Origin: Escherichia phage 236Ecol005PP
Reading direction: 5' to 3' (one strand)
Sequence record: PP434423.1
Length of the DNA stretch: 64,000 nucleotides
Shown: positions 1 through 64,000 of the stretch, piece after piece
Numbering within the stretch: position 1 is the first letter of the stretch
Layout of the letters: every line of letters begins with the position of its first letter
Made by a program: the position numbers and the translations under genes
The notes under the pieces: generated by a model
What the model was told of the DNA's origin: nothing
Database searches by the model: none
The model's input: the letters and a program-made list of their open reading frames with translations, nothing else

Positions 1-1
1 C

Positions 2-751
2 GAATTAGCACAAGACCTCCGCGCTGTTCACGGTATGGATGCTGATGCTGAACTGTCTGGTATTCTGGCTACAGAAATCATGCTGGAAATTAACCGTGAA
101 GTTGTTGATTGGATTAACTACTCAGCTCAGGTTGGTAAATCTGGTATGACCCTGACTCCGGGTTCTAAAGCTGGTGTATTTGACTTCCAGGATCCGATTG
201 ATATTCGTGGTGCTCGCTGGGCGGGTGAATCCTTTAAAGCTCTGTTGTTCCAGATTGACAAAGAAGCAGTTGAAATTGCTCGTCAGACTGGTCGTGGTGA
301 AGGTAACTTCATTATCGCTTCCCGTAACGTAGTTAACGTTCTGGCTTCAGTTGATACCGGCATTTCTTATGCTGCACAGGGTCTGGCTACCGGCTTTAAC
401 ACTGATACTACCAAGTCAGTATTTGCTGGTGTTCTGGGTGGTAAATACCGTGTATATATCGACCAGTATGCTAAACAGGATTATTTCACTGTAGGTTATA
501 AAGGTCCGAACGAAATGGATGCTGGTATTTACTATGCTCCATATGTAGCTCTGACTCCGCTGCGTGGTTCCGATCCGAAGAACTTCCAACCAGTAATGGG
601 ATTCAAAACTCGTTACGGTATCGGTATCAACCCATTTGCAGAATCCGCTGCTCAGGCTCCGGCTTCTCGCATCCAGAGCGGTATGCCTTCTATTCTGAAT
701 AGCCTTGGTAAAAACGCTTACTTCCGCCGTGTATATGTTAAAGGTATCTAA
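2..751 (+). CDS. 23: major capsid protein gp23, C-terminal part (5' end lies outside window)
   Basis: ORF runs in from window edge; C-terminal 238 aa recognisable as T4-type gp23; followed by hairpin terminator and gene 24. Confidence 0.85.
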   Translation, partial: ELAQDLRAVHGMDADAELSGILATEIMLEINREVVDWINYSAQVGKSGMTLTPGSKAGVFDFQDPIDIRGARWAGESFKALLFQIDKEAVEIARQTGRGEGNFIIASRNVVNVLASVDTGISYAAQGLATGFNTDTTKSVFAGVLGGKYRVYIDQYAKQDYFTVGYKGPNEMDAGIYYAPYVALTPLRGSDPKNFQPVMGFKTRYGIGINPFAESAAQAPASRIQSGMPSILNSLGKNAYFRRVYVKGI

Positions 752-764
752 TCTTTGACGATTT

Positions 765-796
765 AAGGGACCTTCGGGTCCCTTTAGTTGTTTTTA
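765..796 (+). terminator. intrinsic terminator hairpin after gene 23
   Basis: GGGACC-TTCG-GGTCCC stem-loop followed by T-rich tract directly after gp23 stop. Confidence 0.6.
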
Positions 797-799
797 TGG

Positions 800-807
800 T
801 ATAAATA
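800..807 (+). promoter_or_regulatory. T4-type late promoter (TATAAATA) for gene 24
   Basis: exact TATAAATA about 28 nt upstream of gene 24 ATG. Confidence 0.6.
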
Positions 808-834
808 AATCATATAAACTGAAAGGAAAGCGCA

Positions 835-2118
835 ATGGCTAAAATCAACGAACTTTTGCGCGAATCAACCACAACGAATAGCAACTCAATCGGTCGCCCA
901 AATCTCGTTGCTTTGACTCGCGCTACCACTAAATTAATATATTCTGACATTGTAGCAACGCAAAGAACTAATCAACCTGTTGCTGCTTTTTATGGTATCA
1001 AATACCTTAACCCAGATAATGAATTTACATTTAAAACTGGTGCTACTTACGCTGGCGAAGCTGGGTACGTAGATCGAGAACAAATCACAGAATTAACAGA
1101 AGAGTCTAAATTAACTCTCAATAAAGGCGATTTATTCAAATATAATAATATCGTTTATAAAGTATTAGAAGATACACCATTTGCTGATATTGAAGAAAGC
1201 GATTTAGAATTAGCTCTTCAGATTGCAATTGTTCTTTTAAAGGTTCGTCTATTTTCTGATGCTGCAGTAACAAGCAAATTTGAAAGCTCTGATAGCGAAA
1301 TTGCGGATGCTAGATTCCAGATTAATAAATGGCAAACCGCAGTTAAATCTCGTAAACTTAAAACTGGCATTACGGTTGAATTAGCACAAGATTTAGAAGC
1401 AAATGGATTCGATGCTCCTAATTTCTTGGAAGATTTGCTTGCAACTGAAATGGCAGATGAAATCAATAAAGATATTCTGCAATCTTTGATTACAGTATCA
1501 AAACGCTATAAAGTTACAGGAATTACTGATAGTGGATTCATCGATTTGAGTTATGCATCTGCTCCTGAAGCAGGTCGTTCATTATACCGAATGGTATGTG
1601 AAATGGTTTCGCATATCCAAAAAGAATCAACTTATACAGCAACGTTCTGTGTTGCTTCTGCTCGTGCCGCTGCGATTCTTGCTGCATCAGGTTGGTTAAA
1701 ACATAAACCAGAAGATGACAAATATCTTTCACAAAATGCCTACGGGTTATTAGCTAATGGTTTACCGCTTTATTGCGATACTAACAGCCCATTAGATTAT
1801 GTAATCGTTGGTGTAGTAGAAAATATCGGTGAAAAAGAAATTGTTGGATCAATTTTCTATGCTCCGTATACAGAAGGTCTTGACTTAGATGACCCTGAAC
1901 ATGTAGGTGCATTTAAAGTTGTAGTTGATCCAGAAAGCTTACAACCATCTATCGGTTTATTGGTTAGATATGCTTTATCTGCAAATCCTTACACTGTAGC
2001 AAAAGATGAAAAAGAAGCAAGAATAATTGATGGTGGAGACATGGATAAAATGGCGGGTCGTTCAGATTTGTCTGTTTTATTAGGTGTTAAACTGCCAAAA
2101 ATTATCGTTGATGAATAA
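835..2118 (+). CDS. 24: head vertex protein gp24
   Basis: 427-aa ORF with capsid-fold protein, T4 gp24 length and synteny after gene 23. Confidence 0.9.
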   Translation: MAKINELLRESTTTNSNSIGRPNLVALTRATTKLIYSDIVATQRTNQPVAAFYGIKYLNPDNEFTFKTGATYAGEAGYVDREQITELTEESKLTLNKGDLFKYNNIVYKVLEDTPFADIEESDLELALQIAIVLLKVRLFSDAAVTSKFESSDSEIADARFQINKWQTAVKSRKLKTGITVELAQDLEANGFDAPNFLEDLLATEMADEINKDILQSLITVSKRYKVTGITDSGFIDLSYASAPEAGRSLYRMVCEMVSHIQKESTYTATFCVASARAAAILAASGWLKHKPEDDKYLSQNAYGLLANGLPLYCDTNSPLDYVIVGVVENIGEKEIVGSIFYAPYTEGLDLDDPEHVGAFKVVVDPESLQPSIGLLVRYALSANPYTVAKDEKEARIIDGGDMDKMAGRSDLSVLLGVKLPKIIVDE

Positions 2119-2123
2119 AACAA

Positions 2124-2146
2124 AGGGACCGAAAGGTCCCTTTTTA
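2124..2146. terminator. bidirectional hairpin terminator between convergent genes 24 and rnlB
   Basis: AGGGACC-GAAA-GGTCCCT stem-loop flanked by T/A runs. Confidence 0.6.
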
Positions 2147-2147
2147 T

Positions 2148-3152
2148 TTAACTTACCAATTCAATCCAAGCCGGACGAAGTACATCTTGTACCATTTTAA
2201 CTAATTCCTTTTTAATCAAAGAAGGATTATCCGCTTGAGTTAGAGTAATACCTTCACGAGAAGTTTCTTCCAAAATATCTTGAACAGTTAGCCCCATCAC
2301 CTTTCCAAAATCCTTTGGACCAATTTCGCCAATTTTAGAAATAACGTTATTTACTCGGTTCAGTGTAACGTAGCAAGCTAAAATTCCCAGCAATTTATTA
2401 TCAGCTTCTGACAGCTCAACTTTAGCTTTAATAGGCTTATCAGACTTTTTCTTTTCGCTAAATTTAGAGTTCTTGCATTTAATAGCTACACGATTGCCAT
2501 TAGGCATCCAAGAAGGATAACAAGGTTTCAATACATATCCTTCAGCAGTAAATACTTCGCCTTTTGCTTCGGCATTCCAAACGCATTTATTTGCATCAAC
2601 TAATCCAGCATGGTCTACTGTAAAATTATAATCCTGGACGACAGAATCTAAATCATTTGGCAATTTAATAAGTTCTTCAAATTTACCACGACCCAAAAGT
2701 GGAGCCGTTTTAAATTTGAATGTATTACAGAATGATTCCATCATATAATCATCGACATAAGTCACATCACCACTTTCTGTAGTAACAATAATGTCAAATA
2801 CATAAAAATCTTTATCACCATAATCGACATTCTTCTGAATGCCAGGTCCAGCGAATTCGCCAAAAACTTGATAAGATACAACTGCTGAAGTTTCCATAAT
2901 ATCTTGCACTGCTTTAATGGAATCAGCGTAATTCTTTAAAATAATTTCATACCCAAAGAAATCTTCAGCAGGAAGAATCGGTCCAGTACGTTTAGCACAA
3001 GTTGCTTTATCGCGTTCAATAATCAGTGAGAAATTTGTGCCATGAATCTTTTCACGAGCTACCCATTCGCCGTCAGTCAATCCTAAACTGTAAAGTTTTT
3101 CAATGAATTTAGAATTGTAATGATTTTCAAGACTGCTATACTTTTTAAACAT
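2148..3152 (-). CDS. rnlB: RNA ligase 2 (Rnl2)
   Basis: 334-aa ORF, N-terminal nucleotidyltransferase lysine motif (KIHGTN), T4 Rnl2 length and position. Confidence 0.9.
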
Positions 3153-3161
3153 AATTAATCC

Positions 3162-3440
3162 TCAAAATGTAATTTCTAACCAATCACCATCACGCTGATC
3201 ACTATTGACTTTAAAGCTAAATCCTTCTTTTCTCAGCCAATCACCAATTTCTTCAGTAATCAATTTATCGCGAGCGATACAATAATAACTAAAATATGTT
3301 TTACCTTGTTCAGCTGCTTTATTGGCAAGTTCCGAAAAATCTTTAATAAAACACTCTAGCTTAAACTGTTTACTTTTTAATGCTTTTTCGCGTAGTTGAT
3401 TAGCAAAAGATTCATTTTCATAAAGATCATACTGTTCCAT
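3162..3440 (-). CDS. 24.2: hypothetical protein (T4 24.2 position)
   Basis: 92-aa ORF in T4 synteny. Confidence 0.6.
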   Translation of the reverse strand: MEQYDLYENESFANQLREKALKSKQFKLECFIKDFSELANKAAEQGKTYFSYYCIARDKLITEEIGDWLRKEGFSFKVNSDQRDGDWLEITF

Positions 3441-3636
3441 TTTTCACCTTTTTATTGATATGTCTTTTTCTATAGACGACTTTTTCTCGAGTTTCAAATT
3501 TATTCTTAGCAGTCATAGCTCGAGCCCATAATACAGCCACTTCTTTCGCCTGTAAGTTCAATTCACGAGCAATTTCAATGAATGACTTTCCAGACTCATG
3601 AAGAGTAAACACCACAACCTCAGTTCTCATAATCAA
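3427..3636 (-). CDS. 24.3: hypothetical small DNA-binding-like protein (T4 24.3 position)
   Basis: 69-aa ORF; ORF-track start appears to be TTG, true start may be internal ATG at about 3630. Confidence 0.5.
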   Translation of the reverse strand: MIMRTEVVVFTLHESGKSFIEIARELNLQAKEVAVLWARAMTAKNKFETREKVVYRKRHINKKVKNGTV

Positions 3637-3699
3637 TCCCGTATTATTTGGTTTGTGCCATTATATACATCAATCTCAAGATGTGTTTTGTATGCTTTA

Positions 3700-3725
3700 A
3701 AAACGAAGAAAGGGGCCGAAGCCCC
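3700..3725 (-). terminator. intrinsic terminator downstream of hoc
   Basis: GGGGC-CGAA-GCCCC hairpin followed by T-run on minus strand. Confidence 0.55.
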
Positions 3726-3729
3726 ACGA

Positions 3730-4860
3730 TTATGGATAAGTATAGATGATACCAGTTTCTAAAGCAGTTTTATGAATGATGTATCCATTACGTGATTCTT
3801 GAACATCAACTTCTGGATAATCTTGAATCATCTTCTGAAGAGTGTAACGATGCAGGTAATATTTACTATCTGGGTCGTCAGTTTTCCAATCTTTACCTTC
3901 TTCGGTCATTTTTTGGATTTCATCCATAACCCACCAACCGCACCAGATATAAGCTGAAGTACGGTGTGGAAGAGGATGAACATAAGGCAATTCACCTTCT
4001 GGTTCCGGAGCAACTTTATCAGTCACTTGAACTTGACCTTCTGCTGTAATAGTTTTGCTATCATAATCAGTAGCAGTAACAGTAGCAGTAACTTCAATGG
4101 TTTGACTTCCAACAGATGAGGTATCAACGGTATATACATTAGTTGACCCTTCTACAGGAGAAGAATCTTTCTTCCATGAATAAGTAATTTGCGCTTCTTC
4201 TGGAGCATCAGTAACATTAGCAGTAAATGTAGCCGAAGCATCTTGTTGAACGTTAATAGAAGGAGGAGTCAATGTAACCTGTGGATTCATTGTCTTCTTA
4301 TTAACCGTTAATGATACTTCATTAGAAGTAACGCTTAGTGCATCATAATCTGTCGCGGTTACTTGAGCTACACACTTGATTTTTTTAACTCCGCTTGTGG
4401 TAGGAGTGTAATTGAATGTAGCGCTAGTTGCTTCGTCCACAGGAGAATCATCTACATACCACTGATACGTAGCAGATGCTCCATCAGGTTGAGAAGCTAA
4501 GGCAGCAGTAAATTGAACTGGGGTTCCGATTACTCCAGCGTCAGGGCTATCAGGAGTTACTGCTAAGGTGGTCGTTTGTGTCTTATTTTTAACCGTGATA
4601 GTCGTAGTAATTTCTGCTGTTTCGGGACTACTATCGGCAACTTGATTTGTTGCAACAACTTTAATTGTTTTTGTTCCAGCAGGTCCTTTTAATACATAAT
4701 TAAAAGTTGCTTCAGCTCCATCTTGTGGAACATTATCTACGCTCCAAGCATATGTAATAGGTCCATCTCCAGTTTGACCACTGGGTGTAGCAGTAAACTG
4801 CTGAGTCTGATCTATAACTCCAGTAGGTGTTTTAGGAGTTATATCAACTGTAAAAGCCAT
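3730..4860 (-). CDS. hoc: Hoc, highly immunogenic outer capsid protein (Ig-like repeats)
   Basis: 376-aa ORF with repeated Ig-like segments and conserved C-terminal capsid-binding region. Confidence 0.9.
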   Translation of the reverse strand: MAFTVDITPKTPTGVIDQTQQFTATPSGQTGDGPITYAWSVDNVPQDGAEATFNYVLKGPAGTKTIKVVATNQVADSSPETAEITTTITVKNKTQTTTLAVTPDSPDAGVIGTPVQFTAALASQPDGASATYQWYVDDSPVDEATSATFNYTPTTSGVKKIKCVAQVTATDYDALSVTSNEVSLTVNKKTMNPQVTLTPPSINVQQDASATFTANVTDAPEEAQITYSWKKDSSPVEGSTNVYTVDTSSVGSQTIEVTATVTATDYDSKTITAEGQVQVTDKVAPEPEGELPYVHPLPHRTSAYIWCGWWVMDEIQKMTEEGKDWKTDDPDSKYYLHRYTLQKMIQDYPEVDVQESRNGYIIHKTALETGIIYTYP

Positions 4861-4869
4861 AAGTTATCC

Positions 4870-5550
4870 TTATTTTAATGTTACGAAAGAAGAATTGCGT
4901 GTTTCACGAATTAGAACTGATCCGTCGCGATTAATATAATAAATTAAGCTAAATAAAGTTTGGTGTGCCGACGCATGTTCAAAACTAGTTGGGTGAGATT
5001 TCCAATCCGGAGTTTCAGCTATCCATTGATAAATCCACCAAGGAACAGTGCAGAATCCTGGATTTTTTCCAATCAGCTGAAGATTCGGGCTAAAGTTTTC
5101 CGGAAGAGTAAATACAGACGGCTTTTCAGATTCAATAATCTCAGCTACAGCTTGCTCGAATTTTTCTTCAACAAAAGGAGTATCTTCAATCAAAACATCG
5201 GTATTTTCGGGAATTTTATCCGTTTCGACTACTTCAATTTTAATGTCAGATTTAACCGGAGAATCAATCAGAAGTGCTGCTTCTGGATTGACTTCTTCAT
5301 CGTCATATTTTAATCCCTCTGCGGCATCAGCAGCATTGATTAAGTCTTTAATAGATAACCCATCAGTCTCTGGCATAGGTTCACTAGCGAGCTTCTGGAG
5401 GGCTTCTTCAATATCAACAACGATATTATCAAAAGATTTATTCTTTTTGACCTTTATACCAAACTGTTCAGCGTATTCAGCTAATTTAGCTTTAGCTTCT
5501 TTATTATCATCAAGAGCCTTCAGCTCTGCAATATAATCTTTATCTATCAT
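4870..5550 (-). CDS. inh: Inh, inhibitor of prohead protease
   Basis: 226-aa acidic protein, T4 Inh length and synteny. Confidence 0.8.
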   Translation of the reverse strand: MIDKDYIAELKALDDNKEAKAKLAEYAEQFGIKVKKNKSFDNIVVDIEEALQKLASEPMPETDGLSIKDLINAADAAEGLKYDDEEVNPEAALLIDSPVKSDIKIEVVETDKIPENTDVLIEDTPFVEEKFEQAVAEIIESEKPSVFTLPENFSPNLQLIGKNPGFCTVPWWIYQWIAETPDWKSHPTSFEHASAHQTLFSLIYYINRDGSVLIRETRNSSFVTLK

Positions 5551-5563
5551 AATATTTCCTCAG

Positions 5564-5571
5564 TATAAATA
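5564..5571 (+). promoter_or_regulatory. late promoter TATAAATA upstream of segD
   Basis: exact TATAAATA 29 nt upstream of segD ATG. Confidence 0.5.
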
Positions 5572-5599
5572 TAGATATATTTATTACTCGGAAAATAGT

Positions 5600-6217
5600 A
5601 TGTACCACTTTGTATATGAAACGACAAATCTAATAAATGGTAAAAAGTATATAGGAAAACACTCTACTGATGACTTGAATGATGGCTACCTTGGTTCCGG
5701 TAAAGCAATTCAGCAGGCTATAAAGAAATATGGTGAAAAGAATTTCTCTAGAACAATACTAAAAGAGTTTAAAACTTCCGAAGAAGCGTACATGTATGAA
5801 GAAGAAATTATAACTCCTGAACTAATAAAAAGCAAAAATTATTATAATATGAAACCTGGTGGAATTGGTGGAATTGTTATGACTGCAGAGGTTATAGCAA
5901 AGATGAAAGAATCTTCCGCTAAGAGATTTGAAAACTCACCGGGCACGGTATTAGGTACAACTTGTTACACCAATGGAACTAAAAATATTTTTATTAAACC
6001 TGGAGAACTTGTTCCAGAAGGATTTGTAAAAGGGATGGTTCATCTTAATAGAAAGTCCAGAAAAGGATGTAAAGTCAAACCGACTACCACAGGAACTTTT
6101 TGGGTCAATAATGGAGCAATAAATAAATTAATACAACCAGACGGTATTATTCCCGACGGATTTATTAAAGGTCGTCTCATGAAAAGAGACTCTAAAGGCA
6201 AATTTAGTAAGGCATAA
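5600..6217 (+). CDS. segD: GIY-YIG homing endonuclease SegD
   Basis: N-terminal GIY-YIG-type motif (VYETTNLINGKKYIGKH), C-terminal repeated PEGFVKG/PDGFIKG DNA-binding motifs. Confidence 0.75.
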   Translation: MYHFVYETTNLINGKKYIGKHSTDDLNDGYLGSGKAIQQAIKKYGEKNFSRTILKEFKTSEEAYMYEEEIITPELIKSKNYYNMKPGGIGGIVMTAEVIAKMKESSAKRFENSPGTVLGTTCYTNGTKNIFIKPGELVPEGFVKGMVHLNRKSRKGCKVKPTTTGTFWVNNGAINKLIQPDGIIPDGFIKGRLMKRDSKGKFSKA

Positions 6218-6219
6218 TT

Positions 6220-7728
6220 ATGGATATTAAAGTACATTTTCACGACTTCAGTCATGTACGCATCGATTGTGAAGAGAGCACGTTCCACGAATTAAGAGAT
6301 TTCTTTTCGTTTGAGGCCGATGGATATAGGTTTAATCCTCGCTTCAGATATGGCAACTGGGATGGACGAATCCGTCTTTTAGATTATAATCGCCTTCTTC
6401 CATTTGGCTTAGTCGGGCAAATTAAAAAGTTCTGTGATAACTTTGGCTATAAAGCCTGGATTGACCCGCAGATTAACGAAAAAGAAGAATTATCAAGAAA
6501 AGATTTTGATGAATGGCTTTCTAAATTAGAAATCTATTCAGGAAATAAAAGAATTGAACCACACTGGTATCAAAAAGATGCAGTGTTCGAAGGATTAGTT
6601 AATCGTCGTAGAATTCTTAATCTTCCAACATCCGCAGGTAAATCTTTAATTCAAGCTTTGCTTGCTCGATATTATTTGGAAAATTATGAAGGTAAAATTC
6701 TTATCATTGTTCCAACAACTGCTCTGACAACTCAGATGGCTGATGACTTTGTTGACTATCGTTTATTCAGTCATGCAATGATAAAGAAAATCGGTGGTGG
6801 AGCATCAAAAGATGATAAATATAAAAATGATGCACCGGTCGTTGTTGGTACATGGCAAACTGTAGTAAAACAACCGAAAGAATGGTTCTCACAGTTTGGA
6901 ATGATGATGAATGATGAATGCCATCTTGCTACAGGAAAAAGTATTTCATCTATCATATCAGGTTTAAATAACTGCATGTTTAAATTTGGTTTGTCCGGTT
7001 CATTGCGTGATGGCAAAGCTAATATCATGCAGTATGTTGGAATGTTTGGTGAAATATTTAAGCCAGTAACGACTTCTAAATTAATGGAAGATGGACAAGT
7101 AACTGAGTTAAAAATTAATAGTATTTTTCTTCGCTATCCCGATGAGTTCACTACTAAATTAAAGGGAAAAACTTACCAAGAAGAAATAAAAATTATTACT
7201 GGGCTCAGTAAAAGAAATAAATGGATCGCTAAATTAGCTATTAAGCTTGCGCAAAAAGATGAAAACGCTTTTGTCATGTTTAAGCATGTATCACATGGTA
7301 AAGCTATTTTCGATTTAATTAAAAATGAATACGATAAAGTTTATTACGTATCAGGGGAAGTTGATACCGAAACCCGCAATATAATGAAAACCTTAGCTGA
7401 AAACGGTAAAGGAATAATTATAGTAGCTAGTTATGGTGTATTTTCTACTGGTATTTCAGTTAAAAATCTGCATCACGTTGTTTTAGCGCACGGTGTTAAA
7501 TCTAAAATTATTGTATTGCAAACAATAGGTCGCGTATTACGTAAGCATGGTTCTAAAACAATCGCAACGGTCTGGGACCTCATAGATGATTGTGGCGTCA
7601 AGCCAAAATCTGCTAATACGAAAAAGAAATATGTTCATTTGAACTATCTTTTAAAACACGGCATTGATCGTATTCAGCGCTACGCAGATGAAAAATTTAA
7701 TTACGTAATGAAAACAGTTAATTTATAA
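6220..7728 (+). CDS. uvsW: UvsW RNA-DNA/DNA-DNA helicase
   Basis: 502-aa SF2 helicase with Walker A (PTSAGKS) and DEAH-like motifs. Confidence 0.9.
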   Translation: MDIKVHFHDFSHVRIDCEESTFHELRDFFSFEADGYRFNPRFRYGNWDGRIRLLDYNRLLPFGLVGQIKKFCDNFGYKAWIDPQINEKEELSRKDFDEWLSKLEIYSGNKRIEPHWYQKDAVFEGLVNRRRILNLPTSAGKSLIQALLARYYLENYEGKILIIVPTTALTTQMADDFVDYRLFSHAMIKKIGGGASKDDKYKNDAPVVVGTWQTVVKQPKEWFSQFGMMMNDECHLATGKSISSIISGLNNCMFKFGLSGSLRDGKANIMQYVGMFGEIFKPVTTSKLMEDGQVTELKINSIFLRYPDEFTTKLKGKTYQEEIKIITGLSKRNKWIAKLAIKLAQKDENAFVMFKHVSHGKAIFDLIKNEYDKVYYVSGEVDTETRNIMKTLAENGKGIIIVASYGVFSTGISVKNLHHVVLAHGVKSKIIVLQTIGRVLRKHGSKTIATVWDLIDDCGVKPKSANTKKKYVHLNYLLKHGIDRIQRYADEKFNYVMKTVNL

Positions 7729-7753
7729 GGGCTTCGGCCCTTTGGAGAAAAAG

Positions 7754-7984
7754 ATGTTACTAGAATTTAAACAATTTCTTTATGAAGCTTCTATTGATGA
7801 ATTTATGGGTAAAATTGCCTCTTGCCAAACATTAGAAGGTCTAGAAGAACTCGAAGCTTATTATAAGAAAAGAGTTAAAGAAACTGAATTAAAAGATACT
7901 GATGACATCTCTGTGAGAGATGCTTTGGCAGGAAAAAGAGCTGAATTAGAAGATTCAGACGATGAAGTAGAAGAAAGCTTTTAA
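7754..7984 (+). CDS. uvsW.1: UvsW.1 small acidic protein
   Basis: ORF-track start is TTG; ATG with GGAG RBS at 7754 gives the 76-aa T4-like product. Confidence 0.75.
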   Translation: MLLEFKQFLYEASIDEFMGKIASCQTLEGLEELEAYYKKRVKETELKDTDDISVRDALAGKRAELEDSDDEVEESF

Positions 7985-8040
7985 ATTAAAAAAGGCCCAA
8001 CCAAAAAAGGAAGGGCCAAAACTATAGACTAAAGGTCACA

Positions 8041-8208
8041 CTATAGCAAAAGTTGTGTTTCATTTAATTGTTCTTCCGAACTTTCTGAAACTGGTAGTTC
8101 TTTAATGTAATTATAGCAAGGCCCAGGATGTACAGGACCTTTGTCTGTTTCAACAACCAATGCAGAATCGATTGGAGTTTTACAGACAACACAAATCTTA
8201 TCTGACAT
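8041..8208 (-). CDS. uvsY.-2: small cysteine-containing protein (T4 uvsY.-2 position)
   Basis: 55-aa ORF below the track threshold; ATG with GAGGAGA RBS; MSDKICVVCK... product. Confidence 0.7.
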   Translation of the reverse strand: MSDKICVVCKTPIDSALVVETDKGPVHPGPCYNYIKELPVSESSEEQLNETQLLL

Positions 8209-8236
8209 GATTGTCTCCTCTAAATTATATATCTAT

Positions 8237-8461
8237 TTATATAACTCTCATATGCATATCAATGCCCATATCTTTAGAATAAAAATATTCATCAAGATAT
8301 CCGGCAAATTTTCCTTTAATATAAAGTACATCTTCACCGCATGGGTGGTCGGCCAGGATACGAATATCCTGGCGCTTGAGATTATACTTTTTCATTAAGA
8401 ATTGAATTTCCGTTTCGAATTCTTCTTCATAATTAAAAGCATCATCAATGCTATATTTCAT
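8237..8461 (-). CDS. uvsY.-1: hypothetical protein (T4 uvsY.-1 position)
   Basis: 74-aa ORF with TAATG overlap to uvsY stop. Confidence 0.65.
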   Translation of the reverse strand: MKYSIDDAFNYEEEFETEIQFLMKKYNLKRQDIRILADHPCGEDVLYIKGKFAGYLDEYFYSKDMGIDMHMRVI

Positions 8462-8874
8462 TATTTTCCAGCCTCAAATGCTCGCATGTCTTGAATATGC
8501 TTAATAGCAAATCCACGTGATTTAATAGCATCAAGAGCTCCGCTACAGAAATCCAGTAAAATTCCCCAATATTGTAATGAAGTATCAACTTTTAAAACAT
8601 CCTTATCAGCTGATAGAACTGTCTTCATTTCTGATTTTTCATAACGATCCATACTAAATTCATCACCATCTCCTCGTCCCGAGTAGTAGTCTAATTTAGC
8701 TTTAAGAGCAACTTTTTTCTGTGCGTCAATTCTAAGCATTTCCTTTTTAATACTTGAATGCTTATTAAGCCATTTACTATATAACATCACATTATTAGCT
8801 GCTTCATACTGTAATTTAGTCGAATCTATAAACACATCTTTCTTCAATTCTTCTTGAAGATCTTCTAATTTCAT
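8461..8874 (-). CDS. uvsY: UvsY recombination mediator
   Basis: 137-aa ORF, T4 UvsY length and sequence character. Confidence 0.9.
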   Translation of the reverse strand: MKLEDLQEELKKDVFIDSTKLQYEAANNVMLYSKWLNKHSSIKKEMLRIDAQKKVALKAKLDYYSGRGDGDEFSMDRYEKSEMKTVLSADKDVLKVDTSLQYWGILLDFCSGALDAIKSRGFAIKHIQDMRAFEAGK

Positions 8875-8914
8875 ATTGTTCTCTATTCAATTGTTATTGG
8901 ATGGACTTAGATTC

Positions 8915-8940
8915 ATTATACCACGTTTATACGTGAAGCA
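8915..8940 (-). promoter_or_regulatory. candidate MotA-dependent middle promoter for uvsY
   Basis: MotA-box-like TGCTTCA, 13-nt spacer, TATAAT, about 40 nt upstream of uvsY. Confidence 0.45.
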
Positions 8941-9339
8941 TTATACTCTATTACTGGAAGCCAATTGCAGTTTTATCTGCTCAATATCATCAGGGTTATC
9001 GATGACCGAAAAGCGTATTTCTACTATCAGAGTATAATCATCATAAACCGGTATTACATTAACTGCTAATTTATCAATACGTGGCTCGTAGTTTCTTACT
9101 GCGCTTTCGATGTTACGCTCAACTGTATCAGCAGTAAGAGGAGTCATATTCTCAAAAAGCTGGTCAGATAAATCGCATCCAAATTCTGGGTCAAAAGGTC
9201 TCGACCCTTTTCTGGTTGTAATAATTCCTAAAAGGCTATTTTTAATTGACCTTAATCCAAGAGATCTAGAAACATCTTTGTCCCAATCCATTTTCATTTC
9301 TGGGTCAATGTCAGAATAAAGCTTATTAATATTTGCCAT
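8941..9339 (-). CDS. 25: baseplate wedge protein gp25
   Basis: 132-aa ORF, T4 gp25 length and synteny. Confidence 0.9.
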   Translation of the reverse strand: MANINKLYSDIDPEMKMDWDKDVSRSLGLRSIKNSLLGIITTRKGSRPFDPEFGCDLSDQLFENMTPLTADTVERNIESAVRNYEPRIDKLAVNVIPVYDDYTLIVEIRFSVIDNPDDIEQIKLQLASSNRV

Positions 9340-9965
9340 TACAATAGCTCAAAGAATTCTTTGAGTCCTCTTATTACATGAGCGTGAGTTTTTCCACACT
9401 CTGGACACTTAATTGGAACAGCCAAATAAACAGTAGGCTTTAAAAGCATATCTTTTATAGCTACAATATCTGACTCTGTGATGATAGAATATAAATCTTC
9501 CAGTTCCTTTTCATTTAAGTCTTCAACTGGAATGCTTTCCCCGTTAGCATGAATCGTTTCTATGCATGATACTATCATGTGGGCTATATTTTTATCATCA
9601 AAAATTTTAGGGTAATGGAACTTAATTTTAATGTCACCCAGTGTATACCAGAGGTCTTCTGGTGCATCTATTTGTGTATGTAATAGATTTATATGGGTTG
9701 GTATTTCAGTTCCACAGGTGCACTTCCAGGAGTTTTCATGATTAACTTCTCCAAGAGAATGCGCCCATAAATGAATCAGCAGTAGTTCTGATTCTTGGCG
9801 GTTTAAATCTTTTGCATTTGTGCAGTCTTTGATTAGCTTTTTAACAATCTCTTCGACTGAACCGTTCTTTTTAGCAGTAATAAGTTCTAGATATTCTTTA
9901 AGAGTAAATGCGCGACAGTTGATTATTTTAGAACCAACTCTCACGTCAAATTTGTATTCATACAT
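9339..9965 (-). CDS. 26: baseplate hub protein gp26
   Basis: 208-aa ORF, synteny. Confidence 0.85.
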
Positions 9966-9986
9966 ATTTAGCTCCTTTATTTATCA

Positions 9987-9998
9987 TATTTATAAATA
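9987..9998. promoter_or_regulatory. overlapping divergent late promoters for genes 26 and 51
   Basis: TATTTATAAATA reads TATAAATA on both strands, between divergent starts. Confidence 0.55.
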
Positions 9999-10015
9999 GA
10001 ATAAAAGGAGCATCT

Positions 10016-10765
10016 ATGGCAAACATTATTCGTTGTAAATTACCAGATGGTGTTCATCGTTTTAAACCATTTACGGTAGAAGATTATCGAGATTTTTTGT
10101 TAGTTCGAAACGATATAGAACATCGGTCACCACAAGAACAAAAAGAAATAATTGCTGATTTAATTGCTGATTATTTTGGAGACTATCCGAAGACTTGGCA
10201 ACCATTTATATTTTTGCAGGTATTTGTAGGGTCGATAGGTAAAACTAAAGTACCGGTCACATTTGTATGTCCAAAATGTAAAAAAGAAAAGACAGTTCCA
10301 TTTGAAATATATCAAAAAGAATTAAAGGAACCTGTTTTTGATGTAGCTAATGTTAAAATTAAATTAAAGTTTCCTTCTGAGTTTTATGAAAATAAAGCAA
10401 AGATGATTACTGAAAATATTCATTCTGTTCAAGTAGATGAAACTTGGTATGATTGGAAGGAAATTAGCGAATCAAGTCAAATAGAACTCGTTGACGCCAT
10501 CGAGATAGAAACATTAGAAAAAATTCTCGATGCAATGAATCCTATTAATTTAACTCTACATATGTCATGCTGTAATAAGTATGTAAAAAAATACACTGAT
10601 ATAGTAGATGTGTTTAAGCTATTAGTTAACCCAGATGAAATATTTACTTTTTATCAAATCAATCACACGCTCGTAAAAAGTAATTATAGCTTAAATTCAA
10701 TAATGAAAATGATTCCTGCCGAGCGCGGATTCGTATTAAAACTGATTGAGAAGGATAAACAATAA
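10016..10765 (+). CDS. 51: baseplate hub assembly protein gp51
   Basis: 249-aa ORF, synteny. Confidence 0.85.
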
Positions 10766-11940
10766 TGAGTATGTTGCAACGCCCAGGATATCCAAATCTC
10801 AGCGTTAAATTATTTGATAGCTACGACGCTTGGAGTAATAATAGATTTGTTGAATTAGCTGCTACTATTACCACATTAACTATGCGGGATTCTCTTTATG
10901 GACGAAATGAAGGAATGCTGCAGTTTTATGATTCTAAAAACATCCATACAAAAATGGATGGAAATGAAATAATTCAGATTTCTGTAGCTAATGCAAATGA
11001 TATTAATAATGTTAAAACACGAATTTATGGATGTAAGCATTTTTCAGTGTCAGTAGATTCAAAAGGCGATAACATCATTGCTATTGAATTGGGAACTATT
11101 CATTCTATAGAAAATCTTAAATTTGGCAGACCGTTTTTCCCTGATGCAGGTGAATCTATAAAGGAAATGCTTGGCGTCATTTATCAAGACCGTACGCTAT
11201 TGACTCCAGCAATAAATGCTATAAATGCTTATGTTCCTGATATTCCGTGGACTAGTACATTTGAAAACTATTTGTCGTATGTCAGAGAAGTTGCTCTAGC
11301 TGTAGGAAGTGACAAATTTGTATTTGTGTGGCAAGACATCATGGGAGTTAACATGATGGACTATGATATGATGATAAATCAAGAACCATATCCAATGATT
11401 GTCGGTGAGCCATCTTTAATAGGTCAATTCATCCAAGAATTAAAATATCCATTAGCATATGATTTCGTTTGGTTGACTAAATCGAATCCTCACAAACGTG
11501 ACCCAATGAAAAATGCTACTATCTATGCACATTCATTTTTGGATTCTTCATTGCCAATGATTACTACAGGAAAGGGCGAAAACTCTATTGTAGTGTCAAG
11601 ATCAGGTGCTTATTCTGAAATGACTTATAGGAATGGGTATGAAGAAGCTATTCGTCTTCAAACTATGGCACAATACGATGGCTATGCTAAATGTTCTACT
11701 GTCGGTAATTTTAACTTGACACCTGGCGTTAAAATTATTTTTAACGATAGTAAAAACCAATTTAAAACAGAATTTTACGTTGATGAAGTCATCCATGAAT
11801 TATCAAATAATAATTCAGTAACTCATCTATATATGTTCACTAATGCAACGAAACTGGAAACAATAGACCCAGTTAAGGTTAAAAATGAATTTAAATCTGA
11901 TACTACCACTGAAGAAAGTAGTTCTTCCAATAAGCAATAA
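10765..11940 (+). CDS. 27: baseplate hub protein gp27
   Basis: 391-aa ORF, T4 gp27 length. Confidence 0.9.
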
Positions 11941-12418
11941 AGAAGTTTCTATTCCTAAAATGGGTCTTAAACATTATAACATTTTAAAAGATGTTAAAGG
12001 TCCTGATGAAAATTTAAAACTTCTTATTGATTCTATTTGTCCGAATTTATCACCAGCAGAAGTTGATTTCGTTTCCATTCATTTATTGGAATTTAATGGA
12101 AAGATTAAATCTCGTAAAGAAATAGATAGTTATACTTATGACATTAATGATGTTTATGTATGCCAAAGATTAGAATTTCAATACCAAGGAAATACATTTT
12201 ATTTTAGACCGCCTGGAAAATTTGAACAATTTTTAACTGTGAGCGATATGTTATCCAAATGCTTGCTTAAGGTCAATGATGAAGTTAAAGAAATTAATTT
12301 TCTTGAGATGCCAGCATTCGTTTTAAAATGGGCAAATGATATTTTTACAACTTTAGCAATTCCTGGCCCTAATGGTCCAATAACCGGAATTGGCAATATT
12401 ATTGGATTATTTGAATGA
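11885..12418 (+). CDS. 28: baseplate hub distal protein gp28
   Basis: 177-aa ORF overlapping gp27 3' end. Confidence 0.8.
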
Positions 12419-14187
12419 AAAAGCCACAAGAAATGCAAACGATGCGTAGAAAAGTTATTTCAGATAATAAACCAACACAGGAAGCGGCTAAATCCGCTTC
12501 TAACACTTTATCTGGACTTAACGATATATCTACGAAATTGGATGATGCTCAAGCTGCTTCTGAGTTAATTGCTCAAACTGTCGAAGAAAAATCGAATGAA
12601 ATAATTGGAGCAATTGACAACGTAGAAAGCGCAGTGAGTGATACTACCGCTGGTTCTGAGTTAATTGCTGAAACTGTTGAAATTGGCAATAATATTAATA
12701 AAGAAATCGGTGAATCACTCGGGAGCAAATTAGATAAATTAACAAGTTTACTAGAGCAAAAAATTCAGACAGCCGGAATTCAACAAACAGGAACTAGTTT
12801 AGCTACGGTTGAAAGCGCTATTCCTGTTAAAGTTGTTGAGGACGATACAGCTGAATCTGTGGGTCCTTTATTACCGGCTCCTGAAGCAGTTAATAATGAT
12901 CCTGATGCTGATTTTTTCCCTACCCCTCAGCCAGTTGAACCCAAACAAGAATCACCAGAAGAAAAACAGAAAAAAGACGCATTTAACTTAAAATTATCTC
13001 AAGCTTTAGATAAATTAACGAAGACTGTTGATTTTGGATTTAAGAAATCCATTTCAATTACTGATAAAATATCGAGCATGTTATTTAAGTATACTGTCAG
13101 TGCTGCTATTGAAGCTGCTAAAATGACTGCAATGATATTGGCTGTTGTTGTCGGAATAGATCTGTTGATGGTTCATTTCAAATATTGGTCAGATAAATTT
13201 TCGCAGGCTTGGGATTTGTTTAGTACAGACTTTACTAAATTCTCTAGCGAAACCGGAACATGGGGTCCTTTATTACAGAGCATCTTTGGTTCTATTGATA
13301 AAATTAAGAAGCTGTGGGAAGCTGGAGATTGGGGCGGATTGACAGCAGCTATTGTAGAAGGGCTTGGAAAGGTTCTTTTTAATTTAGGAGAGCTTATTCA
13401 ACTTGGTATGGCTAAATTATCTGCGGCAATTCTTCGAGTCATTCCTGGTATGAAGGATACTGCTGATGAAGTAGAAGGAAGAGCACTAGAAAATTTCCAA
13501 AATACTACAAATGCTTCTCTTAACAAAGAAGACCAAGAAAAAGTTGCAAACTATCAATATAAAAGAATGAATGGAGAACTTGGTCCGATAGCAAAAGGAC
13601 TCGACAAAATTGCGAACTGGAAAACTCGTGCATCTAACTGGATTCGTGGTGTTGATAATAAAGAAGCACTAACGACTGATGAAGAGAGAGCAGAGGAAGA
13701 AGAAAAATTAAAGCAACTTTCTCCGGAGGAAGCTAAAATTGCTTTAATGAAAGCTAATGAAGCTCGTGCTGCTATGAATCGTTTTGATGAATATGCTAAT
13801 TCAGCTGATATGAGTAAAGACTCAACAGTTAAATCAGTTGAAGCTGCCTATGAAGACCTTAAAAAACGGATGGATGACCCGGATTTAAATAATTCACCGG
13901 CAGTTAAAAAAGAACTTGCTGCTAGATTTTCTAAAATTGATGCTACTTATCAAGAGCTCAAGAAAAATCAGCCTAATGCCAAACCTCAAACTTCTGCTAA
14001 ATCGCCAGAAGCAAAACAAGTCCAGGTAATAGAAAAGAACAAAGCGCAACAAGCTCCTGTTCAACAAGCATCTCCTTCGATCAATAATACTAATAATGTT
14101 GTTAAGAAAAATACTGTCGTTCATAATATGACACCCGTAACGAGCACGACTGCTCCTGGTGTATTTGATGCGACTGGAGTTAATTAA
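12415..14187 (+). CDS. 29: tail tube initiator / tape measure protein gp29
   Basis: 590-aa ORF, synteny. Confidence 0.9.
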   Translation: MKKPQEMQTMRRKVISDNKPTQEAAKSASNTLSGLNDISTKLDDAQAASELIAQTVEEKSNEIIGAIDNVESAVSDTTAGSELIAETVEIGNNINKEIGESLGSKLDKLTSLLEQKIQTAGIQQTGTSLATVESAIPVKVVEDDTAESVGPLLPAPEAVNNDPDADFFPTPQPVEPKQESPEEKQKKDAFNLKLSQALDKLTKTVDFGFKKSISITDKISSMLFKYTVSAAIEAAKMTAMILAVVVGIDLLMVHFKYWSDKFSQAWDLFSTDFTKFSSETGTWGPLLQSIFGSIDKIKKLWEAGDWGGLTAAIVEGLGKVLFNLGELIQLGMAKLSAAILRVIPGMKDTADEVEGRALENFQNTTNASLNKEDQEKVANYQYKRMNGELGPIAKGLDKIANWKTRASNWIRGVDNKEALTTDEERAEEEEKLKQLSPEEAKIALMKANEARAAMNRFDEYANSADMSKDSTVKSVEAAYEDLKKRMDDPDLNNSPAVKKELAARFSKIDATYQELKKNQPNAKPQTSAKSPEAKQVQVIEKNKAQQAPVQQASPSINNTNNVVKKNTVVHNMTPVTSTTAPGVFDATGVN

Positions 14188-14195
14188 GGAATAAT

Positions 14196-15290
14196 ATGGC
14201 AATTGTTAAAGAAATAACTGCTGATTTAATTAAAAAGTCCGGTGAGAAAATTTCAGCCGGACAGAGTACTAAATCAGAAGTAGCAACTAAAACATACACT
14301 GCCCAGTTTCCAACTGGGCGTGCTAGTGGTAATGACACTACAGGGGACTTCCAGGTAACAGATCTATATAAGAATGGATTATTATTTACTGCATACAATA
14401 TGTCATCTAGGGATTCTGGAAGTCTTAGATCGATGAGATCTAACTACTCTTCTTCATCTTCGAGTATTTTAAGTACAGCTAGAAACACTATTAGTAGTAC
14501 AGTATCAAAACTATCAAATGGATTAATATCAAACAATAATTCAGGAACAATAAGTAAAGCTCCTGTGGCAAATATTCTTTTACCGAGATCTAAATCTGAT
14601 GTTGATACATCATCACATAGATTTAATGATGTTCAAGAAAGTCTTATCAGCAGAGGCGGAGGTACTGCTACTGGTGTGCTAAGTAATATTGCTTCAACTG
14701 CAGTGTTTGGGGCACTGGAAAGTATAACGCAAGGTATAATGGCTGATAATAATGAACAGATTTATACAACAGCCAGAAGTATGTATGGTGGTGCTGAGAA
14801 TAGAACTAAAGTGTTTACATGGGATTTGACTCCACGTTCAACAGAAGATTTAATGGCTATTATTAATATCTATCAATATTTTAACTATTTTTCTTATGGC
14901 GAAACAGGTAAATCTCAATACGCTGCTGAAATAAAGGGGTATTTGGATGATTGGTATCGTTCTACGTTAATTGAACCTTTATCTCCGGAAGACGCAGCTA
15001 AAAATAAAACACTATTTGAGAAAATGACAGCAAGTTTAACGAACGTTCTAGTAGTTTCAAACCCGACAGTTTGGATGGTGAAAAACTTTGGTGCAACATC
15101 TAAGTTTGATGGAAAAACGGAAATATTTGGCCCATGTCAAATACAGAGCATTAGATTTGATAAAACGCCTAACGGTAACTTTAATGGATTAGCTATTGCT
15201 CCAAACCTCTCTAGTACATTTACTCTTGAGATTACTATGAGAGAAATTATCACGTTAAACCGTGCTTCTTTATATGCGGGGACTTTTTAA
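14196..15290 (+). CDS. 48: baseplate-tail tube junction protein gp48
   Basis: 364-aa ORF, synteny. Confidence 0.9.
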   Translation: MAIVKEITADLIKKSGEKISAGQSTKSEVATKTYTAQFPTGRASGNDTTGDFQVTDLYKNGLLFTAYNMSSRDSGSLRSMRSNYSSSSSSILSTARNTISSTVSKLSNGLISNNNSGTISKAPVANILLPRSKSDVDTSSHRFNDVQESLISRGGGTATGVLSNIASTAVFGALESITQGIMADNNEQIYTTARSMYGGAENRTKVFTWDLTPRSTEDLMAIINIYQYFNYFSYGETGKSQYAAEIKGYLDDWYRSTLIEPLSPEDAAKNKTLFEKMTASLTNVLVVSNPTVWMVKNFGATSKFDGKTEIFGPCQIQSIRFDKTPNGNFNGLAIAPNLSSTFTLEITMREIITLNRASLYAGTF

Positions 15291-16255
15291 TGTATTCTTT
15301 AGAGGAATTTAATAATCAAGCAATAAACGCAGATTTCCAACGTAATAATATGTTTAGCTGCGTTTTTGCGACAACTCCATCAACTAAAAGCTCTTCGTTG
15401 ATAAGTTCAATTAGCAACTTTTCTTATAATAACTTGGGCCTAAATTCAAATTGGTTAGGATTAACTCAAGGTGATATTAATCAGGGAATTACCACGCTAA
15501 TTACAGCTGGCACACAAAAACTAATAAGAAAATCAGGAGTCAGTAAATATCTCATTGGTGCCATGAGTCAACGTACTGTCCAGAGTTTATTAGGCTCATT
15601 TACAGTTGGTACATATTTAATTGACTTCTTTAACATGGCATATAACTCATCTGGATTGATGATATACTCTGTAAAAATGCCAGAGAATAGATTATCCTAT
15701 GAAACTGACTGGAACTATAATTCTCCTAATATTCGTATAACTGGGAGAGAATTAGACCCTTTGGTTATTTCATTTAGAATGGATTCAGAAGCTTGTAACT
15801 ATCGTGCAATGCAAGACTGGGTTAACGCTGTTCAAGACCCAGTAACTGGATTGCGTGCTTTGCCACAAGATGTCGAGGCAGATATTCAGGTTAATCTTCA
15901 TTCTCGCAATGGATTGCCTCATACTGCGGTGATGTTCACCGGATGCATTCCAATATCAGTGAGCGCTCCTGAGCTATCATATGATGGAGATAACCAAATA
16001 ACTACATTTGATGTTACTTTTGCGTACAGAGTGATGCAGGCTGGAGCAGTTGATAGGCAAGCTGCGCTTGAATGGCTTGAATCTGCTGCTATAAATGGTA
16101 TTCAAAGCGTTCTCGGAAATAGTGGAGGTGTTACTGGACTATCTAATTCGCTTTCACGACTTAGTAGATTAGGAGGAACTGCGGGAAGCATTTCAAACAT
16201 TAATACTATGACGGGAATTGTCAACTCGCAAAGTAAAATATTAGGAGCAATATAA
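15290..16255 (+). CDS. 54: baseplate-tail tube initiator gp54
   Basis: 321-aa ORF, synteny. Confidence 0.9.
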   Translation: MYSLEEFNNQAINADFQRNNMFSCVFATTPSTKSSSLISSISNFSYNNLGLNSNWLGLTQGDINQGITTLITAGTQKLIRKSGVSKYLIGAMSQRTVQSLLGSFTVGTYLIDFFNMAYNSSGLMIYSVKMPENRLSYETDWNYNSPNIRITGRELDPLVISFRMDSEACNYRAMQDWVNAVQDPVTGLRALPQDVEADIQVNLHSRNGLPHTAVMFTGCIPISVSAPELSYDGDNQITTFDVTFAYRVMQAGAVDRQAALEWLESAAINGIQSVLGNSGGVTGLSNSLSRLSRLGGTAGSISNINTMTGIVNSQSKILGAI

Positions 16256-16257
16256 CA

Positions 16258-16286
16258 ATGGGGACCTTTCGGTCCCCATATTTTTA
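16258..16286. terminator. hairpin terminator between convergent genes 54 and alt.-3
   Basis: GGGGACC-TTTC-GGTCCCC followed by T-run. Confidence 0.6.
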
Positions 16287-16574
16287 TTTACGGAATGAAA
16301 TAAAAGCAGCAACTGAAGCAACTAAACTGTCTTCAATATAAACTTCAATTTTTACCGGAGCTTCTGACTCAAATTTACCTGTTACTACACCTTGGAAAAT
16401 ACTTTCAGTCTGTTCTGGCTTTGAAAAATTTTCAGAAGGAAAAATTCCGAACTTTTTATCTGTTCCAAAAATTTTGATAAATTCATCATAAACTGCTTCA
16501 TTAAAAGCATTATCAGCAGGAATAACGCCTTCAACTACAAGTTCTTGACCTAAAAAGCGCAAAGAAGATTTCAT
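16284..16574 (-). CDS. alt.-3: hypothetical protein (T4 alt.-3 position)
   Basis: 96-aa ORF downstream of an early-type promoter. Confidence 0.55.
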   Translation of the reverse strand: MKSSLRFLGQELVVEGVIPADNAFNEAVYDEFIKIFGTDKKFGIFPSENFSKPEQTESIFQGVVTGKFESEAPVKIEVYIEDSLVASVAAFISFRK

Positions 16575-16582
16575 TTTGTGTT

Positions 16583-16635
16583 CCTCATGTTATGTCAGTA
16601 AGATTACTATAACACAACATGAGGGACTTGTAAAC
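16583..16635 (-). promoter_or_regulatory. T4-type early promoter (GTTTACA, 17 nt, TATAGT) with leader hairpin
   Basis: sequence motif; near-identical copy at 30438-30490 upstream of alc. Confidence 0.55.
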
Positions 16636-16810
16636 TACATTTTGAACTTTTTAGTACGCGTAATAGGCATGCGTCGATTTTATACTGTTTCATTGTTTGA
16701 AGAGCAGTATCAAAAACAGCATTAATGACACCAATTGGATTTCCGCCCAAGTTTTTAAGCTTAACTAATGATAGTTTCTCATTAACACCTATCATTACGA
16801 TATGCATCAT
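16607..16810 (-). CDS. alt.-2: truncated Alt-like fragment (matches Alt residues about 64-120)
   Basis: 67-aa ORF with clear similarity to the alt N-terminal region of this same window. Confidence 0.55.
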   Translation of the reverse strand: MMHIVMIGVNEKLSLVKLKNLGGNPIGVINAVFDTALQTMKQYKIDACLLRVLKSSKCSLQVPHVVL

Positions 16811-16992
16811 TTTATCGCCCGGCTTAACGTTTTATTCGTATCACCGCCAGAGGTGTATGTACAAAATCTAAATCCAGGAAGCACACTTTCTTCACCGGCT
16901 TGAATAGCAAAAATTTGAGGTATTTTATGCTTAGGATTTAAGTTAACAACCGGCGCCGAAGCGCCGTCAAATAATTCTGTAATAAGTTCCAT
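16807..16992 (-). CDS. alt.-1: truncated Alt-like fragment (matches Alt residues about 2-57)
   Basis: 61-aa ORF beginning MELITELFD, the same N-terminus as alt. Confidence 0.55.
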   Translation of the reverse strand: MELITELFDGASAPVVNLNPKHKIPQIFAIQAGEESVLPGFRFCTYTSGGDTNKTLSRAIK

Positions 16993-16995
16993 GAT

Positions 16996-19044
16996 TTATC
17001 CTTGAACGAACTTGTAAGGCATGTTTGCAATATCTATGCAAGACGCAATAATTCCAAGAGATGATTCTGCTTTCTGTTTAACATTTGATGAAACAAACGA
17101 TGCAAAGTCAACTCTATCTTCTATATCACCTGTCATTGTAACCAATTCACCAGTTTCCATTAAACGGTCACCGTCATAAATTACCGATTCGGTGAGTTCT
17201 TCTGTGGTCATAACTTCAGCTTGAATAAGCTTGTTGTTAGTTCTAACTGTTCCATCGTTGTAAGATGCATCAGTTATTTTATTAACTTTGACCATTAATC
17301 CACGTGGCAAAATGACTTCCATTTCATTTGAAGGCGCTAAACTTCCACCGGGTAAAACAACATTGACTTTATCAGCCCCAGTAATAACCCATCCAATTCC
17401 AACTAAATTATCGCTAGAATTTACAAGTCCTTCATCAGTTTTATCAATAGAAACACTTAAACGCTTTTCGTCTGGTAAAACACCCACAGATGAATCAGTC
17501 ATCCAAGTACCAAAAATATTTGGATATAATGATGTTGACACAAAGTTTCTAAAATAAAAAACTCGATTTTTTACCATTGCTTCGTATATTGAAGGTAACA
17601 TTCGTTGTGAACGATACAAAGTAATACCTTTTGGTAATCGTTCACCATTTTTAAAGGCTGAATCTAAATTATCAATGGCTTGTTCTATTTCAGGTGCTGT
17701 TAAAATACTTGTACGCTCATCTGGATTATATAATCCCAAAAGAGCATTATTCATGTCTACATATCCTGAACCTACATATTCACGAATTCCGCGTTTTTGC
17801 GCTGGTGTGTATTTAGATGAATCTTTATTTTCGACTATAGGATGTAATGACCATCCAGCGGTAAGAGCATATCCACGTAATTCTCTTCGAATAATCTTTG
17901 TTTTTATTGCATTCCAAGAATTTTGTACTAACTCATTTGCAGCATCTTGGTTTAAATGCGAATGTCTGTTAATATTTCTTTCAAACCAAGCACCTTTATA
18001 TTTTTCTAAAGTATCATCGACGATAGAAGCAATAGTTTCTAAAGTTTTTATTGAAGTAATAGATTCTTTTCGTAATTTTTCTAAAGCTTTATTTTTTATT
18101 TCTGCATTAATAATGGATTCTTTATCTTCAGGAATTATAGAAGCTTCTCTGAATGCCATCCCAGCTGTAACACTGCTAAGAGCATTCTCTAATGCAAATC
18201 CTGAAGTAGAAATAACAGTTAATTCGTTAGCATCAGAAATTAAAGGCGCGTCGGCGGGTTTATTTAATTCTGCTGCTGAAGCCTCAAATTTTTGAAACAT
18301 TGGTGTTTCAAATCTAGAAGATTCCAATGACTGACTTTGTGCAATTGCTCTACGGGAAATTTTAACTTTAACAATAACAGCTTGGTCAGAACGTTTATCA
18401 TTTTCTTGCGCAATAGATGCAGCAATTGCCTCATTTTTAGTTACTTGAGCTCCAGTATCTTTATTGATATAAACATCACCGACCTTCGATTCAACTTTAG
18501 TAAAGAGCTCGGTGCTAATTTCCGGAACTCCTGGAATGTCTTCTAGTGATACATTTTTGCGATGTATAAGAATATATGCATACTTTTTATCGTAATCCCA
18601 GAGTTCCTTAAGAAGGACGTATCTGCCACCTGAACGACTGCGGATAAGTCTATCAGCAATAACTTGAATTTGTCGAGCTTGACCAGCAGTTTTAGACTTA
18701 AGAATACGAAGCATGCAGGCATCAATTTTATACTGACGCATCGTTTGCATCGCAACAGTAAAAACTGAATTGATGTAATTAATTGGGCTTGGACCGAGAC
18801 CTTTTAATTTAGCAATTGAACCTTTAGCAGTTAATGTAAAAGGAACGATGTGCATCATTTTATCGCCCATCTTTAAATCACGGTTAGTATCACCTCCAGA
18901 TGTATAAGTACATAAACGAAAGCCTGGTTGTTCTATTGCGTCATCAACATGAACTGAAAAAATTTGTGGTATTTTCTTCTTTGGATACAAATTTGTAATC
19001 GGAAGAGTAGTATTTTCGTCAAATAATTCTGTAATAAGTTCCAT
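16996..19044 (-). CDS. alt: Alt ADP-ribosyltransferase (packaged into capsid)
   Basis: 682/683-aa ORF; second ATG at 19044 has better RBS spacing; T4 Alt length. Confidence 0.9.
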   Translation of the reverse strand: MELITELFDENTTLPITNLYPKKKIPQIFSVHVDDAIEQPGFRLCTYTSGGDTNRDLKMGDKMMHIVPFTLTAKGSIAKLKGLGPSPINYINSVFTVAMQTMRQYKIDACMLRILKSKTAGQARQIQVIADRLIRSRSGGRYVLLKELWDYDKKYAYILIHRKNVSLEDIPGVPEISTELFTKVESKVGDVYINKDTGAQVTKNEAIAASIAQENDKRSDQAVIVKVKISRRAIAQSQSLESSRFETPMFQKFEASAAELNKPADAPLISDANELTVISTSGFALENALSSVTAGMAFREASIIPEDKESIINAEIKNKALEKLRKESITSIKTLETIASIVDDTLEKYKGAWFERNINRHSHLNQDAANELVQNSWNAIKTKIIRRELRGYALTAGWSLHPIVENKDSSKYTPAQKRGIREYVGSGYVDMNNALLGLYNPDERTSILTAPEIEQAIDNLDSAFKNGERLPKGITLYRSQRMLPSIYEAMVKNRVFYFRNFVSTSLYPNIFGTWMTDSSVGVLPDEKRLSVSIDKTDEGLVNSSDNLVGIGWVITGADKVNVVLPGGSLAPSNEMEVILPRGLMVKVNKITDASYNDGTVRTNNKLIQAEVMTTEELTESVIYDGDRLMETGELVTMTGDIEDRVDFASFVSSNVKQKAESSLGIIASCIDIANMPYKFVQG

Positions 19045-19067
19045 CATATCCTCTCTAGTGTTTATTC

Positions 19068-19075
19068 TATTTATA
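19068..19075 (-). promoter_or_regulatory. late promoter TATAAATA for alt
   Basis: exact motif on minus strand about 21 nt upstream of alt start. Confidence 0.55.
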
Positions 19076-19096
19076 AAATTAAAGGCCCGAAGGCCT

Positions 19097-19285
19097 TTAA
19101 TAATCTAATGGTAAGAGAGTACGATATATTTCAAACTTTGGCCCTTTTTCATAGGCATCAAATGTTTCTGAAAATTTATTATAAGCATATGCATCTACAA
19201 ATTCGAGAATGATTTGTGATACAGAAGTAGAAACATCTCCACCTTCTTTTTGAGCAATGACAATTGTTTCTAAGTAAGCTTTCAT
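19097..19285 (-). CDS. hypothetical protein
   Basis: 62-aa ORF between gene 30 and alt with start overlapping gene 30 stop. Confidence 0.45.
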   Translation of the reverse strand: MKAYLETIVIAQKEGGDVSTSVSQIILEFVDAYAYNKFSETFDAYEKGPKFEIYRTLLPLDY

Positions 19286-20745
19286 AGACCAGTTACCTCA
19301 TGAAAATCGCCAAATACATCCTCGAATGTATTAGCTTTAGTTTTATCTTCACGTAAACGAATCGCAATCGGAAGAAATAATTTAACGTAATCAGTGCGGC
19401 CATCAGATTTTAACCAACCATTGCATTCGCACTCTAGAATTTTTCCAATATAATAATTTTGGTTTTCCATAATGCGAGTACGGTCAAGTTCATGCGATTT
19501 TACACCGGCTTTATCTTTTAAGCCTGAACCAGCATTTACTTTAATTTTTCCACACTCTGACTCAAGAATAAATCCACCTGCTTTAGTAGGGTCTTTACGG
19601 TGAGGATAAATTCCTACAATTTTTAAATCAACATCAATTACTTCTTTAAATTTATAGAGATTTTTTGAACGAGCATTTTCCCATAATCCATCGATATTTT
19701 TGAGAATAATACCTTCAAGACCTTGGTCAATATACTTTTTATAAATTACCTTAGCTTCATCTAGGTTATTTACTACCTGGTTTTCAATTAAAATTACTTT
19801 ATCATAGCCTGATGTCATTTGTTCTAGTTTAGAAAAACGTACATCATATTTCAAACGAAATGCAGGAAGACCGTATATTTCTACCAACGGGACATAATCC
19901 CAGACCTGAAACTTCATGCATTGAGCTTCTTTTTCAGAAATGGTTCCCTTTAAAGATTTATTGGCGATGCCATTAGATGCAGTACGTGATTCAGCTACTT
20001 CTGTGAAGTCTTTAACTTTGCTGTTTTCAGGATGAGCATCAAAAAGAAAATCTAGGCCTTCTGGCTCCTTTTTAACTTGCTCATGGTATACCAATTCGCC
20101 ATCAATTAACACACCTTCTGGATGAATCTGGCGGGCTTCAGCAGTCATTTTGATTAACTCTTCCTTAAGAAGATCTAATCCTAGATATTCATTACCGGCT
20201 CGTGATAAAAGACGAACATCATCTAATTCATCACCTCGGACTTCAGCAAAACACCGAGCTCCATCTGCTTTTAACTGTGCAAAGGCTGGAAACTTAATAT
20301 TCTTATTAATGCCTTTTTCATCATAAGAACTTGCCAGCATTTGAGGTTGTTCAGGAATTAAACCTGACCAAACTTTGTTTGCAATAGATACTGAAGCACC
20401 GCATTCAAGGTCTCGCATCATAACTCGACGCAAAACTTCAACATCATTCTTTTTACCATCAGTGATATATCCAGTCAATTCCTCAATTGCAGCATTTCCA
20501 GTCAATTTCCGAGTAGCTAATGTGAATTCAATGAAGTCAAGCATATCGGTAAGAGTCAACATTCCAAAACTCTGGGTAGTAATACCAGGTTTAGGCCATT
20601 TCTTGATATAATACTGCAACCCACGAGAATAAGTCAGACGATATACTCGTTTAAGCAATTCATTATCTTTATTCTTTTCAAGAATTGCTTGCTTCTGCTT
20701 AGTTGAACCAATAGATGCTATTTCGTTCAGAATTTTAAGAATCAT
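19282..20745 (-). CDS. 30: ATP-dependent DNA ligase gp30
   Basis: 487-aa ORF with ligase adenylation motif (KADGAR). Confidence 0.9.
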   Translation of the reverse strand: MILKILNEIASIGSTKQKQAILEKNKDNELLKRVYRLTYSRGLQYYIKKWPKPGITTQSFGMLTLTDMLDFIEFTLATRKLTGNAAIEELTGYITDGKKNDVEVLRRVMMRDLECGASVSIANKVWSGLIPEQPQMLASSYDEKGINKNIKFPAFAQLKADGARCFAEVRGDELDDVRLLSRAGNEYLGLDLLKEELIKMTAEARQIHPEGVLIDGELVYHEQVKKEPEGLDFLFDAHPENSKVKDFTEVAESRTASNGIANKSLKGTISEKEAQCMKFQVWDYVPLVEIYGLPAFRLKYDVRFSKLEQMTSGYDKVILIENQVVNNLDEAKVIYKKYIDQGLEGIILKNIDGLWENARSKNLYKFKEVIDVDLKIVGIYPHRKDPTKAGGFILESECGKIKVNAGSGLKDKAGVKSHELDRTRIMENQNYYIGKILECECNGWLKSDGRTDYVKLFLPIAIRLREDKTKANTFEDVFGDFHEVTGL

Positions 20746-21011
20746 TATTCATCCTTCAGAGTTTGGTTTACAGCTCTATTATAAATCAATTCATCATTAA
20801 GCTCAGTCAAAGACTTATGATATGTGGTTCTAACTTTATTTCCTTGCATCCAGTGCTTGATATAAATGAAACCTTGCTCTACACATTTTTTAAAAATTCG
20901 TTCGTCTTTTTGAGCTCGGAACTCTGGATTGCATCTAAAAAATTGATTTACGTGACCGTAATCACGTGTAGTATTACCTTCATTTTCATAAATAGTGTGA
21001 ACAACAAACAT
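20745..21011 (-). CDS. 30.1: hypothetical protein
   Basis: 88-aa ORF, synteny. Confidence 0.55.
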   Translation of the reverse strand: MFVVHTIYENEGNTTRDYGHVNQFFRCNPEFRAQKDERIFKKCVEQGFIYIKHWMQGNKVRTTYHKSLTELNDELIYNRAVNQTLKDE

Positions 21012-21874
21012 TAGAATGCTCCTTGAAAAATATTATCACCACTAGTAAGTCTATTAAAATACCCTGCGTCGCCAGGCTTAATATAACTCCACGTGTGGAA
21101 TGGATTCATATGATACGGGTGTGTATAATATGGATTATATGGATGTGTATAATATGGATGATATGGATTTAATCCAGGCGTTCTCCAGGTAGTGTTCCAA
21201 GGAAAAGAATCGTTTTTAACCATCTTCTCAATTACATCTTTTATAGCTTTTTCACTATCAAAACTTTCTTTATTTTCCTTTGGTGAAAAAAGCTTATTCT
21301 CTACATCGTTCCATGTATAAACTCGCTGTGCAGTTTTTGGAATATTGTCACGCTCTCCTCGCGCCATCCAATAAACAGGAACATTTAATATTTCATTCGC
21401 ATGATCGCAATGGTGAGCAAGATCGTCAATATAACAAATTACGTTATATTTCTCTTTTGCCTTTTTGAATAACTCTTCTTTTGAAGAATCATGACCACAC
21501 ATCATTACTTCTGAGAAGGCACCAGGAAAAAGAGCATTCAAATTAAATTGACGATTCAACAGAGCGTCAATAGAATCACCCAATGCTGTAACAGCTACAA
21601 AATTATAATCTTCTTTTAATTTGTTAATTACACACAGAGCATCTTTATACGGAGACAAGTAACGAATAAAATCTGAACGATTGTATTTTTCAATTAACTT
21701 GACGCCAAGTTCTTCATCACAATTAAATAGTTTACCTGGAGAAATAAATTTCTCATCTTGGATCATTTTTAAAATATGTTCTAACGGAAGATTATATTTC
21801 TGAGCAAAATAAGGAAGGCCTGATTGCCAGCTTAAACATACTCCATCAATATCAGTCAAAATAGTTGGCTTCAT
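21011..21874 (-). CDS. 30.2: HAD-superfamily hydrolase-like protein (nucleotidase-like)
   Basis: N-terminal DIDGV motif; C-terminal tyrosine/proline-rich short repeat. Confidence 0.6.
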   Translation of the reverse strand: MKPTILTDIDGVCLSWQSGLPYFAQKYNLPLEHILKMIQDEKFISPGKLFNCDEELGVKLIEKYNRSDFIRYLSPYKDALCVINKLKEDYNFVAVTALGDSIDALLNRQFNLNALFPGAFSEVMMCGHDSSKEELFKKAKEKYNVICYIDDLAHHCDHANEILNVPVYWMARGERDNIPKTAQRVYTWNDVENKLFSPKENKESFDSEKAIKDVIEKMVKNDSFPWNTTWRTPGLNPYHPYYTHPYNPYYTHPYHMNPFHTWSYIKPGDAGYFNRLTSGDNIFQGAF

Positions 21875-22335
21875 AGAGAGTCTCTTAATAGGTTTAACAC
21901 ATCAATAAATTCAGCTTCGGTTAGTATTGTATCATCTTTTGTTAGACCACTAGCCATGCTGTGCTTCAAAACTTTTCCTTTCGAGGCTTGTAATGCATCG
22001 CGAAAGCCCTTGTTTTGGAACGCTGCTTCAAAATATGCATTTGTGTATAATTCTTTCCACGCCGGAGAGTATCTTGAAAACGGAACTCCAAGCCAAAAGA
22101 GGGTCCCACGGTCCTGAGCTCTAGCATAAGACCTTCCAGCTTGTTGGGCGGCAAGCCCGGATAACCCAAATATACGACGCTGTTGTTCAACATTTTTCAC
22201 CTTGCATCCTTGGAGGAATCCTTCGAGACCTCCAAATTGAATACCATCCATAACGAAAGGCCATTGGGCGAAATTACTTAATGCGCATGATGGCCATCTA
22301 AAATTGCTTCTTATCTCTAACTCAGACATTTTCAA
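21871..22335 (-). CDS. 30.3: NADAR (YbiA-like) domain protein
   Basis: SNFAQWPF...DG...EGFLQGCK pattern matching the NADAR signature. Confidence 0.6.
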   Translation of the reverse strand: MKMSELEIRSNFRWPSCALSNFAQWPFVMDGIQFGGLEGFLQGCKVKNVEQQRRIFGLSGLAAQQAGRSYARAQDRGTLFWLGVPFSRYSPAWKELYTNAYFEAAFQNKGFRDALQASKGKVLKHSMASGLTKDDTILTEAEFIDVLNLLRDSL

Positions 22336-22528
22336 TACTTATAATTTCAACATCAGCCCAATGACCATAGCAAGGAAGACGAAATTCAACTGGCCAGTTA
22401 GGGTCCTTTTCTAATATAATAGACTGAACTTGTGGCTCTTCATGTTCATCGGTATACGGACCTTTATACGTTACTTTATATGTGACCTTAATGTACTGAA
22501 TTCCAAAAATCTTATTAATTATATTCAT
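22322..22528 (-). CDS. 30.4: hypothetical protein
   Basis: 68-aa ORF, synteny. Confidence 0.5.
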   Translation of the reverse strand: MNIINKIFGIQYIKVTYKVTYKGPYTDEHEEPQVQSIILEKDPNWPVEFRLPCYGHWADVEIISIENV

Positions 22529-22722
22529 ATTAATTCCTTTAATCCATAGATAGGAGATAATTCATCACCCATACGAAGGTCTTCATTTCCATCTACCCAG
22601 GAAACAATATAAGCCTCTTTTATTTGAATACCACTCCATTTAAATGGAGGTAGAACCTTAGAAATTAATCCAGGTATACCAACTCCCTTTAATTCAACAG
22701 TTTGACCCGAAAAGAATTTCAT
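22525..22722 (-). CDS. 30.5: hypothetical protein
   Basis: 65-aa ORF, overlapping start/stop. Confidence 0.5.
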   Translation of the reverse strand: MKFFSGQTVELKGVGIPGLISKVLPPFKWSGIQIKEAYIVSWVDGNEDLRMGDELSPIYGLKELI

Positions 22723-23009
22723 TAGAACCTCATCTGAAAACCATGCGATTTAACATTACCGCCGCCAATATCAGAAATGTTAATTTCGCGCGCAATTGAA
22801 GGGTCAATGTCAATTTCACGATTGAGTTTAGTGATAGCTAAAGTATCGCGTCCATTTACAGTACGGAACTCTAAAGGGCAGACTACATTAACGTAGTTTT
22901 TAATCGATTCACTGATAGGTTGCAAATGAGCAGGAAGGTCTTTAGGTGCCTTAGAGAAAACCACTTCACAGAAATTTTTGCGGGTATCAAAATAAGTAGT
23001 CATAAACAT
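22722..23009 (-). CDS. 30.6: hypothetical protein
   Basis: 95-aa ORF. Confidence 0.55.
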   Translation of the reverse strand: MFMTTYFDTRKNFCEVVFSKAPKDLPAHLQPISESIKNYVNVVCPLEFRTVNGRDTLAITKLNREIDIDPSIAREINISDIGGGNVKSHGFQMRF

Positions 23010-23050
23010 AGTATTTTCCTCAGTAAGGGGCCGAAGCCCCTCATTTTATT

Positions 23051-23416
23051 TTAAATATCAAATTCGTTAAGAACTACATCAAAGATCGCTTCAAGATGCT
23101 CAGGTTTAGCTCTGTTACTCAGAATATGACGAATCCAAGTTTTAACCAGAAGCTTACGATTGACGCCATTCCAGCAAGGATGAGTCCCTAAATCACGTTG
23201 ACGGAAATCATCATCTAATGCGATTTTAAAAGAAGAACCTTCTTTCGTGATTGAAACCGTGATGCCATTTTCAAATCGCATATAAACGTAATTAGGAGTC
23301 ATATACTGTTCAATTTCGCATACTGATCCATTTTGATGTTTCCAAAGGCAGATAGTATCAATAGAACCTGCAATACCGTTAGAAACATATTTACGTTCAA
23401 AGTTGATGTAGTTCAT
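23051..23416 (-). CDS. 30.7: hypothetical protein
   Basis: 121-aa ORF downstream of early promoter. Confidence 0.55.
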   Translation of the reverse strand: MNYINFERKYVSNGIAGSIDTICLWKHQNGSVCEIEQYMTPNYVYMRFENGITVSITKEGSSFKIALDDDFRQRDLGTHPCWNGVNRKLLVKTWIRHILSNRAKPEHLEAIFDVVLNEFDI

Positions 23417-23453
23417 TTTTATTCTCCGAGATGTTTAATTGCGGTACAGGTAT

Positions 23454-23482
23454 ATAATATCATATCCTGTACCAAAGTAAAC
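23454..23482 (-). promoter_or_regulatory. T4-type early promoter
   Basis: GTTTACT, 16-17 nt, TGaTATTAT on minus strand. Confidence 0.5.
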
Positions 23483-23484
23483 AA

Positions 23485-23817
23485 TTATTTTACTACTTTC
23501 CATTGCTGCATGTCAAGTTTACCAACTTTTTTCATCTTCTCAATTAAGCGTTCGACACGTTGGCGAGCTGTAACATAATACCATTCACCCAATTCATTTT
23601 GTTCAATTTTTCCAACGATTACTGTATTCAATTCATAAATCCAACCAGTAAAGAAATTATGAACTTGAATTGTAAAGGTGAAATCTGTTCCCATACCTTC
23701 TGTTGTTTCTACTTCAATAATATCACCTTCAACTGCCATTAAGAACCACATAGTTTCATCATATTTACCATTGAAGCATTTAATTTTAACTGTAGCGTTC
23801 AGATTAATCGTTTTCAT
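23485..23817 (-). CDS. 30.8: hypothetical protein
   Basis: 110-aa ORF. Confidence 0.55.
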   Translation of the reverse strand: MKTINLNATVKIKCFNGKYDETMWFLMAVEGDIIEVETTEGMGTDFTFTIQVHNFFTGWIYELNTVIVGKIEQNELGEWYYVTARQRVERLIEKMKKVGKLDMQQWKVVK

Positions 23818-23844
23818 TTTATTCTCCTTTGTTTGTGTAAGATA

Positions 23845-23874
23845 ATACTATTACAAAGGAACCATACTGTAAAC
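23845..23874 (-). promoter_or_regulatory. T4-type early promoter
   Basis: GTTTACA, 17 nt, TAGTAT. Confidence 0.4.
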
Positions 23875-23893
23875 AACTTTGTGCAATCTTTGG

Positions 23894-23923
23894 AAAATAA
23901 AAAAGGACTCCCGAAGGAGTCCT
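23894..23923 (-). terminator. intrinsic terminator after 30.9
   Basis: AGGACTCC-TTCG-GGAGTCCT hairpin followed by T-run on minus strand. Confidence 0.6.
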
Positions 23924-23927
23924 CAAC

Positions 23928-24104
23928 TTATGCTTTCTGCTTACCAAAACGAGAAGCATCATCTCGAAGAACCGCACGTGCTCGGCGCATGATCTTCTCA
24001 ACAGTTTGATTGATACGAGAGTTCGACCCACGCTTGTAACCAGCGCGTTTAGAATCACCAACTTTCTTTTCAACTGCTTTCTTTGCTTTAGCTTGTTTTG
24101 CCAT
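23928..24104 (-). CDS. 30.9: small basic protein
   Basis: ORF-track ORF trimmed to the ATG giving 58 aa (MAKQAKAKK...). Confidence 0.5.
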   Translation of the reverse strand: MAKQAKAKKAVEKKVGDSKRAGYKRGSNSRINQTVEKIMRRARAVLRDDASRFGKQKA

Positions 24105-24500
24105 TATAAATTCTCTTTTAAATGAAAATGCAGGACTTATTGGCATTGCCTGCGCAAGCCCTCAAGGGGAACATAGGTTTTGGATATTTAACGACAGGAT
24201 AACCATAAACCCGTCATCATACCTTATAGCTCTTATCTGTTGCACACCGTTAGCTTAAAGGTTCCGGGTCCGATTTCTCGAGGATAAGATATATACTGAT
24301 GGATATATAGGCCTTGAGGCGTACTCCCGATTGGCCATCACCTCGGGGTAGCATGCACTTGCCGCTATAAGAATAACATTCAAGAGGTACACCGTAAAAC
24401 TGCCGGGGTCTTAAAACTATAATGATTCGCAAATCATTAATCAGACAGTTCGACGGCTCCTCGATTTTAGCTCACACTAAGGCAGTGACTCTCCAATAAA

Positions 24501-24749
24501 TTACTTCAGTGTTACCACAAAGTGACGAACTGCTTTTCGTGCGGCAGAAGCCAGAGGCTTAGCATACTTAAGTTCATCTTTTTCCTGGAGCTCAGCGGCT
24601 AATGCAGTTTGAGCAGGATTCAGATGTTTGAAATAACGCAGGATTTCAAGAGCTTCGGCTTCAACATCAATAGATGCGCCATAGTTTTCGTGACCATTAT
24701 TCCATGCGTTTCGTTGCAGTTCAAGAGCGTGTTGTAATTGTTTAATCAT
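24501..24749 (-). CDS. rIII: rIII lysis-inhibition accessory protein
   Basis: 82-aa ORF, T4 rIII length and synteny next to gene 31. Confidence 0.85.
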   Translation of the reverse strand: MIKQLQHALELQRNAWNNGHENYGASIDVEAEALEILRYFKHLNPAQTALAAELQEKDELKYAKPLASAARKAVRHFVVTLK

Positions 24750-24888
24750 TTAAAAATTCTCGTTAGAGATTAAAACTCGGTAGTCACGTTCTTCTGAATT
24801 TCATCTTCTTTCGACAGATCTCTCAGTTGTAGACTACCACATAGAATTGTTCGGTTAACTTATTATTCCGACACCCAATTCATATTAT

Positions 24889-24896
24889 TATTTATA
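24889..24896 (-). promoter_or_regulatory. late promoter TATAAATA upstream of rIII
   Basis: exact motif on minus strand just downstream of gene 31 stop. Confidence 0.5.
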
Positions 24897-25232
24897 TCAC
24901 TTATAAAGACACGGAATAGCTTTATAGTGACAGGTAACAAATTTTTGTTTAATTTCTTTTGGCTGCTTAAGACCCAGAGCTACAAAAGGATGAGGAACAT
25001 TTCGAATTTGACCAACTGGAAGAGAAGTCAAATCACCAACTTCGCAGAAACCTTCAGGAACATCAGGACCAACAGAGTGAACTACACACAGTTCAGGAAC
25101 TTCACCTTGGACACGTTTACCGATAATAAGTCCTGATTCTGTAACTTCTTCATCGCCGGCTTGTGCAGGTTCAGAAACTAAAATAACATATTCACCGACA
25201 GCACGAATTGGTAGCTGTTGTACTTCAGACAT
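24897..25232 (-). CDS. 31: gp31 co-chaperonin (GroES-like)
   Basis: 111-aa ORF, synteny. Confidence 0.9.
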
Positions 25233-25288
25233 CGTTTTTCCTTTTTGTTAACAGATGAATTAATAATAACAAATAATTCTTAAAGCAT

Positions 25289-25597
25289 TTATTTACCAAT
25301 AAATTGAAGCAAATGCTCAACTTTCATACCATTAACGGAAATCAATTTGTCAATAGAAAAACCTCGCCATGCACCTAGTTCAACATCAAATACTGGAATC
25401 ATATCAGTAGATTCTTTCCGAGTAGATTCAGTCAATTTACCGGTTTGCATGGTTGGCATAAAGTCAGCATCACGAGTGCCTTTCATAGTACGAATAGTAC
25501 CATCAGACTTTTCAAAAACCACGTTTGAAATACCCATGGACAATTTAGTTTTCAAAATTTCACGAATTGCTACTTTCTGTTCAGTTGTCAGTTTCAT
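25289..25597 (-). CDS. 31.1: hypothetical protein
   Basis: 102-aa ORF. Confidence 0.55.
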   Translation of the reverse strand: MKLTTEQKVAIREILKTKLSMGISNVVFEKSDGTIRTMKGTRDADFMPTMQTGKLTESTRKESTDMIPVFDVELGAWRGFSIDKLISVNGMKVEHLLQFIGK

Positions 25598-25834
25598 TTA
25601 TTTACCTATCACAGTTTTAATATGAGTTGTTCCACGTTCTTTAAGAGTGGAAAGCAATTTTTGGCATTTTTCTAAATCAGATTTCCAACTATACGGTCTA
25701 TCAATACAAACCCAGTTTGACTTATAATACTGCTTCCATTTAGAGAAAAAATATTTCTTATACTCTACAGCAAATGAAATGTTCTCGTTGGAATAAGAAC
25801 TAATTGCTGTGAGTTGTACCAAACGAAATTTCAT
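25598..25834 (-). CDS. 31.2: hypothetical protein
   Basis: 78-aa ORF. Confidence 0.5.
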   Translation of the reverse strand: MKFRLVQLTAISSYSNENISFAVEYKKYFFSKWKQYYKSNWVCIDRPYSWKSDLEKCQKLLSTLKERGTTHIKTVIGK

Positions 25835-26415
25835 TATTCACCACAGAATTCGTTGATATTTTCCCAGTTTAACTTATTCAAGTTTTTCTTAGGAACATTA
25901 AACACTTCAATACCTGCATTTCGCAGAATATCATCCCAGCCAGGTTTATTTTTATCGTATGTTTCGCAATAAACTAGCTTTTTAATACCAGATTGAGCTA
26001 TCGCTTTTGCACAATCCGGACAAGGAGAAAGTGTTACATACATAGTAGCACCTTCAATTGAAGAACCGTTTCGTGCAGCAAACAAAATCGCATTTAGTTC
26101 AGCATGAATTTCATTTTTAGACGACCATTCAGAGTGAGCGCTACGGTGTTCTTTCGCCAAGACAAAGCGATCAGTTGAACCAAACGATACACATTCAGGC
26201 TTATGACCTTGAATGATAGTATGTTTAGGCTTATTCAGCAACCAGCCTTGTTCAGCAGCATAATCACAGCAATTCACACCACCTGCTGGAGAACCGTTAT
26301 ATCCGGTAGAAATAATACGTCCATTCTTTTCAATTACTGCTCCTACCTTCCAGGAGCAACATTTGGATTCTTGTGATACTAAATATGCAATTTGAAGTAC
26401 TGTACTCGCTTTCAT
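25834..26415 (-). CDS. cd: dCMP deaminase
   Basis: 193-aa ORF with zinc-binding HAE...PCxxC deaminase motifs. Confidence 0.9.
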   Translation of the reverse strand: MKASTVLQIAYLVSQESKCCSWKVGAVIEKNGRIISTGYNGSPAGGVNCCDYAAEQGWLLNKPKHTIIQGHKPECVSFGSTDRFVLAKEHRSAHSEWSSKNEIHAELNAILFAARNGSSIEGATMYVTLSPCPDCAKAIAQSGIKKLVYCETYDKNKPGWDDILRNAGIEVFNVPKKNLNKLNWENINEFCGE

Positions 26416-26750
26416 TTCATAATCACCAGATAAGCAGATTTAGCAGTTTCAACACGATAAATTTCGTGACGAAGTTTAGTTATACTTTTAATAACAGAAC
26501 TAATTATATTCTGCCCATCTTTAAAGCGGTTTTTCTTATCAATAAAAATTGCACCAGCCATCTTTTTGTGAAGCTCAACTGGATACTTCGTCACAATAAT
26601 AGCATCATACACAGAAGGATGAATACTATTCACTAGAGTATCATTCATTAAAGTTATTCTAATGAACTGTGCTGTTTCAGAATCAAGCGCTCTATGATCG
26701 CCAGTATCATTTTCAAGACAATTATCAATTATATCAGTTAAATTCATCAT
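26412..26750 (-). CDS. cd.1: hypothetical protein
   Basis: 112-aa ORF. Confidence 0.5.
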   Translation of the reverse strand: MMNLTDIIDNCLENDTGDHRALDSETAQFIRITLMNDTLVNSIHPSVYDAIIVTKYPVELHKKMAGAIFIDKKNRFKDGQNIISSVIKSITKLRHEIYRVETAKSAYLVIMK

Positions 26751-26983
26751 AGTACGCCATACACCCTTTGTGCTTCAACTAATCCATCAAAATCCAGTTT
26801 GAGATGTGTTATTTGGTCACCATCACTTGGATTCACAATTACTAATACTGAACGAGGAGTTTCGGTAATAACACGAACCGATGTTTCAGGAAATCGTTCA
26901 GAAACTTTATTTACCAATTCCTGAGCAAATAGTTTAACTTTTTCTTGGAATTCTTTAACAGTAATTGGTTTTTCACTTAGCAT
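26747..26983 (-). CDS. cd.2: hypothetical protein
   Basis: 78-aa ORF. Confidence 0.5.
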   Translation of the reverse strand: MLSEKPITVKEFQEKVKLFAQELVNKVSERFPETSVRVITETPRSVLVIVNPSDGDQITHLKLDFDGLVEAQRVYGVL

Positions 26984-27013
26984 TTCAATTTCCTCATTTG
27001 TTTTGGTAAAGCT

Positions 27014-27043
27014 ATAATATCACAACTCTACCGTAAAGTAAAC
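27014..27043 (-). promoter_or_regulatory. T4-type early promoter
   Basis: GTTTACT, 17 nt, TGaTATTAT. Confidence 0.5.
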
Positions 27044-27045
27044 TG

Positions 27046-27321
27046 TTAAATTGCCTTGAATTCTGATGTCTGTGATTCAAAGCGAATATCGCCTTTGATG
27101 ACTAGCTCAGCACCAAGACCGAATACGACAATGATATGTGCGGAACCTGGATACAGCGTAATGGCAATAGAATCAACCTGGTCTGGAAGCAAAGTATTCA
27201 ATACATGAGTCACTTGAGCATGAATTCGAAGCTCGGCTGCGTTATCAAGCTTTTCAAACATATTATTAGCAATAATTTGGCTAAACACTACTTCTACGAT
27301 TTTAGAATAAGTTGGAAACAT
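27046..27321 (-). CDS. cd.3: hypothetical protein
   Basis: 91-aa ORF. Confidence 0.5.
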   Translation of the reverse strand: MFPTYSKIVEVVFSQIIANNMFEKLDNAAELRIHAQVTHVLNTLLPDQVDSIAITLYPGSAHIIVVFGLGAELVIKGDIRFESQTSEFKAI

Positions 27322-27323
27322 AT

Positions 27324-27524
27324 TTACCTCACATAATTTTCTTCAAGCCAATCAATAACATCCAACGCATTATCAAAAGTTGAACCATCTACTTTATCTT
27401 CTGTTTCATAATCAAGAACATCTAAGCCTACTCTTCCATCAACAATAGGCCATAAACAAAATAGATATTTCTTTTCTTTTTCAATTTTATCACAAAGTCG
27501 ATAAATCTTTTCTATGTTATTCAT
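27324..27524 (-). CDS. cd.4: hypothetical protein
   Basis: 66-aa ORF. Confidence 0.5.
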   Translation of the reverse strand: MNNIEKIYRLCDKIEKEKKYLFCLWPIVDGRVGLDVLDYETEDKVDGSTFDNALDVIDWLEENYVR

Positions 27525-27713
27525 AAGTTTTCCATGGTAAAGGCAGTTTAGTTTTCTTTACTGTTAGTTCAACATCAGGATTCTTTTCTCTTAATTTAAG
27601 GCATTCCTCCCAAGCTCTGATTTCACTAGTGAATATACAAAATTGCCCATTACTAGTACCAACTAAACCACTATTTACAATAACAATAGCCCAAGTTTCA
27701 TGATGCCACGCCA

Positions 27714-27714
<1 letters not shown>
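27517..27714 (-). CDS. cd.5: hypothetical protein
   Basis: 65-aa ORF. Confidence 0.5.
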
Positions 27715-29058
<1,344 letters not shown>

Positions 29059-29062
<4 letters not shown>

Positions 29063-29295
29063 TTATTTTTCTCAACTAATGATTGAATATAATCATGCAG
29101 GTCTTTAGATGCTTTACCCCACTTATTTTGATATTCATTTTTAAGATTAGCACGTGATTGAGCTAATAAAACATCATTGGTTGGAGGTAAAGATTCTAAT
29201 CGTTGAATCTGGCGTCCATAAATCATTGCAGCCATCTCGGATTCATAAATCAATCCTTTGAGATGTTCAAATTGATGCCATGAAATCATTTGCAT
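29059..29295 (-). CDS. hypothetical protein
   Basis: 78-aa ORF. Confidence 0.5.
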
Positions 29296-29585
29296 TTATC
29301 CTCTTTTAACTCTTGGCGATAATAACATATCATAGTTTTTTGGTCATGTACATATCGTTTTACATCATTAAGCCAAATACGAAATTCCTGGGAATCTTCG
29401 AATGGCATACCGACCCAAGCTTTACCATCAATAACTTTAACTTGCCAGGATAGTTTAGCTTCATCATATGACTTTATTTGCACGGGCCAATTAGGATGAA
29501 CTGTTTCTTTCTTTACTTCTAAAGGCTTTGTCGAACAACCAACTAGAAGACCAATAGATAATATTACTGCTGATAGTTTAATCAT
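29286..29585 (-). CDS. outer-membrane lipoprotein, o-spanin candidate
   Basis: signal peptide with lipobox LLVGC; small Cys-containing protein directly downstream of i-spanin-like gene. Confidence 0.6.
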   Translation of the reverse strand: MIKLSAVILSIGLLVGCSTKPLEVKKETVHPNWPVQIKSYDEAKLSWQVKVIDGKAWVGMPFEDSQEFRIWLNDVKRYVHDQKTMICYYRQELKEDKCK

Positions 29586-29935
29586 TTAGAAAGGTCCTGG
29601 ATGTCTTCTGCGAACTTGTTGAAGGAGTTGTTGATTTGTTTTTCAACCAATCCTGGCTTATGAGCCACCACATCCGCCTTCTTTGCGTCTTTGCGCAGTT
29701 TTTCATTTTCACGCTCAATAGCAGCAATTGCCTCACGATTTTTATTATTCATCGCATCAATATAATTATACTGAATTCGCAAATTATTTAATGCTAAAGC
29801 GTTTTCATTGGCCGTTTTTGTAATTTCTACAACAGACGTTTCTAATCTTTCAATTTTACTTTTTAAAATTAAAGAAGTTCCGCCCAATGCAATTACAATT
29901 AATAGCAAGCCTGCTGTCGTATTACTTAATTGCAT
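29582..29935 (-). CDS. i-spanin candidate (N-terminal TMD plus coiled coil)
   Basis: N-terminal hydrophobic helix then charged helical region; 4-nt overlap with the lipoprotein gene. Confidence 0.6.
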   Translation of the reverse strand: MQLSNTTAGLLLIVIALGGTSLILKSKIERLETSVVEITKTANENALALNNLRIQYNYIDAMNNKNREAIAAIERENEKLRKDAKKADVVAHKPGLVEKQINNSFNKFAEDIQDLSK

Positions 29936-30432
29936 AAAGTTTTAATAACCTCTATAATATCGTCTTGAGAAAGACCGTTAATTAAAATATGATGTTCAGC
30001 CGGAGATTTAGAAATTTTAAAGCATGCCTCAACATCTTCTGCCATATCTGATGCGCTACGATTTGGATTACTAATTCCAAGACGATGTTTTCCCGTCAAA
30101 GGATTAACGATGATATAGCATTTACAGTTATTAATATGAACATTAGGTTGAGTCTGATTAATGAACACATCACAATCATATTTCGCAAGCTGATTTTCTA
30201 AAAAGACTTTCATCTCCTCAACTGCATCAGGAAGCATATCACGGGCTTGCTCAAGACGACGATTTCGATATTCTTTAATGGTCGTTTTCCGCTTGACTTG
30301 CTTAGCTAAATCTTTCTTAAGATCGGTGATATATCCAACTCGACGATTTCCTTTAAACACAGAAATCCCATCTGTAGTATCACCGTATGCTTCAACGACC
30401 ATTTCAGTAGTAATAAGCTGTAAATCCATCAT
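29926..30432 (-). CDS. alc: Alc, host transcription termination/unfolding protein
   Basis: 167/168-aa ORF, synteny between spanins and rnlA. Confidence 0.8.
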   Translation of the reverse strand: MMDLQLITTEMVVEAYGDTTDGISVFKGNRRVGYITDLKKDLAKQVKRKTTIKEYRNRRLEQARDMLPDAVEEMKVFLENQLAKYDCDVFINQTQPNVHINNCKCYIIVNPLTGKHRLGISNPNRSASDMAEDVEACFKISKSPAEHHILINGLSQDDIIEVIKTLCN

Positions 30433-30437
30433 AAAGT

Positions 30438-30490
30438 CCTCATGTTATGTCAGTAAGACTACTGTAACACAACACGAGGGACTTGTAAAC
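30438..30490 (-). promoter_or_regulatory. early promoter with leader hairpin upstream of alc
   Basis: GTTTACA, 17 nt, TACAGT; 53-nt element about 94 percent identical to 16583-16635. Confidence 0.5.
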
Positions 30491-30493
30491 AGC

Positions 30494-32081
<1,588 letters not shown>

Positions 32082-32109
32082 AATAAAATGGGCCCTTGCG
32101 GCCCACTCC

Positions 32110-33279
32110 TTAAAAATATTTTTTAAAACTCATCATAACTTTATCATCAACATCATTATCAATCTGTGCTACAAGGTAAGATGAAAGTTCTACTTCTTGT
32201 GGCGCGGATTGAACATTATCAGAATTAAGATATTCACGAATCCAAGGATATGGATGTTTAACCGGAGCATCAGTAATTGGGCATGGAAGACCACACTGTT
32301 TCATACGAGATACAGTTAAGTAATCAATAAAGCTCCACATGCTATTTGTATTTAATCCAGGAACATCGCCATCTTTAAATAAATGAACTGCCCAATCTTT
32401 TTCTTGGCGGTTAACTTCCATGAAAATATCAACTGCTTCTTGTTCACACTCTTGAGCAATTTTAACCCATTCATCGCCATCAGTACCGGATTGAAGTTGA
32501 CGAATAATATATTGAGTGCCTTTAAGGTGAAGCTGCTCATCACGAGCAATGAACTTCATAATCTTGGCATTACCTTCCATGATTTCCATGTTTTTGTGGA
32601 AGTTAAATGTACAGGCGAAAGATACATAAAAACGAATAGCTTCCAATGCGTTGATTACATGAAGGCAAAGATAAAGAGATTTCATTAGTGCTCGTTTAGT
32701 GCATTCAACAACTTTGCCTAGCTCTTCTTTACGAAATCCTTCTGATAAAATTCCTTCATAATCTTCAACCGCATTCTGATATTCACGAGTCTTAACTAGA
32801 ACATCATCGTAATAGCGACCAATGGACTCGGCACGTTTCATGATAGCTTTATCTAATACAATCTCATCAAACACTTTTGACGGATCAGTATAAAGATTTC
32901 GCATAATATGAGTGTATGAACGGCTGTGAATAGTTTCACTAAAAGTCCATGTAGCAACCCATGTATCAAGGCTTGGGTCTGAAATTAATGACATAAGTAC
33001 AGCAGACGGTGCACGACCCTGAATGCTATCTAGAAGTGATTGATACTTCAGGTTATTAGTAAAAATATCTTGCTGATACTGAGGAAGCTTGTTAAATTGT
33101 GCAGCATCCATCATCAAGTTTACTTCTTCCGGACGCCAGAAAAATGACAACTGCTTTTCGGTTAAATCTTCAAAAACTTTATGGCGTTGAATATCATAAC
33201 GCGCAATACCAAGACCTGAACCGAAGAACATAGGTTCTTTTAAAACATCAACTGGATTTGTATTAAAAACTGTAGACAT
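32110..33279 (-). CDS. nrdB: ribonucleotide reductase beta subunit, uninterrupted
   Basis: 389-aa continuous ORF with di-iron/tyrosyl radical motifs; no intron. Confidence 0.9.
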   Translation of the reverse strand: MSTVFNTNPVDVLKEPMFFGSGLGIARYDIQRHKVFEDLTEKQLSFFWRPEEVNLMMDAAQFNKLPQYQQDIFTNNLKYQSLLDSIQGRAPSAVLMSLISDPSLDTWVATWTFSETIHSRSYTHIMRNLYTDPSKVFDEIVLDKAIMKRAESIGRYYDDVLVKTREYQNAVEDYEGILSEGFRKEELGKVVECTKRALMKSLYLCLHVINALEAIRFYVSFACTFNFHKNMEIMEGNAKIMKFIARDEQLHLKGTQYIIRQLQSGTDGDEWVKIAQECEQEAVDIFMEVNRQEKDWAVHLFKDGDVPGLNTNSMWSFIDYLTVSRMKQCGLPCPITDAPVKHPYPWIREYLNSDNVQSAPQEVELSSYLVAQIDNDVDDKVMMSFKKYF

Positions 33280-33314
33280 ATTATTCTCGCTTATTATAGG
33301 TTTAAATTATTTAA

Positions 33315-34106
33315 TCACATATTGTGTATAAGCACTTCAGTCTGAAATGATGCACCTTTCTTTTGCTTCCTATACATGGTTTCAAAATATTCAATTTTGA
33401 AATTATTAGAAAGGGCCCAATCTTTTAAAATATAATTATTAATATCGTCTGATAGATTATTAGTGATAATAAATTTAGACTTCGATTGTTTAATTTTGTC
33501 TAATAATTCTAATTCATCCTTTTCTTCCCAGCCTGAATATTTAAATTTAGTAGAAAGATATGGCGGGTCAATGAATAAATTTTTGTTTTCAAAATCCAAA
33601 TCTCTGAATGATTTATTACTAAATGTAAATCTGTGTTGTCTATTTTTAAATTCAGAAAATTTATCCTGCTGAGACTTATTAAAAGAAGTTCTGGAATACT
33701 TGGCTCTATTGGCGAAAGCCGCGTTATAATTCCCATTACTAGAAAATCGGATTAACGAACTGAATGAAAATAAATGTAGAACATAAAGATATAGTCCGTT
33801 TTTGGTTTTATCGTATTCTTTTGACAGATTATAAAAAGGTGCTGAATCTTTGTCATTCAAATTAAAGTCTTCAATAATTTGAACTATATCATTAATTGAA
33901 GATGATTTCATCTTATTATACATATCTATAAGAGGAGTATTAATATCATTACATATAACATCTCTCTGACAATTCATAGAAAATCCAAGACCACCACAAA
34001 AAGCATCCAAAACAGGCTTATCGTCAAAGCGGTTTGAAAATTGTCTAATAAATGGCATATACTTATGTTTTGCACCTGGATATGTTATGGCAGGTAGGTC
34101 TTTCAT
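33315..34106 (-). CDS. Dam-family N6-adenine DNA methyltransferase
   Basis: motif I FCGGLG near N-terminus, motif IV DPPY around residue 181, Dam-like region LYVLH...F..IR..NG.YN. Confidence 0.7.
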   Translation of the reverse strand: MKDLPAITYPGAKHKYMPFIRQFSNRFDDKPVLDAFCGGLGFSMNCQRDVICNDINTPLIDMYNKMKSSSINDIVQIIEDFNLNDKDSAPFYNLSKEYDKTKNGLYLYVLHLFSFSSLIRFSSNGNYNAAFANRAKYSRTSFNKSQQDKFSEFKNRQHRFTFSNKSFRDLDFENKNLFIDPPYLSTKFKYSGWEEKDELELLDKIKQSKSKFIITNNLSDDINNYILKDWALSNNFKIEYFETMYRKQKKGASFQTEVLIHNM

Positions 34107-34149
34107 TTTATTTCTCGTTGTTAGTGACTCGTCCGTGAGTCAAATTATA

Positions 34150-35139
34150 TCATAATTTACAGGATGAACAATCTTCAGCTTTTGGAGTTTCTATTTCGTA
34201 ATCATCAGTACCGGAACCATCACGAGTATTATGATAATAGAAGTTTTTAATGCCATAATACCATCCATATAGCATGTCATCAATCATTATTGACATTGGA
34301 ACCTTTCCTTTTGGAAAAATCTGCGGGTCATAATATGTATTCGCTGAAGCTGATTGACATACCCATTTAAGCATAATAGCTACCTGCGTAAGATAAGGTT
34401 TATTACCTTTCTTAGCTAATTTCCACGTATAATCATATAGGTCTATGTTATGTTCAATATTGGGCACGACTTGATTAAAGGAACCCTCTTTTGATTCTTT
34501 AACAGAGACTGGTCCACGTGGAGGCTCGATACCATTAGTACTGTTAGAAACTTGGGAAGATGACTCACATGGCATAAGTGCTGATAATGTGCTATTACGG
34601 ATGCCAAAGAGCTTAAGGTCTTCCCGCAGCGCCGACCAGTCACAAACGTATTTTGGAGCTGCGATTTGGTCAATCTTTTTATTGTACCAGTCGATAGGTA
34701 ATTCGCCTCGAGACCAACGAGTGTCTGAATAATATTCGCAAGGTCCTTTTTCTTTGGCGAGCTTAATGGATGCTTTAATGAGTCCATACTGTAATCTCTC
34801 AAATAGTTCATGTGTTAAATCGTTAGCATCTTCATAAGAAGCAAAGTTACTTGCCAGCCAAGCTGCATAGTTAGTAACACCTACACCAAGATTTCGACGC
34901 TTTTTAGCTTTTTCTGCTTCAGGAACTGGATATCCTTGGTAATCCAAAAGATTATCAAGAGCACGAACTTGGACTTCTGCTAATTCATTAATTTTATCTT
35001 GGTCTTGCCAATCGAAGTTATCCAACACAAATGCGCTAAGGGTACAAAGCCCCACTTCTCCCTTGTTTTCAATAACTTCTATTGTAGTATACTCATCATC
35101 TTCGTAAAATTCATCTACAAATTCATAATCAATATTCAT
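34150..35139 (-). CDS. nrdA: ribonucleotide reductase alpha subunit, C-terminal piece
   Basis: contains LCTLSAF active-site segment and C-terminal CSSCKL tail; own ATG and RBS inside the 3' end of the HNH gene. Confidence 0.8.
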   Translation of the reverse strand: MNIDYEFVDEFYEDDEYTTIEVIENKGEVGLCTLSAFVLDNFDWQDQDKINELAEVQVRALDNLLDYQGYPVPEAEKAKKRRNLGVGVTNYAAWLASNFASYEDANDLTHELFERLQYGLIKASIKLAKEKGPCEYYSDTRWSRGELPIDWYNKKIDQIAAPKYVCDWSALREDLKLFGIRNSTLSALMPCESSSQVSNSTNGIEPPRGPVSVKESKEGSFNQVVPNIEHNIDLYDYTWKLAKKGNKPYLTQVAIMLKWVCQSASANTYYDPQIFPKGKVPMSIMIDDMLYGWYYGIKNFYYHNTRDGSGTDDYEIETPKAEDCSSCKL

Positions 35140-35974
35140 TTAATTCTTCTACCTTTTTTCTAGTAATTCCTAAAGCTTTAGATGCTCGATGTATTGATTG
35201 ATATTCTATACCGTTTATTTTTACAGCAATTAAGTTATGGGGTTTTAATCCCTTTGGATGAGGTTTACTGACGAAAACTAAATTATCAAGCTCTGAAATC
35301 TTATCCAATTTCTTACACTTAAATCCTTTGTGATGCGCCCGTTTACCTTTACAAACGGCTGACATCGCAGATGGATTTAAATTATGCTCTTTACAAAATT
35401 CGTTAAGACCTCGATGAATTTCCTCATGACCATCTGGAAATGTAAACACCCAAGACGTTTGAAGTCGAGATTTAACTTCTGGAGACATAGGAATACCTTT
35501 GTTCCAGGCCGGTTTGCCTTTATTATTTTCAGATACAGAAATAGCCAATTTTCTTCTAAGCCACCCATGTCGTTTATTGGTGTTCTTTCGTTCAATATTA
35601 TCTTCAGAATAAACACACATCATATTAGCGGCAAATATCAATTTATGATTATCTGGATATATCTTTACTAATAATTGATGAGCTATGTAATGCTCTTCTG
35701 GTGTCAAATCTACCAGGTTTTCCTTTGTATCAGAACCACCAATACACAGAGGTATAATATGATGTGATTCGGTATAGCAATCTAATTTTCTGTTCTTAGC
35801 TTTAGAAATAAGGTTATTGTAAATTTTAGAATAATCCATAACTTTTCCTCTTGTTATGGATTATTTATTAACGGTCTGTGTACTTTATTTGCTTTGAATT
35901 ATACCGCCAGGATTAGCTTCATAAAACTTAGCTACATCCGACTTCTTAATTTTAATTAAACGGGTTTGTTGACT
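35071..35974 (-). mobile_element. inserted HNH homing-endonuclease cassette splitting nrdA (approximate limits)
   Basis: limits set where NrdA similarity stops in the upstream ORF and resumes in the downstream ORF. Confidence 0.6.
35129..35839 (-). CDS. HNH homing endonuclease (Mob-like)
   Basis: N-terminal HNH motif (ESHHIIP...GGSD..EN...LTPEEH), NUMOD-like GKPAWNKG repeat, C-terminal HTH; strong GAGGA RBS. Confidence 0.8.
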   Translation of the reverse strand: MDYSKIYNNLISKAKNRKLDCYTESHHIIPLCIGGSDTKENLVDLTPEEHYIAHQLLVKIYPDNHKLIFAANMMCVYSEDNIERKNTNKRHGWLRRKLAISVSENNKGKPAWNKGIPMSPEVKSRLQTSWVFTFPDGHEEIHRGLNEFCKEHNLNPSAMSAVCKGKRAHHKGFKCKKLDKISELDNLVFVSKPHPKGLKPHNLIAVKINGIEYQSIHRASKALGITRKKVEELNEY

Positions 35975-37318
35975 ATTCACATCATTTGTTGGAATAGCAA
36001 TTTCACAACACAAGTTACTCTGACGAATAGGTGCTTTTTCACGAATAAATGGAGTATAGTTATTCGTATTATCAATGAACTGCACATAAATCCTTGCTGT
36101 TCCTGAGCGTTCAGTCATTAGCAATTCAAACAGTTCACGGGCTTTAATACGCTTTTTACGAATATTAGGGTCTTTTTCTGCGGCTTCATATAATTCACGG
36201 AAACGGTCTTGGTCTTTAAAATAAGAATAATAAAGCTCACCACCCATTTCATGTGGACTGAACAAAGTAATGTAGTCGTTCTTTCCAAAACGTTCCATCA
36301 TCAAATCATTCAGCTGGACGCCATAATCCATATGACGGATACGGTTTTCTTCTACACCTTTGTTATTTTTCAAAACGAGAAGATTTTCAACTTCCAAATG
36401 CCAAATAGGATAATAAGCAGTAGCAGCGCCGCCACGAATTCCACCCTGTGAGCATGATTTAACAGCAGTCTGAAAATGTTTCCAAAAAGGAATAACACCA
36501 GTATGGCGTACTTCACCTGTACCAATCTTAGAACCTTCGGCACGAATCATACCAACGTTAATACCAATTCCAGCGCGTTTGGAGATATATTCAACAATTG
36601 AAGCGGAAACCTTATTGATAGACTTCAGCGAATCACCTGCCTCAATAACAACACATGAACTAAACTGTCGAGTCGGAGTACGACAGCCAGCCATAATAGG
36701 AGTTGGCAATGAAATCTGTCGAGTAGATACTGCTTCATAAAAACGAATAACGTGTTTTAGTCTATCAACAGGTTCATCTTGATGCAATGCCATTCCAATA
36801 GTCATAAATGCAAACTGCGGAGTTTCATAAATTTGACCAGTGGTTTTATCTTTAACTAGATATTTTTCTTTTAATTGCATCGCCCCGGAATAAGTAAATT
36901 CCATATCCCGCTCATGCTTAATTTTTGATTCTAAAAATGTAATTTCTTCTGCTGAATATTTTGACAGCAGTTCAGGGTCATATTTACCTTCATTTACACA
37001 GTAAGAAATATGGTCAATAAATGAACGTGGTTCATATTGTCCGTAAACATGCTTACGAAGAGCAAACATTAAACAGCGTGCAGCTACATATTGATAATCA
37101 GGCTCTTCAACTGAAATAGAATTCGCAGCAGCCTTAATTACAATGGTTTGAATGTCATCAGTGGTCATTCCATCACGGAGATATGATTTAATATTTTCAT
37201 ATAATTCATAAGGATCTACAGATGTTCCTTCAGCTGCCCAAGATAAAACTTTAATAATTTTTTGCGGGTCAAAGCTCTGAGAAACACCACTACTTTTGAT
37301 AACATTAATTAATTGCAT
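35885..37318 (-). CDS. nrdA: ribonucleotide reductase alpha subunit, N-terminal piece
   Basis: ATP-cone and catalytic core up to SNLCCEIAIPTNDVN, then 29 unrelated codons and a stop. Confidence 0.8.
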   Translation of the reverse strand: MQLINVIKSSGVSQSFDPQKIIKVLSWAAEGTSVDPYELYENIKSYLRDGMTTDDIQTIVIKAAANSISVEEPDYQYVAARCLMFALRKHVYGQYEPRSFIDHISYCVNEGKYDPELLSKYSAEEITFLESKIKHERDMEFTYSGAMQLKEKYLVKDKTTGQIYETPQFAFMTIGMALHQDEPVDRLKHVIRFYEAVSTRQISLPTPIMAGCRTPTRQFSSCVVIEAGDSLKSINKVSASIVEYISKRAGIGINVGMIRAEGSKIGTGEVRHTGVIPFWKHFQTAVKSCSQGGIRGGAATAYYPIWHLEVENLLVLKNNKGVEENRIRHMDYGVQLNDLMMERFGKNDYITLFSPHEMGGELYYSYFKDQDRFRELYEAAEKDPNIRKKRIKARELFELLMTERSGTARIYVQFIDNTNNYTPFIREKAPIRQSNLCCEIAIPTNDVNSQQTRLIKIKKSDVAKFYEANPGGIIQSK

Positions 37319-37635
37319 AAGTCCTCAACTTGAAAATCGTCTTTAAACAATCGGTTAACTATATGAGCTATTATATCACCATGACACGGCTTTGGTTTAC
37401 ATGTGCATCCTAGCCTCATTCCACGTAAAGGCTCTAAATGTGCTTTAGTTATTTCTCCGGATTTAATTCGACGTATAAAATCTTTTTTGAATAATTCAAT
37501 GGCAGCCTCCCGGCTGCCAGCATCTTTACCGACGTAATTTCCCCAAAATGTACCGCGGTGAATATTAACATCAAAGTCGGATTTATATTTATTCACTACC
37601 TGGCATAGACGGCCCGCGCGGTAATAGTTCGTCAT
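37309..37635 (-). CDS. DUF4326-like small protein (T4 nrdA.1 position)
   Basis: FWGN...[13 protein letters not shown] pattern; ORF-track start may be over-extended. Confidence 0.5.
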
Positions 37636-37852
37636 ATTGTTTTTCCGTTAAAACAGTAATATCATAATAACAATCTGAAGAAGTTTTAACTGTAGAAATT
37701 TTATTATCAAAATACTCACGAGTCATTTTATGAGTATAATATTTTTTGCCATAAATGATAATAGGCTGTTCTGGTCCTGGAACTTCTAACTCGCTTGGAT
37801 TAGGAAGTGTAAAAAGAACGACACCAGAAGTATCTTTAAATCGTAAAATCAT
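37589..37852 (-). CDS. hypothetical protein (T4 nrdA.2 position)
   Basis: 87-aa ORF with GAGG RBS; overlaps the next ORF by up to 47 nt. Confidence 0.45.
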
Positions 37853-37875
37853 ATATCCTCACAATTAATAATTAA

Positions 37876-38187
37876 TTACACCGCCATTTTTCCTTTAATA
37901 GGAGGGTGTGATTCGTAACCTTTAAGAACGAAATCTTTAGGCCTGAGTTTAAGAGTGTATTCCAATTGTTCTTTAGTAGAAAGATAGCGGAATTTATAAG
38001 GCAATCCGCCTATTACCAGTTCACAAAGCTCTTTAGGTTCACGACGTAAAATTTCTTTACATTGTTCTACGTGATTCATATAGATATGAGTATTACCACC
38101 AGAAAATATCAAATCTCCTGGAATAAGATTACACATCTTAGCTACAATATGAACTAACGCAGCATATGATGCAATATTAAATGGAAG
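37876..38187 (-). CDS. td: thymidylate synthase, exon 2
   Basis: C-terminal TS sequence; the ORF-track initial Met is the intron-terminal ATG. Confidence 0.9.
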   Translation of the reverse strand, partial: LPFNIASYAALVHIVAKMCNLIPGDLIFSGGNTHIYMNHVEQCKEILRREPKELCELVIGGLPYKFRYLSTKEQLEYTLKLRPKDFVLKGYESHPPIKGKMAV

Positions 38188-38441
38188 CATTATGTTCAGA
38201 TAAGGTCGTTAATCTTATCCCGGAATTATATCCAGCTGCATGTCACCATACAGATCAGACTATATCTCCATCTTGATGAAGCAAGATGTCTATCGTTTCG
38301 AGTCACTTGACCCTACTCCCCAAAGGGATAGTCGTTAGGCATTTAGTTCAAAAGAACATTTAGCACGGGATTGTCTACTAGAGAGGTTCCCCGTTTAGAT
38401 AGATTACAAGTATAAGTCACCTTATACTCAGGCCTCAATTA
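38188..38441 (-). ncRNA. group I self-splicing intron in td, lacking any homing-endonuclease ORF
   Basis: starts TAATTGAGGCCTGAG... and ends ...CTGAACATAATG like the T4 td intron core; exon 1 ORF stops at the intron-initial TAA. Confidence 0.85.
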
Positions 38442-38990
38442 ACCCAAGAAAACATCTACACTTCTTTGGTACCATTGTAAATCAAGATAACCATTACGCA
38501 CATTAAACTGATAGAACATATGACAGGGCGGTAATGCCATTTGATTGATTTCAGCTGGATTCCATGCTGAAACGATTTGACGTCGATCAGTTGGTAATTT
38601 TTTAATACGATCAATAGTTTCAACTAATTGATCCACACCACCGAAATCACGCCATTGTTTACCGTATATAGGACCAAGTTCACCACTATGATATCCTAGG
38701 TCTTTAGCCTGGTTTTCATAGTTATCGTCCCAAATAGTTTTACCTTGAATAAGACTACCATGAGTGCGAAGACGTAAATCATTAACATTGGTAGAACCGG
38801 AAATAAACCATAGAAGCTCAGCAATGCAAGCTTTCCAAGCGAGCTTCTTAGTCGTTACTGCAGGAAAACCTTTAGTTAAATCCCAACGTAATTTAGTACC
38901 GAACAAAGCAATTGTTCCTGTGCCTGTTCGGTCATCGGTTTCATAGCCATTTTCAAAAATGTCTTTAATTAAATCTTGGTATTGTTTCAT
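38442..38990 (-). CDS. td: thymidylate synthase, exon 1
   Basis: N-terminal TS sequence including the catalytic PPCH motif. Confidence 0.9.
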
Positions 38991-39069
38991 TTAGTACCTT
39001 ATATAAATTATAATACATTTTATGAAGCTAAATAATCAATACGGTTTAGCATCAAATTTTCTTTCGATT

Positions 39070-39396
39070 TCAGGAGTGAAATATATTTTCTTTACCACGT
39101 TTGGAAAAGCGACCAATAATATGATAATTATTCTCATCAAACGTGATATTGCCAATATCCATAGCTTTCAACCAAATATCGATATTTCTGTCAAGCTTTA
39201 TATCAAAATTCCAATACGGAGAACTATTACCGAAAATACTGCAAGCGGATTCAGTGAAACAACTGCTATAAATCTTGTCTTTAGGAACTACTAATTGATA
39301 GACGCCTTTAATAAACTGAGGACCCTGCCATTTTGGCTGTTTCGCGTCTTTTTCTAATAGAATAGGATAATAATTAAAGTTCATATTTTCCGCCAT
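39070..39396 (-). CDS. hypothetical protein between frd and td
   Basis: 108-aa ORF on the transcribed strand; no recognisable motif; weak RBS. Confidence 0.45.
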   Translation of the reverse strand: MAENMNFNYYPILLEKDAKQPKWQGPQFIKGVYQLVVPKDKIYSSCFTESACSIFGNSSPYWNFDIKLDRNIDIWLKAMDIGNITFDENNYHIIGRFSKRGKENIFHS

Positions 39397-39404
39397 GCGT
39401 TATT

Positions 39405-39995
<591 letters not shown>

Positions 39996-40238
39996 TCAAA
40001 CAGACTTTTTCACAATTTTCCAATCAGCTTTAAACTGTTCAACGCCAGAGTGGTAAATCCAAAATCCTGCGCTTTCTCCATCTTCATAAAGAGGGCATCC
40101 ATCGCATTCATCTTCCCATCCCATATCACGTAAAAGATGTTCAGCTTTTTCAACAAGTTCAGAATCTTTACCAATGATATTAAAATACCATTTACCTCTA
40201 ACTTCTGAATCTTTAATGCTCTGGCGTTGTAATCTCAT
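39996..40238 (-). CDS. frd.1: hypothetical protein
   Basis: 80-aa ORF. Confidence 0.55.
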   Translation of the reverse strand: MRLQRQSIKDSEVRGKWYFNIIGKDSELVEKAEHLLRDMGWEDECDGCPLYEDGESAGFWIYHSGVEQFKADWKIVKKSV

Positions 40239-40263
40239 TTTATTCTCCTTAGTTGATAGGGTA

Positions 40264-40293
40264 ATAGTATCACACTACTACCCTTCTGTAAAC
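40264..40293 (-). promoter_or_regulatory. T4-type early promoter
   Basis: GTTTACA, 17 nt, TGaTACTAT. Confidence 0.5.
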
Positions 40294-40658
40294 TACTTTT
40301 TGAAAGTTTTTCGCAAAAGTTCAATGATTTCATCTACATTGTTTTCGTCTACAATGCAGTGAATTTTTGTTACGCCAGAAACCTTGTCTTTGACTTCATC
40401 TTCTTCAGAAGTCGGTTCTTTATACTCGCGGAAACAATGAAATTCGTCTTCGCAGACGTTGAAGTAAAAATGCTTTCCATTTGCGCATTCAATGTGTTTT
40501 ATTAATCTAAATCCATCAACAGAGAAAGCTTCTTTAACTTCAAACCATCCGCCATTTTCTTGAATAATTTTAACTATTGATGAATTAGAACGTGGGCGAT
40601 AATTAATAAATGTATTAATAAGTCTTGGAACAAGCTCATACTTTTTGCCGATATACAT
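40293..40658 (-). CDS. frd.2: hypothetical protein
   Basis: 121-aa ORF. Confidence 0.55.
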   Translation of the reverse strand: MYIGKKYELVPRLINTFINYRPRSNSSIVKIIQENGGWFEVKEAFSVDGFRLIKHIECANGKHFYFNVCEDEFHCFREYKEPTSEEDEVKDKVSGVTKIHCIVDENNVDEIIELLRKTFKK

Positions 40659-40702
40659 TGAGTTTTCCTCATTTTAATAGGGGCTTGATAGCCCCTTGAT
40701 AA

Positions 40703-40954
40703 TTACTGCTCAATAAATCCTGTGTAAAATTCTACATCTTCAGCATCCATACCATCACAATATTCATCAACCATAAATTGTTTAAGACGATTTAAAGGAC
40801 CTTCAATAACAACTGAAACATTGCAGTTAGGATCATTTAGTGCGCTTGTAATACGGAGTTCAGGATAACGATTACGAATAATTTCTTCAATATATTCAAA
40901 ATCAACAACATCAATATCAATTTTAGCCATGTTATTTTCCTCTTTAATCATCAT
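40703..40954 (-). CDS. frd.3: hypothetical protein
   Basis: 83-aa acidic ORF. Confidence 0.55.
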
Positions 40955-40976
40955 CAGCAGTATTGCCGATAGTTGT

Positions 40977-41006
40977 ATAGTACCATAGTCCTTGTTGTGT
41001 GTAAAC
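40977..41006 (-). promoter_or_regulatory. T4-type early promoter
   Basis: GTTTACA, 17 nt, TGgTACTAT with upstream A/T tract. Confidence 0.5.
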
Positions 41007-41031
41007 TGTTTTGTGAAAAAATTTTTGAAAT

Positions 41032-41056
41032 AAAAAAGGGGACCTCTAGGGTCCCC
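41032..41056 (-). terminator. intrinsic terminator after gene 32
   Basis: GGGGACC-CTAGA-GGTCCCC hairpin followed by T-run on minus strand. Confidence 0.6.
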
Positions 41057-41078
41057 AATTAATTAGTAATATAATCTA

Positions 41079-41987
41079 TTAAAGGTCATTCAAAAGGTCA
41101 TCCAGGTCCGTGTCATCAGCACTAGATGAACTGCCAGAGCTTGAGCTCATAAAATCATCTTCAGTTTTTGTTTTGAAGTCATCAACATTGAATGCATCCA
41201 AATCATCAGCAACTTTATCGGCTTTCTTAGCAGCAGTTGCTGCGGCACCACCCATAGCAGCAGTTCCCATAACTTGACTGAACTTAGTGCTCAGTTCTTC
41301 AAACGATTTGAATTTATCTTTAGAAGTCATTTCAGAAAGGTCAACCATTTGTTCGAACAGTTCTTTCTGGAAAGATTCATCATCAATGTTTGGAATCGCA
41401 GATTGATTCAGGAATTTAGATTCGTCGTAGTTACTAAAACCAGAAACTTGTTTAACTTTCAGTACAAAGTTAGCACCTTCCCACGGACAAGTTACATCAA
41501 CCGGAGTTTCACCCATTTCAACATCAACTGCAATCATTGCATTGATTTTATCCCAGATTTTCTTACCGAAACGATATTTAAATACTTTACCTTCATTTTC
41601 TGGAGCAGCTGGGTCTTTTACTACAAGAATGTTAGCCCAGTAAGAAATTTTACGTTTAACAAGACCGTACTCTTTATTGTCAGTATTATACAAATCATTT
41701 TTACTGATGTATTGACATACTGGACAAGAATCGTAATCACCGTGGGTAGATGAACATGTTTCAATATACCATTTACCATTTTTCTTGAAACCGTGATTTA
41801 CAAGAATTGCGAATGGTGCTTGTTCATCATTTTTAGACGGAAGAAAACGAATTACTGCTTGACCGTTACCCGCATTGTCGAGTTTCAGTTTCCACTCGCC
41901 TTTATCTTCAGAAGAAAAACCACCTTTATTTCCAGCCAGTTTAGCCATTTGTGCAGCGAGTTCAGCAGTAGATTTACGTTTAAACAT
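41079..41987 (-). CDS. 32: gp32 single-stranded DNA-binding protein
   Basis: 302-aa ORF with zinc-binding Cys/His cluster and acidic C-terminus. Confidence 0.9.
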
Positions 41988-42086
41988 TTTTATTTCCTTT
42001 TTAATTTAATTAACAGTTGGTGCTATGACGATGTATGACCTCATAGCTGGTCAGTGAGATAATTATAATCTATTTATAATAAGCAA
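41988..42086 (-). promoter_or_regulatory. gene 32 leader: late promoter, candidate middle promoter and translational operator region
   Basis: TATAAATA on minus strand at about 42071-42078; A/U-rich leader with potential pseudoknot-forming stems; T4 gene 32 is autoregulated at translation. Confidence 0.45.
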
Positions 42087-42740
42087 TTAATACTTGCAAG
42101 ATTTCACAGTTTCAATGAAAACACTTTTAGCTTTCTGTGAATCAATATTTAAAATTTTTCTATAAGCCTTTAACTTTATAGAATAATTATTCCAGACTAA
42201 ATTATCAGTCTGTTCATCATGTTTATCAATTATATTTAAAAACGAATCAAGCAAGATAAACGTCTCAAACGAAATTATATTCGATTGAAGCAGTTTAAAA
42301 ATATAACTTGATTGAACTTTTGGATTATACTCAAAGATTTCTTTAAAAGCAGAAACTTCAACTTTTTTACTAAAATAATAAATGTTGCGAATATCTTCTT
42401 CAAACTTAAATTTAATTTGCTTTAAGCGTCCGATATATTCACGATAAAACACAAGTGCATCAGCGTCAGAGATGTCACCAATCCAAGCATCTTGGTTAGC
42501 AACAAGATTGCTTATAAAGATTAAAGCAAGTTCCTTTAATTTATATTTTTCTGATAACTTCTGGAAAAAATACTTATCCCTTCGCTTTTGATAAGCGGCA
42601 TCAGACACCCGCATGCACCAATTATACTTAATTACATCATACTTTCCATTCATATGTTGTTTTATCATTAAGTATAATTTATAAACTGATTTACCATCAA
42701 TGTATCTTTCACCACCAGCAGGCATGCGGAGTTTAATCAT
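42087..42740 (-). CDS. 59: gp59 helicase loader
   Basis: 217-aa ORF, synteny. Confidence 0.9.
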   Translation of the reverse strand: MIKLRMPAGGERYIDGKSVYKLYLMIKQHMNGKYDVIKYNWCMRVSDAAYQKRRDKYFFQKLSEKYKLKELALIFISNLVANQDAWIGDISDADALVFYREYIGRLKQIKFKFEEDIRNIYYFSKKVEVSAFKEIFEYNPKVQSSYIFKLLQSNIISFETFILLDSFLNIIDKHDEQTDNLVWNNYSIKLKAYRKILNIDSQKAKSVFIETVKSCKY

Positions 42741-43075
42741 AGTAGAAAATCTAATGTATTAGTTTTTTCACAACGAACAACAGAAGGACGTAAAAGATTT
42801 TCGTCGATAGCTTCTGACTGAATTTTTTCAATTATACCCGAAGGAATAAATTTAGCAAATTGAGTTTCAGGAATAGAATTTTCTTCCAAGAATGCTGTTG
42901 TAGCTTCAAGATAACTCATTCCAAACTCTTCTACCATTTTTTCAATAATAAATCCATTTTCTTGGCGGTCAAGAAGCTTTGCTATTTCATCCTTTTCTTT
43001 CTTAATTGAAAGTTCTTTTTCTGAAAGACCGGTCTCATCGACCGGACGAATATCATTTAGAGAAAACTGTGTCAT
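42737..43075 (-). CDS. 33: gp33 late transcription co-activator
   Basis: ORF-track ORF trimmed to the MTQFSL start (112 aa). Confidence 0.8.
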   Translation of the reverse strand: MTQFSLNDIRPVDETGLSEKELSIKKEKDEIAKLLDRQENGFIIEKMVEEFGMSYLEATTAFLEENSIPETQFAKFIPSGIIEKIQSEAIDENLLRPSVVRCEKTNTLDFLL

Positions 43076-43322
43076 AAAGTTCAACTACCTCTTCGGTTTC
43101 AGCTTCAAACACATCACGGTTATCTTTATGATACAAAGCTAAAAGACGATTAAACATCTTACCATCAACGCCAAGTTCATCTTTGGCACGAATTCGAATG
43201 TCTTTAATCAATTCATTATAACCGGAAATTTTCAGTTTATGATCAGATGCTTCTTTGATAAATTTAGCTAAGTCTTCGCCATGGATAGCTTCATCAAATT
43301 CAACCATTTCTTTTTTAGCCAT
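43053..43322 (-). CDS. dsbA: DsbA double-stranded DNA-binding protein
   Basis: 89-aa ORF, synteny. Confidence 0.75.
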   Translation of the reverse strand: MAKKEMVEFDEAIHGEDLAKFIKEASDHKLKISGYNELIKDIRIRAKDELGVDGKMFNRLLALYHKDNRDVFEAETEEVVELYDTVFSK

Positions 43323-43330
43323 TATTCACC

Positions 43331-44248
43331 TCAAAATTCATTAATGCTATTAGTTAATTTAGAAAGACCCGCTTTTACAAAATATGAATAAATTTTGCCA
43401 CGCGGTGGTAATTTATATGAATTATAGTAATTCACAATGTTTGAAGCAATATTATCAGGAATATAATCAAAATCAATTAGAACTAAATTTTCTTTGTATC
43501 GATTATATTCAGATTCGGTGAGAAGCACCTTAGCTTGCTCACGGTCATTAGCAATAGCTTCAACAATAGAGGTTTTCATTGAAGGAGTTCGTTCACCTTC
43601 AACTCTGGTAAACCAAAAATCAGATCGTACTTTAACTGAAGCAACGTTATCCTTTTTGTCGCCTTTAAGGATTTTAGTCATACAGTCAATTTCAGCAGAA
43701 CCGCTTTTAATTTTAACCCATTTCTTATGCATCGGTGACCATTGCTTAACATTTGGGTATTTGTGAAGTTGAGTAAAGTCACCATCCGACGAAATGATTA
43801 AAATCTTATGTCCTTCTAAAGAGAACTTTTTAACAAGAACAGCAATATGGTCATCTGCTTCATACTTATCAATATCCATAACGATGTATGGCATATAAGT
43901 TTTCAATTCATCTATAACTTTATGACTGGATTCAAAATAACCTTCCCAATCCCAAGTAGATTCTTCTCGTGCTTTTCCACGGTTTTTCTTATAATAATAA
44001 GCAAAATCACGACGCCAGTATCCAGATTTCGCGTTATCAATACACAATACAATTTTAGTGTATCCAAGAGTTTTTGCTTTTTTGACATTAAACTTAATTG
44101 AGTTCAATATCAAATGACGAACCATTGATAAATTAATTTTTTCTTTATCTGGGAAGTTTACCAAAGCAGTTGAAAGCGCAATTTGACTAAAGTCAATTAA
44201 GCAGATTCCTTCTTTGTAATCTTCATCCAGCATCATTTCTAAATCCAT
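43331..44248 (-). CDS. rnh: RNase H (5'-3' exonuclease)
   Basis: ORF-track start is TTG; ATG at 44248 with GAGG RBS gives the 305-aa product. Confidence 0.9.
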   Translation of the reverse strand: MDLEMMLDEDYKEGICLIDFSQIALSTALVNFPDKEKINLSMVRHLILNSIKFNVKKAKTLGYTKIVLCIDNAKSGYWRRDFAYYYKKNRGKAREESTWDWEGYFESSHKVIDELKTYMPYIVMDIDKYEADDHIAVLVKKFSLEGHKILIISSDGDFTQLHKYPNVKQWSPMHKKWVKIKSGSAEIDCMTKILKGDKKDNVASVKVRSDFWFTRVEGERTPSMKTSIVEAIANDREQAKVLLTESEYNRYKENLVLIDFDYIPDNIASNIVNYYNSYKLPPRGKIYSYFVKAGLSKLTNSINEF

Positions 44249-44277
44249 ATGAACCTCGTTCAATTAGTGAGATTTCT

Positions 44278-44307
44278 ATTATATACCATCCAAATCTTAA
44301 AGTAAAC
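44278..44307 (-). promoter_or_regulatory. T4-type early promoter for rnh
   Basis: GTTTACT, 17 nt, TGgTATAAT. Confidence 0.5.
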
Positions 44308-44310
44308 AAG

Positions 44311-44318
44311 TATAAATA
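44311..44318 (+). promoter_or_regulatory. late promoter TATAAATA for gene 34
   Basis: exact motif 35 nt upstream of gene 34 ATG. Confidence 0.6.
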
Positions 44319-44352
44319 CTTATTATTGAAAACACAATAGGAGCCCGGGAGA

Positions 44353-47300
44353 ATGGCCGAGATTAAAAGAAAGTTCAGAGCAGAAGATGGTCTGGACGCA
44401 GGTGGCGATAAAATAATCAACGTAGCTTTAGCTGATCGTACCGTAGGAACTGACGGTGTTAACGTTGATTACTTAATTCAAGAAAACACAGTTCAACAAT
44501 ACGATCCAACTCGTGGATATTTAAAAGATTTTGTAATCATTTATGATAACCGCTTTTGGGCTGCTATAAATGATATTCCAAAACCGGCAGGAGCTTTTAA
44601 TAGCGGACGCTGGAGAGCATTACGTACTGATGCTAACTGGATCACAGTTTCATCTGGTTCATATCAATTAAAATCCGGTGAAGCGATTTCGGTTAACACT
44701 GCAGCCGGTAATGATATTACATTTACTTTACCATCTTCCCCAATTGACGGTGACACTATCGTTCTCCAAGATATTGGAGGAAAACCTGGAGTTAATCAAG
44801 TTTTAATTGTAGCTCCAGTGCAAAGTATTGTAAACTTTAGAGGTGAACAGGTACGTTCAGTACTAATGACTCATCCAAAATCACAGATAGTTTTAATTTT
44901 TAGTAATCGTCTGTGGCAAATGTATGTTGCTGATTATAGTAGAGAAGCTATAGTTGTAACACCAGCGAATACTTATCAAGCGCAATCCAACGATTTTATC
45001 GTGCGTAGATTTACTTCTGCTGCACCAATTAATGTTAAACTTCCAAGATTTGCTAATCATGGCGATATTATTAATTTCGTCGATTTAGATAAACTAAATC
45101 CGCTTTATCATACAATTGTTACTACATACGATGAAACGACTTCAATACAAGAAGTTGGAACTCATTCCATTGAAGGCCGTACAACGATTGACGGTTTCTT
45201 GATGTTTGATGATAATGAGAAATTGTGGAGATGGTTTGACGGGGATAGTAAAGCGCGTTTACGCATTATAACGACTAATTCTAATATTCGTCCAAATGAA
45301 GAAGTTATGGTATTTGGTGCGAATAACGGAACAGCTCAGACAATTGAACTTCAGCTTCCTACTGATATCTCTGTTGGTGATACTGTTAAAATTTCCATGA
45401 ATTACATGAGAAAAGGACAAACAGTTAAAATCAAAGCTGCCGGTGAAGATAAAATTGCTTCTTCAGTTCAATTGCTGCAATTCCCAAAACGTTCAGAATA
45501 TCCGCCTGAAACTAAATGGGTAACTGTTCAAGAATTAGTTTTTAATGGTGAAACTAATTATGTTCCAGTTTTACAACTTGCTTATATAGAAGATTCTGAT
45601 GGAAAATACTGGGTTGTACAGCAAAACGTTCCAACTGTAGAAAGAGTAGATTCTTTAAATGATTCTACTAGAGCAAGATTAGGCGTAATTGCTTTAGCTA
45701 CACAAGCTCAAGCTAATGTTGATTTAGAAAATTCTCCACAAAAAGAATTAGCAATTACTCCAGAAACGTTAGCTAATCGTACTGCTACTGAAACTCGTAG
45801 AGGTATCGCAAGAATAGCAACTACTGCTCAAGTGAATCAGAACACCACATTCTCTTTTGCTGATGATCTTATCATTACTCCTAAAAAGCTGAATGAAAGA
45901 ACTGCTACAGAAACTCGCAGAGGTGTTGCTGAAATTGCTACGCAGCAAGAAACTAATACAGGTACTGATGATACTACAATCATCACTCCTAAAAAGCTTC
46001 AAGCTCGTCAGGGTTCTGAATCATTATCTGGTATTGTAACTTTTGTATCTACTGCAGGTGCTACTCCAGCTTCTAGCCGTGAATTAAATGGTACGAATGT
46101 TTATAATAAAAACACTAATAATTTAGTTGTTTCACCTAAAGCTTTGGATCAGTATAAAGCTACTCCAACACAGCAAGGTGCAGTAATTTTAGCAGTTGAA
46201 AGTGAAGTAATTGCTGGACAAAGTCAGCAAGGATGGGCAAATGCGGTTGTAACACCAGAAACGTTACATAAAAAGACATCAACTGATGGAAGAATTGGTT
46301 TAATTGAAATTGCTACGCAAAGCGAAGTTAATACAGGAACTGATTATACTCGTGCAGTCACTCCTAAAACTTTAAATGACCGTAGAGCAACTGAAAGTTT
46401 AAGTGGTATAGCTGAAATTGCTACACAAGTTGAATTCGACGCAGGCGTCGACGATACTCGTATCTCTACACCATTAAAAATTAAAACCAGATTTAATAGT
46501 ACTGATCGTACTTCTGTTGTTGCTCTATCTGGATTAGTTGAATCAGGAACTCTCTGGGACCATTATACCCTTAATATTCTTGAAGCAAATGAGACACAGC
46601 GTGGTACACTTCGTGTAGCTACACAAGTTGAAGCTGCTGCAGGAACATTAGATAATGTTTTAATAACTCCTAAAAAGCTTTTAGGTACTAAATCTACCGA
46701 ATCGCAAGAAGGTGTTATTAAAGTTGCGACTCAGTCTGAAACTGTAACTGGAACGTCAGCAAATACTGCTGTATCTCCAAAAAATTTAAAATGGATTGCG
46801 CAGAGTGAACCTACTTGGGCAGCTACTACTGCGATAAGAGGCTTTGTTAAAACTTCATCTGGTTCAATTACATTCGTTGGTAATGACACAGTTGGTTCTA
46901 CACAGAACTTAGAGCTATACGAGAAAAATAGCTATGCAGTATCACCATATGAATTAAACCGCGTATTAGCAAATTATTTGCCGTTAAAAGCAAAAGCCGC
47001 TGACACAAATTTATTGGATGGTCTAGATTCATCCCAGTTCATTCGTAGGGATATTGCACAGACGGTTAATGGTTCACTAACCTTAACCCAACAAACGAAT
47101 CTGAGTGCCCCTCTTGTATCATCTAGTACTGCTACGTTTGGTGGATCAGTTTCGGCAAATAGTACATTAACTATTTCTAATACTGGAACGGCAACTCGTC
47201 TGATTTTTGAGAAAGGACCTCAGACTGGAACTAACCCAGTACAGACGATGACTATCAGAGTTTGGGGAAATCAGTTTGGTGGCGGTTCAGATACAACACG

Positions 47301-48222
47301 TTCTACTGTATTTGAAGTTGGTGATGAAACTTCTAATCACTTTTATTCTCAACGTAATAAAGCTGGGAATATAACGTTTAGTATCAATGGTACTGTGATG
47401 CCGATAAACGTTAATGCTTCGGGTTCTTTGAACGCGGGCGGCGTTGCAACATTTGGTAGTTCAGTTACTGCTAATGGTGAATTCATCAGCAAGTCTGCAA
47501 ATGCCTTTAGAGCTATTAATGGTAATTACGGATTCTTTATTCGCAATGATGGCACTAATACCTATTTTTTGCTCACTGCATCTGGTGATCAGACTGGCGG
47601 ATTTAATGGATTACGTCCTTTAGCTATTAACAATCAGTCCGGTCAAGTAACGATTGGTGAAAGCTTAATCATTGCCAAAGGTGCTACTATAAATTCAGGT
47701 GGTTTGACTGTTAACTCGAGAATTCGTTCTCAAGGCACTAAAACATCTAATTTATATACTCGTGCACCAACATCTGATACTGTAGGATTCTGGTCAATCG
47801 ATGTTAATGATTCAGCTACTTATAACCAGTTCCCAGGTTATTTTAAAATGGTTGAAAAAACTAATGAAGTGACTGGACTTCCATACTTAGAACGCGGAGA
47901 AGAGGTTAAATCTCCTGGTACATTGACTCAGTTTGGTAACACACTTGATTCGCTTTACCAAGATTGGATTACTTATCCAACGACTCCAGAAGCACGTACC
48001 ACTCGCTGGACACGCACATGGCAGAAAACCAAAAACTCCTGGTCAAGTTTTGTTCAGGTATTTGACGGAGGTAACCCTCCTCAACCATCTGATATTGGTG
48101 CTTTACCATCTGATAATGCTACAATGGGGAATCTTACTATTCGTGATTTCTTACGAATTGGTAATGTTCGCATTATTCCTGACCCAGTGAATAAAACGGT
48201 TAAATTTGAATGGGTTGAATAA
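44353..48222 (+). CDS. 34: long tail fibre proximal subunit gp34
   Basis: 1289-aa ORF with repeated ~35-aa fibre motifs. Confidence 0.9.
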   Translation: MAEIKRKFRAEDGLDAGGDKIINVALADRTVGTDGVNVDYLIQENTVQQYDPTRGYLKDFVIIYDNRFWAAINDIPKPAGAFNSGRWRALRTDANWITVSSGSYQLKSGEAISVNTAAGNDITFTLPSSPIDGDTIVLQDIGGKPGVNQVLIVAPVQSIVNFRGEQVRSVLMTHPKSQIVLIFSNRLWQMYVADYSREAIVVTPANTYQAQSNDFIVRRFTSAAPINVKLPRFANHGDIINFVDLDKLNPLYHTIVTTYDETTSIQEVGTHSIEGRTTIDGFLMFDDNEKLWRWFDGDSKARLRIITTNSNIRPNEEVMVFGANNGTAQTIELQLPTDISVGDTVKISMNYMRKGQTVKIKAAGEDKIASSVQLLQFPKRSEYPPETKWVTVQELVFNGETNYVPVLQLAYIEDSDGKYWVVQQNVPTVERVDSLNDSTRARLGVIALATQAQANVDLENSPQKELAITPETLANRTATETRRGIARIATTAQVNQNTTFSFADDLIITPKKLNERTATETRRGVAEIATQQETNTGTDDTTIITPKKLQARQGSESLSGIVTFVSTAGATPASSRELNGTNVYNKNTNNLVVSPKALDQYKATPTQQGAVILAVESEVIAGQSQQGWANAVVTPETLHKKTSTDGRIGLIEIATQSEVNTGTDYTRAVTPKTLNDRRATESLSGIAEIATQVEFDAGVDDTRISTPLKIKTRFNSTDRTSVVALSGLVESGTLWDHYTLNILEANETQRGTLRVATQVEAAAGTLDNVLITPKKLLGTKSTESQEGVIKVATQSETVTGTSANTAVSPKNLKWIAQSEPTWAATTAIRGFVKTSSGSITFVGNDTVGSTQNLELYEKNSYAVSPYELNRVLANYLPLKAKAADTNLLDGLDSSQFIRRDIAQTVNGSLTLTQQTNLSAPLVSSSTATFGGSVSANSTLTISNTGTATRLIFEKGPQTGTNPVQTMTIRVWGNQFGGGSDTTRSTVFEVGDETSNHFYSQRNKAGNITFSINGTVMPINVNASGSLNAGGVATFGSSVTANGEFISKSANAFRAINGNYGFFIRNDGTNTYFLLTASGDQTGGFNGLRPLAINNQSGQVTIGESLIIAKGATINSGGLTVNSRIRSQGTKTSNLYTRAPTSDTVGFWSIDVNDSATYNQFPGYFKMVEKTNEVTGLPYLERGEEVKSPGTLTQFGNTLDSLYQDWITYPTTPEARTTRWTRTWQKTKNSWSSFVQVFDGGNPPQPSDIGALPSDNATMGNLTIRDFLRIGNVRIIPDPVNKTVKFEWVE

Positions 48223-48230
48223 GAGGTATT

Positions 48231-49346
48231 ATGGAAAAATTTATGGCAGAGTTTGGACAAGGATATGTCCAAACGCCATTTTTATCGGAAAGTAATTCAG
48301 TAAGATACAAAATAAGTATAGCGGGTTCTTGCCCGCTTTCTACTGCAGGACCATACGTTAAATTTCAGGATAATCCTGTCGGAAATCAAACATTTAGCGC
48401 CGGTCTTCATTTAAGAGTTTTTGACCCTTCTACAGGAGCATTAGTTGATAGTAAGTCATATGCTTTTTCGACTTCAGATGATACTACATCAGCTGCTTTT
48501 GTTAGTTTCATGAATTCTTTGACGAATAATAGACTTGTTGCTATATTAACTAACGGAAAAGTTAATTTTCCTCCTGAAGTAGTATCTTGGATAAGAACCG
48601 CAGGAACGTCTGCTTTTCCATCTGATTCTATATTGTCAAGATTCGACGTATCATATGCTGCTTTTTACACTTCTTCTAAAAGAGCTATTGCATTAGAGCA
48701 TGTTAAATTAAGTAATAGAAAAAGCACAGATGATTATCAAACTATTTTAGATGTTGTATTTGACAGTTTAGAAGACGTTGGAGCTACAGGATTTCCTAAA
48801 AGAACATACGAAAGCGTTGAGCAATTTATGTCGGCAGTTGGTGGAACTAATAACGAAATTGCGCGATTACCAACTTCAGCTGCTATAAGTAAACTCTCTG
48901 ATTATAATTTAATTCCTGGCGATGTGCTTTATCTTAAAGCTCAATTATATGCTGATGCTGATTTACTTGCGCTTGGAACTACAAATATATCTATCCGTTT
49001 TTATAATGCATCTAACGGATATATTTCCTCGACACAAGCTGAGTTTACCGGACAAGCTGGGTCTTGGGAATTAAAGGAAGATTATGTAGTTGTTCCAGAA
49101 AATGCTGTGGGATTTACGATATATGCACAAAGAACTGCACAAGCCGGTCAAGGTGGTATGAGGAATTTAAGCTTTTCTGAAGTGTCAAGAAATGGAGGTA
49201 TTTCGAAACCTGCTGAATTTGGCGTCAACGGCATTCGTGTTAATTATATCTGTGAATCTGCTTCACCTCCGGATATAATGGTACTTCCTACGCAAGCATC
49301 GTCTAAAACTGGTAAAGTGTTTGGGCAAGAATTTAGAGAAGTATAA
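48231..49346 (+). CDS. 35: long tail fibre hinge protein gp35
   Basis: 371-aa ORF, synteny. Confidence 0.85.
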   Translation: MEKFMAEFGQGYVQTPFLSESNSVRYKISIAGSCPLSTAGPYVKFQDNPVGNQTFSAGLHLRVFDPSTGALVDSKSYAFSTSDDTTSAAFVSFMNSLTNNRLVAILTNGKVNFPPEVVSWIRTAGTSAFPSDSILSRFDVSYAAFYTSSKRAIALEHVKLSNRKSTDDYQTILDVVFDSLEDVGATGFPKRTYESVEQFMSAVGGTNNEIARLPTSAAISKLSDYNLIPGDVLYLKAQLYADADLLALGTTNISIRFYNASNGYISSTQAEFTGQAGSWELKEDYVVVPENAVGFTIYAQRTAQAGQGGMRNLSFSEVSRNGGISKPAEFGVNGIRVNYICESASPPDIMVLPTQASSKTGKVFGQEFREV

Positions 49347-49351
49347 ATTGA

Positions 49352-49375
49352 GGGAGCCTTCGGGTTCCCTTTTTC
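49352..49375 (+). terminator. intrinsic terminator after gene 35
   Basis: GGGAGCC-TTCG-GGTTCCC hairpin followed by TTTTT. Confidence 0.6.
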
Positions 49376-49377
49376 TT

Positions 49378-49385
49378 TATAAATA
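49378..49385 (+). promoter_or_regulatory. late promoter TATAAATA for gene 36
   Basis: exact motif 23 nt upstream of gene 36 ATG. Confidence 0.6.
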
Positions 49386-49408
49386 CTATTAAAATAAAGG
49401 GGCATACA

Positions 49409-50071
49409 ATGGCTGATTTAAAAGTAGGTTCAACAACTGGAGGCTCTGTCATTTGGCATCAAGGAAATTTTCCATTGAATCCAGCCGGTGACGATGTACT
49501 CTATAAATCATTTAAAATATATTCAGAATATAATAAACCACAAGCTGCAGATAACGATTTCGTTTCTAAAGCTAATGGTGGTACTTACGCCGCGACCGTT
49601 CGATTTAATGGAGGAGTACATGTTCCTACTATAGGTAGTAGTCAACAGTGTGGTGTTTATCCAGGTAACGGTGATGCAGCTACTTTTGCTATGGCAAATA
49701 TTGACATCGTTTCGTGGAATGGTATTGGTTTTAAATCATCACAAGGTTCAGCAGACCGAACTGTTGTTGTTAACACTCGTACTGGTGATATCAGCACTAA
49801 GGGTGGTATTTATGCAACTGGACCCGTCCGTTCTAACGTTACGGCTCCAGTTGCAGCAAATGACCTTACTAGAAAGGACTATGTTGATGGAGCAATAAAT
49901 ACTGTTACGGCAAATGCGAACTCTAGAGTGTTACGATCTGGCGACACTATGACGGGTAACTTAACCGCACCAAACTTTTTCTCGCAGAATCCTGCATCTC
50001 AACCTTCACACGTTCCACGATTTGACCAAATCGTAATTAAGGATTCTGTTCAAGATTTCGGCTATTATTAA
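49409..50071 (+). CDS. 36: long tail fibre distal connector gp36
   Basis: 220-aa ORF, synteny. Confidence 0.85.
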
Positions 50072-50079
50072 GAGGACTT

Positions 50080-53000
50080 ATGGCTACTTTAAAACAAATA
50101 CAATTTAAAAGAAGCAAAACCGCAGGTGCACGTCCTGCTGCTTCAGTATTAGCCGAAGGTGAATTGGCTATAAACTTAAAAGATAGAACAATTTTTACTA
50201 AAGACGATTCAGGAAATATCATTGATCTAGGTATTGCTAAAGGCGGTCAAATTGATGGAAATGTGACTATTGATGGAACTTTACGCGTCAATGGACCAAT
50301 AAACAACTTTGGAAATTTTTCTACAAGTGGTACTATCACGGCAAGTAATATTGTTTCTGCTACAGTATTCAGATCAACATCCGGTTCATTTTATACAAGA
50401 GCAATAAATGATACAGCAAATGCCCATCTTTGGTTTGAAAATACAAATGGATCAGAGAGAGGTGTTTTATATTCAAAACCACAGTCTGAAAATGAAGGCG
50501 TAATTACAATGCGTGTTCGCCAAGGAACCGCAGCAGGGGCTCAAAATTCAGAATTTCATTTCATTTCTACTGATGGCGGTATCTTCCAGGCACGCAAATT
50601 AACTGCTTTAACTTCTATTAGTACACCAACTATTAGTGTTAATTTAATTAATCATGATTCTAAAGCCTTTGGACAATATGATTCACAATCTTTGGTCAAC
50701 TATGTTTATCCTGGAACCGGTGAAACAAACGGTATAAACTATCTTCGTAAAGTTCGCGCTAAAGCTGCCGGAACCATGTGGCACGAAATCTGTACAGCTC
50801 AGACCGGCCAAGCAGATGAAATGTCTTGGTGGACAGGTAATACTCCATCATCTAAACAATATGGCATTCGTAATGACGGACGAATGGCAGGCCGTAATAG
50901 CCTTGCATTAGGTACATTCACTACGGGTTTCCCGTCTAGTGATTATGGTAACGTCGGTGTAATGGGCGATAAGTATCTTGTTCTCGGTGACACTGTAACC
51001 GGTCTGAAATATATTAAGCAAGGTGTTTATGATTTAGTTGGTGGAGGTTATTCCGTTGCATCTATTACCCCGGATAGTTTCCGTAGTACTCGTAAAGCAA
51101 TATTTGGACGCTCAGAAGACCAAGGTGCAACATGGATTATGCCTGGAACCAACGCTGCGGCTTTATCGGTTCAAACACAAGCTGATGAAAACACTGCTGG
51201 AGACGGCCAGACACATATTGGCTATAACTCAGGCGGTAAAATGAACCACTATTTCCGTGGTAAAGGCAAAACTAATATTAATACTCAAGAAGGCATGGAA
51301 GTTAACCCGGGTATTCTTAAACTAGTAACCGGTGCTAACAGTATTAGCTTTAACGCTGCAACAGGTAATATTGATTCTACATTAGCTTTTCGTCTTAATA
51401 AAGGTATAATTATTGATGGACCTGATAATCAGGGATTCCAATTTAATGCTCCGACGGCTGTAGATGGTACTAGAAGCATATACTGGAATAGTGGCACTCG
51501 CGCAGGTCAAAACAAAAACCCTGTTACAGTTAAAGTGTGGGGTAATTCATTTAACGCATCTGGTGATCGTAGTCGTGAAACCGTTTTTGAAGTAGCTGAT
51601 GGGCAAGGTTACCATTTTTATTCTCAACGCGTAGCTCCTGCACCTGGTTCGACTGTCGGGCCTATTCAACTCCGAGTTAATGGTGGTTTATTAACTTCAG
51701 GTAGTATTGTTACTTCTGGTTCTATTACAACCGAATCAAGCTTAGTTGCAAATAATGGATTGTCTGTAAATGGACAAGCTAAATTTGGCGGAACAGCAAA
51801 CGCACTAAGAATTTGGAACGCTGAATATGGTGCTATTTTCCGTCGTTCGGAAAGTAACTTTTATATTATTCCAACCAATCAAAATGAAGGCGAAAGCGGA
51901 GACATTCACAGCTCTTTGAGACCTGTGAGAATAGGATTAAACGATGGCATGGTTGGGTTAGGAAGAGATTCTTTTATAGTAGATCAAAATAATGCTTTAA
52001 CTACTATAAACAGTAACTCTCGCATTAATGCCAACTTTAGAATGCAATTAGGACAAAACGCTTATATAGATATTGAAGCTTCTGACGGCATTCGTCCAGC
52101 AGGGTGTGGTTCATTTGCATCCCAGAATGACGTAAACGTCAGAGCTCCAATTTATATGAATATAGAGCGTACTGCTACTTCTGAATATATTCCTATTGTT
52201 AAACAGCGTTATGTGCAAGGTGATAGCACTTATTCTATTGGGACATTAATTAATCAAGGAGATTTCCGTGTTCATTATCACCAGGGAACTAGCACCAATG
52301 GCGTAGATTTGAGTTGGGAATTCCGTCGCACAGGCGATTTCCGCGCGGCAGGTAAAATTATTGCCGGTGCTGCTACTCTTGGCACTGATGGTAATATCAC
52401 GGGCGGTTCAGGAAACTTTGCTAACTTGAATACAACTTTAAACCGTAAAGTGAATTCTGGTTTTATTACTTATGGAGCAACTGCAGGTTGGTACAAGTTT
52501 GCAACAGTAACAATGCCTCAAGCTACATCAACCGTTTCAATTACAGTCACTGGCGGAAATGGATTTAATTCTGGATCATTTAATCAGTGCGCAATTTCTG
52601 AAATTGTTCTTCGTACAGGAAACAATAATCCTAAAGGATTAAATGCTGTTCTATATAGAAGAGGACTAAATTCATTTAGAGATATTGCTTGGGTTAATAC
52701 ATCTGGTGATACATATGACATTTATGTTAATATGGGAACATATGCTAATCAGTTGATATTTAACTATAGTTCTGTTGATAACGCTACAGTTCAAATTATT
52801 GGCGCATTCAGTTCAGCCCAAAATCCTGTTGATGCATTGCCAGGAACATATATTAAAGGTCAGGTAGCAGATGTATTAACTAACTTAGTTGATTCTGGAA
52901 AAACGAAACGTTTTGTTGCTGAATCTGAAATAGCTGTTAATAATCAAACTGGATTACGTATTACGAGTAATGGTGATAAATCTGGTTCAAATTCAGTATT

Positions 53001-54003
53001 ATTCAGAAATGACGGTGGAAGTTTCTATATTTTACTGACCGACAAAAACTCTTCAGACGGCGATAATAAAGCAACTGAAGGTGATTGGAATGGAAAACGA
53101 CCGTTTTCAATTGATATGACTGCTGGTACTGTTCGTCTTGGCGAAAATACTTCTTTTAGTAAAGATGTTACTATTGATGGAAACATTAATTCACGAGTTA
53201 AAGTTGTCGGACAGTGGAATGTTAGCTTTTCTGATATTTCAGATGTGACTCGTGACCGTTCTGCATTTTTAGTGAATACGGGTGCTATAACAGCTACAAG
53301 CCAATCTTATTATCCATTGTTTTCTGGGTATAGTTATTTGAAAGATACTGGATATTGTCAATCATTTGAATTTGGATGGTTAGGTGTTTCTGGTACTTGG
53401 CGTCAAGGCATTATTCGCATGCGTGGTGACAGTACATCAGGGCAACAGGCTCGTTGGACTTTTGATATGGACGGAACATTTTATGCTCCTATACTATCAT
53501 GCGGATCTGCGAGAGCATTCGGTGTCAATACATCAAATGGTCTCGGTGGAAACAGTATAACATTTGGTGATAGCGATACTGGTATTAAGCAAAATGGCGA
53601 TGGATTATTAGACATATATGCGAACAACGTACAAGTATTCCGTTTCCAAAATGGCGATTTGTACTCATATAAAAATATAAATGCTCCAAACGTTTATATT
53701 CGTTCTGATATTCGTTTAAAATCCAACTTTAAACCTATCGAAAACGCACTTGATAAAGTTGAAAAACTTAACGGTGTCATTTACGATAAAGCTGAATACA
53801 TCGGTGGAGAGGCAATTGAAACTGAAGCGGGTATTGTGGCTCAAACTTTACAAGACGTTTTACCAGAAGCTGTCCGTGAAACAGAAGACAGTAAGGGTAA
53901 TAAAATACTCACTGTTTCTTCTCAAGCCCAGATTGCTCTTCTGGTTGAAGCTGTGAAAACACTTTCTGCTCGTGTAAAAGAACTTGAATCTAAACTTATG
54001 TAA
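50080..54003 (+). CDS. 37: long tail fibre distal subunit gp37 (T2-type, with C-terminal chaperone-like domain)
   Basis: 1307-aa ORF, longer than T4 gp37; C-terminal ~100 aa resemble intramolecular-chaperone domains of fibre proteins. Confidence 0.9.
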
Positions 54004-54033
54004 AAGAGGGCTTCGGCCCTCTAAGGATTTTTA

Positions 54034-54816
54034 ATGGCAATTGTAGGTGTTCCTGGCTGGATTGGCGAATCTGCCGTGAATGAAACTGGACAACGTTGGA
54101 TGGATGCTGCGATGAAAGCAGTTCGTGTTTCAGTTCCCGGTTGGATGAGCTCAATGGCTGGACAATCTAAAGAAATACATTACAGCATTGGTGCTAGCAA
54201 TTCTTATAATAAAGACACACTAATAAATTGGATAAAAGCTCAAGGAAGTACTCCTGTTGTTATTACAATTACAGGCAATATCGTTTCTCACTCTACCGGC
54301 GTTCCGTGTCTGGATTTCCCTAGTTCGTTGACCAACGCATATGTTACGTTGATCATTAACTCCGGTGTGACTGTCTATGGACGCGGTGGCAATGGTGGTA
54401 GTAACGCTGGTGGTGGCGCTGGTGGTAACGCAATTAATAATGGCATCGGTACACGCTTGCGTATTACGAATAATGGTGCAATCGCTGGAGGTGGTGGCGG
54501 TGGTGGCGGCGGTAACTACGGTAGACTATCATTTGGTGGTGGTGGTGGTCGCCCATTCGGTGCTGGCGGGTCTTCCAATCATATGAGTTCCGGTGCAACC
54601 GCTGGCTCCATTTCCGCTCCAGGTAAAGGATCTGCTGGTGAGGGGTCTCTTCATGTATATAAAGGCGGGAATGGCGGTGAAGTTGGCTCTGCTGGAGGAA
54701 GATGTAATATTCAAGGGAACGGTACAGAATATAACGGCGGCGCAGCAGGTAAAGCTGTTACTGGTAATGCTCCAACTTGGACTAAAGTTGGTACAATATA
54801 TGGTTCAAGAGTATAA
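54034..54816 (+). CDS. 38: gp38 receptor-recognising adhesin (T2 type) with polyglycine tracts
   Basis: 260-aa ORF with several glycine-rich stretches flanking short variable segments. Confidence 0.8.
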   Translation: MAIVGVPGWIGESAVNETGQRWMDAAMKAVRVSVPGWMSSMAGQSKEIHYSIGASNSYNKDTLINWIKAQGSTPVVITITGNIVSHSTGVPCLDFPSSLTNAYVTLIINSGVTVYGRGGNGGSNAGGGAGGNAINNGIGTRLRITNNGAIAGGGGGGGGGNYGRLSFGGGGGRPFGAGGSSNHMSSGATAGSISAPGKGSAGEGSLHVYKGGNGGEVGSAGGRCNIQGNGTEYNGGAAGKAVTGNAPTWTKVGTIYGSRV

Positions 54817-54847
54817 TTTTGAATAAATATCCTTAAAAGGAGGGTCT

Positions 54848-55504
54848 ATGGCAGCACCTAGAATATCATTTTCGCCCTCTGATATTCTGTTTGGTGTTCT
54901 AGATCGCTTGTTCAAAGATAACGCTACCGGGAATGTTCTTGCTTCCCGGGTAGCTGTCGTAATTCTTTTGTTTATAATGGCGATTGTTTGGTATAGGGGA
55001 GATAGTTTCTTTGAGTACTATAAGCAATCAAAGTATGAAACATACAGTGAAATTATTGAAAAGGAAAGAAATGCACGCTTTGAATCTGTCGCCCTGGAAC
55101 AACTCCAGATAGTTCATATATCATCTGAGGCAGACTTTAGTGCGGTGTATTCTTTCCGCCCTAAAAACTTAAACTATTTTGTTGATATTATAGCATATGA
55201 AGGAAGACTACCTTCAACAATAACCGAAAAATCACTTGGAGGATATCCTGTTGATAAAACTATGGATGAATATACAGTTCATTTAAATGGACGTCATTAT
55301 TATTCCAACTCAAAATTTGCTTTTTTACCGACTAAAAAGCCTACTCCCGAAATAAATTACATGTACAGTTGTCCATATTTTAATTTGGATAACATCTATG
55401 CTGGAACAATAACCATGTACTGGTATAGAAATGATCATATAAGTAATGACCGCCTTGAATCAATATGTTCTCAGGCGGCCAGAATATTAGGAAGGGCTAA
55501 ATAA
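54848..55504 (+). CDS. t: holin T
   Basis: 218-aa ORF with single N-terminal TMD and large periplasmic domain. Confidence 0.9.
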   Translation: MAAPRISFSPSDILFGVLDRLFKDNATGNVLASRVAVVILLFIMAIVWYRGDSFFEYYKQSKYETYSEIIEKERNARFESVALEQLQIVHISSEADFSAVYSFRPKNLNYFVDIIAYEGRLPSTITEKSLGGYPVDKTMDEYTVHLNGRHYYSNSKFAFLPTKKPTPEINYMYSCPYFNLDNIYAGTITMYWYRNDHISNDRLESICSQAARILGRAK

Positions 55505-55777
55505 TTATTTGTTTGTATACATCTCTAGATATCGATATACACCCTCAAAACCCTCGTTGAATTCGTCGATGAGGGTTTTCTTATTTTCTTGGGTTAATTC
55601 AGAAACAATTTTACGGAATGAATTCTGATTCAACTTTCTACCTTCATGCGTTACTCCAATCTCATTCAGAAATGCGATAAAATTAACACGATTCTCAACA
55701 ATATCTTCTCTGGAAAATTTAATCAAAATAGATGCAACAGTAATAATTTCACGAACTGTATCAATGTTTTTATTCAT
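55505..55777 (-). CDS. asiA: anti-sigma-70 factor AsiA
   Basis: 90-aa ORF MNKNIDTVREI..., T4 AsiA length. Confidence 0.9.
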   Translation of the reverse strand: MNKNIDTVREIITVASILIKFSREDIVENRVNFIAFLNEIGVTHEGRKLNQNSFRKIVSELTQENKKTLIDEFNEGFEGVYRYLEMYTNK

Positions 55778-55808
55778 TAACTACACCACTCAATTAGTTG
55801 ACTTTATT

Positions 55809-55838
55809 ATAATATCATCAGACGCTTGATTTGTAAAC
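55809..55838 (-). promoter_or_regulatory. T4-type early promoter for asiA
   Basis: GTTTACA, 17 nt, TGaTATTAT. Confidence 0.5.
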
Positions 55839-55938
55839 TGGTCTGTGTTATTTTCTTCAAAAATTTTTTCTACGAATTCCTTGAACGACTCACGTTCCTG
55901 AGCTACATTATGCTCGATTACCTTTTCAAGATTATGAC

Positions 55939-56217
55939 TCATTCGAAATAATCTTCAATTTCGTAATCATGGACATAAATCATTATAGTTTTTAATACAT
56001 CATCAATACTTTTTCCTGGAGCTGGAATTACGTAAAAATATCCTGCTTTTGAGAGGTCTTTATAAGTTCCAACCAAGAAATCATTATTCTCAAGATGTAG
56101 TTCTTCAACTAATTCATCGACAATTGAGTGGTATAAATTTGGTAGAAACTTATATAGCTTTTCTAGAATGTCAATTTTGATTGTATATTGAACCACAGAT
56201 TGAGAATCAATAATCAT
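55939..56217 (-). CDS. arn: Arn anti-restriction protein (McrBC inhibitor)
   Basis: 92-aa acidic ORF, synteny. Confidence 0.8.
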   Translation of the reverse strand: MIIDSQSVVQYTIKIDILEKLYKFLPNLYHSIVDELVEELHLENNDFLVGTYKDLSKAGYFYVIPAPGKSIDDVLKTIMIYVHDYEIEDYFE

Positions 56218-56300
56218 AGACCTTCCCCTTATGTTTCTGTTTGCGATTAGATTCTTTAAACGCTTTCTTCTTATCTTTATGAACAGAAGCTTTATTAAAA

Positions 56301-56519
56301 TTATGTTTTGCGACTAAATTGTTCATAGTGCTGAATTACCTCTCTTAAACATTTGCATGTGAATGAAAACTTTTTAGCTACACCACATTCAAATATATGT
56401 TCTCTTAAATCACTTGTATCAGTATATCCCATCTCAACGATAAAATGCCGTATTAGATTTTTATCTTTATCATTGAGAGAATTAAAATAATCGGATTTTG
56501 AATTAATTTCCCTGGCCAA
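56301..56519 (-). CDS. hypothetical protein (arn.x series)
   Basis: 72-aa ORF. Confidence 0.45.
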   Translation of the reverse strand: MAREINSKSDYFNSLNDKDKNLIRHFIVEMGYTDTSDLREHIFECGVAKKFSFTCKCLREVIQHYEQFSRKT

Positions 56520-56799
56520 ATTGAATCACCTTCAGTTGACGTTTTAGCTCTTTTATCATCTCTTCGTTCATCGCAATATAAAGATCGCGTAAAGCAGGTT
56601 TTAACATTCCATTTATTGGAGAACTAAATGGACACACATAATCTTTTCCTACGAGCTTTTTAGTGAATTCCATATTACAGAACTGAAATGCCGGTTCATT
56701 GGCATAAATTCCCCATTTAGTTGACATCATTTTATTGGCATATTCCAATGCCTGGATTTGATTCATAATTCCATCAATTTGAAACTTTTTAATATTCAT
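56503..56799 (-). CDS. hypothetical protein (arn.x series)
   Basis: 98-aa ORF. Confidence 0.5.
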   Translation of the reverse strand: MNIKKFQIDGIMNQIQALEYANKMMSTKWGIYANEPAFQFCNMEFTKKLVGKDYVCPFSSPINGMLKPALRDLYIAMNEEMIKELKRQLKVIQFGQGN

Positions 56800-57260
56800 T
56801 AGTAAAGGTCCTCAGAGTAAAGTTCTTTTTCACTACCACCACGTTCAATGCGTACTTGTCCAGCGTAAGTTGCAATAATCATTGCTTCTTCACGTGTCCA
56901 ATAATTACTATATTGGTCAATAAACCCTTGGTCATCATCACAAACTTGCTGAGTAACTAATTGAGGTTTAACTACATCTAAAACTGCTGCCATATCTTTA
57001 GAATAATGACGAACACCCGGAATAATAAGAGTTCGTCCATCTTTTAATTTAAAACGGTTGGCTGCGCAAACAATTCGTCGTTGATACTTTTGGTTTTCAT
57101 CCCAGTATGCGGTCTGCCAACAGATTTCAGGAACTTCTGTAAGAATATCTTCTTCTGTGCATTTATAACCATGTGCTTTAAATTTTTCAACAAGACTTTC
57201 TGGAGTTTCACGAGATAAAGGAACATTCAGCATTTTTAAACGATTAATAAATGGGTTCAT
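56799..57260 (-). CDS. hypothetical protein (arn.x series)
   Basis: 153-aa ORF. Confidence 0.55.
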
Positions 57261-57586
57261 TTAAACCATCCTTTAATACGTTGCCACAAAGTTTTCTGTT
57301 GAGCTTTGTTAACACCAATTGAGCGAATAACTGGTTGAGATTCCTGAAATTCTTTATAATCAGCAAGGTAAATTTCGTAAGCTGAATCTGTAAAAGAACT
57401 TATCGCTGCCATGAAATTATTGCGAATACCTACTGGAGCATCTTTACTTTCACGAATAATCATGTATTTGCCAGTCTTAATCTTTACGATGGTTCCAAGA
57501 TAAGCTCCATGGTACCAGATATCCCATCCCTCTTGAGTGGGTTCTGCACAACGACGAAGTTCATTGATAATTTCTAACTTGTTCAT
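57257..57586 (-). CDS. hypothetical protein (arn.x series)
   Basis: 109-aa ORF. Confidence 0.5.
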
Positions 57587-57596
57587 TATTTATTCC

Positions 57597-58232
57597 TCAC
57601 AGTTCAGATGCTACGGTGATTACAGCTTCAATGTTTTCTGCCGAGCGTTTAATGTCAAGATACACATTACCATTTTTAGCGATTTTACATGACATTCCGA
57701 TATCAGTAAATTTCTGAATATGATGTTCCATCATTTTGTATCCAAAAATTCGCATATTTCCATTGTTGTTAATTTCAAAATTACGAATTCCATGAGTGCG
57801 TTTTTCTAAAATAGCGAGATAGTTACTGCGATAAATTTCAATCTTTTTAACAACAAATCTGGTTTCATTTAAAAGTTTTAACATGAAATCTTTATCTTCT
57901 TCCATATCAGAAGTAATTTCACGAGCTTTACGAGTTGCTCGTTTTTTCAGTAGTTCCGGAGCATTTTCCTGTGCGTATAAAGTTGCTGCATTTGAAATAA
58001 TATCCTGAGCTTCACCCGTAATGATTAATCCATCACCAGATTTCTCCACCAGGCCTTTTTTAATCAATACCCCAATATTACTATTAACTACTGCGTTACC
58101 TAAATCTGGATGCACCTCACGAACTTCTGCAGCTGTAATGAAATCTTTCTTAGCAATGGTAATTAAAATCGCAGCAGTTTTTTCATTCAGAACATCGTTA
58201 GAAGCTTTGATGATGTAAGTTACTTTAGACAT
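57597..58232 (-). CDS. motA: MotA middle-transcription activator
   Basis: 211-aa ORF, T4 MotA length and sequence character. Confidence 0.9.
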   Translation of the reverse strand: MSKVTYIIKASNDVLNEKTAAILITIAKKDFITAAEVREVHPDLGNAVVNSNIGVLIKKGLVEKSGDGLIITGEAQDIISNAATLYAQENAPELLKKRATRKAREITSDMEEDKDFMLKLLNETRFVVKKIEIYRSNYLAILEKRTHGIRNFEINNNGNMRIFGYKMMEHHIQKFTDIGMSCKIAKNGNVYLDIKRSAENIEAVITVASEL

Positions 58233-58273
58233 TTTCTAATCTCCGTAATTCTGTATCAGTAGTTGATAGTTGT

Positions 58274-58303
58274 ATAGTACCACAGTATGCTTTGGTTGTA
58301 AAC
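58274..58303 (-). promoter_or_regulatory. T4-type early promoter for motA
   Basis: GTTTACA, 17 nt, TGgTACTAT with upstream A/T tract. Confidence 0.5.
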
Positions 58304-58327
58304 CGTTTTGTGAAAAAATTTTTGAAA

Positions 58328-58354
58328 TAAAAAAGGGAGAGCCTCGGCTCTCCC
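58328..58354 (-). terminator. intrinsic terminator
   Basis: GGGAGAGCC-GAG-GCTCTCCC hairpin followed by T-run on minus strand. Confidence 0.6.
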
Positions 58355-58360
58355 TAAAAT

Positions 58361-58510
58361 TTACTGCATGACTGTGATAACTGTCATGATAACACGTTGA
58401 ATGCCGAACGCAAGAAGACCTCCTGCTACGGCTGGAACAACACCTAAACCCGCCAGTAAAATGCTACCAGATACTAATGCCGCGCTTGTAATACCTATGA
58501 ATGGACTCAT
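58361..58510 (-). CDS. small hydrophobic membrane peptide (T4 motA.1 position)
   Basis: 49-aa ORF below track threshold; ATGA overlap with gene 52 stop. Confidence 0.4.
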   Translation of the reverse strand: MSPFIGITSAALVSGSILLAGLGVVPAVAGGLLAFGIQRVIMTVITVMQ

Positions 58511-59835
58511 TTGATTTCCTCTAAATCTTTAGTGTATTCGGTAACTACATCAGTAGTTTTCCAATATTCGTTTTCTTCTTTCTTAGCTTTAGCTTCTTCA
58601 GCAAGTTTCTTTGCTTCATCAGAAGTCATATGAAAAATATTCATTCCGACTAGTTTATCAACATAAGAAGAATACATATCAATTTTAGAAAGTTCTTCGG
58701 TCAGTTCTTTACGAGTTTTACCCTGCACAACAATTTCACCTGAAATTACTTTCTTAATGAAATGCGCCTTGGCAAAGGCTAAACGAAATGCTGATTCAGT
58801 TTCTTTGATTTTGTTATCAATTCGTTTTTGGACATAATCTTTACGAACTTCAACGAAGTCTTTGATTAAATCAACTACGTTGTCATAAACTTGCAGCTTT
58901 CCTTTCTCGTTGATGACTGTAATATTCTGAGAACGACGCTCAATCAACCCGAAGTCTTTCATGATTTTTGCATGGCGTTCTTCTTCGTTATCACTCAAAG
59001 AATATTCTTTGCGGAATTTAACTTTAAAGCCAAAACCATGCTCACCACAAGCATCATCCCATGTAATGAAGCCCTTATCTTCAAGCGGGTCTAAGATTTT
59101 ACTCACATAAGTTTCGCGATCATACTTATATGGAATCTCAGTGATATGCATTTGGGTTCGTGAAGTAAACTTGTACGTTCCACGAATTTCATATTGCCCA
59201 TCAATTTCAACGACTTCACCACGAAATTCTGGGAATTCTACCTTCGGTTTAGTTACTTTCTTTCCTTGGAGAGCTTGCAATACAGCTTTCTTGACAGAAG
59301 AAACACTATGAGGAAGAATGTAAGTTGCATAACCAGTTGCAATACCGGAAACGCCATTAAGAAGAACAGTAGGAATAATAGGCAAATAGAAAGCAGGCGG
59401 AATGTGTTCTTTATCTTGATGTACCGGAGCATATTCAGTATCTTTATATACGTTATAGAAATTTTTACTTACACGAGCAAAAATATAACGACTTGCTGCT
59501 GCCTTTTGGACAGTACGAGAACCAAAGTTTCCTTGACCATCTAACAAAGGAAAGTTATTATTCCAAGTGTTAGCCATCAAAGCACCTGCGTCTTGCGCAG
59601 AGATTTCACCATGATGATATCCAAGGTCCGCTACACCGCCTGCAATAGAAGCAAGTTTGTGAAACTTATCTTTATTTCCTCGTGCCAAATCAAGAGCTCG
59701 AGCAATAACAAATCGTTGAACTGGCTTAAATCCATCAATCATATTTGGAATAGCACGATTTTCAACCGTGTACATAGCATAAGCCAATGCTTCGTTATCA
59801 ATGATACTTTTTAAATCGCGATTATTCAGTTGCAT
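58507..59835 (-). CDS. 52: topoisomerase II medium subunit gp52
   Basis: 442-aa ORF, synteny. Confidence 0.9.
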   Translation of the reverse strand: MQLNNRDLKSIIDNEALAYAMYTVENRAIPNMIDGFKPVQRFVIARALDLARGNKDKFHKLASIAGGVADLGYHHGEISAQDAGALMANTWNNNFPLLDGQGNFGSRTVQKAAASRYIFARVSKNFYNVYKDTEYAPVHQDKEHIPPAFYLPIIPTVLLNGVSGIATGYATYILPHSVSSVKKAVLQALQGKKVTKPKVEFPEFRGEVVEIDGQYEIRGTYKFTSRTQMHITEIPYKYDRETYVSKILDPLEDKGFITWDDACGEHGFGFKVKFRKEYSLSDNEEERHAKIMKDFGLIERRSQNITVINEKGKLQVYDNVVDLIKDFVEVRKDYVQKRIDNKIKETESAFRLAFAKAHFIKKVISGEIVVQGKTRKELTEELSKIDMYSSYVDKLVGMNIFHMTSDEAKKLAEEAKAKKEENEYWKTTDVVTEYTKDLEEIK

Positions 59836-59839
59836 AAAT

Positions 59840-59980
59840 TTACCATACTAGTGAATGTAGTGCCATAATAACATCAGAAATGAAAAGCACGACTTGAATT
59901 AATCCGAACATTACTCCATAATATAGCGCTACCAATAAAGTAGCAAGGGCTAATGAATAGCCCAAGATTTTCTTAATCAT
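59840..59980 (-). CDS. small hydrophobic membrane peptide (T4 52.1 position)
   Basis: 46-aa ORF below track threshold. Confidence 0.4.
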   Translation of the reverse strand: MIKKILGYSLALATLLVALYYGVMFGLIQVVLFISDVIMALHSLVW

Positions 59981-60131
59981 TAGTAGATAGCAACACAAAT
60001 GTTAAATATGCACACATACCCTGGGCCAAAGCTTGTGAAAACACACTGCTAGCATCGATACAGATAGTTAAAACACATGCTACTATCCAACAAATAAATG
60101 AAATAACTCCTAATAATTTTGCGATATTCAT
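59973..60131 (-). CDS. ac: small membrane protein, probable Ac (acriflavine sensitivity)
   Basis: 52-aa hydrophobic ORF at the T4 ac position. Confidence 0.45.
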   Translation of the reverse strand: MNIAKLLGVISFICWIVACVLTICIDASSVFSQALAQGMCAYLTFVLLSTND

Positions 60132-60138
60132 ATTTTCC

Positions 60139-60219
60139 TCACTGGCGTCCGAAGACGCCTTTAGTTTTAAGATTGTTACGATAGAACTGCATCACATGTT
60201 CGTTATGGAAATTGCTCAT
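60139..60219 (-). CDS. stp: Stp peptide (activator of host PrrC anticodon nuclease)
   Basis: 26-aa [29 protein letters not shown] with TAATG overlap to ndd. Confidence 0.8.
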
Positions 60220-60674
60220 TAATATGCCTGCAAAACAAATTTAAAATTATCAGCCAACATACGGTTCATTTCTTCAAGTGTTTGATACTCAGAATGATGA
60301 TTACGAGTAAACGCCAGAGCTAACTGACCTTTTCCGAATCCAGCCGTCAGAGGTTTCATCTTAGAAGCAGGCAAATAAAATACCGTGTATGGAACATTAT
60401 TATTTGCAATAGTACGCGCAAGCTGAGACCGACGCTGACGAATATGACTTAGAACTGCACTGAACCCTTGTTTAGAACGCTGATTACCTACATAAAATCG
60501 TGCAGATACACACGGACTATCAAATGGACCACCAAATTTACTCACTAAAAAGTAAAATCCAGGTGTAGATAAAATGTCTTTATGCGGAGTTCCAAAAACC
60601 CATTCACCACCCTTGATTGTACCAATAACAGTTGCGCCTGCATTATTCAAATCAGTAACAGTCATATATTTCAT
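60219..60674 (-). CDS. ndd: Ndd nucleoid disruption protein
   Basis: ORF-track ORF trimmed to the MKYMTV start (151 aa) with GAGGAA RBS. Confidence 0.85.
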
Positions 60675-60734
60675 GTTAATTTCCTCTAAATTATTTTCTA
60701 CTCCAAGGCCGCATGAATACATACGGCCGATAAA

Positions 60735-60950
60735 TTAATCGTCGCAGTCGACGCTCAATTCCCAGAACTCTTCTACAGTATAAGTTTCAGTATCATTTTC
60801 AATACAGAAACGTTCATTACTGTTATTTGCTAAAGTAGCGTTAACTGTCATTTTCTCGCTGGTGCTCTTAAGAGGCGAAATACGAATTAACTGATCACCA
60901 TTATCTAAACAGAAAATTTCACCAACTTTTACATCTTTAAAAATTTTCAT
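60735..60950 (-). CDS. hypothetical protein (ndd.x series)
   Basis: 71-aa ORF with GAGGTG RBS. Confidence 0.5.
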   Translation of the reverse strand: MKIFKDVKVGEIFCLDNGDQLIRISPLKSTSEKMTVNATLANNSNERFCIENDTETYTVEEFWELSVDCDD

Positions 60951-61065
60951 AATTCACCTCAAGGAGTATAAAATCCAAATGCAGTTGTTGACCATCCCAT
61001 CCAATATGGGAAATTTGCGCCAATGTAAAACATGAGAATATAAAACCAACCACTCAGCAAATTCA

Positions 61066-61284
61066 TCATTTTACGCCATTCCAAATTGTTTCAACCACAG
61101 ATTTCAAACCATTTTGGTGAATATCCATTCCGACAACTGCCATCAAATAGATTCCAACCACAACTGAACCTAAAGCGAAAATCAGCATGAAAATGAATAA
61201 AGCTGGAAAAATATTATCGAAAAACCATTCAATAAATGTAAAAGCACTGCGTTTACGCTTCATATTTTCCTCACATAAATCCAA
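61066..61284 (-). CDS. small membrane protein (ndd.x series)
   Basis: 72-aa ORF with hydrophobic core. Confidence 0.45.
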   Translation of the reverse strand: MDLCEENMKRKRSAFTFIEWFFDNIFPALFIFMLIFALGSVVVGIYLMAVVGMDIHQNGLKSVVETIWNGVK

Positions 61285-61384
61285 AGTAAGCGTTTAATAC
61301 ATCAATCATTAAAACGATTGGGAATATACTCAAAACTACTAATATTATAACTACATTCCATATAGCTTTAACAATCTTTTTCAT
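61271..61384 (-). CDS. small membrane peptide (ndd.x series)
   Basis: ORF-track ORF trimmed to the ATG with GGAGG RBS (37 aa) downstream of an early promoter. Confidence 0.4.
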   Translation of the reverse strand: MKKIVKAIWNVVIILVVLSIFPIVLMIDVLNAYFGFM

Positions 61385-61412
61385 TTTCTGTTCCTCCGTA
61401 GTTGATAAGGTA

Positions 61413-61442
61413 ATAATACCACAGAGGAACAGTCTTGTAAAC
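61413..61442 (-). promoter_or_regulatory. T4-type early promoter
   Basis: GTTTACA, 17 nt, TGgTATTAT. Confidence 0.45.
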
Positions 61443-61627
61443 AACTTTTTTAAAAATATTCGTAATAAATGTGAATACCAACTACTACCGCTGAAACTTG
61501 TGCAACCCACCACGCACAAGCAATAAGTACAGAATTCAAAATTTTCATAATAACCTCATCACAAAAGTAAATGTTAAACAAATTAATGGAATACTAATTA
61601 ACCAAACAAAACACCACCACAATGAAC

Positions 61628-61939
61628 TCATAGTTCAATCTCAGCGATTTTCATTTCATTACTATTAATAGCCGCTTTAAGACTATCTGAAAGAATTACA
61701 TCCCAGTGGTCATTCATATGACCATTAACTAAACGTGTAATTTCTTCGGGAGTTGAAAAATAAGGCGTATCAGACTCCCAATGCGATAGTCCCAAGCGAG
61801 TATAAATCATACCTTCATCATCGCTAGAATATTCAACTGACACAAACTTATCAGTTATTTTATGTTTAGCGTAATAAAATTTAAATTTCATTTTACTCAA
61901 TAATCCGCTAAAAGATCGACGATTGCATCGCGAAGACAC
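61628..61939 (-). CDS. hypothetical protein (ndd.x series)
   Basis: 103-aa ORF. Confidence 0.5.
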   Translation of the reverse strand: MSSRCNRRSFSGLLSKMKFKFYYAKHKITDKFVSVEYSSDDEGMIYTRLGLSHWESDTPYFSTPEEITRLVNGHMNDHWDVILSDSLKAAINSNEMKIAEIEL

Positions 61940-62103
61940 TTATTCGCAATACGTTTAAGAGCAATTTCAGTTTCTGGAGCATTTTGAATAATCATTGAAT
62001 TCAATTCAGCCTCAGCAAACTGAAGTTCTTTAACTAATTCAGCTTTATATTTTCCTTGCCCTTTCTTAGCTTTTGCTCGTTTTAATTCAGCTGTAGTAAA
62101 CAT
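61897..62103 (-). CDS. hypothetical protein (ndd.x series)
   Basis: ORF-track ORF trimmed to the ATG with RBS (68 aa) downstream of an early promoter. Confidence 0.45.
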   Translation of the reverse strand: MFTTAELKRAKAKKGQGKYKAELVKELQFAEAELNSMIIQNAPETEIALKRIANKCLRDAIVDLLADY

Positions 62104-62137
62104 TTTATTCTCCAAATCCGTATCAGTTGATAGTTGT

Positions 62138-62167
62138 ATAGTACCACAGTCCTTGTGGTATGTAAAC
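62138..62167 (-). promoter_or_regulatory. T4-type early promoter
   Basis: GTTTACA, 17 nt, TGgTACTAT. Confidence 0.45.
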
Positions 62168-62183
62168 CGTTTTGTGAAAATTT

Positions 62184-62741
62184 TTAAATGGAAAGATACC
62201 ATCCGTTGTAGTTGCTTTTTCTTACAACTTTACGAAGGTCTTCTCTATCACCGATGAACTTCGGAGTGTATTGGATGACACCTGGATGAATTTCTTTAGT
62301 GTTGAATATAATTATACAGTCAGCGACTTGGTGATTCAGAATGGGCCCTAGATTTATTCCAGAACCGTATGGATACTCTCCGCTGCATCCGGTTGTTACC
62401 GAAATCCAACGTGAGTCAGTTTGATGTGTTTTGACTTCTACACGAAGCCCACAGTATTTTGGGTGTGCCAATACATCCCACGCATATGTATACGGGTCAT
62501 TAACATCCTCTTGACCTTTGTTAACATACCCGCTTAGCCAATCTGCTACAAAAAACTCTGCATACACGGCGATACGGCATCTTTCGATGACTTCTGCTTT
62601 ATCCTGATTAGGATTTTGTTTTAAAGAGTATCTTGCTGTATCAGCAATTTTGACCTTCATTTCACTAGTCAAGTCATTGTTCGATAGGGTAAATGTTGGA
62701 ATCTGAAATAGTCTCTGTAAACCCGGATTCGTTTTCTGCAT
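62184..62741 (-). CDS. denB: endonuclease IV
   Basis: 185-aa ORF, synteny. Confidence 0.85.
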   Translation of the reverse strand: MQKTNPGLQRLFQIPTFTLSNNDLTSEMKVKIADTARYSLKQNPNQDKAEVIERCRIAVYAEFFVADWLSGYVNKGQEDVNDPYTYAWDVLAHPKYCGLRVEVKTHQTDSRWISVTTGCSGEYPYGSGINLGPILNHQVADCIIIFNTKEIHPGVIQYTPKFIGDREDLRKVVRKSNYNGWYLSI

Positions 62742-62827
62742 TAAACTTTCCTTTTACGTCGGAATCACTGATGTTAATATAATAAATCATAGTTTCCCTT
62801 AAAACAAAAGGGCCGAAGCCCTTTACT

Positions 62828-63022
62828 TTATTTGAATTGTGCAATTCTTTTCTCTAAACAATCTGCATAAGATTTCATTGAGATAAACTGCGAAAGCAGT
62901 AATTCTTGCTCAACTTCATTAATCGTTAGAAACTTTGTGCTTTCTAAAAATTTGCTCAGTGCATTAATTTTGAGCATTAATTGATCGTATTCTTCTTTTA
63001 CTCGTGCTTGATAACCTAACAT
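62828..63022 (-). CDS. hypothetical protein (T4 denB.1 position)
   Basis: 64-aa ORF followed by hairpin. Confidence 0.5.
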   Translation of the reverse strand: MLGYQARVKEEYDQLMLKINALSKFLESTKFLTINEVEQELLLSQFISMKSYADCLEKRIAQFK

Positions 63023-63050
63023 AATTTTCCTTAGTTAAGGGCCGAAGCCC

Positions 63051-63989
63051 TTATTTGAATTGTTCAGTAACGTCTTCAACTACTTCGTATTGACAGGTAC
63101 GCATTTTAGCATCGTTGTAATCAATCGGAATTGATACTACATCGCGAGGATGTACTTTAACTTTTACAACTCGGCTGGTTGAACTGCCAAAGTGGAAAAT
63201 ATAAGATTTAGAACACACATGCAGACCGCGAGAACAAGTTTGTGTATCATCGTCATTCACACGAGTACGTGGCATTTTAACTACTTTACCAGGACTGTTA
63301 TCAAAAGTATTTGAATGGCAGTCAAAGTAATTACTGCGAACTACTTTCCAAGCATAGAAGTAACCGTCTTCTGTAATTTCAATATCGTTTGCTACCAAGA
63401 AATCAAAGAGTCGAGATACTGCTTTTTGGCTTGGGTTTTCCAACAGATTTTCCAAGAACGGAAAATAAAATTCAAAGTTTTCACCTTTTTCCATCGAATC
63501 GAGAATACGATCAACTAAACCAGACCGCAATTCAATATTTTGATAGAACAAGCTTCCGCCTTCAATTCGAACATCACCGGAAATATATTTTTCAACAGCA
63601 CGACGAACATTAATTTTTTGCGCCGCTTCTTCCAATTTATCTTCAACAAGCAGATTAAGAATTTCCTGGAAGTTTGAATGAGTATTAGGAGTTGCGTTAT
63701 AAGTTACGCCATCAACAGTAATTGAAATGAATTTTTTAGATGCATTCCAAATAATGTCAGATTTAGCAACTGGAGCAATAGCTACATCACTCTTAACTTC
63801 AACTGTAATGTCACCGCTAATGGTAACTTTGGAACGCTCAGCTTCTTCAGCATTTTTCAAAACACGACGGATTGTGTCCACCGATACACCTTGCCAATCA
63901 GCCAATTCCTGTTGGGTATAATTACCGCTTGAATACAGTTTGACAATTTCAGCTTGTTCGTTTTTGGTCAGGCATTTAATATTGTACAT
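63051..63989 (-). CDS. rIIB: rIIB membrane-associated protein
   Basis: 312-aa ORF; start close to window end. Confidence 0.9.
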   Translation of the reverse strand: MYNIKCLTKNEQAEIVKLYSSGNYTQQELADWQGVSVDTIRRVLKNAEEAERSKVTISGDITVEVKSDVAIAPVAKSDIIWNASKKFISITVDGVTYNATPNTHSNFQEILNLLVEDKLEEAAQKINVRRAVEKYISGDVRIEGGSLFYQNIELRSGLVDRILDSMEKGENFEFYFPFLENLLENPSQKAVSRLFDFLVANDIEITEDGYFYAWKVVRSNYFDCHSNTFDNSPGKVVKMPRTRVNDDDTQTCSRGLHVCSKSYIFHFGSSTSRVVKVKVHPRDVVSIPIDYNDAKMRTCQYEVVEDVTEQFK

Positions 63990-64000
63990 AATTTTCCTTA

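What the first reader, a model, noticed from the sequence alone, without database searches (positions are those of the whole stretch)
16583..16635. Repeated early-promoter plus stem-loop module, copy 1 (upstream of alt.-3)
A 53-nt element reading on the minus strand GTTTACA, 17 nt, TATAGT followed by an imperfect hairpin (CCTCATGTT...AACATGAGG) and an RBS recurs at 30438-30490 upstream of alc with only about 3 mismatches. Dispersed near-identical promoter/stem-loop modules are expected to act as short homology patches for cassette exchange in T4-like genomes. Here one copy overlaps the 3' end of the truncated alt paralog.
Basis: partly seen in the sequence, partly recalled or inferred. Interest (0 to 1): 0.45.

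Follow-up and report, generated by a model that had tools for sequence, protein, structure and literature searches.

The report
Early promoter hidden in RBS-masking hairpin
The repeated 53-base element is a real, genus-wide pair of T4 early-promoter modules; the stretch between the promoter's two boxes can pair with the downstream gene's ribosome-binding site, so probably only RNA started at that promoter is translated. This is a variant of a known T4 design, not an active gene-shuffling site.

Summary
The minus-strand 53-mer at 16635..16583 (before alt.-3) recurs at 30490..30438 (before alc) with exactly 3 mismatches; none is expected by chance. The window is a Tequatrovirus, about 97% identical to T4.

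The hairpin does not follow the promoter. Its 5' arm lies inside the -35/-10 spacer and its 3' arm is the Shine-Dalgarno sequence. Read-through RNA from upstream therefore masks the ribosome-binding site (12-14 kcal/mol to open). RNA started at the module's own promoter lacks the 5' arm (2-3 kcal/mol).

At alc this design is kept in 8 Tevenvirinae genera with different stem sequences: 11 of 13 pairs show changes on both sides, and 90.5% of cells are paired against 65% in shuffles. At alt.-3, six other genera carry a different promoter with a small hairpin inside the spacer. The Tequatrovirus alt.-3 copy was therefore most likely copied from alc.

About 500 genomes carry exactly two copies (501 records, 999 matches). 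All 22 copies inspected sit before alt.-3 or alc. The variable flank upstream of alt.-3 comes from a deletion between 9-bp repeats outside the module.

Closest known: PeSL cassettes, and the RBS-sequestering hairpins of T4 e/soc/49/I-TevI. Promoter activity and the translational effect are inferred, not measured.

The parts
16583..16635 (-). Module copy 1 (upstream of alt.-3): early promoter, hairpin and SD
16629..16634 (-). -35 hexamer TTTACA of copy 1 (GTTTACA with 16635)
16606..16611 (-). -10 hexamer TATAGT of copy 1, preceded by TGT (extended -10); holds the TAG stop of the alt.-2 remnant ORF
16611..16624 (-). 5' arm of the outer helix (CCTCATGTTGTGTT), inside the promoter spacer and therefore upstream of the expected start site
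16583..16596 (-). 3' arm of the outer helix (GACATAACATGAGG), containing the Shine-Dalgarno GAGG of alt.-3
16284..16574 (-). alt.-3 coding sequence (96 aa), the gene served by copy 1
16646..16654 (-). CTAAAAAGT: 9-bp microhomology at the deletion junction that truncated the second alt paralog; it lies outside the module
30438..30490 (-). Module copy 2 (upstream of alc): -35 at 30489..30484, -10 TACAGT at 30466..30461, 5' arm 30479..30466, 3' arm with SD 30451..30438
29926..30432 (-). alc coding sequence, the gene served by copy 2
61382..61442 (-). Module of unrelated sequence but the same architecture, before an ndd.4-like small ORF: 15-bp helix between spacer (CTGTTCCTCTGTGGT) and SD region (ACTACGGAGGAACAG)
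23815..23874 (-). Weaker module of the same architecture before gene 30.8: 9-bp helix TTCCTTTGT / ACAAAGGAG
19068..19075 (-). Late-promoter motif TATAAATA just upstream of alt; a likely source of late read-through RNA into alt.-3

Best explanation
Each copy is a compact intergenic control module that fills the gap between an upstream gene (the alt paralog remnant, or rnlA) and an early gene (alt.-3, or alc). It contains a T4-type early promoter (GTTTACA, 17 nt, TGnTAnnnT). The promoter's spacer doubles as an anti-Shine-Dalgarno sequence.

RNA arriving from upstream promoters carries both arms. It folds into a roughly 20-bp hairpin that buries the SD, so the downstream gene is not translated from that RNA. 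RNA polymerase starting at the module's own promoter begins in the loop, about 7 nt after the -10. That RNA lacks the 5' arm and has an open SD. alc and alt.-3 would then be translated essentially only while their own early promoter fires, however much middle or late transcription reads through.

The two copies are near-identical because the alc module replaced the ancestral alt.-3 promoter once, in the ancestor of Tequatrovirus.

Shown: the repeat, the promoter consensus, hairpin stability, covariation across genera, the copy number, and the cross-genus distribution of promoter types from which the direction of copying is inferred. Inferred: promoter activity and start site, the existence of read-through RNA, and the effect on translation.
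For: - Hairpin stability: read-through RNA folds at dG -23.4 and -28.6 kcal/mol (z -4.5 and -5.3). RNA starting after the -10 is unstructured, -1.6 and -5.0 kcal/mol, z about 0.
- Cost to open the SD-to-AUG stretch: 14.1 and 12.1 kcal/mol in read-through RNA, against 2.4 and 2.9 in own-promoter RNA.
- The same architecture lies upstream of alc in Tequatro-, Dhaka-, Gelderland-, Jiaoda-, Kanagawa-, Karam-, Braga- and Winklervirus, with different stem sequences.
- Cognate spacer/SD duplexes average -19.7 kcal/mol, non-cognate ones -10.6. The true pairing is the best of all 40,320 permutations.
- On a register-fixed alignment, 90.5% of cells pair against 64.7 +/- 3.1 in shuffles (0 of 500 reach it). 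11 of 13 pairs change on both sides. Slid controls give 36-50%.
- The SD is paired with spacer bases in all 13 sequences tested. Tequatrovirus copies carry G-U pairs that favour the sense RNA.
- Two further modules of unrelated sequence in this window (ndd.4-like, 30.8) have the same design. Only 4 of 22 early-promoter-like sites do.
- No terminator-like site lies between the upstream genes and either module. alt has a late promoter motif, and rnlA has a MotA-box-like motif, TGCTTCCA-12 nt-TACTAT (my reading of the sequence).
- The same logic is experimentally established in T4 for genes e, soc, 49 and I-TevI (PMC3014915, section 29).
Against: - No 5'-end mapping, structure probing or translation data for these loci were available to me. 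The promoter rests on consensus and conservation only.
- The alignment used for the pair counts was put in register from each sequence's own predicted fold, which leans towards the structure. Only one offset per sequence was free.
- Mosigvirus, Gaprivervirus, Acinetobacter and Aeromonas relatives lack this design at alc, so it is not indispensable.
- Variation within Tequatrovirus is too sparse to test the helix: 4 of 6 variable outer-stem positions (4 of 7 counting the inner helix) stay paired.
- In T4-type genomes the frameshifted alt.-2 ORF reads through the 5' arm. If it is translated, ribosomes would open the hairpin.
Confidence: 0.6

Rival explanations
1. PeSL-type homology patches: the two near-identical modules exist, or are kept similar, because they serve as recombination sites for inserting, deleting or swapping gene cassettes.
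For: PeSL cassettes have been shown to recombine and to form mini-circles in RB49/phi1, and were reported near indels in PST/T4 (PMC2839356, PMC4122927). One transfer of the module from alc to alt.-3 is implied. The same polymorphisms (positions 15, 16, 32) occur at both loci and many genomes have identical copies, which is compatible with occasional gene conversion. The flank upstream of alt.-3 is variable.
Against: There are 999 matches in 501 records, i.e. two per genome, and none elsewhere in 50,697 phage genomes; all 22 inspected copies precede alt.-3 or alc. The rnlA-alc junction is invariant. The alt-side breakpoint is a 9-bp repeat outside the module. The copies are direct repeats 13.9 kb apart around essential genes. 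This view does not explain why the spacer covaries with the SD across genera.
Confidence: 0.15
2. Transcriptional attenuator, or RNA processing or stability element. The hairpin would stop or pause upstream transcription, the role proposed for PeSL stem-loops. Alternatively it is cut (for example by RNase III), or it protects the 3' end of the upstream mRNA. SD masking would then be secondary.
For: A PeSL stem-loop reduced downstream lacZ expression as strongly as a strong terminator (PMC2839356). The helix is about 20 bp, near the length RNase III accepts (established knowledge). An untranslated downstream cistron would also invite Rho-dependent polarity, so the two effects could combine.
Against: No U-tract follows the stem; the following sequence is AACACAAAAUG or ACUUUAUG. 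The terminator scan finds nothing at either module on either strand. In every genus the 3' arm is specifically the SD, which a pure terminator or stabiliser would not require.
Confidence: 0.15
3. DNA-level element: an inverted repeat across the -10 that acts as a protein operator or extrudes as a cruciform to tune promoter activity.
For: The inverted repeat brackets the -10 box. In genera other than Tequatrovirus the stems are mostly Watson-Crick, so sense and antisense strands fold about equally well.
Against: Arm sequences differ between genera yet always stay complementary to the SD; an operator would conserve sequence, not pairing. Tequatrovirus copies hold 2-3 G-U pairs that are mismatches in DNA and on the other strand: -24.4 kcal/mol for the sense strand against -15.4 for the antisense strand of the consensus.
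Confidence: 0.04

Closest known systems
PeSL (promoter-early stem-loop) cassettes of T4-like phages (Arbiol et al. 2010, PMC2839356; Comeau et al. 2014, PMC4122927)
   Same: A compact intergenic cassette: A/T-rich upstream region, sigma-70-like early promoter (TTTACW-N17-TAYWAT in PST/T4), a stem-loop, then SD and ATG. In RB49/phi1 the stem-loop often lies between the -35 and -10 or overlaps the -10, as it does here. Cassettes recur within a genome.
   Different: Published PeSL stem-loops are read as terminators or attenuators. In the PST/T4 set they are drawn just upstream of the promoter. Here the 3' arm is the SD and there is no terminator signature. PeSLs are many per genome, cluster in hyperplastic regions and sit at indel breakpoints. 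This module has two fixed sites per genome and no breakpoint inside it. I could not see the published PeSL lists (figures are not held), so I cannot say whether these two sites are already listed.
RBS-sequestering hairpins with an internal promoter at T4 genes e, soc, 49 and I-TevI (reviewed in Uzan & Miller 2010, PMC3014915, section 29)
   Same: The SD and/or AUG is buried in a helix in RNA that comes from upstream. A promoter sits within the DNA encoding the 5' arm, so its own RNA lacks that arm and is translated. This is the same two-transcript, one-hairpin logic.
   Different: In the known cases the internal promoter is a late one (TATAAATA), and the hairpin silences early read-through RNA. 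Here the internal promoter is an early sigma-70 type whose spacer is the anti-SD, so the timing is reversed: read-through RNA of any period would be silent and own early RNA active. alc, alt.-3, ndd.4 and 30.8 are not among the examples listed in that review.
Morons and promoter-gene-terminator cassettes of lambdoid phages (as discussed in PMC2839356)
   Same: A self-contained expression unit that makes a gene independent of the surrounding transcription.
   Different: Morons insulate by transcription terminators and move as whole genes. Here the insulation would be translational, and only the roughly 54-nt control module, not a gene, was copied.

Membership tests
PeSL cassette | Sigma-70-like early promoter (-35 TTTACW, 17-nt spacer, -10 TAYWAT for the T4/PST group) | tested here: met
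   TTTACA-17-TATAGT with TG (10 of 12) and TTTACA-17-TACAGT with TG (9 of 12). GTTTACA and TA...T are invariant across 8 genera.
PeSL cassette | Stable stem-loop associated with the promoter | tested here: met
   dG -23.4 and -28.6 kcal/mol, z -4.5 and -5.3. Its position (spacer to SD, enclosing the -10) resembles the RB49-type placement, not the PST/T4 placement upstream of the promoter (PMC2839356, PMC4122927).
PeSL cassette | SD and start codon of the downstream gene at the 3' end | tested here: met
   GAGG lies 11 nt (alt.-3) or 5 nt (alc) before the ATG.
PeSL cassette | Stem-loop acts as a transcription terminator or attenuator | tested here: inconclusive
   No U-tract and no terminator-like hit at either copy. 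Function itself is not testable here.
PeSL cassette | Located at insertion, deletion or replacement breakpoints; mediates exchange or mini-circles | tested here: not met
   999 matches in 501 records, i.e. two per genome, and all 22 inspected copies precede alt.-3 or alc. The alc side is invariant. The alt-side breakpoint is a 9-bp repeat 11-19 nt outside the module. Mini-circles are not testable with these tools.
T4 RBS-sequestering hairpin with internal promoter (e/soc/49/I-TevI type) | SD and/or AUG paired in a stable helix in RNA from upstream | tested here: met
   SD bases pair with spacer bases in 13 of 13 sequences. Opening cost is 12-14 kcal/mol. Covariation across 8 genera. This is prediction plus comparative evidence, not probing.
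T4 RBS-sequestering hairpin with internal promoter (e/soc/49/I-TevI type) | A promoter inside the hairpin DNA, so that its transcript lacks the 5' arm | tested here: met
   The -10 lies between the arms, and the expected start (about 7 nt after the -10) falls in the loop. The promoter class differs (early, not late). The start site is inferred.
T4 RBS-sequestering hairpin with internal promoter (e/soc/49/I-TevI type) | Upstream-initiated transcripts actually read through the site | tested here: inconclusive
   No terminator-like site lies between the upstream gene and the module. A late promoter motif precedes alt and a MotA-box-like motif precedes rnlA. No transcript data.
T4 RBS-sequestering hairpin with internal promoter (e/soc/49/I-TevI type) | Measured reduction of translation from the long RNA | not testable with these tools
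   Needs reporter fusions or ribosome profiling.

The most novel reading that the evidence does not exclude
Tevenvirinae carry a conserved class of self-insulating early-promoter modules in which the -35/-10 spacer is itself the anti-Shine-Dalgarno strand. Translation of the downstream gene (alc in 8 genera; alt.-3, ndd.4 and 30.8 in T4-type phages) is then licensed only on RNA made from that promoter. This would be a timing gate that mirrors the late-gene e/soc/49 hairpins. Because promoter, gate and RBS fit in about 54 nt, the whole gate can be moved to another gene in one short conversion event, as happened from alc to alt.-3.
Probability: 0.5. Interest if true: 0.5.

Novelty: new variant of a known kind. 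Interest (0 to 1): 0.4.

Why it matters
If the gating is real, it gives a simple cis-acting reason why Alc, the host-transcription shut-off factor, and some other early proteins are made only in the first minutes, even though middle and late RNA keeps crossing their genes. It would extend a textbook T4 mechanism from late genes to early genes. It would also show that a promoter spacer can be under selection for an RNA-level function. It cautions against reading every repeated promoter/stem-loop cassette in T4-like genomes as a recombination site: here the repeat reflects one old transplant plus purifying selection. Practically, the roughly 54-nt module is a candidate portable part for making a gene's translation depend on its own promoter.

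Tried and rejected
- Chance repeat: rejected. No match in 100 shuffles.
- Further copies in the window at up to 3 mismatches: none.
- Further copies or other contexts: none in 50,697 phage genomes outside Tequatrovirus, and two matches per genome within it.
- IMG/VR scans anchored on the alt.-3 and alc starts gave only 3 and 2 loci, too few for population analysis.
After filtering, 9 metagenome loci carried the module (16 copies counting loci fetched earlier); every one precedes alt.-3 or alc.
- Intrinsic terminator at the module: none on either strand.
- Known RNA family: no Rfam hit, apart from a meaningless miRNA match at E = 0.36.
- Strand asymmetry as a general test of RNA versus DNA: clear only in Tequatrovirus. 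Other genera have nearly all Watson-Crick stems.
- Within-genus wobble analysis: too few variable sites to be decisive.
- MAFFT alignment of the raw modules (A1) was not in structural register. I replaced it with an N-padded, register-fixed alignment, A2.
- Literature: no held paper describes an RBS-masking hairpin at alc or alt.-3. The Miller 2003 T4 genome review is not held. No T4 start-site maps were found. No supplements are held for the 2014 PeSL paper.

Full report
**Observation.** On the minus strand, the 53-mer GTTTACAAGTCCCTCATGTTGTGTTATAGTAATCTTACTGACATAACATGAGG occupies 16635..16583. It recurs at 30490..30438 with three mismatches. No match appeared in 100 dinucleotide-preserving shuffles.
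- Copy 1 lies between the alt.-2-like remnant ORF (16607..16810) and alt.-3 (16284..16574).
- Copy 2 lies between rnlA (30494..31654) and alc (29926..30432).
- The window is a Tequatrovirus: 99.9% identical to phage Pu-Krd-SF4 and about 97% to T4 in the alt region.
- In the T4 reference genome the two modules are 52/53 identical, so the repeat is a feature of T4 itself.

**Anatomy.** Both copies match a sigma-70/T4-early promoter: TTTACA, 17 nt, then TATAGT or TACAGT, with TG before the -10. In fact:
- The 5' arm (positions 12-25) lies in the spacer.
- The -10 and the expected start site lie in the loops.
- The 3' arm (positions 40-53) ends in the Shine-Dalgarno GAGG.

As RNA carrying both arms, the modules fold at -23.4 and -28.6 kcal/mol (z -4.5 and -5.3). 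RNA beginning after the -10 is no more structured than shuffles. Opening the SD-to-AUG stretch costs 14.1 and 12.1 kcal/mol in read-through RNA, against 2.4 and 2.9 kcal/mol in own-promoter RNA. No terminator-like site exists at either module, and there is no Rfam match.

**Distribution.** A blastn search of 50,697 phage genomes finds the module only in about 500 Tequatrovirus records: 999 matches in 501 records, i.e. two per genome. All 22 instances I could read are followed by either the alt.-3 or the alc start. Many genomes have identical copies. The consensus at both loci is GTTTACAAGTCCCTCGTGTTGTGTTATAGTAGTCTTACTGACATAACATGAGG. Similarity starts exactly at the G of GTTTACA and ends at GAGGA.

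**Comparative test at alc.** I fetched the rnlA-alc intergenic region from other genera.
- In Dhaka-, Gelderland-, Jiaoda-, Kanagawa-, Karam-, Braga- and Winklervirus, the roughly 60-nt gap again holds GTTTACA, a 16-17-nt spacer and a -10. The spacer again pairs with the SD region, but with different sequences, for example TCTCCGTTT/AAACGGAGA, TCCTCATCAG/CTGATGAGGA and ACCTCTCATTTT/AAAATGAGAGGT.
- Cognate spacer/SD duplexes average -19.7 kcal/mol and non-cognate ones -10.6. The true assignment is the best of all 40,320 permutations.
- On a register-fixed alignment, a 13-bp helix has 90.5% of cells paired, against 64.7 +/- 3.1 in shuffles (0 of 500). 11 of 13 pairs change on both sides. Slid controls give 36-50%.
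- Caveat: the register came from each sequence's own fold, although only one offset per sequence was free.
- Mosigvirus, Gaprivervirus, an Acinetobacter phage and an Aeromonas phage lack the design at alc.

**Comparative test at alt.-3.** In Gapriver-, Mosig-, Dhaka-, Gelderland-, Marfa- and Karamvirus, the alt.-3 promoter carries a small hairpin wholly inside the spacer (for example CACATGGATGTG), and the SD is not masked. The SD-masking design is therefore ancestral at alc and derived at alt.-3. The Tequatrovirus alt.-3 module equals the alc module over its whole length, loops included. The most economical reading is one copying event from alc to alt.-3 in the Tequatrovirus ancestor. Both genes already shared GTTTACAAG and ACATGAGGA at the two ends, which could have framed a short conversion tract; that step is inference.

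**Other members in the window.** I scanned the window for early-promoter-like sites and scored spacer/SD pairing against shuffled spacers. Only 4 of 22 sites stand out:
- alc.
- alt.-3.
- A module before an ndd.4-like small ORF (-35 at 61441, 15-bp helix, -23.8 kcal/mol).
- A weaker module before gene 30.8 (-35 at 23873, 9 bp, -11.2 kcal/mol).

The T4 ndd.4 version differs from the window's at three stem positions, and all three changes keep pairing through G-U or Watson-Crick pairs. Several other promoters have hairpins confined to the spacer or spanning only the -10, which is the general PeSL picture.

**Flanks.** The rnlA-alc junction is intact in 494 of 497 relatives. Upstream of alt.-3, only 90 of 502 relatives share the T4 arrangement; most have a full-length second alt gene. 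The T4-type truncation joins ...GTACTAAAAAGT in the N-terminal part of that gene to ...TGTCTAAAAAGTTCAAAATGTAG at its end. It is a deletion between 9-bp direct repeats, 11-19 nt outside the module. The remnant ORF then runs out of frame into the module and stops at the TAG inside the -10.

**Mechanism proposed.** alt is preceded by a late-promoter motif, TATAAATA. rnlA is preceded by a MotA-box-like motif at the right distance from a -10 (my reading). Both upstream genes have late roles: Alt is packaged into the capsid, and gp63 attaches tail fibres (annotation notes). Alc is an early product (PMC2988021). Middle and late RNA should therefore cross both modules, and the hairpin would keep alc and alt.-3 untranslated on that RNA. 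Only RNA from the embedded early promoter would be translated.

This is the logic established for T4 genes e, soc, 49 and I-TevI, where a late promoter sits inside an RBS-sequestering hairpin and translation drops about 100-fold (PMC3014915, section 29). Here the timing is reversed and the promoter is of the early class. That review does not list alc or alt.-3, and I found no held paper that describes this. I could not read the Miller 2003 genome review or the PeSL figures.

The element belongs to the published PeSL concept (PMC2839356, PMC4122927), and one historical transfer is supported. An ongoing role as a homology patch is not supported. Both sites are fixed, no breakpoint lies inside the module, and the copies are direct repeats 13.9 kb apart around essential genes. 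That view also does not explain the spacer-SD covariation.

**Confidence.**

| Claim | Confidence |
|---|---|
| The repeat is real | about 1.0 |
| A conserved RNA helix joins spacer and SD | about 0.9 |
| The embedded promoter is active | about 0.85 |
| Direction of copying was alc to alt.-3 | about 0.8 |
| The helix gates translation as proposed | about 0.6 |

Interest is moderate. It is a new variant of two known T4 themes and makes a cleanly testable prediction, but it is not a new kind of system.

Noticed in passing
window 61382-61442 (-): An early-promoter module of unrelated sequence, before an ndd.4-like 37-aa membrane ORF, has a perfect 15-bp helix between the promoter spacer and the SD (GGAGG). 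The T4 homolog (about NC_000866 166806) differs by three changes that all keep pairing. Comeau 2014 discusses PeSL-mediated exchange of ndd.4/.5 in this region.
   Followed up: partly
window 23815-23874 (-): The early-promoter-like site before gene 30.8 has a 9-bp spacer/SD helix (TTCCTTTGT/ACAAAGGAG). Opening cost is 9.9 kcal/mol in read-through RNA against 0.2 in own-promoter RNA.
   Followed up: partly
window, -35 hexamers at 62166, 40292, 27042, 23481 (all - strand): Other early-promoter-like sites carry hairpins confined to the spacer (e.g. UACCACAAGGACUGUGGUA) or spanning only the -10. They do not touch the SD. These look like the general PeSL stem-loops.
   Followed up: no
L010-L015 about 340-400; L005 about 340-400: Outside Tequatrovirus, alt.-3 promoters (and the Mosigvirus alc promoter) keep a small hairpin inside the spacer with a GGA-containing loop and compensatory stem changes (GCAC..GTGC, CACAT..ATGTG, CATCC..GGATG, CACC..GGTG). 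Its role is unknown.
   Followed up: partly
window 16646-16654 (-); L003 about 1788-1796 and 3481-3489: The T4-type truncated alt paralog (alt.-1/alt.-2) arose by a roughly 1.7-kb deletion between two CTAAAAAGT repeats inside a full-length second alt gene. Most Tequatroviruses still have that gene.
   Followed up: yes
window 16607-16635 (-): The frameshifted tail of the alt.-2 remnant ORF is read through the 5' arm of the hairpin and stops at the TAG in the -10. If it is translated, ribosomes would open the hairpin and could couple alt.-3 translation to it. In genomes with a full-length paralog the stop lies just before the -35 instead.
   Followed up: no
window 19068-19100 (-): A GC-rich hairpin with a T-run (AAAGGCCTTCGGGCCTTTAATTTT) is followed immediately by the late-promoter motif TATAAATA, about 20 nt before the alt start.
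   Followed up: no
window about 31640-31675 (-): A MotA-box-like TGCTTCCA lies 12 nt before TACTAT upstream of rnlA. It is a candidate middle promoter that would send read-through RNA into alc.
   Followed up: no
window 16258-16279: A symmetric 9-bp GC-rich hairpin sits between the convergent genes alt.-3 and 54. The scan scored it terminator-like on both strands; a clear T-run follows it on the + strand only.
   Followed up: no
window 38236-38451 (-): Rfam group I intron hit (72.7 bits, E 1.6e-16). I did not check which gene hosts it.
   Followed up: no
L004 1-400 (phage VR7): This Gaprivervirus has an extra alc-like ORF between rnlA and alc. It is preceded by a terminator-type hairpin (GGGG..CCCC plus T-run) that overlaps a -35-like TGTACA.
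   Followed up: no
window 16284-16574 (-): alt.-3 is non-essential in T4, and C-terminal extension mutants of it escape the CmdTAC defence system (PMC11618068). The timing and level of its expression may therefore matter for defence evasion.
   Followed up: no

Follow-up and report, generated by a model that had tools for sequence, protein, structure and literature searches.

What are the two very short reading frames that lie between alt and alt.-3 in phage T4 and in the phage studied here? T4 annotation calls them alt.-1 and alt.-2, and in Nolan et al. 2006 (PMC1524935), the only publication that a literature search on the pair returned, they are listed as paralogous duplications of alt. A GenBank note on the equivalent frame in phage fPS-2 goes further, calling it “similar to N-terminal of ... 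Alt; putative pseudogene.” The remnant is therefore already known, from the literature and from GenBank annotations, and what we add here is a mechanism and a polarity: in the literature searched, we found no statement of an origin through deletion between 9-bp repeats plus a frameshift in an A run. We argue that the stretch from 16607 to 16992, on the minus strand, is very probably a remnant, no longer functional, of a second gene for a full-length Alt-like ADP-ribosyltransferase.

The 64,000 nucleotides that we analyzed (“the window,” from Escherichia phage 236Ecol005PP, record PP434423.1) are a segment of a Tequatrovirus (T4-like) genome; in a search of phage records, the nearest record over the region is Escherichia phage Pu-Krd-SF4 (99.9%), with T4 at ~97%. 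Along the minus strand come DNA ligase (gene 30), alt.1, alt, ORF1, ORF2, alt.-3, a bidirectional terminator, and then, converging, baseplate gene 54. The parts of the locus that the argument needs are these, and because the name alt.-2 is used both for a short T4 frame and for a full-length gene in phage RB32, we call the former ORF2 and the latter full-length alt.-2.

16996 to 19047, minus strand: alt, intact gene of the packaged ADP-ribosyltransferase (open reading frame of 683 aa from the first ATG; T4 annotation)
19068 to 19075, minus strand: T4-type late promoter motif TATAAATA, directly upstream of alt (pattern search)
16807 to 16992, minus strand: ORF1, the T4 alt.-1, 61 aa (BLASTP, T4 annotation, phrog_23015, phrog_802)
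16830 to 16833, minus strand: frameshift site, an A4 run (alignments, haplotype tables)
16607 to 16810, minus strand: ORF2, the T4 alt.-2, 67 aa (BLASTP, T4 annotation, phrog_15247, phrog_802)
16646 to 16654, minus strand: deletion junction, where the 9-bp direct repeat CTAAAAAGT survives as one copy (comparison with RB32)
16635 to 16637, minus strand: old stop codon TAG of full-length alt.-2, now out of frame in ORF2 (comparison with RB32, aaa atg tag)
16606 to 16634, minus strand: early-type promoter of alt.-3, with TTTACA, a 17-nt spacer and a TG-extended TATAGT (promoter search, RB32)
16284 to 16574, minus strand: alt.-3, 96 aa, DUF5498 (Pfam PF17602, E 1.4e-64)

The product of alt carries the Pfam domain PF03496 (ADPrib_exo_Tox) at residues 375-615 (E 1.3e-33). 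An in-frame ATG (19045-19047) stands one codon upstream of the start annotated in T4, so that the window reads MMELITE... where T4 has MELITE....

The original prediction, that two short frames on either side of a frame change together resemble the beginning of Alt, describes the locus correctly. Both frames are present, both on the minus strand, and aligned with full-length Alt they are similar far above chance: by BLASTP, ORF1 matches Alt residues 2-58 (61% identity, E 6e-23) and ORF2 matches residues 64-118 (62% identity, E 1e-21). PHROG profiles give the same picture, ORF1 corresponding to positions 2-59 (E 8e-19) and ORF2 to positions 64-120 (E 8e-20) of phrog_802, the Alt-like family, in addition to the individual families phrog_23015 and phrog_15247; no Pfam domain was found in either, the catalytic ADPrib_exo_Tox (PF03496) included. 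The frame change is seen twice over, as an ATGA in which the TGA stop of ORF1 and the ATG of ORF2 overlap and as a single-base gap in DNA alignments.

Which gene, however, is it the beginning of? In RB32, the place directly after alt is occupied by a second alt gene, annotated alt.-2, of 685 aa (L002, the fetched RB32 locus, 4606-6663; equivalents in L025-L030), with the note “apparent insertion in alt.-2; similar to alt.” The same two-gene tandem arrangement is found in T2 (where the full-length equivalent has been given no gene name), Shfl2, PYPS2T, PE37, G4498, OE5505 and NBG2. Aligned with the first 348 nt of RB32 alt.-2, the remnant shows 95.4% DNA identity and one 1-nt gap; over the same span, its identity to the 5′ end of alt is only 66.0%. 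The remnant is thus not a partial copy of alt but the 5′ stump of a second alt paralog, old, distinct and originally full-length. A comparison among T-even genomes, which the original prediction had proposed, locates that paralog at the same position in most Tequatrovirus genomes. A search of 50,697 phage records returned 495-501 Tequatrovirus records that match the region; in only 90 of 495 does the match span the whole remnant, and in ~400 it is broken at window position 16646, with two full-length Alt-like genes annotated in tandem. (We used GenBank phage records for this purpose because a locus search in IMG/VR gave 11 loci only, 7 of them distant Alt homologs.)

Position 16646 lies at the deletion junction. 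RB32 has the 9-mer CTAAAAAGT twice, first at codons 114-116 of alt.-2 and then, 1699 bp farther on, shortly before its stop codon (L002 positions 4945 and 6644). The window and T4 have it once, flanked on one side by the 5′ context and on the other by the 3′ context, and the sequence downstream of the junction is the 3′ end of full-length alt.-2 and the region that follows it. What is missing between the direct repeats is 1699 bp, out of frame, and with it codons 117-685, including the whole catalytic domain. Because 1699 is 3 x 566 + 1, the frame is shifted, the old TAG is read through, and ORF2 gains 12 codons. A deletion of this kind, bounded by short direct repeats, is what slipped mispairing or illegitimate recombination classically leaves behind. 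The polarity is from long to short: the long form lost sequence to become the short one and did not itself arise by an “insertion,” as the RB32 note has it. The frameshift in the A run and further independent lesions came afterward.

The second lesion is smaller. At codon 54-55, all 10 of the intact full-length alt.-2 genes that we examined have a run of five A residues in GAATAAAAACG, whereas the window has four in GAATAAAACG, and the loss of one A from the A5 run divides the 116-codon stump into ORF1 and ORF2. ORF1 consists of codons 1-53 of the former full-length alt.-2, followed by eight out-of-frame codons and the TGA stop; it starts 3 nt past the stop of alt and has an AAGGA Shine-Dalgarno-like sequence upstream. 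ORF2 carries the ancestral codons 62-116 in their original frame and then the 12 new codons (SKCSLQVPHVVL) owed to the out-of-frame deletion.

These features are shared, almost letter for letter, with T4. Its alt.-1 and alt.-2 (UniProt P39495 and P39494; CDS 3106-3291 and 3288-3491 in the T4 locus, L001) lie likewise between alt and alt.-3, have the same lengths (61 and 67 aa), the same ATGA overlap, the same A4 run and the same deletion junction, and the remnant DNA is 98.3% identical, differing in a few point changes only. The full-length Alt.-2 of RB32, T2, Shfl2, PYPS2T and others (phrog_802, PF03496), also named Alt-like RNA polymerase ADP-ribosyltransferase, has in common with the window its first 116 codons, which are orthologous (95% DNA identity), its place after alt and the alt.-3 promoter downstream; it differs in being a protein of 683-685 aa with ADPrib_exo_Tox, where the window lacks codons 117-685 and carries a frameshift.

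We compared 17 deletion-type loci (the window and 16 phages) with 10 full-length genes, scoring the A4/A5 state on these 27 fetched loci (a BLAST count over all records was dropped, since polymorphisms lie too near the run). Every one of the 10 full-length genes encodes an uninterrupted 683-685 aa, reads GAA at codon 6 and has A5. Of the deletion-type loci, seven combine that GAA with A4, the window and T4 included; another seven, HY03 among them, have a TAA stop at codon 6 and A4; and three (fPS-2, FL12 and SG1) have the TAA stop and A5. The A4 state is accordingly present in 14 of the 17 deletion-type genomes and in none of the 10 full-length genes. With a query able to seed on the TAA allele only, that allele turned up in 45 database records, and the 10 that we examined were all of the deletion type. 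In HY03 (L019, about 1216-1229), there is also a 7-bp tandem duplication, AGAAACT, inside the equivalent of ORF2; the record leaves the remnant without annotation and annotates alt only as a 645-nt fragment. Among the loci examined, these extra lesions, the codon-6 stop and the 7-bp duplication, are confined to the deletion type. Complete loss of the remnant was seen in none of the 17, and ORF2 is uninterrupted in 16.

The point variants lean the same way. Variants private to the remnants comprise seven non-synonymous changes and one stop vs. four synonymous changes; those private to the full-length genes, 0 non-synonymous vs. 17 synonymous; and those common to both, 1 vs. 17. Set against all other variants (1 vs. 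34), the remnant-private variants (8 vs. 4) give a Fisher p of 1.3e-5, a value to be read in the knowledge that these are variant sites in 23 related, recombining sequences and not independent events, so that counts from so small a set give a direction and not an estimate of rate.

Three marks of a pseudogene are here: an intact ortholog at the same position, disabling lesions and relaxed constraint (the last in a small sample of recombining sequences). The history that we favor runs as follows. In the lineage of T4 and this phage, 1699 bp were lost between the 9-bp repeats, with a shift of frame, and the loss of one A from the A5 run divided the stump into what T4 annotation calls alt.-1 and alt.-2. 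Slipped mispairing or illegitimate recombination between the repeats presumably caused the deletion, and transcription of the stump would since have been passive, as part of the alt late mRNA and of read-through transcripts. Translation of ORF1 may persist because its ribosome-binding site is kept. Neither product would be under selection, and the sequence would be drifting toward loss. ORF1 and ORF2 are best annotated as one pseudogene. Of the suggestion that this is a decaying duplicate, the decay stands, on the large deletion and the frameshift, on the nonsense codon and 7-bp duplication of relatives, and on the relaxed constraint. Of the suggestion that the alt N-terminus was copied in tandem and truncated, the tandem position survives and the derivation from alt does not. 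For anyone in need of one, the locus is a clean textbook example of short-direct-repeat deletion followed by stepwise decay.

Must a broken gene be a silent one? There are features here that a skeptic of pseudogenes could hold against us: ORF1 has a good Shine-Dalgarno-like sequence, an ATG and a gp21-type cleavage motif, LITE, and ORF2 starts in an ATGA overlap of the kind typical of translational coupling, so that peptides could be made in T4 and this phage. Might ORF1 and ORF2, then, encode functional small proteins, for example an Alt.-1 that enters the prohead core by way of the Alt N-terminal propeptide and serves there as a packaged peptide or as a competitor for Alt packaging sites? 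We consider this very unlikely, and the considerations on both sides are worth setting out. T4 Alt is a mono-ADP-ribosyltransferase packaged at about 40 copies per head. It has a short N-terminal propeptide and a C-terminal one that are cut off by the gp21 protease (PMC9026906). Its N-terminal 118 residues are ~61% identical to the remnant, a likeness that includes MELITELFD and the propeptide cleavage context: ORF1 begins MELITE-LFD as Alt does, and LITE fits the gp21 motif L/I-x-E (PMC9026906). ORF1 thus has the kind of motif found in gp21-processed head proteins, whose short N-terminal propeptides are cut after glutamate; an example of an Alt.-1 peptide would be LFDGASAPVVNLNPK. Alt, however, is intact and functional, whereas the remnant belongs to a different, older paralog and has no catalytic domain. 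Capsid targeting, moreover, has been demonstrated for a 10-residue propeptide only in IPIII (PMC9026906), and ORF1 is disrupted in half its carriers. Since no mapped packaging signal of Alt was found in the literature searched, the premise itself is conjectural.

Expression cuts both ways. A late promoter motif lies upstream of alt, itself a late gene (PMC9697503), and a search of the minus strand from alt down to 16279 turned up nothing resembling a terminator, so the remnant should be carried on alt transcripts. RNA of both frames has indeed been detected in a T4 time course, where alt.-1 and alt.-2 are assigned the RNA class “middle” and the protein class NA (PMC9697503, supplement file 4); the neighbors alt.1 and alt.-3 do have protein classes there (PMC9697503). 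The NA class fits products of alt.-1 and alt.-2 that are untranslated or unstable, although proteomics easily misses small proteins and the class therefore weighs little. In favor of function one may also count the separate PHROG family of each frame. Against it stand the TAA that cuts ORF1 short at codon 6 (10 of the 17 deletion-type loci, 45 records), the frameshifting 7-bp duplication in ORF2 of HY03, and private variants that are non-synonymous or nonsense in eight cases and synonymous in four, when those of intact genes are 0 vs. 17.

We find no support for the suggestion that the locus is a source of small packaged peptides. Beyond the codon-6 stop and the NA class in T4 (PMC9697503), the stump retains only 116 of the ~240 N-terminal residues that are conserved between Alt and Alt.-2 (a boundary judged from that conservation only). 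It ends in the middle of this block, and what it would supply is not a complete conserved module. As for a solved structure over the N-terminal region of Alt, none was found, the weak CdtA-type matches being to the catalytic domain only. The packaging idea can be entertained, with small probability, for T4 and this phage alone. In its full form, with Alt.-1 made late from alt mRNA, brought into the prohead core by its Alt-type N-terminus, clipped by gp21 and then acting either as a small packaged or ejected peptide or as a competitor that sets the copy number of Alt, we think it quite improbable.

A recent partial tandem duplication of the 5′ end of alt, later decayed, is how the original prediction framed the locus, and a position directly after alt together with ~61% protein identity to the Alt N-terminus makes the idea a natural one. 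We regard it as refuted, and hence as very unlikely, by the DNA identities (66% with alt, 95% with full-length alt.-2 at its 5′ end) and by the sequence after the junction, which is the 3′ end of full-length alt.-2 and what lies downstream; the missing segment is, besides, flanked by repeats.

Nor is there much room for recoding, in which ribosomes (by a programmed -1 frameshift) or the transcribing polymerase (by slippage) would join the two frames at the A run into a product of ~128 aa. The frame of ORF2 is open for eight codons before its ATG, and slippage in the P site is conceivable at the A-AAA-TGA that ends ORF1. Read directly, however, the overlap (16810-16836) shows A-AAA in front of TGA but nothing that fits a canonical X XXY YYZ heptamer, and a run of four is short for slippage. 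The A5 relatives, in which the frames are already joined, have the codon-6 stop, and even when joined, the frames would yield a product with no catalytic domain and only half of the conserved N-terminal block. For want of a slippery heptamer and in view of that stop, we have rejected a programmed frameshift, which is extremely unlikely. An error of sequencing or assembly as the source of the frame break is scarcely credible and was rejected also, for although an A run is a typical place for such errors, A4 recurs in 14 of the 17 deletion-type genomes, which were sequenced independently and include T4, and in 0 of 10 full-length genes, and the large deletion is independent of the state of the run.

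A gene remnant, then, is what we take 16607-16992 to be, and it is fair to ask who should care. For the window itself, the consequence is small: this is an ordinary, recognized remnant and not a new gene. For T4, the reference phage, it is larger, because T4 has lost a fourth ADP-ribosyltransferase, Alt.-2, that stood in tandem with alt, and about four-fifths of the matching Tequatrovirus records (those of T2 and RB32 included) keep alt.-2, apparently intact and under purifying selection. It follows that work on T4 alone (that is, on Alt, ModA and ModB) may leave out part of the enzyme set with which typical T-even phages take over their hosts.

The more interesting object is accordingly the intact Alt.-2 enzyme of most relatives, which lies outside the window. 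Over its whole length, RB32 Alt.-2 shares 41% identity with Alt, and PF03496 lies at its residues 416-620; by eye, full-length Alt.-2 also has R...STS...ExE-like motifs (TLYRGQ, FVSTSL and EAEVILP). Because of this domain, these motifs and the solely synonymous private variation in the 5′ region, full-length Alt.-2 is probably a functional fourth ADP-ribosyltransferase; no publication characterizing it was found in the literature searched. Identity between Alt and Alt.-2 is 60-76% over the first ~240 residues, the conserved N-terminal block. When the product of window 16996-19047 is set against that of L002 4606-6663, it falls to ~20% in mid-protein (roughly residues 250-450) and returns to ~40-50% in parts of the catalytic domain. 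Such a pattern suggests a common N-terminal module joined to a diverged central region, the latter possibly for target recognition.

Some observations concern the neighborhood. The tail and stop codon of ORF2 overlap the promoter of alt.-3, the end of ORF2 falling inside the -10 hexamer; no other site in the region resembles a promoter as closely (10 of 12 matches, with TG), and its sequence is ancestral and intergenic, RB32 having the same one after its alt.-2 stop. The T4 early promoter consensus has been given as GTTTAC (PMC1524935). The gene that it would serve, alt.-3, is an intact downstream neighbor outside the remnant, a full-length DUF5498 member with an early-type promoter of its own, and in T4 its RNA and its protein are both classed as early (PMC9697503). 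Between alt.-3 and baseplate gene 54, there is a strong, bidirectional terminator-like hairpin (16258-16279; nine pairs, six of them G-C), and terminators are annotated at the matching place in fPS-2, e11/2 and G4498. No RNA element was found in 16200-17100, where an Rfam scan gave two matches far below gathering scores.

Finally, phage ECML-134 (L017 1460-3520) has a single hybrid alt gene of 686 aa, in which residues 1 to ~150 are of Alt type (100% to RB32 Alt) and the remainder is of Alt.-2 type (97-100%). It looks like the product of unequal recombination between the tandem paralogs within the conserved N-terminal block. Counting it, no fewer than three arrangements of the locus exist: the tandem pair of genes, the single hybrid, and alt followed by the remnant.

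Follow-up and report, generated by a model that had tools for sequence, protein, structure and literature searches.

What is encoded by the small gene between genes 30.2 and 30.4 of Escherichia phage 236Ecol005PP (PP434423.1), and does it help the phage against host defense? A first-pass annotation, made from the sequence alone, read its product as a NADAR-domain protein that may remove ADP-ribose from guanine bases and so counter DarT-type DNA ADP-ribosylation, and drew attention to the ADP-ribosyltransferase Alt encoded in the same genome. We followed up this reading in the window, by which we mean the whole 64,000-nucleotide stretch of phage DNA that was analyzed; positions are those of the window unless another genome is named.

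Genomic Setting of the Locus

A megablast search with the 1.2 kb surrounding the gene returned 657 phage records, mainly from T4-like phages of Escherichia and Shigella; 447 of the records lie at 95-99% identity, and a 20-kb query gave the same picture. The window is that of a T4-like phage (Tequatrovirus), and its local gene order, alt, DNA ligase, 30.1, 30.2, 30.3, 30.4, is the order of the T4 annotation (Table 1). From 30.4 through 30.3, 30.2, and 30.1 to the ligase gene, the minus strand carries an unbroken chain with successive overlaps of 8, 4, 1, and 1 nt, a layout that suggests that the whole block may be translationally coupled.

When positions 20500-25500 were scanned for promoters and terminators, 21 and 4 candidates were found, against 17.9 ± 3.7 and 3.1 ± 1.7 in shuffled sequence. 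Upstream of 30.8 there is a strong hairpin with a T-run behind it, GAGGACTCCTTCGGGAGTCCTT, and the best sigma-70-like site (TTGACA-18-TAAAAT, 11/12) is found just upstream of 30.7; in a scan that overall was not above the shuffled expectation, the two are candidates for a terminator and an early promoter at the borders of the transcription unit 30.7-30. Elsewhere in the window, the gene of a 1307-aa distal long tail fiber protein is followed by that of a 260-aa protein (phrog_2056, "tail fiber protein; host specificity") and then by a holin gene. The tail fiber pair is presumably a T2/T6-type gp37 with a gp38 adhesin and not of the T4 type, in which case the phage looks like a mosaic despite its T4-like 30.3 region.

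Assignment of the Start Codon

The open reading frame (ORF) listing contains a TTG-started minus-strand ORF of 154 aa, and the strings quoted in the first-pass annotation occur in order within its translation (ALSNFAQWPFVMDGIQFGGLEGFLQGCK). This ORF is real, but its start has to be moved. The third codon is an in-frame ATG at 22329, and the sequence shows that the stop codon of 30.4, the gene upstream, overlaps it (ATGTCTGA); in the T4 reference annotation, gene 30.3 (459 nt, 152 aa) begins at the equivalent ATG; and E36 and K43, as numbered in the literature, fit this start only. Because the annotated T4 start and the E36/K43 numbering fit the ATG alone, we place the gene at 21871-22329, with a product that is likely 152 aa rather than 154 aa long. 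The two further codons, TTG AAA, are probably not translated.

A second ORF, ATG-started and 75 aa long, lies wholly within 30.3 in the +1 frame, matches phrog_14037 (E = 4e-43), and is annotated in T4 as 30.3' ("internal translation, in a different reading frame"). Dhakavirus phages, Acinetobacter phage KARL-1, and Aeromonas phiAS5 also have 74-89 open codons in this frame, which is broken in RB69, Vibrio PVA8, Ralstonia RSP15, and Acinetobacter AB1I1T. With conservation this inconsistent across relatives, we rejected 30.3' as a conserved second product.

Table 1. Features of the window, with positions, strand, and the basis of each assignment
Feature	Position	Strand	Basis or remark
alt	16996..19047	-	683 aa; PF03496, E = 1.3e-33
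DNA ligase (gene 30)	19282-20745	-	PF01068
30.1	between ligase and 30.2	-	DUF3045
Gene 30.2	21011..21874	-	ATG overlaps the 30.3 stop (ATGA)
Gene 30.3/adfN, coding sequence (152 aa + stop)	21871..22329	-	ORF; T4 length and start; 150/152 identity; PF08010
ORF as called mechanically (154 aa)	21871..22335	-	TTG start
Two extra in-frame codons, TTG AAA	22330..22335	-	Counted by the mechanical ORF call and in the first-pass annotation; within the end of gene 30.4
Gene 30.4	22322..22528	-	Stop end overlaps the 30.3 start by 8 nt; phrog_2042
Chain 30.4, 30.3, 30.2, 30.1, ligase	20745-22528	-	Overlapping genes
Internal ORF 30.3'	21966-22193	-	+1 frame relative to 30.3
N-terminal NADAR signature, residues 16-43, ALSNFAQWPFVMDGIQFGGLEGFLQGCK	22201..22284	-	Aligned to YbiA FSNFAAWPIKVDGKTWPTSEHYFQAQK by profile search
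Glu36 codon GAA, catalytic glutamate	22222..22224	-	Conserved in 63/63; aligns to the YbiA SEHYFQ glutamate
Lys43 codon AAG, phosphate-coordinating lysine	22201..22203	-	Conserved in 61/63
His123 codon CAC, phage NADAR clade marker	21961..21963	-	Conserved in 63/63; directly after model strand 120-122
C-terminal alpha-helix, residues 138-151, intact	21877..21918	-	AlphaFold model
Sigma-70-like site	23487-23516	-	Just upstream of 30.7
Hairpin and T-run	23903-23924	-	Upstream of 30.8
Distal long tail fiber protein	50080-54003	+	1307 aa
Tail fiber protein, host specificity	54034-54816	+	260 aa; phrog_2056

Identity with T4 gp30.3 and Spread of the Family

The 152-aa protein is equal in length to T4 gp30.3 and identical to it at 150 of 152 positions. 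The two differences, I104F and I125M, are conservative substitutions at positions that vary in the family: at position 125, 30 of the 63 homologues have Met, more than have any other residue, and at position 104 Phe is found in 7 of the 63. In Pfam the protein matches PF08010 (Phage_30_3) with E = 9e-70 and 233.3 bits against a cutoff of 36, covering profile positions 1-138 of 138, and in PHROGs it belongs to phrog_652, matching positions 126-272 of a profile 296 positions long. The match of this ORF to the gp30.3 family is far beyond chance. By tblastn, the protein finds matches in 1510 phage records, which extend over T4-like phages of Klebsiella, Acinetobacter, Aeromonas, and Vibrio to a Rhizobium phage (Pootjesviridae) and a Ralstonia phage. 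The window gene is thus the 30.3/adfN orthologue of a T4-like phage, a gene already characterized in T4.

The homologues in Rhizobium phage RHph_I34 (locus L005, 5016-5480) and Ralstonia phage RSP15 (locus L006, 4995-5513) belong to the gp30.3 clade at 31-38% identity. Both phages lie outside the Straboviridae according to their records, and the gene sits in differing neighborhoods, in one adjoining a helicase gene and in the other within a tRNA gene array. In two metagenomic homologues of 201 aa (P0030 and P0032), about 60 additional N-terminal residues precede the Phage_30_3 domain, which in P0030 occupies residues 64-198.

Membership in the NADAR Superfamily

Tests with the single protein were negative: a Pfam scan gave no match to PF08719, the Pfam NADAR family, at E ≤ 1, an NCBIfam scan gave no match, and phmmer against the PDB sequences returned noise only (3RJZ at E = 0.83). 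Because of this, a simple profile search would wrongly seem to refute the NADAR reading. A homologue search returned 104 sequences, all with PF08010 and several carrying the JGI name "YbiA (DUF1768 family)", and from 63 full-length homologues we built an alignment and a family profile. The profile matches Escherichia coli YbiA (2B3W) with E = 0.007 across the SNF...DG...E-x-F/Y-x-Q-x-x-K motif. In addition, 22 of the 63 homologues match PF08719 weakly (best E = 1.5e-7, 32.3 bits, just below the cutoff of 35.1), and the next most frequent family is matched by 4 of the 63. Profile searching, a check proposed in the first-pass annotation, therefore gave a split outcome, without a PF08719 match for the protein alone and with a YbiA match for its family.

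Structure prediction, the other computational check proposed, came out in favor of the NADAR reading. A single-sequence AlphaFold model (pLDDT 36) was discarded and replaced by one based on the 63-sequence alignment, with pLDDT 93 and pTM 0.89. This model has the alpha-helical core flanked by two small beta-sheets that is used to recognize the NADAR fold, and its best Foldseek match is E. coli YbiA. On the basis of the profile search, the transitive matches, and the structure, we hold that the window protein is a member of the NADAR superfamily.

Catalytic Residues and the C-Terminal Helix

A catalytic Glu and a phosphate-binding Lys define NADARs in the literature. Within the N-terminal signature, residues A16, L17, S18, N19, F20, F25, E36, G37, F38, and Q40 are invariant in the 63 homologues, and the motif E-x-(F/Y)-x-Q-x-x-K is present with E36 and K43 and aligns to SEHYFQAQK of YbiA. 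In T4 AdfN, the name now given to gp30.3, the E36A variant is treated as catalytically inactive in vitro and gives partial rescue in vivo, K43A impairs the protein, and both variants keep partial activity in vivo (PMC11825919). The lysine equivalent to K43 in the E. coli C7 NADAR, K95, is essential (PMC11543638). A position in the last strand distinguishes the subfamilies: it is His in gp30.3 proteins, Glu in the YbiA family, and Asp in DarG1-type proteins (PMC11125620, PMC11543638). The window protein has the phage residue, His123. The conservation of E36, K43, and H123, taken with the family-level matches to YbiA and PF08719, upholds the NADAR/YbiA-like pattern that the first-pass annotation had noticed.

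The same residue bears on the proposal that gp30.3 does metabolic housekeeping as a YbiA-like N-glycosidase acting on intermediates of the riboflavin pathway. Cleavage of riboflavin intermediates is a described role of YbiA, YbiA is the best match of the window protein both by sequence profile and by Foldseek, and one phage homologue is annotated as a "swarming motility YbiA-like protein". However, YbiA and the Phytophthora NADAR (8BAU) are only 18-20% identical to the window protein, the last-strand Glu that defines YbiA is replaced by His in all 63 homologues, riboflavin damage control is of no obvious use to a phage, and a specific antidefense phenotype is already documented (PMC11825919). 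We regard a riboflavin role as extremely unlikely.

The distal end of the protein is informative as well. In phage RB69, an orthologue at the equivalent locus is near-identical over residues 1-137 but carries a frameshift with a stop at residue 137, so that the last 15 residues, the terminal helix, are lost. RB69 is DarTG1-sensitive, and T4 AdfN truncated at the RB69 stop position has reduced activity (PMC11825919). By analogy with this naturally inactive allele and with the T4 AdfN truncation, the helix would be needed for full activity of the window protein too; the window allele is full length.

Published Function of the Orthologue

The function of T4 gp30.3 has been worked out experimentally. 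Using recombination with RB69, Johannesman et al. (Nat Commun 2025, PMC11825919) traced the DarTG1 resistance of T2 and T4 to 30.3, to which they gave the new name adfN, for anti-DarT factor NADAR. With adfN deleted, T4 and T2 form no plaques on hosts that carry DarTG1, and RB69 is rescued by the gene on a plasmid, a rescue weakened by E36A and K43A; adfN is both necessary and sufficient for the DarTG1 resistance of T-even phages. The purified protein strips ADP-ribose from DarT1-modified DNA, and E36A does not (PMC11825919). Binding of AdfN to the toxin was negative in a two-hybrid assay, and adfN has no role in DarTG2 resistance (PMC11825919). An independent study (Toxins 2024, PMC11125620) found that T4 gp30.3 hydrolyzes guanosine-ADPr and not thymidine-ADPr in vitro, and in a 2026 paper the T4 protein again stands for the "phage NADAR" family.

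Taken together with the 150/152 identity, this published work supports the suggestion that the gene counters a DarT-type defense by removing ADP-ribose from guanine. The target can be narrowed in one respect: DarT1, which modifies guanine, stands, and DarT2 does not, in view of the DarTG2 result in T4. We consider it very probable that the window gene, as the 30.3/adfN orthologue, encodes a minimal single-domain ADP-ribosylglycohydrolase of the NADAR fold that reverses guanine ADP-ribosylation by DarT1, and from its 99% identity the I104F, I125M allele is expected to behave as T4 AdfN. In a host carrying DarTG1, the DarT1 toxin ADP-ribosylates guanine in the phage DNA and blocks replication; gp30.3 would then cleave the N-glycosidic bond that joins ADP-ribose to guanine, so that the DNA is again unmodified and replication can proceed. 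Acting on the modification with no binding to the toxin, the protein would be an "orphan antitoxin".

Substrates Other than DarT1-Modified DNA

A different main substrate has been suggested from genomic context by Iyer et al. (2022), who proposed that phage NADARs prefer low-molecular-weight ADPr derivatives. On such a view, gp30.3 would mainly hydrolyze soluble ADPr derivatives or ADP-ribosylated RNA, which might be host immune signals or byproducts of RNA repair, and DNA would be secondary. In keeping with this, the literature credits every NADAR family with the removal of G-ADPr from RNA in vitro as well, and AdfN works poorly outside T-even infection. Yet the phenotype of the adfN deletion is a specific loss of DarTG1 resistance, and the purified enzyme acts on DarT1-modified DNA (PMC11825919). 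Hydrolysis of soluble ADPr or RNA-ADPr may be a side activity; as the principal role it fails to explain the specific DarTG1 phenotype, and we judge it highly unlikely.

The first-pass annotation was correct that Alt is encoded in the same genome (Table 1), which raises the possibility that gp30.3 erases the marks of the phage's own ADP-ribosyltransferases (ARTs), Alt, ModA, and ModB. The alt gene lies ∼2.8 kb from 30.3 on the same strand, the order alt, ligase, 30.2, 30.3 recurs in T4-like phages of Acinetobacter and Aeromonas, and early expression together with the ARTs has been stated for T4-like NADARs (Iyer et al. 2022). Against this, Alt falls in the protein-targeting exoenzyme ART family PF03496 and is annotated in T4 as an RNA-polymerase mono-ADP-ribosyltransferase, whereas the NADARs tested so far cleave base-linked ADP-ribose, from guanine and in some cases cytidine. 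The adjacency is moreover one of Straboviridae synteny and is absent in the Vibrio, Rhizobium, and Ralstonia phages with a gp30.3 homologue. Since Alt acts on proteins and its closeness to 30.3 reflects conserved gene order, we rejected a functional link between 30.3 and Alt as the main explanation, and we regard it as extremely unlikely that gp30.3 serves to erase such marks.

Dependence on the T-Even Context

Removal of guanine ADP-ribose from phage DNA by gp30.3 remains our preferred reading, but the picture of a free-standing eraser is incomplete. In uninfected E. coli, T4 AdfN gives no protection from DarT1, and its rescue of non-T-even phages is only weak; a T-even-specific factor or context is needed. 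T4 without its DNA modifications still depends on AdfN, and the authors suggested that an additional T-even factor is involved in AdfN action. One thought is that this factor is encoded by the coupled gene 30.2, whose product is phosphatase-like, or 30.4, and forms a module that recruits NADAR to, or activates it on, replicating phage DNA; the ATGA overlap of 30.2 and the 8-nt overlap of 30.4 make these two the candidates, and were it true, the locus would be a small counterdefense module. We think this very unlikely.

The 30.2 product has no Pfam or NCBIfam match; its only match, a weak one to a polynucleotide-kinase PHROG (phrog_415, E = 7e-4), points to a slight resemblance to the phosphatase-like part of that enzyme. 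A 30.2 homologue adjoins the 30.3 homologue in T4-like phages of Acinetobacter and Aeromonas, and this adjacency is absent in the Vibrio, Rhizobium, and Ralstonia phages examined. We do not take the adjacency as a functional link because general synteny suffices to account for it, and gene-neighborhood conservation gave no support to 30.2 as an obligatory partner: the adjacency is limited to Straboviridae with shared synteny and absent in the three distant phages. The 30.2 product has 287 aa here, against 278 in T4. Its first ∼235 residues are nearly identical to those of T4, and its Pro/Tyr/His-rich C-terminal tail is longer by an insertion of 10 residues relative to T4 (YTHPYNPYYT), a repeat of the local YTHPY/NPY(Y) motif, and has otherwise diverged.

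Comparison with Known NADAR Systems

The closest known system is T4 AdfN itself, with which the window gene shares the 30.2 and 30.4 flanks, the catalytic E36 and K43, and an intact C-terminal helix. The DarG1 NADARs (the BC4488 family, among them those of E. coli C7 and Geobacter lovleyi, 8BAT) differ in several respects: they are encoded beside DarT1, are extended at the N-terminus to 219 aa, carry Asp in the last strand, and protect uninfected cells from DarT1, which AdfN(T4) does not, whereas the window protein is a 152-aa core domain with His123. There is no DarT1 gene beside 30.3, where the neighbors 30.2 and 30.4-30.6 are without an ART domain and the sole nearby ART is Alt, and we accordingly describe the gene as an orphan. 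[quoted passage not shown] They form separate NADAR clades, independently acquired, and unlike the T4-type protein they neutralize DarT1 without infection and rescue unrelated phages.

Implications for the Phage and Its Annotation

The finding adds no new biology. The hypothesis has already been established experimentally on a protein that differs from this one at two residues. The value of the finding lies in part in annotation, as most database records in our search tables still label the gene "hypothetical protein". An intact, characterized counterdefense gene predicts that phage 236Ecol005PP would be resistant to E. coli bearing DarTG1, and an intact adfN is useful for host-range prediction and for the choice of phages.

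What the first reader, a model, noticed from the sequence alone, without database searches (positions are those of the whole stretch)
24105..24500. About 400-bp GC-rich non-coding island between 30.9 and rIII
Between the rIII stop and the 30.9 start there are about 396 bp with no convincing ORF; the only 60-codon frame starts with TTG and lacks an RBS. GC content is about 49 percent over 24241-24360, against the roughly 35 percent typical of this genome. The island contains several exact inverted repeats, including a long-range pair (CCCTCAAGG near 24159 and CCTTGAGG near 24312) and a 7-bp hairpin AATGATT-CGCA-AATCATT near 24421. T-even genomes are densely coded, so an island of this size and composition suggests a structured RNA, a long regulatory UTR, or a remnant of foreign DNA.
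Basis: seen in the sequence. Interest (0 to 1): 0.55.

Follow-up and report, generated by a model that had tools for sequence, protein, structure and literature searches.

The report
New structured RNA in T4-like phages
The GC-rich spacer between phage genes rIII and 30.9 holds a 149-base non-coding RNA domain that folds into a four-way junction locked by a loop-loop "kiss"; it is kept in about 430 T4-like phage genomes, is absent from T4, T2 and T6, matches no catalogued RNA family, and has no known function.

Summary
In detail: rIII and 30.9 are 396 nt apart, no ORF is conserved, and GC peaks at about 49% against 35.9% for the window.

The GC peak is a discrete 149-nt cassette, window 24223-24371 on the minus strand, in the same sense as the flanking genes. 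T4 lacks it. T2 and T6 carry an unrelated 44-nt cassette at the same point.

The cassette encodes a structured RNA:
- a closing helix P0 and a four-way junction (P0/P1/P3/P4);
- a 6-bp kissing interaction between loops L2 and L3, seen as six different Watson-Crick versions;
- a 3' three-way domain (P4/P5/P6).

Covariation support is strong: 96-98% of cells are paired, 28 pairs show compensatory changes, and no shuffle reaches these values. G.U outnumbers A.C by 47 to 2, so the sense-strand RNA is what is selected.

It matches no Rfam 15 family, tRNA or E. coli sequence. About 410 phage genomes carry one copy downstream of rIII. About 21 others (Pseudotevenvirus, Slopekvirus, JC221) carry a divergent copy after uvsY/uvsY.-2, where no gene follows on that strand. 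This argues against a leader specific to 30.9.

Best reading: a new, self-contained non-coding RNA domain that binds a partner. Its function is unknown.

The parts
24223..24371 (-). Complete RNA cassette, 149 nt: closing helix P0 plus the 135-nt core. It lies within the roughly 153-nt segment that T4 lacks.
   Evidence: Alignments with T4, T2 and T6. P0 covaries: the innermost variable pair is A-U in 13 sequences and G-C in 13. MI ranking supports the same pairs.
24230..24364 (-). Core of the RNA, matching covariance model R1 over positions 1-135 (164.8 bits). Helices in window coordinates: P1 24361-24363 with 24310-24312; P2 24343-24352 with 24319-24330; P3 24303-24309 with 24290-24296; P4 24283-24289 with 24231-24237; P5 24278-24281 with 24270-24273; P6 24265-24269 with 24244-24249.
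   Evidence: RNAalifold and pair counts. Covariance-model searches. Single copy in the window.
24365..24371 (-). P0 5' strand, CUUAUAG. The C at 24364 extends the helix by pairing with the G at 24230.
   Evidence: In the second sub-family the C-G pair is replaced by G-C.
24223..24229 (-). P0 3' strand, CUAUAAG.
24335..24340 (-). Loop L2 segment UGAUGG, one partner of the kissing interaction.
   Evidence: 100% paired in 28 sequences, with 3 of 6 pairs covarying. Six distinct Watson-Crick versions across 21 sequences.
24297..24302 (-). Loop L3 segment CCAUCA, the other partner of the kissing interaction.
24176..24217 (-). M2, an H-type pseudoknot: S1 is AUGACGGG/CCUGUCGU, S2 is GGUU/AACC, and the third loop is A-rich (UAAAUAUCCAAA). 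Present in all rIII-30.9 spacers examined, T4 included.
   Evidence: 82.6% of cells paired against 37-50% when the partner is slid. Support is moderate.
24153..24172 (-). M3 hairpin, GUUCCCC-UUGA-GGGCUUGCG.
   Evidence: Conserved as GUNCCC-loop-GGGCUUG with a variable loop, with or without the core, and also found at the second locus.
24110..24153 (-). Hairpin GCAGG...CCUGC followed by a U-rich tract (24130-24153), then a hairpin that sequesters the 30.9 ribosome-binding site (AUUUUC/GAGAAU, 24110-24129).
   Evidence: Sequence and comparison across genera. No formal test was made.
24413..24438 (-). T-even-specific hairpin AAUGAUU-UGCG-AAUCAUU followed by AUAGUUUU.
   Evidence: Identical in T4, T2 and T6. 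Absent from other genera. Too little variation to test (one loop substitution seen, L064).
24472..24488 (-). M1 hairpin UCAC-UGCCUUAGU-GUGA, just after the rIII stop codon.
   Evidence: Recurs with stem changes in Klebsiella, Yersinia and JC221 contexts. Inspected by eye only.
24501..24749 (-). rIII, the upstream gene, co-oriented with the RNA.
   Evidence: PHROG 1457, E = 4.7e-44.
23928..24104 (-). Gene 30.9, the downstream gene: a small basic protein of unknown function.
   Evidence: PHROG 1427, E = 2.3e-31. The N-terminus MAKQAKAK is conserved.
23903..23924 (-). Intrinsic terminator that ends the ...rIII-30.9 transcription unit.

Best explanation
Window 24223-24371 (minus strand) encodes a self-contained, autonomously folding non-coding RNA domain. 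It belongs to a previously uncatalogued family found in T4-like phages of Enterobacterales.

**Shown**
- It is transcribed in the sense of the flanking genes.
- Its fold is a closing helix P0 and a four-way junction (P0/P1/P3/P4). A 6-bp loop-loop kiss joins the P2 arm to the P3 hairpin. A 3' three-way domain (P4/P5/P6) completes it.
- The invariant nucleotides cluster in unpaired strands: J1/2 (AAG.GCAU), the P6 loop (GA.CC..GCUAA) and J6/4 (GCAAC).
- Each genome has exactly one copy, always at the 3' end of an operon. The copy lies either between rIII and 30.9, or after uvsY.-2 with no gene behind it.

**Inferred**
- In this window it has no promoter or terminator of its own, so it is made as part of the ...31-rIII-30.9 transcript.
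- At the second locus it may also be made from its own late promoter.
- The helices and the kiss are a scaffold that presents the conserved junction and loop nucleotides as a binding surface for a partner. The partner could be a protein, another RNA copy or a small ligand.
- The RNA therefore acts as an independent module, either in trans or on the fate of its own transcript. It is not a leader dedicated to 30.9.
- It is accessory: T4, T2 and T6 do without it.
For: **Structure**
- 21 distinct sequences (A4): 98.3% of cells paired, 19 of 39 pairs with compensatory changes, 0 of 500 shuffles as good, and 29-42% paired when the partner is slid.
- With P0 and the kiss added (A7, 28 sequences): 95.8% paired and 28 of 50 pairs compensatory. 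The top mutual-information pairs are exactly these pairs.
- With the second sub-family included (A11): 97.6% paired, 28 of 39 pairs compensatory, and a covariation score of 0.56 against 0.05-0.09 when slid.
- The kiss is at least 6 Watson-Crick pairs in all 21 sequences, in six different versions. Non-cognate L2/L3 combinations average 3.4 bp.

**Strand**
- 47 G.U cells against 2 A.C cells.

**Not coding**
- The 27-codon ORF is cut to 4-14 codons or frame-shifted in several members. Every frame carries stop codons. There are no PHROG hits for the island's ORFs.

**Selection**
- Core identity exceeds that of the flanking genes. Klebsiella phage: 96% against 74% (rIII) and 79% (30.9). Erwinia phage Cronus: 81% against 66% and 59%.
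- 38 of 135 positions are invariant across both sub-families, and 24 of those are unpaired.

**Autonomy**
- The cassette is present or absent between 98%-identical flanks.
- It lies before or after module M2 in different genera.
- A second locus follows uvsY.-2, with convergent uvsW.1/uvsW and a shared terminator behind it. Covariance-model scores there are 64-77 bits.
- There is one copy per genome: 401 records gave 401 places.

**Expression context**
- rIII is reported to be transcribed from early, middle and late promoters (PMC9409239).
- No promoter-like or terminator-like site was found inside 24105-24500.
- At the second locus a late-promoter-like motif, TATAAATA or CATAAATA, puts the predicted start on the first base of P0 in JC221 and mtp5 (the consensus is from my own knowledge).
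Against: - There is no expression, processing or binding data of any kind.
- Thermodynamic stability is unremarkable: z = -0.14 for the core and -1.99 for the whole spacer.
- At the main locus the RNA always precedes 30.9, so a cis effect on 30.9 in those phages is not excluded.
- The family is phylogenetically narrow, limited to T4-like phages of Enterobacterales. Some of the invariance may therefore reflect shared ancestry or recent exchange.
- The A11 alignment was fitted to the model, which inflates its pair counts somewhat. A4 and A7 are plain MAFFT alignments.
- The late-promoter argument rests on only three to five sequences, and on CATAAATA variants whose activity is unknown.
Confidence: 0.55

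Rival explanations
1. Cis-acting regulatory or protective element of its own mRNA. It could be a riboswitch-like or protein-binding aptamer that sets translation of 30.9, whose ribosome-binding site sits in a hairpin. Alternatively it could be a compact, xrRNA-like fold that blocks ribonucleases and stabilises the 3' part of the operon transcript.
For: - It is always sense-oriented and sits 70-190 nt upstream of 30.9 in all 20 IMG/VR loci and the annotated phage records checked at the main locus.
- It has a weak, A/U-rich closing helix like a riboswitch P1.
- Its invariant nucleotides lie in junctions.
- The 30.9 ribosome-binding site lies in a conserved hairpin.
- Both loci are at operon 3' ends, where protection from decay would matter.
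Against: - At the second locus no gene follows on the same strand.
- At the main locus other modules (M2, M3, M4) lie between the RNA and the ribosome-binding site. Their order varies, and they are present without the RNA, as in T4.
- No conserved alternative pairing with flanking sequence was found. The one candidate fails the covariation test.
- There is no match to any riboswitch model.
Confidence: 0.25
2. Self-assembling RNA. The L2 and L3 loops pair between molecules ('hand in hand'), so the RNA forms dimers or rings. Precedents are phi29 pRNA and the ROOL/GOLLD nanocages. The assembly, rather than the monomer, would be the functional unit.
For: - The two loops covary in six versions.
- The P1-P2 arm (about 13 bp plus an internal loop) is much longer than the 7-bp P3 arm. 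An intramolecular kiss therefore needs a sharp bend (inference).
- Covarying intermolecular kissing loops are documented for natural RNAs (PMC12286853).
Against: - Covariation cannot tell intramolecular from intermolecular pairing.
- The internal loop between P1 and P2 could supply the bend.
- No oligomer data exist.
- T4-type DNA packaging needs no RNA (established knowledge).
Confidence: 0.1
3. A new self-cleaving or processing ribozyme that cuts the polycistronic transcript between rIII and 30.9, or that releases the downstream modules.
For: - The fold is complex, with invariant unpaired nucleotides.
- It lies inside polycistronic transcripts of a phage.
- Small ribozymes are common in phage genomes (general knowledge).
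Against: - No hit to any ribozyme model, even at E = 10.
- 135-149 nt with 38 invariant positions is large for a self-cleaver.
- T4, T2 and T6 express the same genes without it.
Confidence: 0.06
4. Not an RNA function. The element could be a small protein-coding gene, a DNA-level element such as an ssDNA hairpin or a protein-binding site, or a neutral piece of horizontally acquired DNA.
For: - Many GenBank records annotate a 'hypothetical protein' over it.
- Its GC content is above the genome average.
- Its distribution is patchy.
Against: - The ORF is not conserved.
- Substitutions are compensatory in eight helices, including a long-range loop-loop pair.
- The 47:2 ratio of G.U to A.C shows that one strand is selected as a single strand, in the sense of transcription.
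- It is conserved better than the neighbouring genes.
Confidence: 0.03

Closest known systems
phi29-type packaging RNA (pRNA, Rfam RF00044)
   Same: A phage-encoded RNA of about 120-170 nt. Its 5' and 3' ends form a closing helix, it has a multi-helix junction, and two loops have complementary sequences that covary between related phages.
   Different: No sequence or model similarity: no Rfam hit at E <= 10. pRNA has a three-way junction, and its loops pair between molecules on the portal of a phi29-type motor. T4-type phages package DNA with TerS/TerL and no RNA (established knowledge). Here the junction is four-way, and whether the kiss is intramolecular or intermolecular is unknown.
Orphan 'ornate' structured RNAs (ROOL, GOLLD, OLE and similar comparative-genomics motifs)
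   Same: Found by covariation and of unknown function. Their folds are complex, with kissing loops that covary, and ROOL and GOLLD are often phage-associated (PMC12286853; PMC2864571).
   Different: Those RNAs are 400-800 nt long and come from other lineages. None matches here. This RNA is 149 nt and confined to T4-like phages of Enterobacterales.
Riboswitch aptamers built on a four-way junction with a tertiary loop contact (cobalamin, SAM-I)
   Same: A closing P1-like helix, a four-way junction, a long-range loop contact, conserved junction nucleotides and sense orientation upstream of a gene at the main locus.
   Different: No model match. No expression platform was found. The distance and the intervening modules vary. 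The second locus has no downstream gene.
PeSL cassettes of T4-type phages (promoter-early stem-loops; PMC2839356, PMC4122927)
   Same: Small intergenic modules that mark insertion/deletion and replacement points between closely related T4-type genomes. The cassette site here holds three alleles: window, T2/T6 and T4.
   Different: A PeSL is a terminator-like stem-loop plus an early promoter (TTTACW-N17-TAYWAT). No such promoter lies in 24105-24500. The cassette is a 149-nt multi-helix RNA. A PeSL-like terminator plus promoter does lie just after 30.9, at 23845-23924.
T4 gene 32 mRNA leader pseudoknot and other translational operators (for module M2 only)
   Same: A small H-type pseudoknot in a T4 intercistronic leader, followed by A/U-rich sequence.
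   Different: No sequence relation, and no known binding protein. M2 is a neighbour of the finding, not part of the cassette.

Membership tests
Any Rfam 15 family (4227 covariance models) | Covariance-model score reaching the family's gathering threshold | tested here: not met
   No hit at E <= 10 on either strand of 24223-24371; the only hit inside the island is a mir-1275 chance match (17 bits, gathering 71) on the neighbouring spacer at 24156-24232. Related spacers and the second locus gave only spurious sub-threshold hits outside the RNA (Atu_C8, snoU85).
tRNA / tmRNA | Cloverleaf or tmRNA detected by ARAGORN | tested here: not met
   0 genes in the whole window.
Riboswitch | Conserved aptamer-like fold supported by covariation | tested here: met
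Riboswitch | Constant position in the 5' leader of a functionally coherent set of genes | tested here: not met
   At the main locus it is always before 30.9, but at 70-190 nt and with variable modules between. At the second locus no gene follows on that strand.
Riboswitch | Expression platform with conserved, mutually exclusive pairing | tested here: inconclusive
   The only candidate (core CCUCAAGG with M3 CCUUGAGG) is not conserved or compensated. No systematic search for alternative folds was made.
Riboswitch | Specific ligand binding | not testable with these tools
   Needs in-line probing or ITC.
phi29-type pRNA | Homology to RF00044 | tested here: not met
phi29-type pRNA | Closing helix, junction and two covarying complementary loops | tested here: met
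   This is a resemblance in architecture only.
phi29-type pRNA | Intermolecular loop pairing, and binding to a phi29-type portal and ATPase | not testable with these tools
   T4-type phages have no such motor (established knowledge). Oligomerisation needs experiment.
Known self-cleaving ribozymes (hammerhead, twister, twister-sister, hatchet, pistol, HDV-like, hairpin, VS, glmS) | Match to the class model | tested here: not met
Known self-cleaving ribozymes (hammerhead, twister, twister-sister, hatchet, pistol, HDV-like, hairpin, VS, glmS) | Site-specific self-cleavage | not testable with these tools
   Needs an in vitro transcript assay.
PeSL cassette | Stem-loop immediately followed by an early promoter (TTTACW-N17-TAYWAT) | tested here: not met
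   No promoter-like site in 24105-24500. Consensus taken from PMC4122927.
Small protein-coding gene | Reading frame conserved among homologues, or a family match | tested here: not met
   ORF truncated or shifted in L007, L009, L010, L022, L024 and L076. No PHROG hit.
RNase P RNA-like | Significant similarity to E. coli M1 RNA | tested here: not met
   One shared 10-mer. Local score was reached by 103 of 1000 shuffles. No Rfam hit.

The most novel reading that the evidence does not exclude
The RNA may be the founding member of a new functional class of phage RNA. One version is a protein-free, self-assembling scaffold built through intermolecular L2-L3 kisses. Another is an RNA decoy or aptamer that captures a host factor, such as a defence or RNA-decay protein. 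In either version it would be carried as an exchangeable accessory cassette, which would explain one copy per genome, two alternative loci, alternative cassettes at the same site in T2 and T6, and absence from T4.
Probability: 0.2. Interest if true: 0.85.

Novelty: new member of a known kind. Interest (0 to 1): 0.68.

Why it matters
T-even phages are among the most thoroughly annotated genomes in biology. Even so, this locus holds a complex-fold RNA that matches no family in Rfam 15, appears in none of the papers found, and is mis-annotated as a 'hypothetical protein' in many GenBank records.

It offers three things:
- **A new RNA fold.** It has a four-way junction, a covarying kissing loop and 24 invariant unpaired nucleotides, and at 149 nt it is small enough for structure determination.
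- **A natural genetic system.** Near-isogenic phages differ only by this cassette: the window-type phage has it, T2 and T6 have a 44-nt cassette, and T4 has none. Its function can therefore be tested directly by allele swaps.
- **A wider pattern.** T4-like phages appear to keep a movable set of small structured RNA modules (the core, M1, M2, M3) at operon 3' ends. This layer of their biology has not been described.

If the RNA binds a host factor or self-assembles, it would add an RNA-based accessory function to a phage group in which such functions have so far been mainly protein-based.

Tried and rejected
- **Known RNA families.** An Rfam 15 scan at E <= 10 found nothing in the cassette and only a mir-1275 chance match on the adjacent spacer. 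The Atu_C8 and Phe_leader hits are the terminator after 30.9. Related spacers and the second locus gave only spurious sub-threshold hits.
- **tRNA or tmRNA.** None in the window.
- **RNase P RNA resemblance.** I recalled shared motifs (GUGCAACAGA, GAUGGCC, CAAGGCC). Tested against E. coli rnpB, they are not significant and not collinear.
- **Host origin.** No blastn match in 5,426 E. coli genomes.
- **Coding.** The ORFs are not conserved. Pfam (rIII, 30.9, 30.8 and 30.7) returned only the 30.8 and 30.7 gene families; PHROG gave nothing for the island's ORFs.
Not conserved.
- **Own promoter or terminator in this window.** None found. By eye I found no MotA box or TATAAATA motif upstream of the cassette at the main locus.
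- **PeSL identity.** Rejected, because there is no early promoter.
- **Antisense target.** Complementarity of the conserved loops to other minus-strand transcripts of the window is at chance level.
- **Bacterial copies.** Four exact-pattern hits in 185,579 genomes, none confirmed by the covariance model.
- **More distant homologues.**
  - A looser pattern in IMG/VR returned 71 new loci. It gave only a 10.7-bit match in four contigs, which I treat as noise.
  - RB49-, RB43- and other rIII/30.9 loci had no hit with the filters off.
  - The second sub-family was found only by blastn with divergent members as queries.
- **gp30.9 as a clue.** No Pfam match and no similarity to any solved structure.
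- **Literature.** Seven searches found no description of this RNA. The supplements of the 10,000-candidate viral RNA survey (PMC10690425) are not held, so inclusion there cannot be excluded.
Full report
**1. Context**

The window comes from a Tequatrovirus (T4-like phage). The best matches to 24050-24550 are 99% identical Escherichia, Shigella, Salmonella and Yersinia T-even phages.

All genes around the finding lie on the minus strand. In order they are cd, 31.2, 31.1, 31, rIII (24501-24749) and 30.9 (23928-24104). An intrinsic terminator follows at 23903-23924, and then an early-promoter-like site.

**2.

- The rIII-30.9 gap is 396 nt (24105-24500).
- GC is 0.492 over 24240-24359, against 0.359 for the window. 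Only 0.8% of 135-nt windows are as GC-rich as the core.
- The only long ORF is a 60-codon TTG frame.

**3. The 'island' is a cassette**

T4 has a 244-nt gap at this locus. The window aligns with T4 at about 98% identity on both sides of an extra segment of about 153 nt.

T2 and T6 carry an unrelated 44-nt segment at the same point, directly after CTCTTGAATGT. The site therefore has at least three alleles among T-even phages.

The covariance model finds no copy in T4, T2 or T6, and one copy in the window.

**4. Distribution**

- In the phage collection, 408 of 50,697 records contain the 138-nt query (24229-24366), with 409 places in all. They include Escherichia, Shigella, Salmonella, Yersinia, Klebsiella, Enterobacter, Citrobacter, Serratia, Erwinia, Raoultella and Kosakonia phages.
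- Of about 995 records that match the spacer, 179 carry most of the island.
- In the annotated records checked, the element lies between rIII and the 30.9 homologue. These cover Gaprivervirus, Kanagawavirus, Karamvirus, Muldoonvirus, Roskildevirus, Tegunavirus and Klebsiella phages.
- Among 46 distinct rIII loci from IMG/VR, 20 contain it. It always starts 11-137 nt after the rIII stop codon and lies before 30.9.
- Exact-pattern scans of metagenomes returned only T4-like contigs that the model confirms. Scans of 185,579 bacterial genomes returned four chance matches that the model rejects.
- E. coli genomes have no match.

**5. It is a structured RNA**

*Plain MAFFT alignment, 21 distinct sequences.* RNAalifold predicts six helices.
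- 98.3% of cells form standard pairs.
- 19 of 39 pairs show changes on both sides.
- No shuffle out of 500 reaches these values.
- When the 3' partner is slid by 1-3 columns, pairing falls to 29-42%.

*Closing helix P0.* Reading the flanks showed a closing helix. In the window it is CUUAUAGC paired with GCUAUAAG.

*Kissing interaction.* Reading the loops showed a 6-bp pairing between the P2 loop (UGAUGG) and the P3 loop (CCAUCA).

*Alignment of 28 sequences including flanks.*
- 95.8% of cells are paired and 28 of 50 pairs are compensatory.
- The kiss is paired in 100% of sequences, and three of its six pairs covary.
- An unbiased mutual-information ranking puts exactly these pairs on top.

*Strand.* G.U cells outnumber A.C cells 47 to 2. 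One strand is therefore selected, and it is the strand transcribed with rIII and 30.9.

*Thermodynamics.* Folding energy alone would not have flagged the element: z = -0.14 for the core.

**6. It is not coding and not a known family**

- The internal 27-codon ORF (MANREYAS...) is cut to 4-14 codons, frame-shifted or extended in several members. All six frames contain stop codons in every sequence.
- The island's ORFs have no PHROG match.
- Rfam 15 gives nothing in the cassette at E <= 10 (the only island hit is a mir-1275 chance match on the adjacent spacer). ARAGORN finds nothing.
- A resemblance to RNase P RNA that I recalled from memory proved insignificant when tested.
- No paper found by seven searches describes it.
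- Several GenBank records annotate a hypothetical protein over it.

**7. A second locus changes the interpretation**

blastn with the two most divergent members as queries picked up partial matches elsewhere.

The covariance model confirms full-length members, at 64-77 bits and E about 1e-12 to 1e-16. They occur in Yersinia phage JC221, Enterobacter phage EC-F2, Cronobacter phage GAP161, Enterobacter phage phiEap-3 and Klebsiella phage mtp5. Twenty-one records carry this form.

In these phages the RNA follows uvsY, uvsY.-2 and a small ORF on the same strand. Behind it lie 200-400 nt of further non-coding sequence, then a bidirectional terminator, then the convergent uvsW.1 and uvsW genes. No gene follows on the RNA's strand.

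These members share few paired nucleotides with the window's copy, yet they keep every helix:
- P0 is AAUUGUAG/CUACGAUU in EC-F2, GAUUAG/CUAAUU in JC221 and GUAGUAG/CUACUAU in mtp5.
- P4 is UUCGUG/CACGAA.
- P6 is ACCUG/CAG.
- The terminal C-G pair is replaced by G-C.
- The kiss is UGCAUU/AAUGCA or UUGUAUU/AAUACAA.

With these sequences included, 97.6% of cells pair and 28 of 39 pairs are compensatory. The covariation score is 0.56, against 0.05-0.09 for slid controls. This alignment was fitted to the model, which favours the structure somewhat.

Across all 21 sequences the kiss has six distinct Watson-Crick versions and is never shorter than 6 bp. Non-cognate loop combinations average 3.4 bp.

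Thirty-eight of 135 positions are invariant. Twenty-four of those are unpaired, and they cluster in J1/2 (AAG.GCAU), the P6 loop (GA.CC..GCUAA) and J6/4 (GCAAC).

A query that detects both sub-families finds 401 records and 401 places, so each genome has a single copy at one locus or the other.

**8. Neighbouring modules**

The spacer is a mosaic of small conserved hairpins:
- **M1**, at 24472-24488.
- **M2**, at 24176-24217. This is an H-type pseudoknot with an A-rich third loop. It is present in every phage examined, T4 included. Support is moderate: 82.6% paired against 37-50% when slid.
- **M3**, at 24153-24172.
- **A hairpin that sequesters the 30.9 ribosome-binding site**, at 24110-24129.

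The core lies before M2 in some genera and after it in others. M1-, M2- and M3-like modules also follow the core at the second locus. None matches Rfam.

**9. How it most likely works**

*Shown.* The element is a sense-strand RNA. It has a conserved multi-helix fold and a covarying tertiary or quaternary contact. It is generally conserved better than the flanking genes (not in Yen9-01): for example 96% against 74-79% for a Klebsiella phage, and 81% against 59-66% for Erwinia phage Cronus. It occurs once per genome, at operon 3' ends, at either of two loci.

*Inferred.*
- In this window it has no promoter or terminator of its own, so it is made as part of the rIII transcript. rIII is reported to be expressed from early, middle and late promoters (PMC9409239).
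- At the second locus a TATAAATA or CATAAATA motif lies upstream. It would place the start on the first base of P0 in JC221 and mtp5. The T4 late-promoter consensus is from my own knowledge. The sample is small, so I hold this loosely.
- The second locus has no downstream gene, and the distance and order relative to 30.9 vary. I therefore favour a self-contained RNA module whose helices present the invariant junction nucleotides to a partner (0.55).
- A cis role on its own transcript, in translation or stability, is the main rival (0.25).
- Intermolecular kissing (self-assembly) and self-cleavage are possible but untested.
- Non-RNA explanations are very unlikely.

**10. Comparison with what is known**

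- In architecture it most resembles phi29 pRNA: a closing helix, a junction and two covarying complementary loops. It is not homologous to pRNA, and T4-type packaging does not use RNA.
- It also resembles riboswitch aptamers built on a four-way junction with a loop contact. It fails the gene-association test and shows no expression platform.
- It is not a PeSL, because it has no early promoter.
- I file it as a new family within the known kind 'conserved structured non-coding RNA of phages with unknown function'.

**11. Limits**

- No expression or biochemical data exist.
- The family is phylogenetically narrow.
- Covariance-model E-values are rough.
- I could search whole collections only with exact patterns or blastn, not with the covariance model. 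More distant members and further loci may therefore exist.

Noticed in passing
window 24176-24217 (minus strand): M2 is an H-type pseudoknot with an A-rich third loop. It is conserved in every rIII-30.9 spacer examined, including T4, and M2-like elements also occur at the uvsY-uvsW locus. It matches no Rfam family.
   Followed up: partly
L251 (T6) about 2618-2661; L252 (T2), same position in the spacer; L053, L055, L064, L066: T2, T6 and others carry an alternative 44-50-nt cassette (..CAUGCGUCAGAAAAGUGUUAUCUGUGUAAGUCUUG..) exactly where the window has the 149-nt RNA. Related small modules with covarying stems (CAGA/UCUG against CAGC/GCUG) sit elsewhere in the spacers of L070, L078 and L097.
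   Followed up: partly
window 24153-24172 and 24472-24488 (minus strand): Two small hairpins, M3 (GUNCCC-loop-GGGCUUG) and M1 (loop UNCCUUAGU), recur across genera in shuffled order. They also follow the RNA at the second locus, which suggests a movable set of RNA modules.
   Followed up: partly
window 24110-24129 (minus strand): The 30.9 ribosome-binding site lies in a hairpin (AUUUUC/GAGAAU). Other genera have a different sequence with the same arrangement (UUCUCC-AAAAU-GGAAGA), which points to structural control of 30.9 translation.
   Followed up: no
window 23845-23924 (minus strand): A terminator (GAGGACUCC-UUCG-GGAGUCCUU plus a U run) is followed directly by TTTACA-N17-TAGTAT. This looks like a PeSL-type terminator plus early-promoter unit between 30.9 and 30.8.
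   Followed up: no
L001 1703-1885; L003 2504-2629; L253 647-781; L254 503-679: GenBank records annotate 'hypothetical protein' CDSs across the RNA (U115_218, XNO93669.1, COW86c_228, JC221_170). The reading frames are not conserved, so these are probably mis-annotations.
   Followed up: yes
L254 about 815-935; L258 and L256, homologous stretch (alignment A10 columns 255-345): A further conserved non-coding element of about 100 nt (GGCGUAAUCUUUUGCG...GGUGAUUGAUAAGAUACCUUCGA...) lies downstream of the RNA at the uvsY-uvsW locus in JC221, phiEap-3 and mtp5. It matches no Rfam family.
   Followed up: no
window 23928-24146 (minus strand): The 30.9 ORF can be extended to 72 codons, and T6 and U115 annotate it that way. 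Only the 58-codon form starting MAKQAKAK at 24104 is conserved across genera.
   Followed up: partly
L110 101-195, L115 10232-10326, L119, L124 (IMG/VR 3300045988 contigs): An identical 95-nt stretch in four unrelated viral contigs gives a weak full-length match to the model (10.7 bits; E = 0.3-8). It lacks the P1-P2 arm. I treat it as noise.
   Followed up: partly
window 22000-22200: A second stretch with GC of 0.47-0.52 shows in the composition profile. It was not examined.
   Followed up: no
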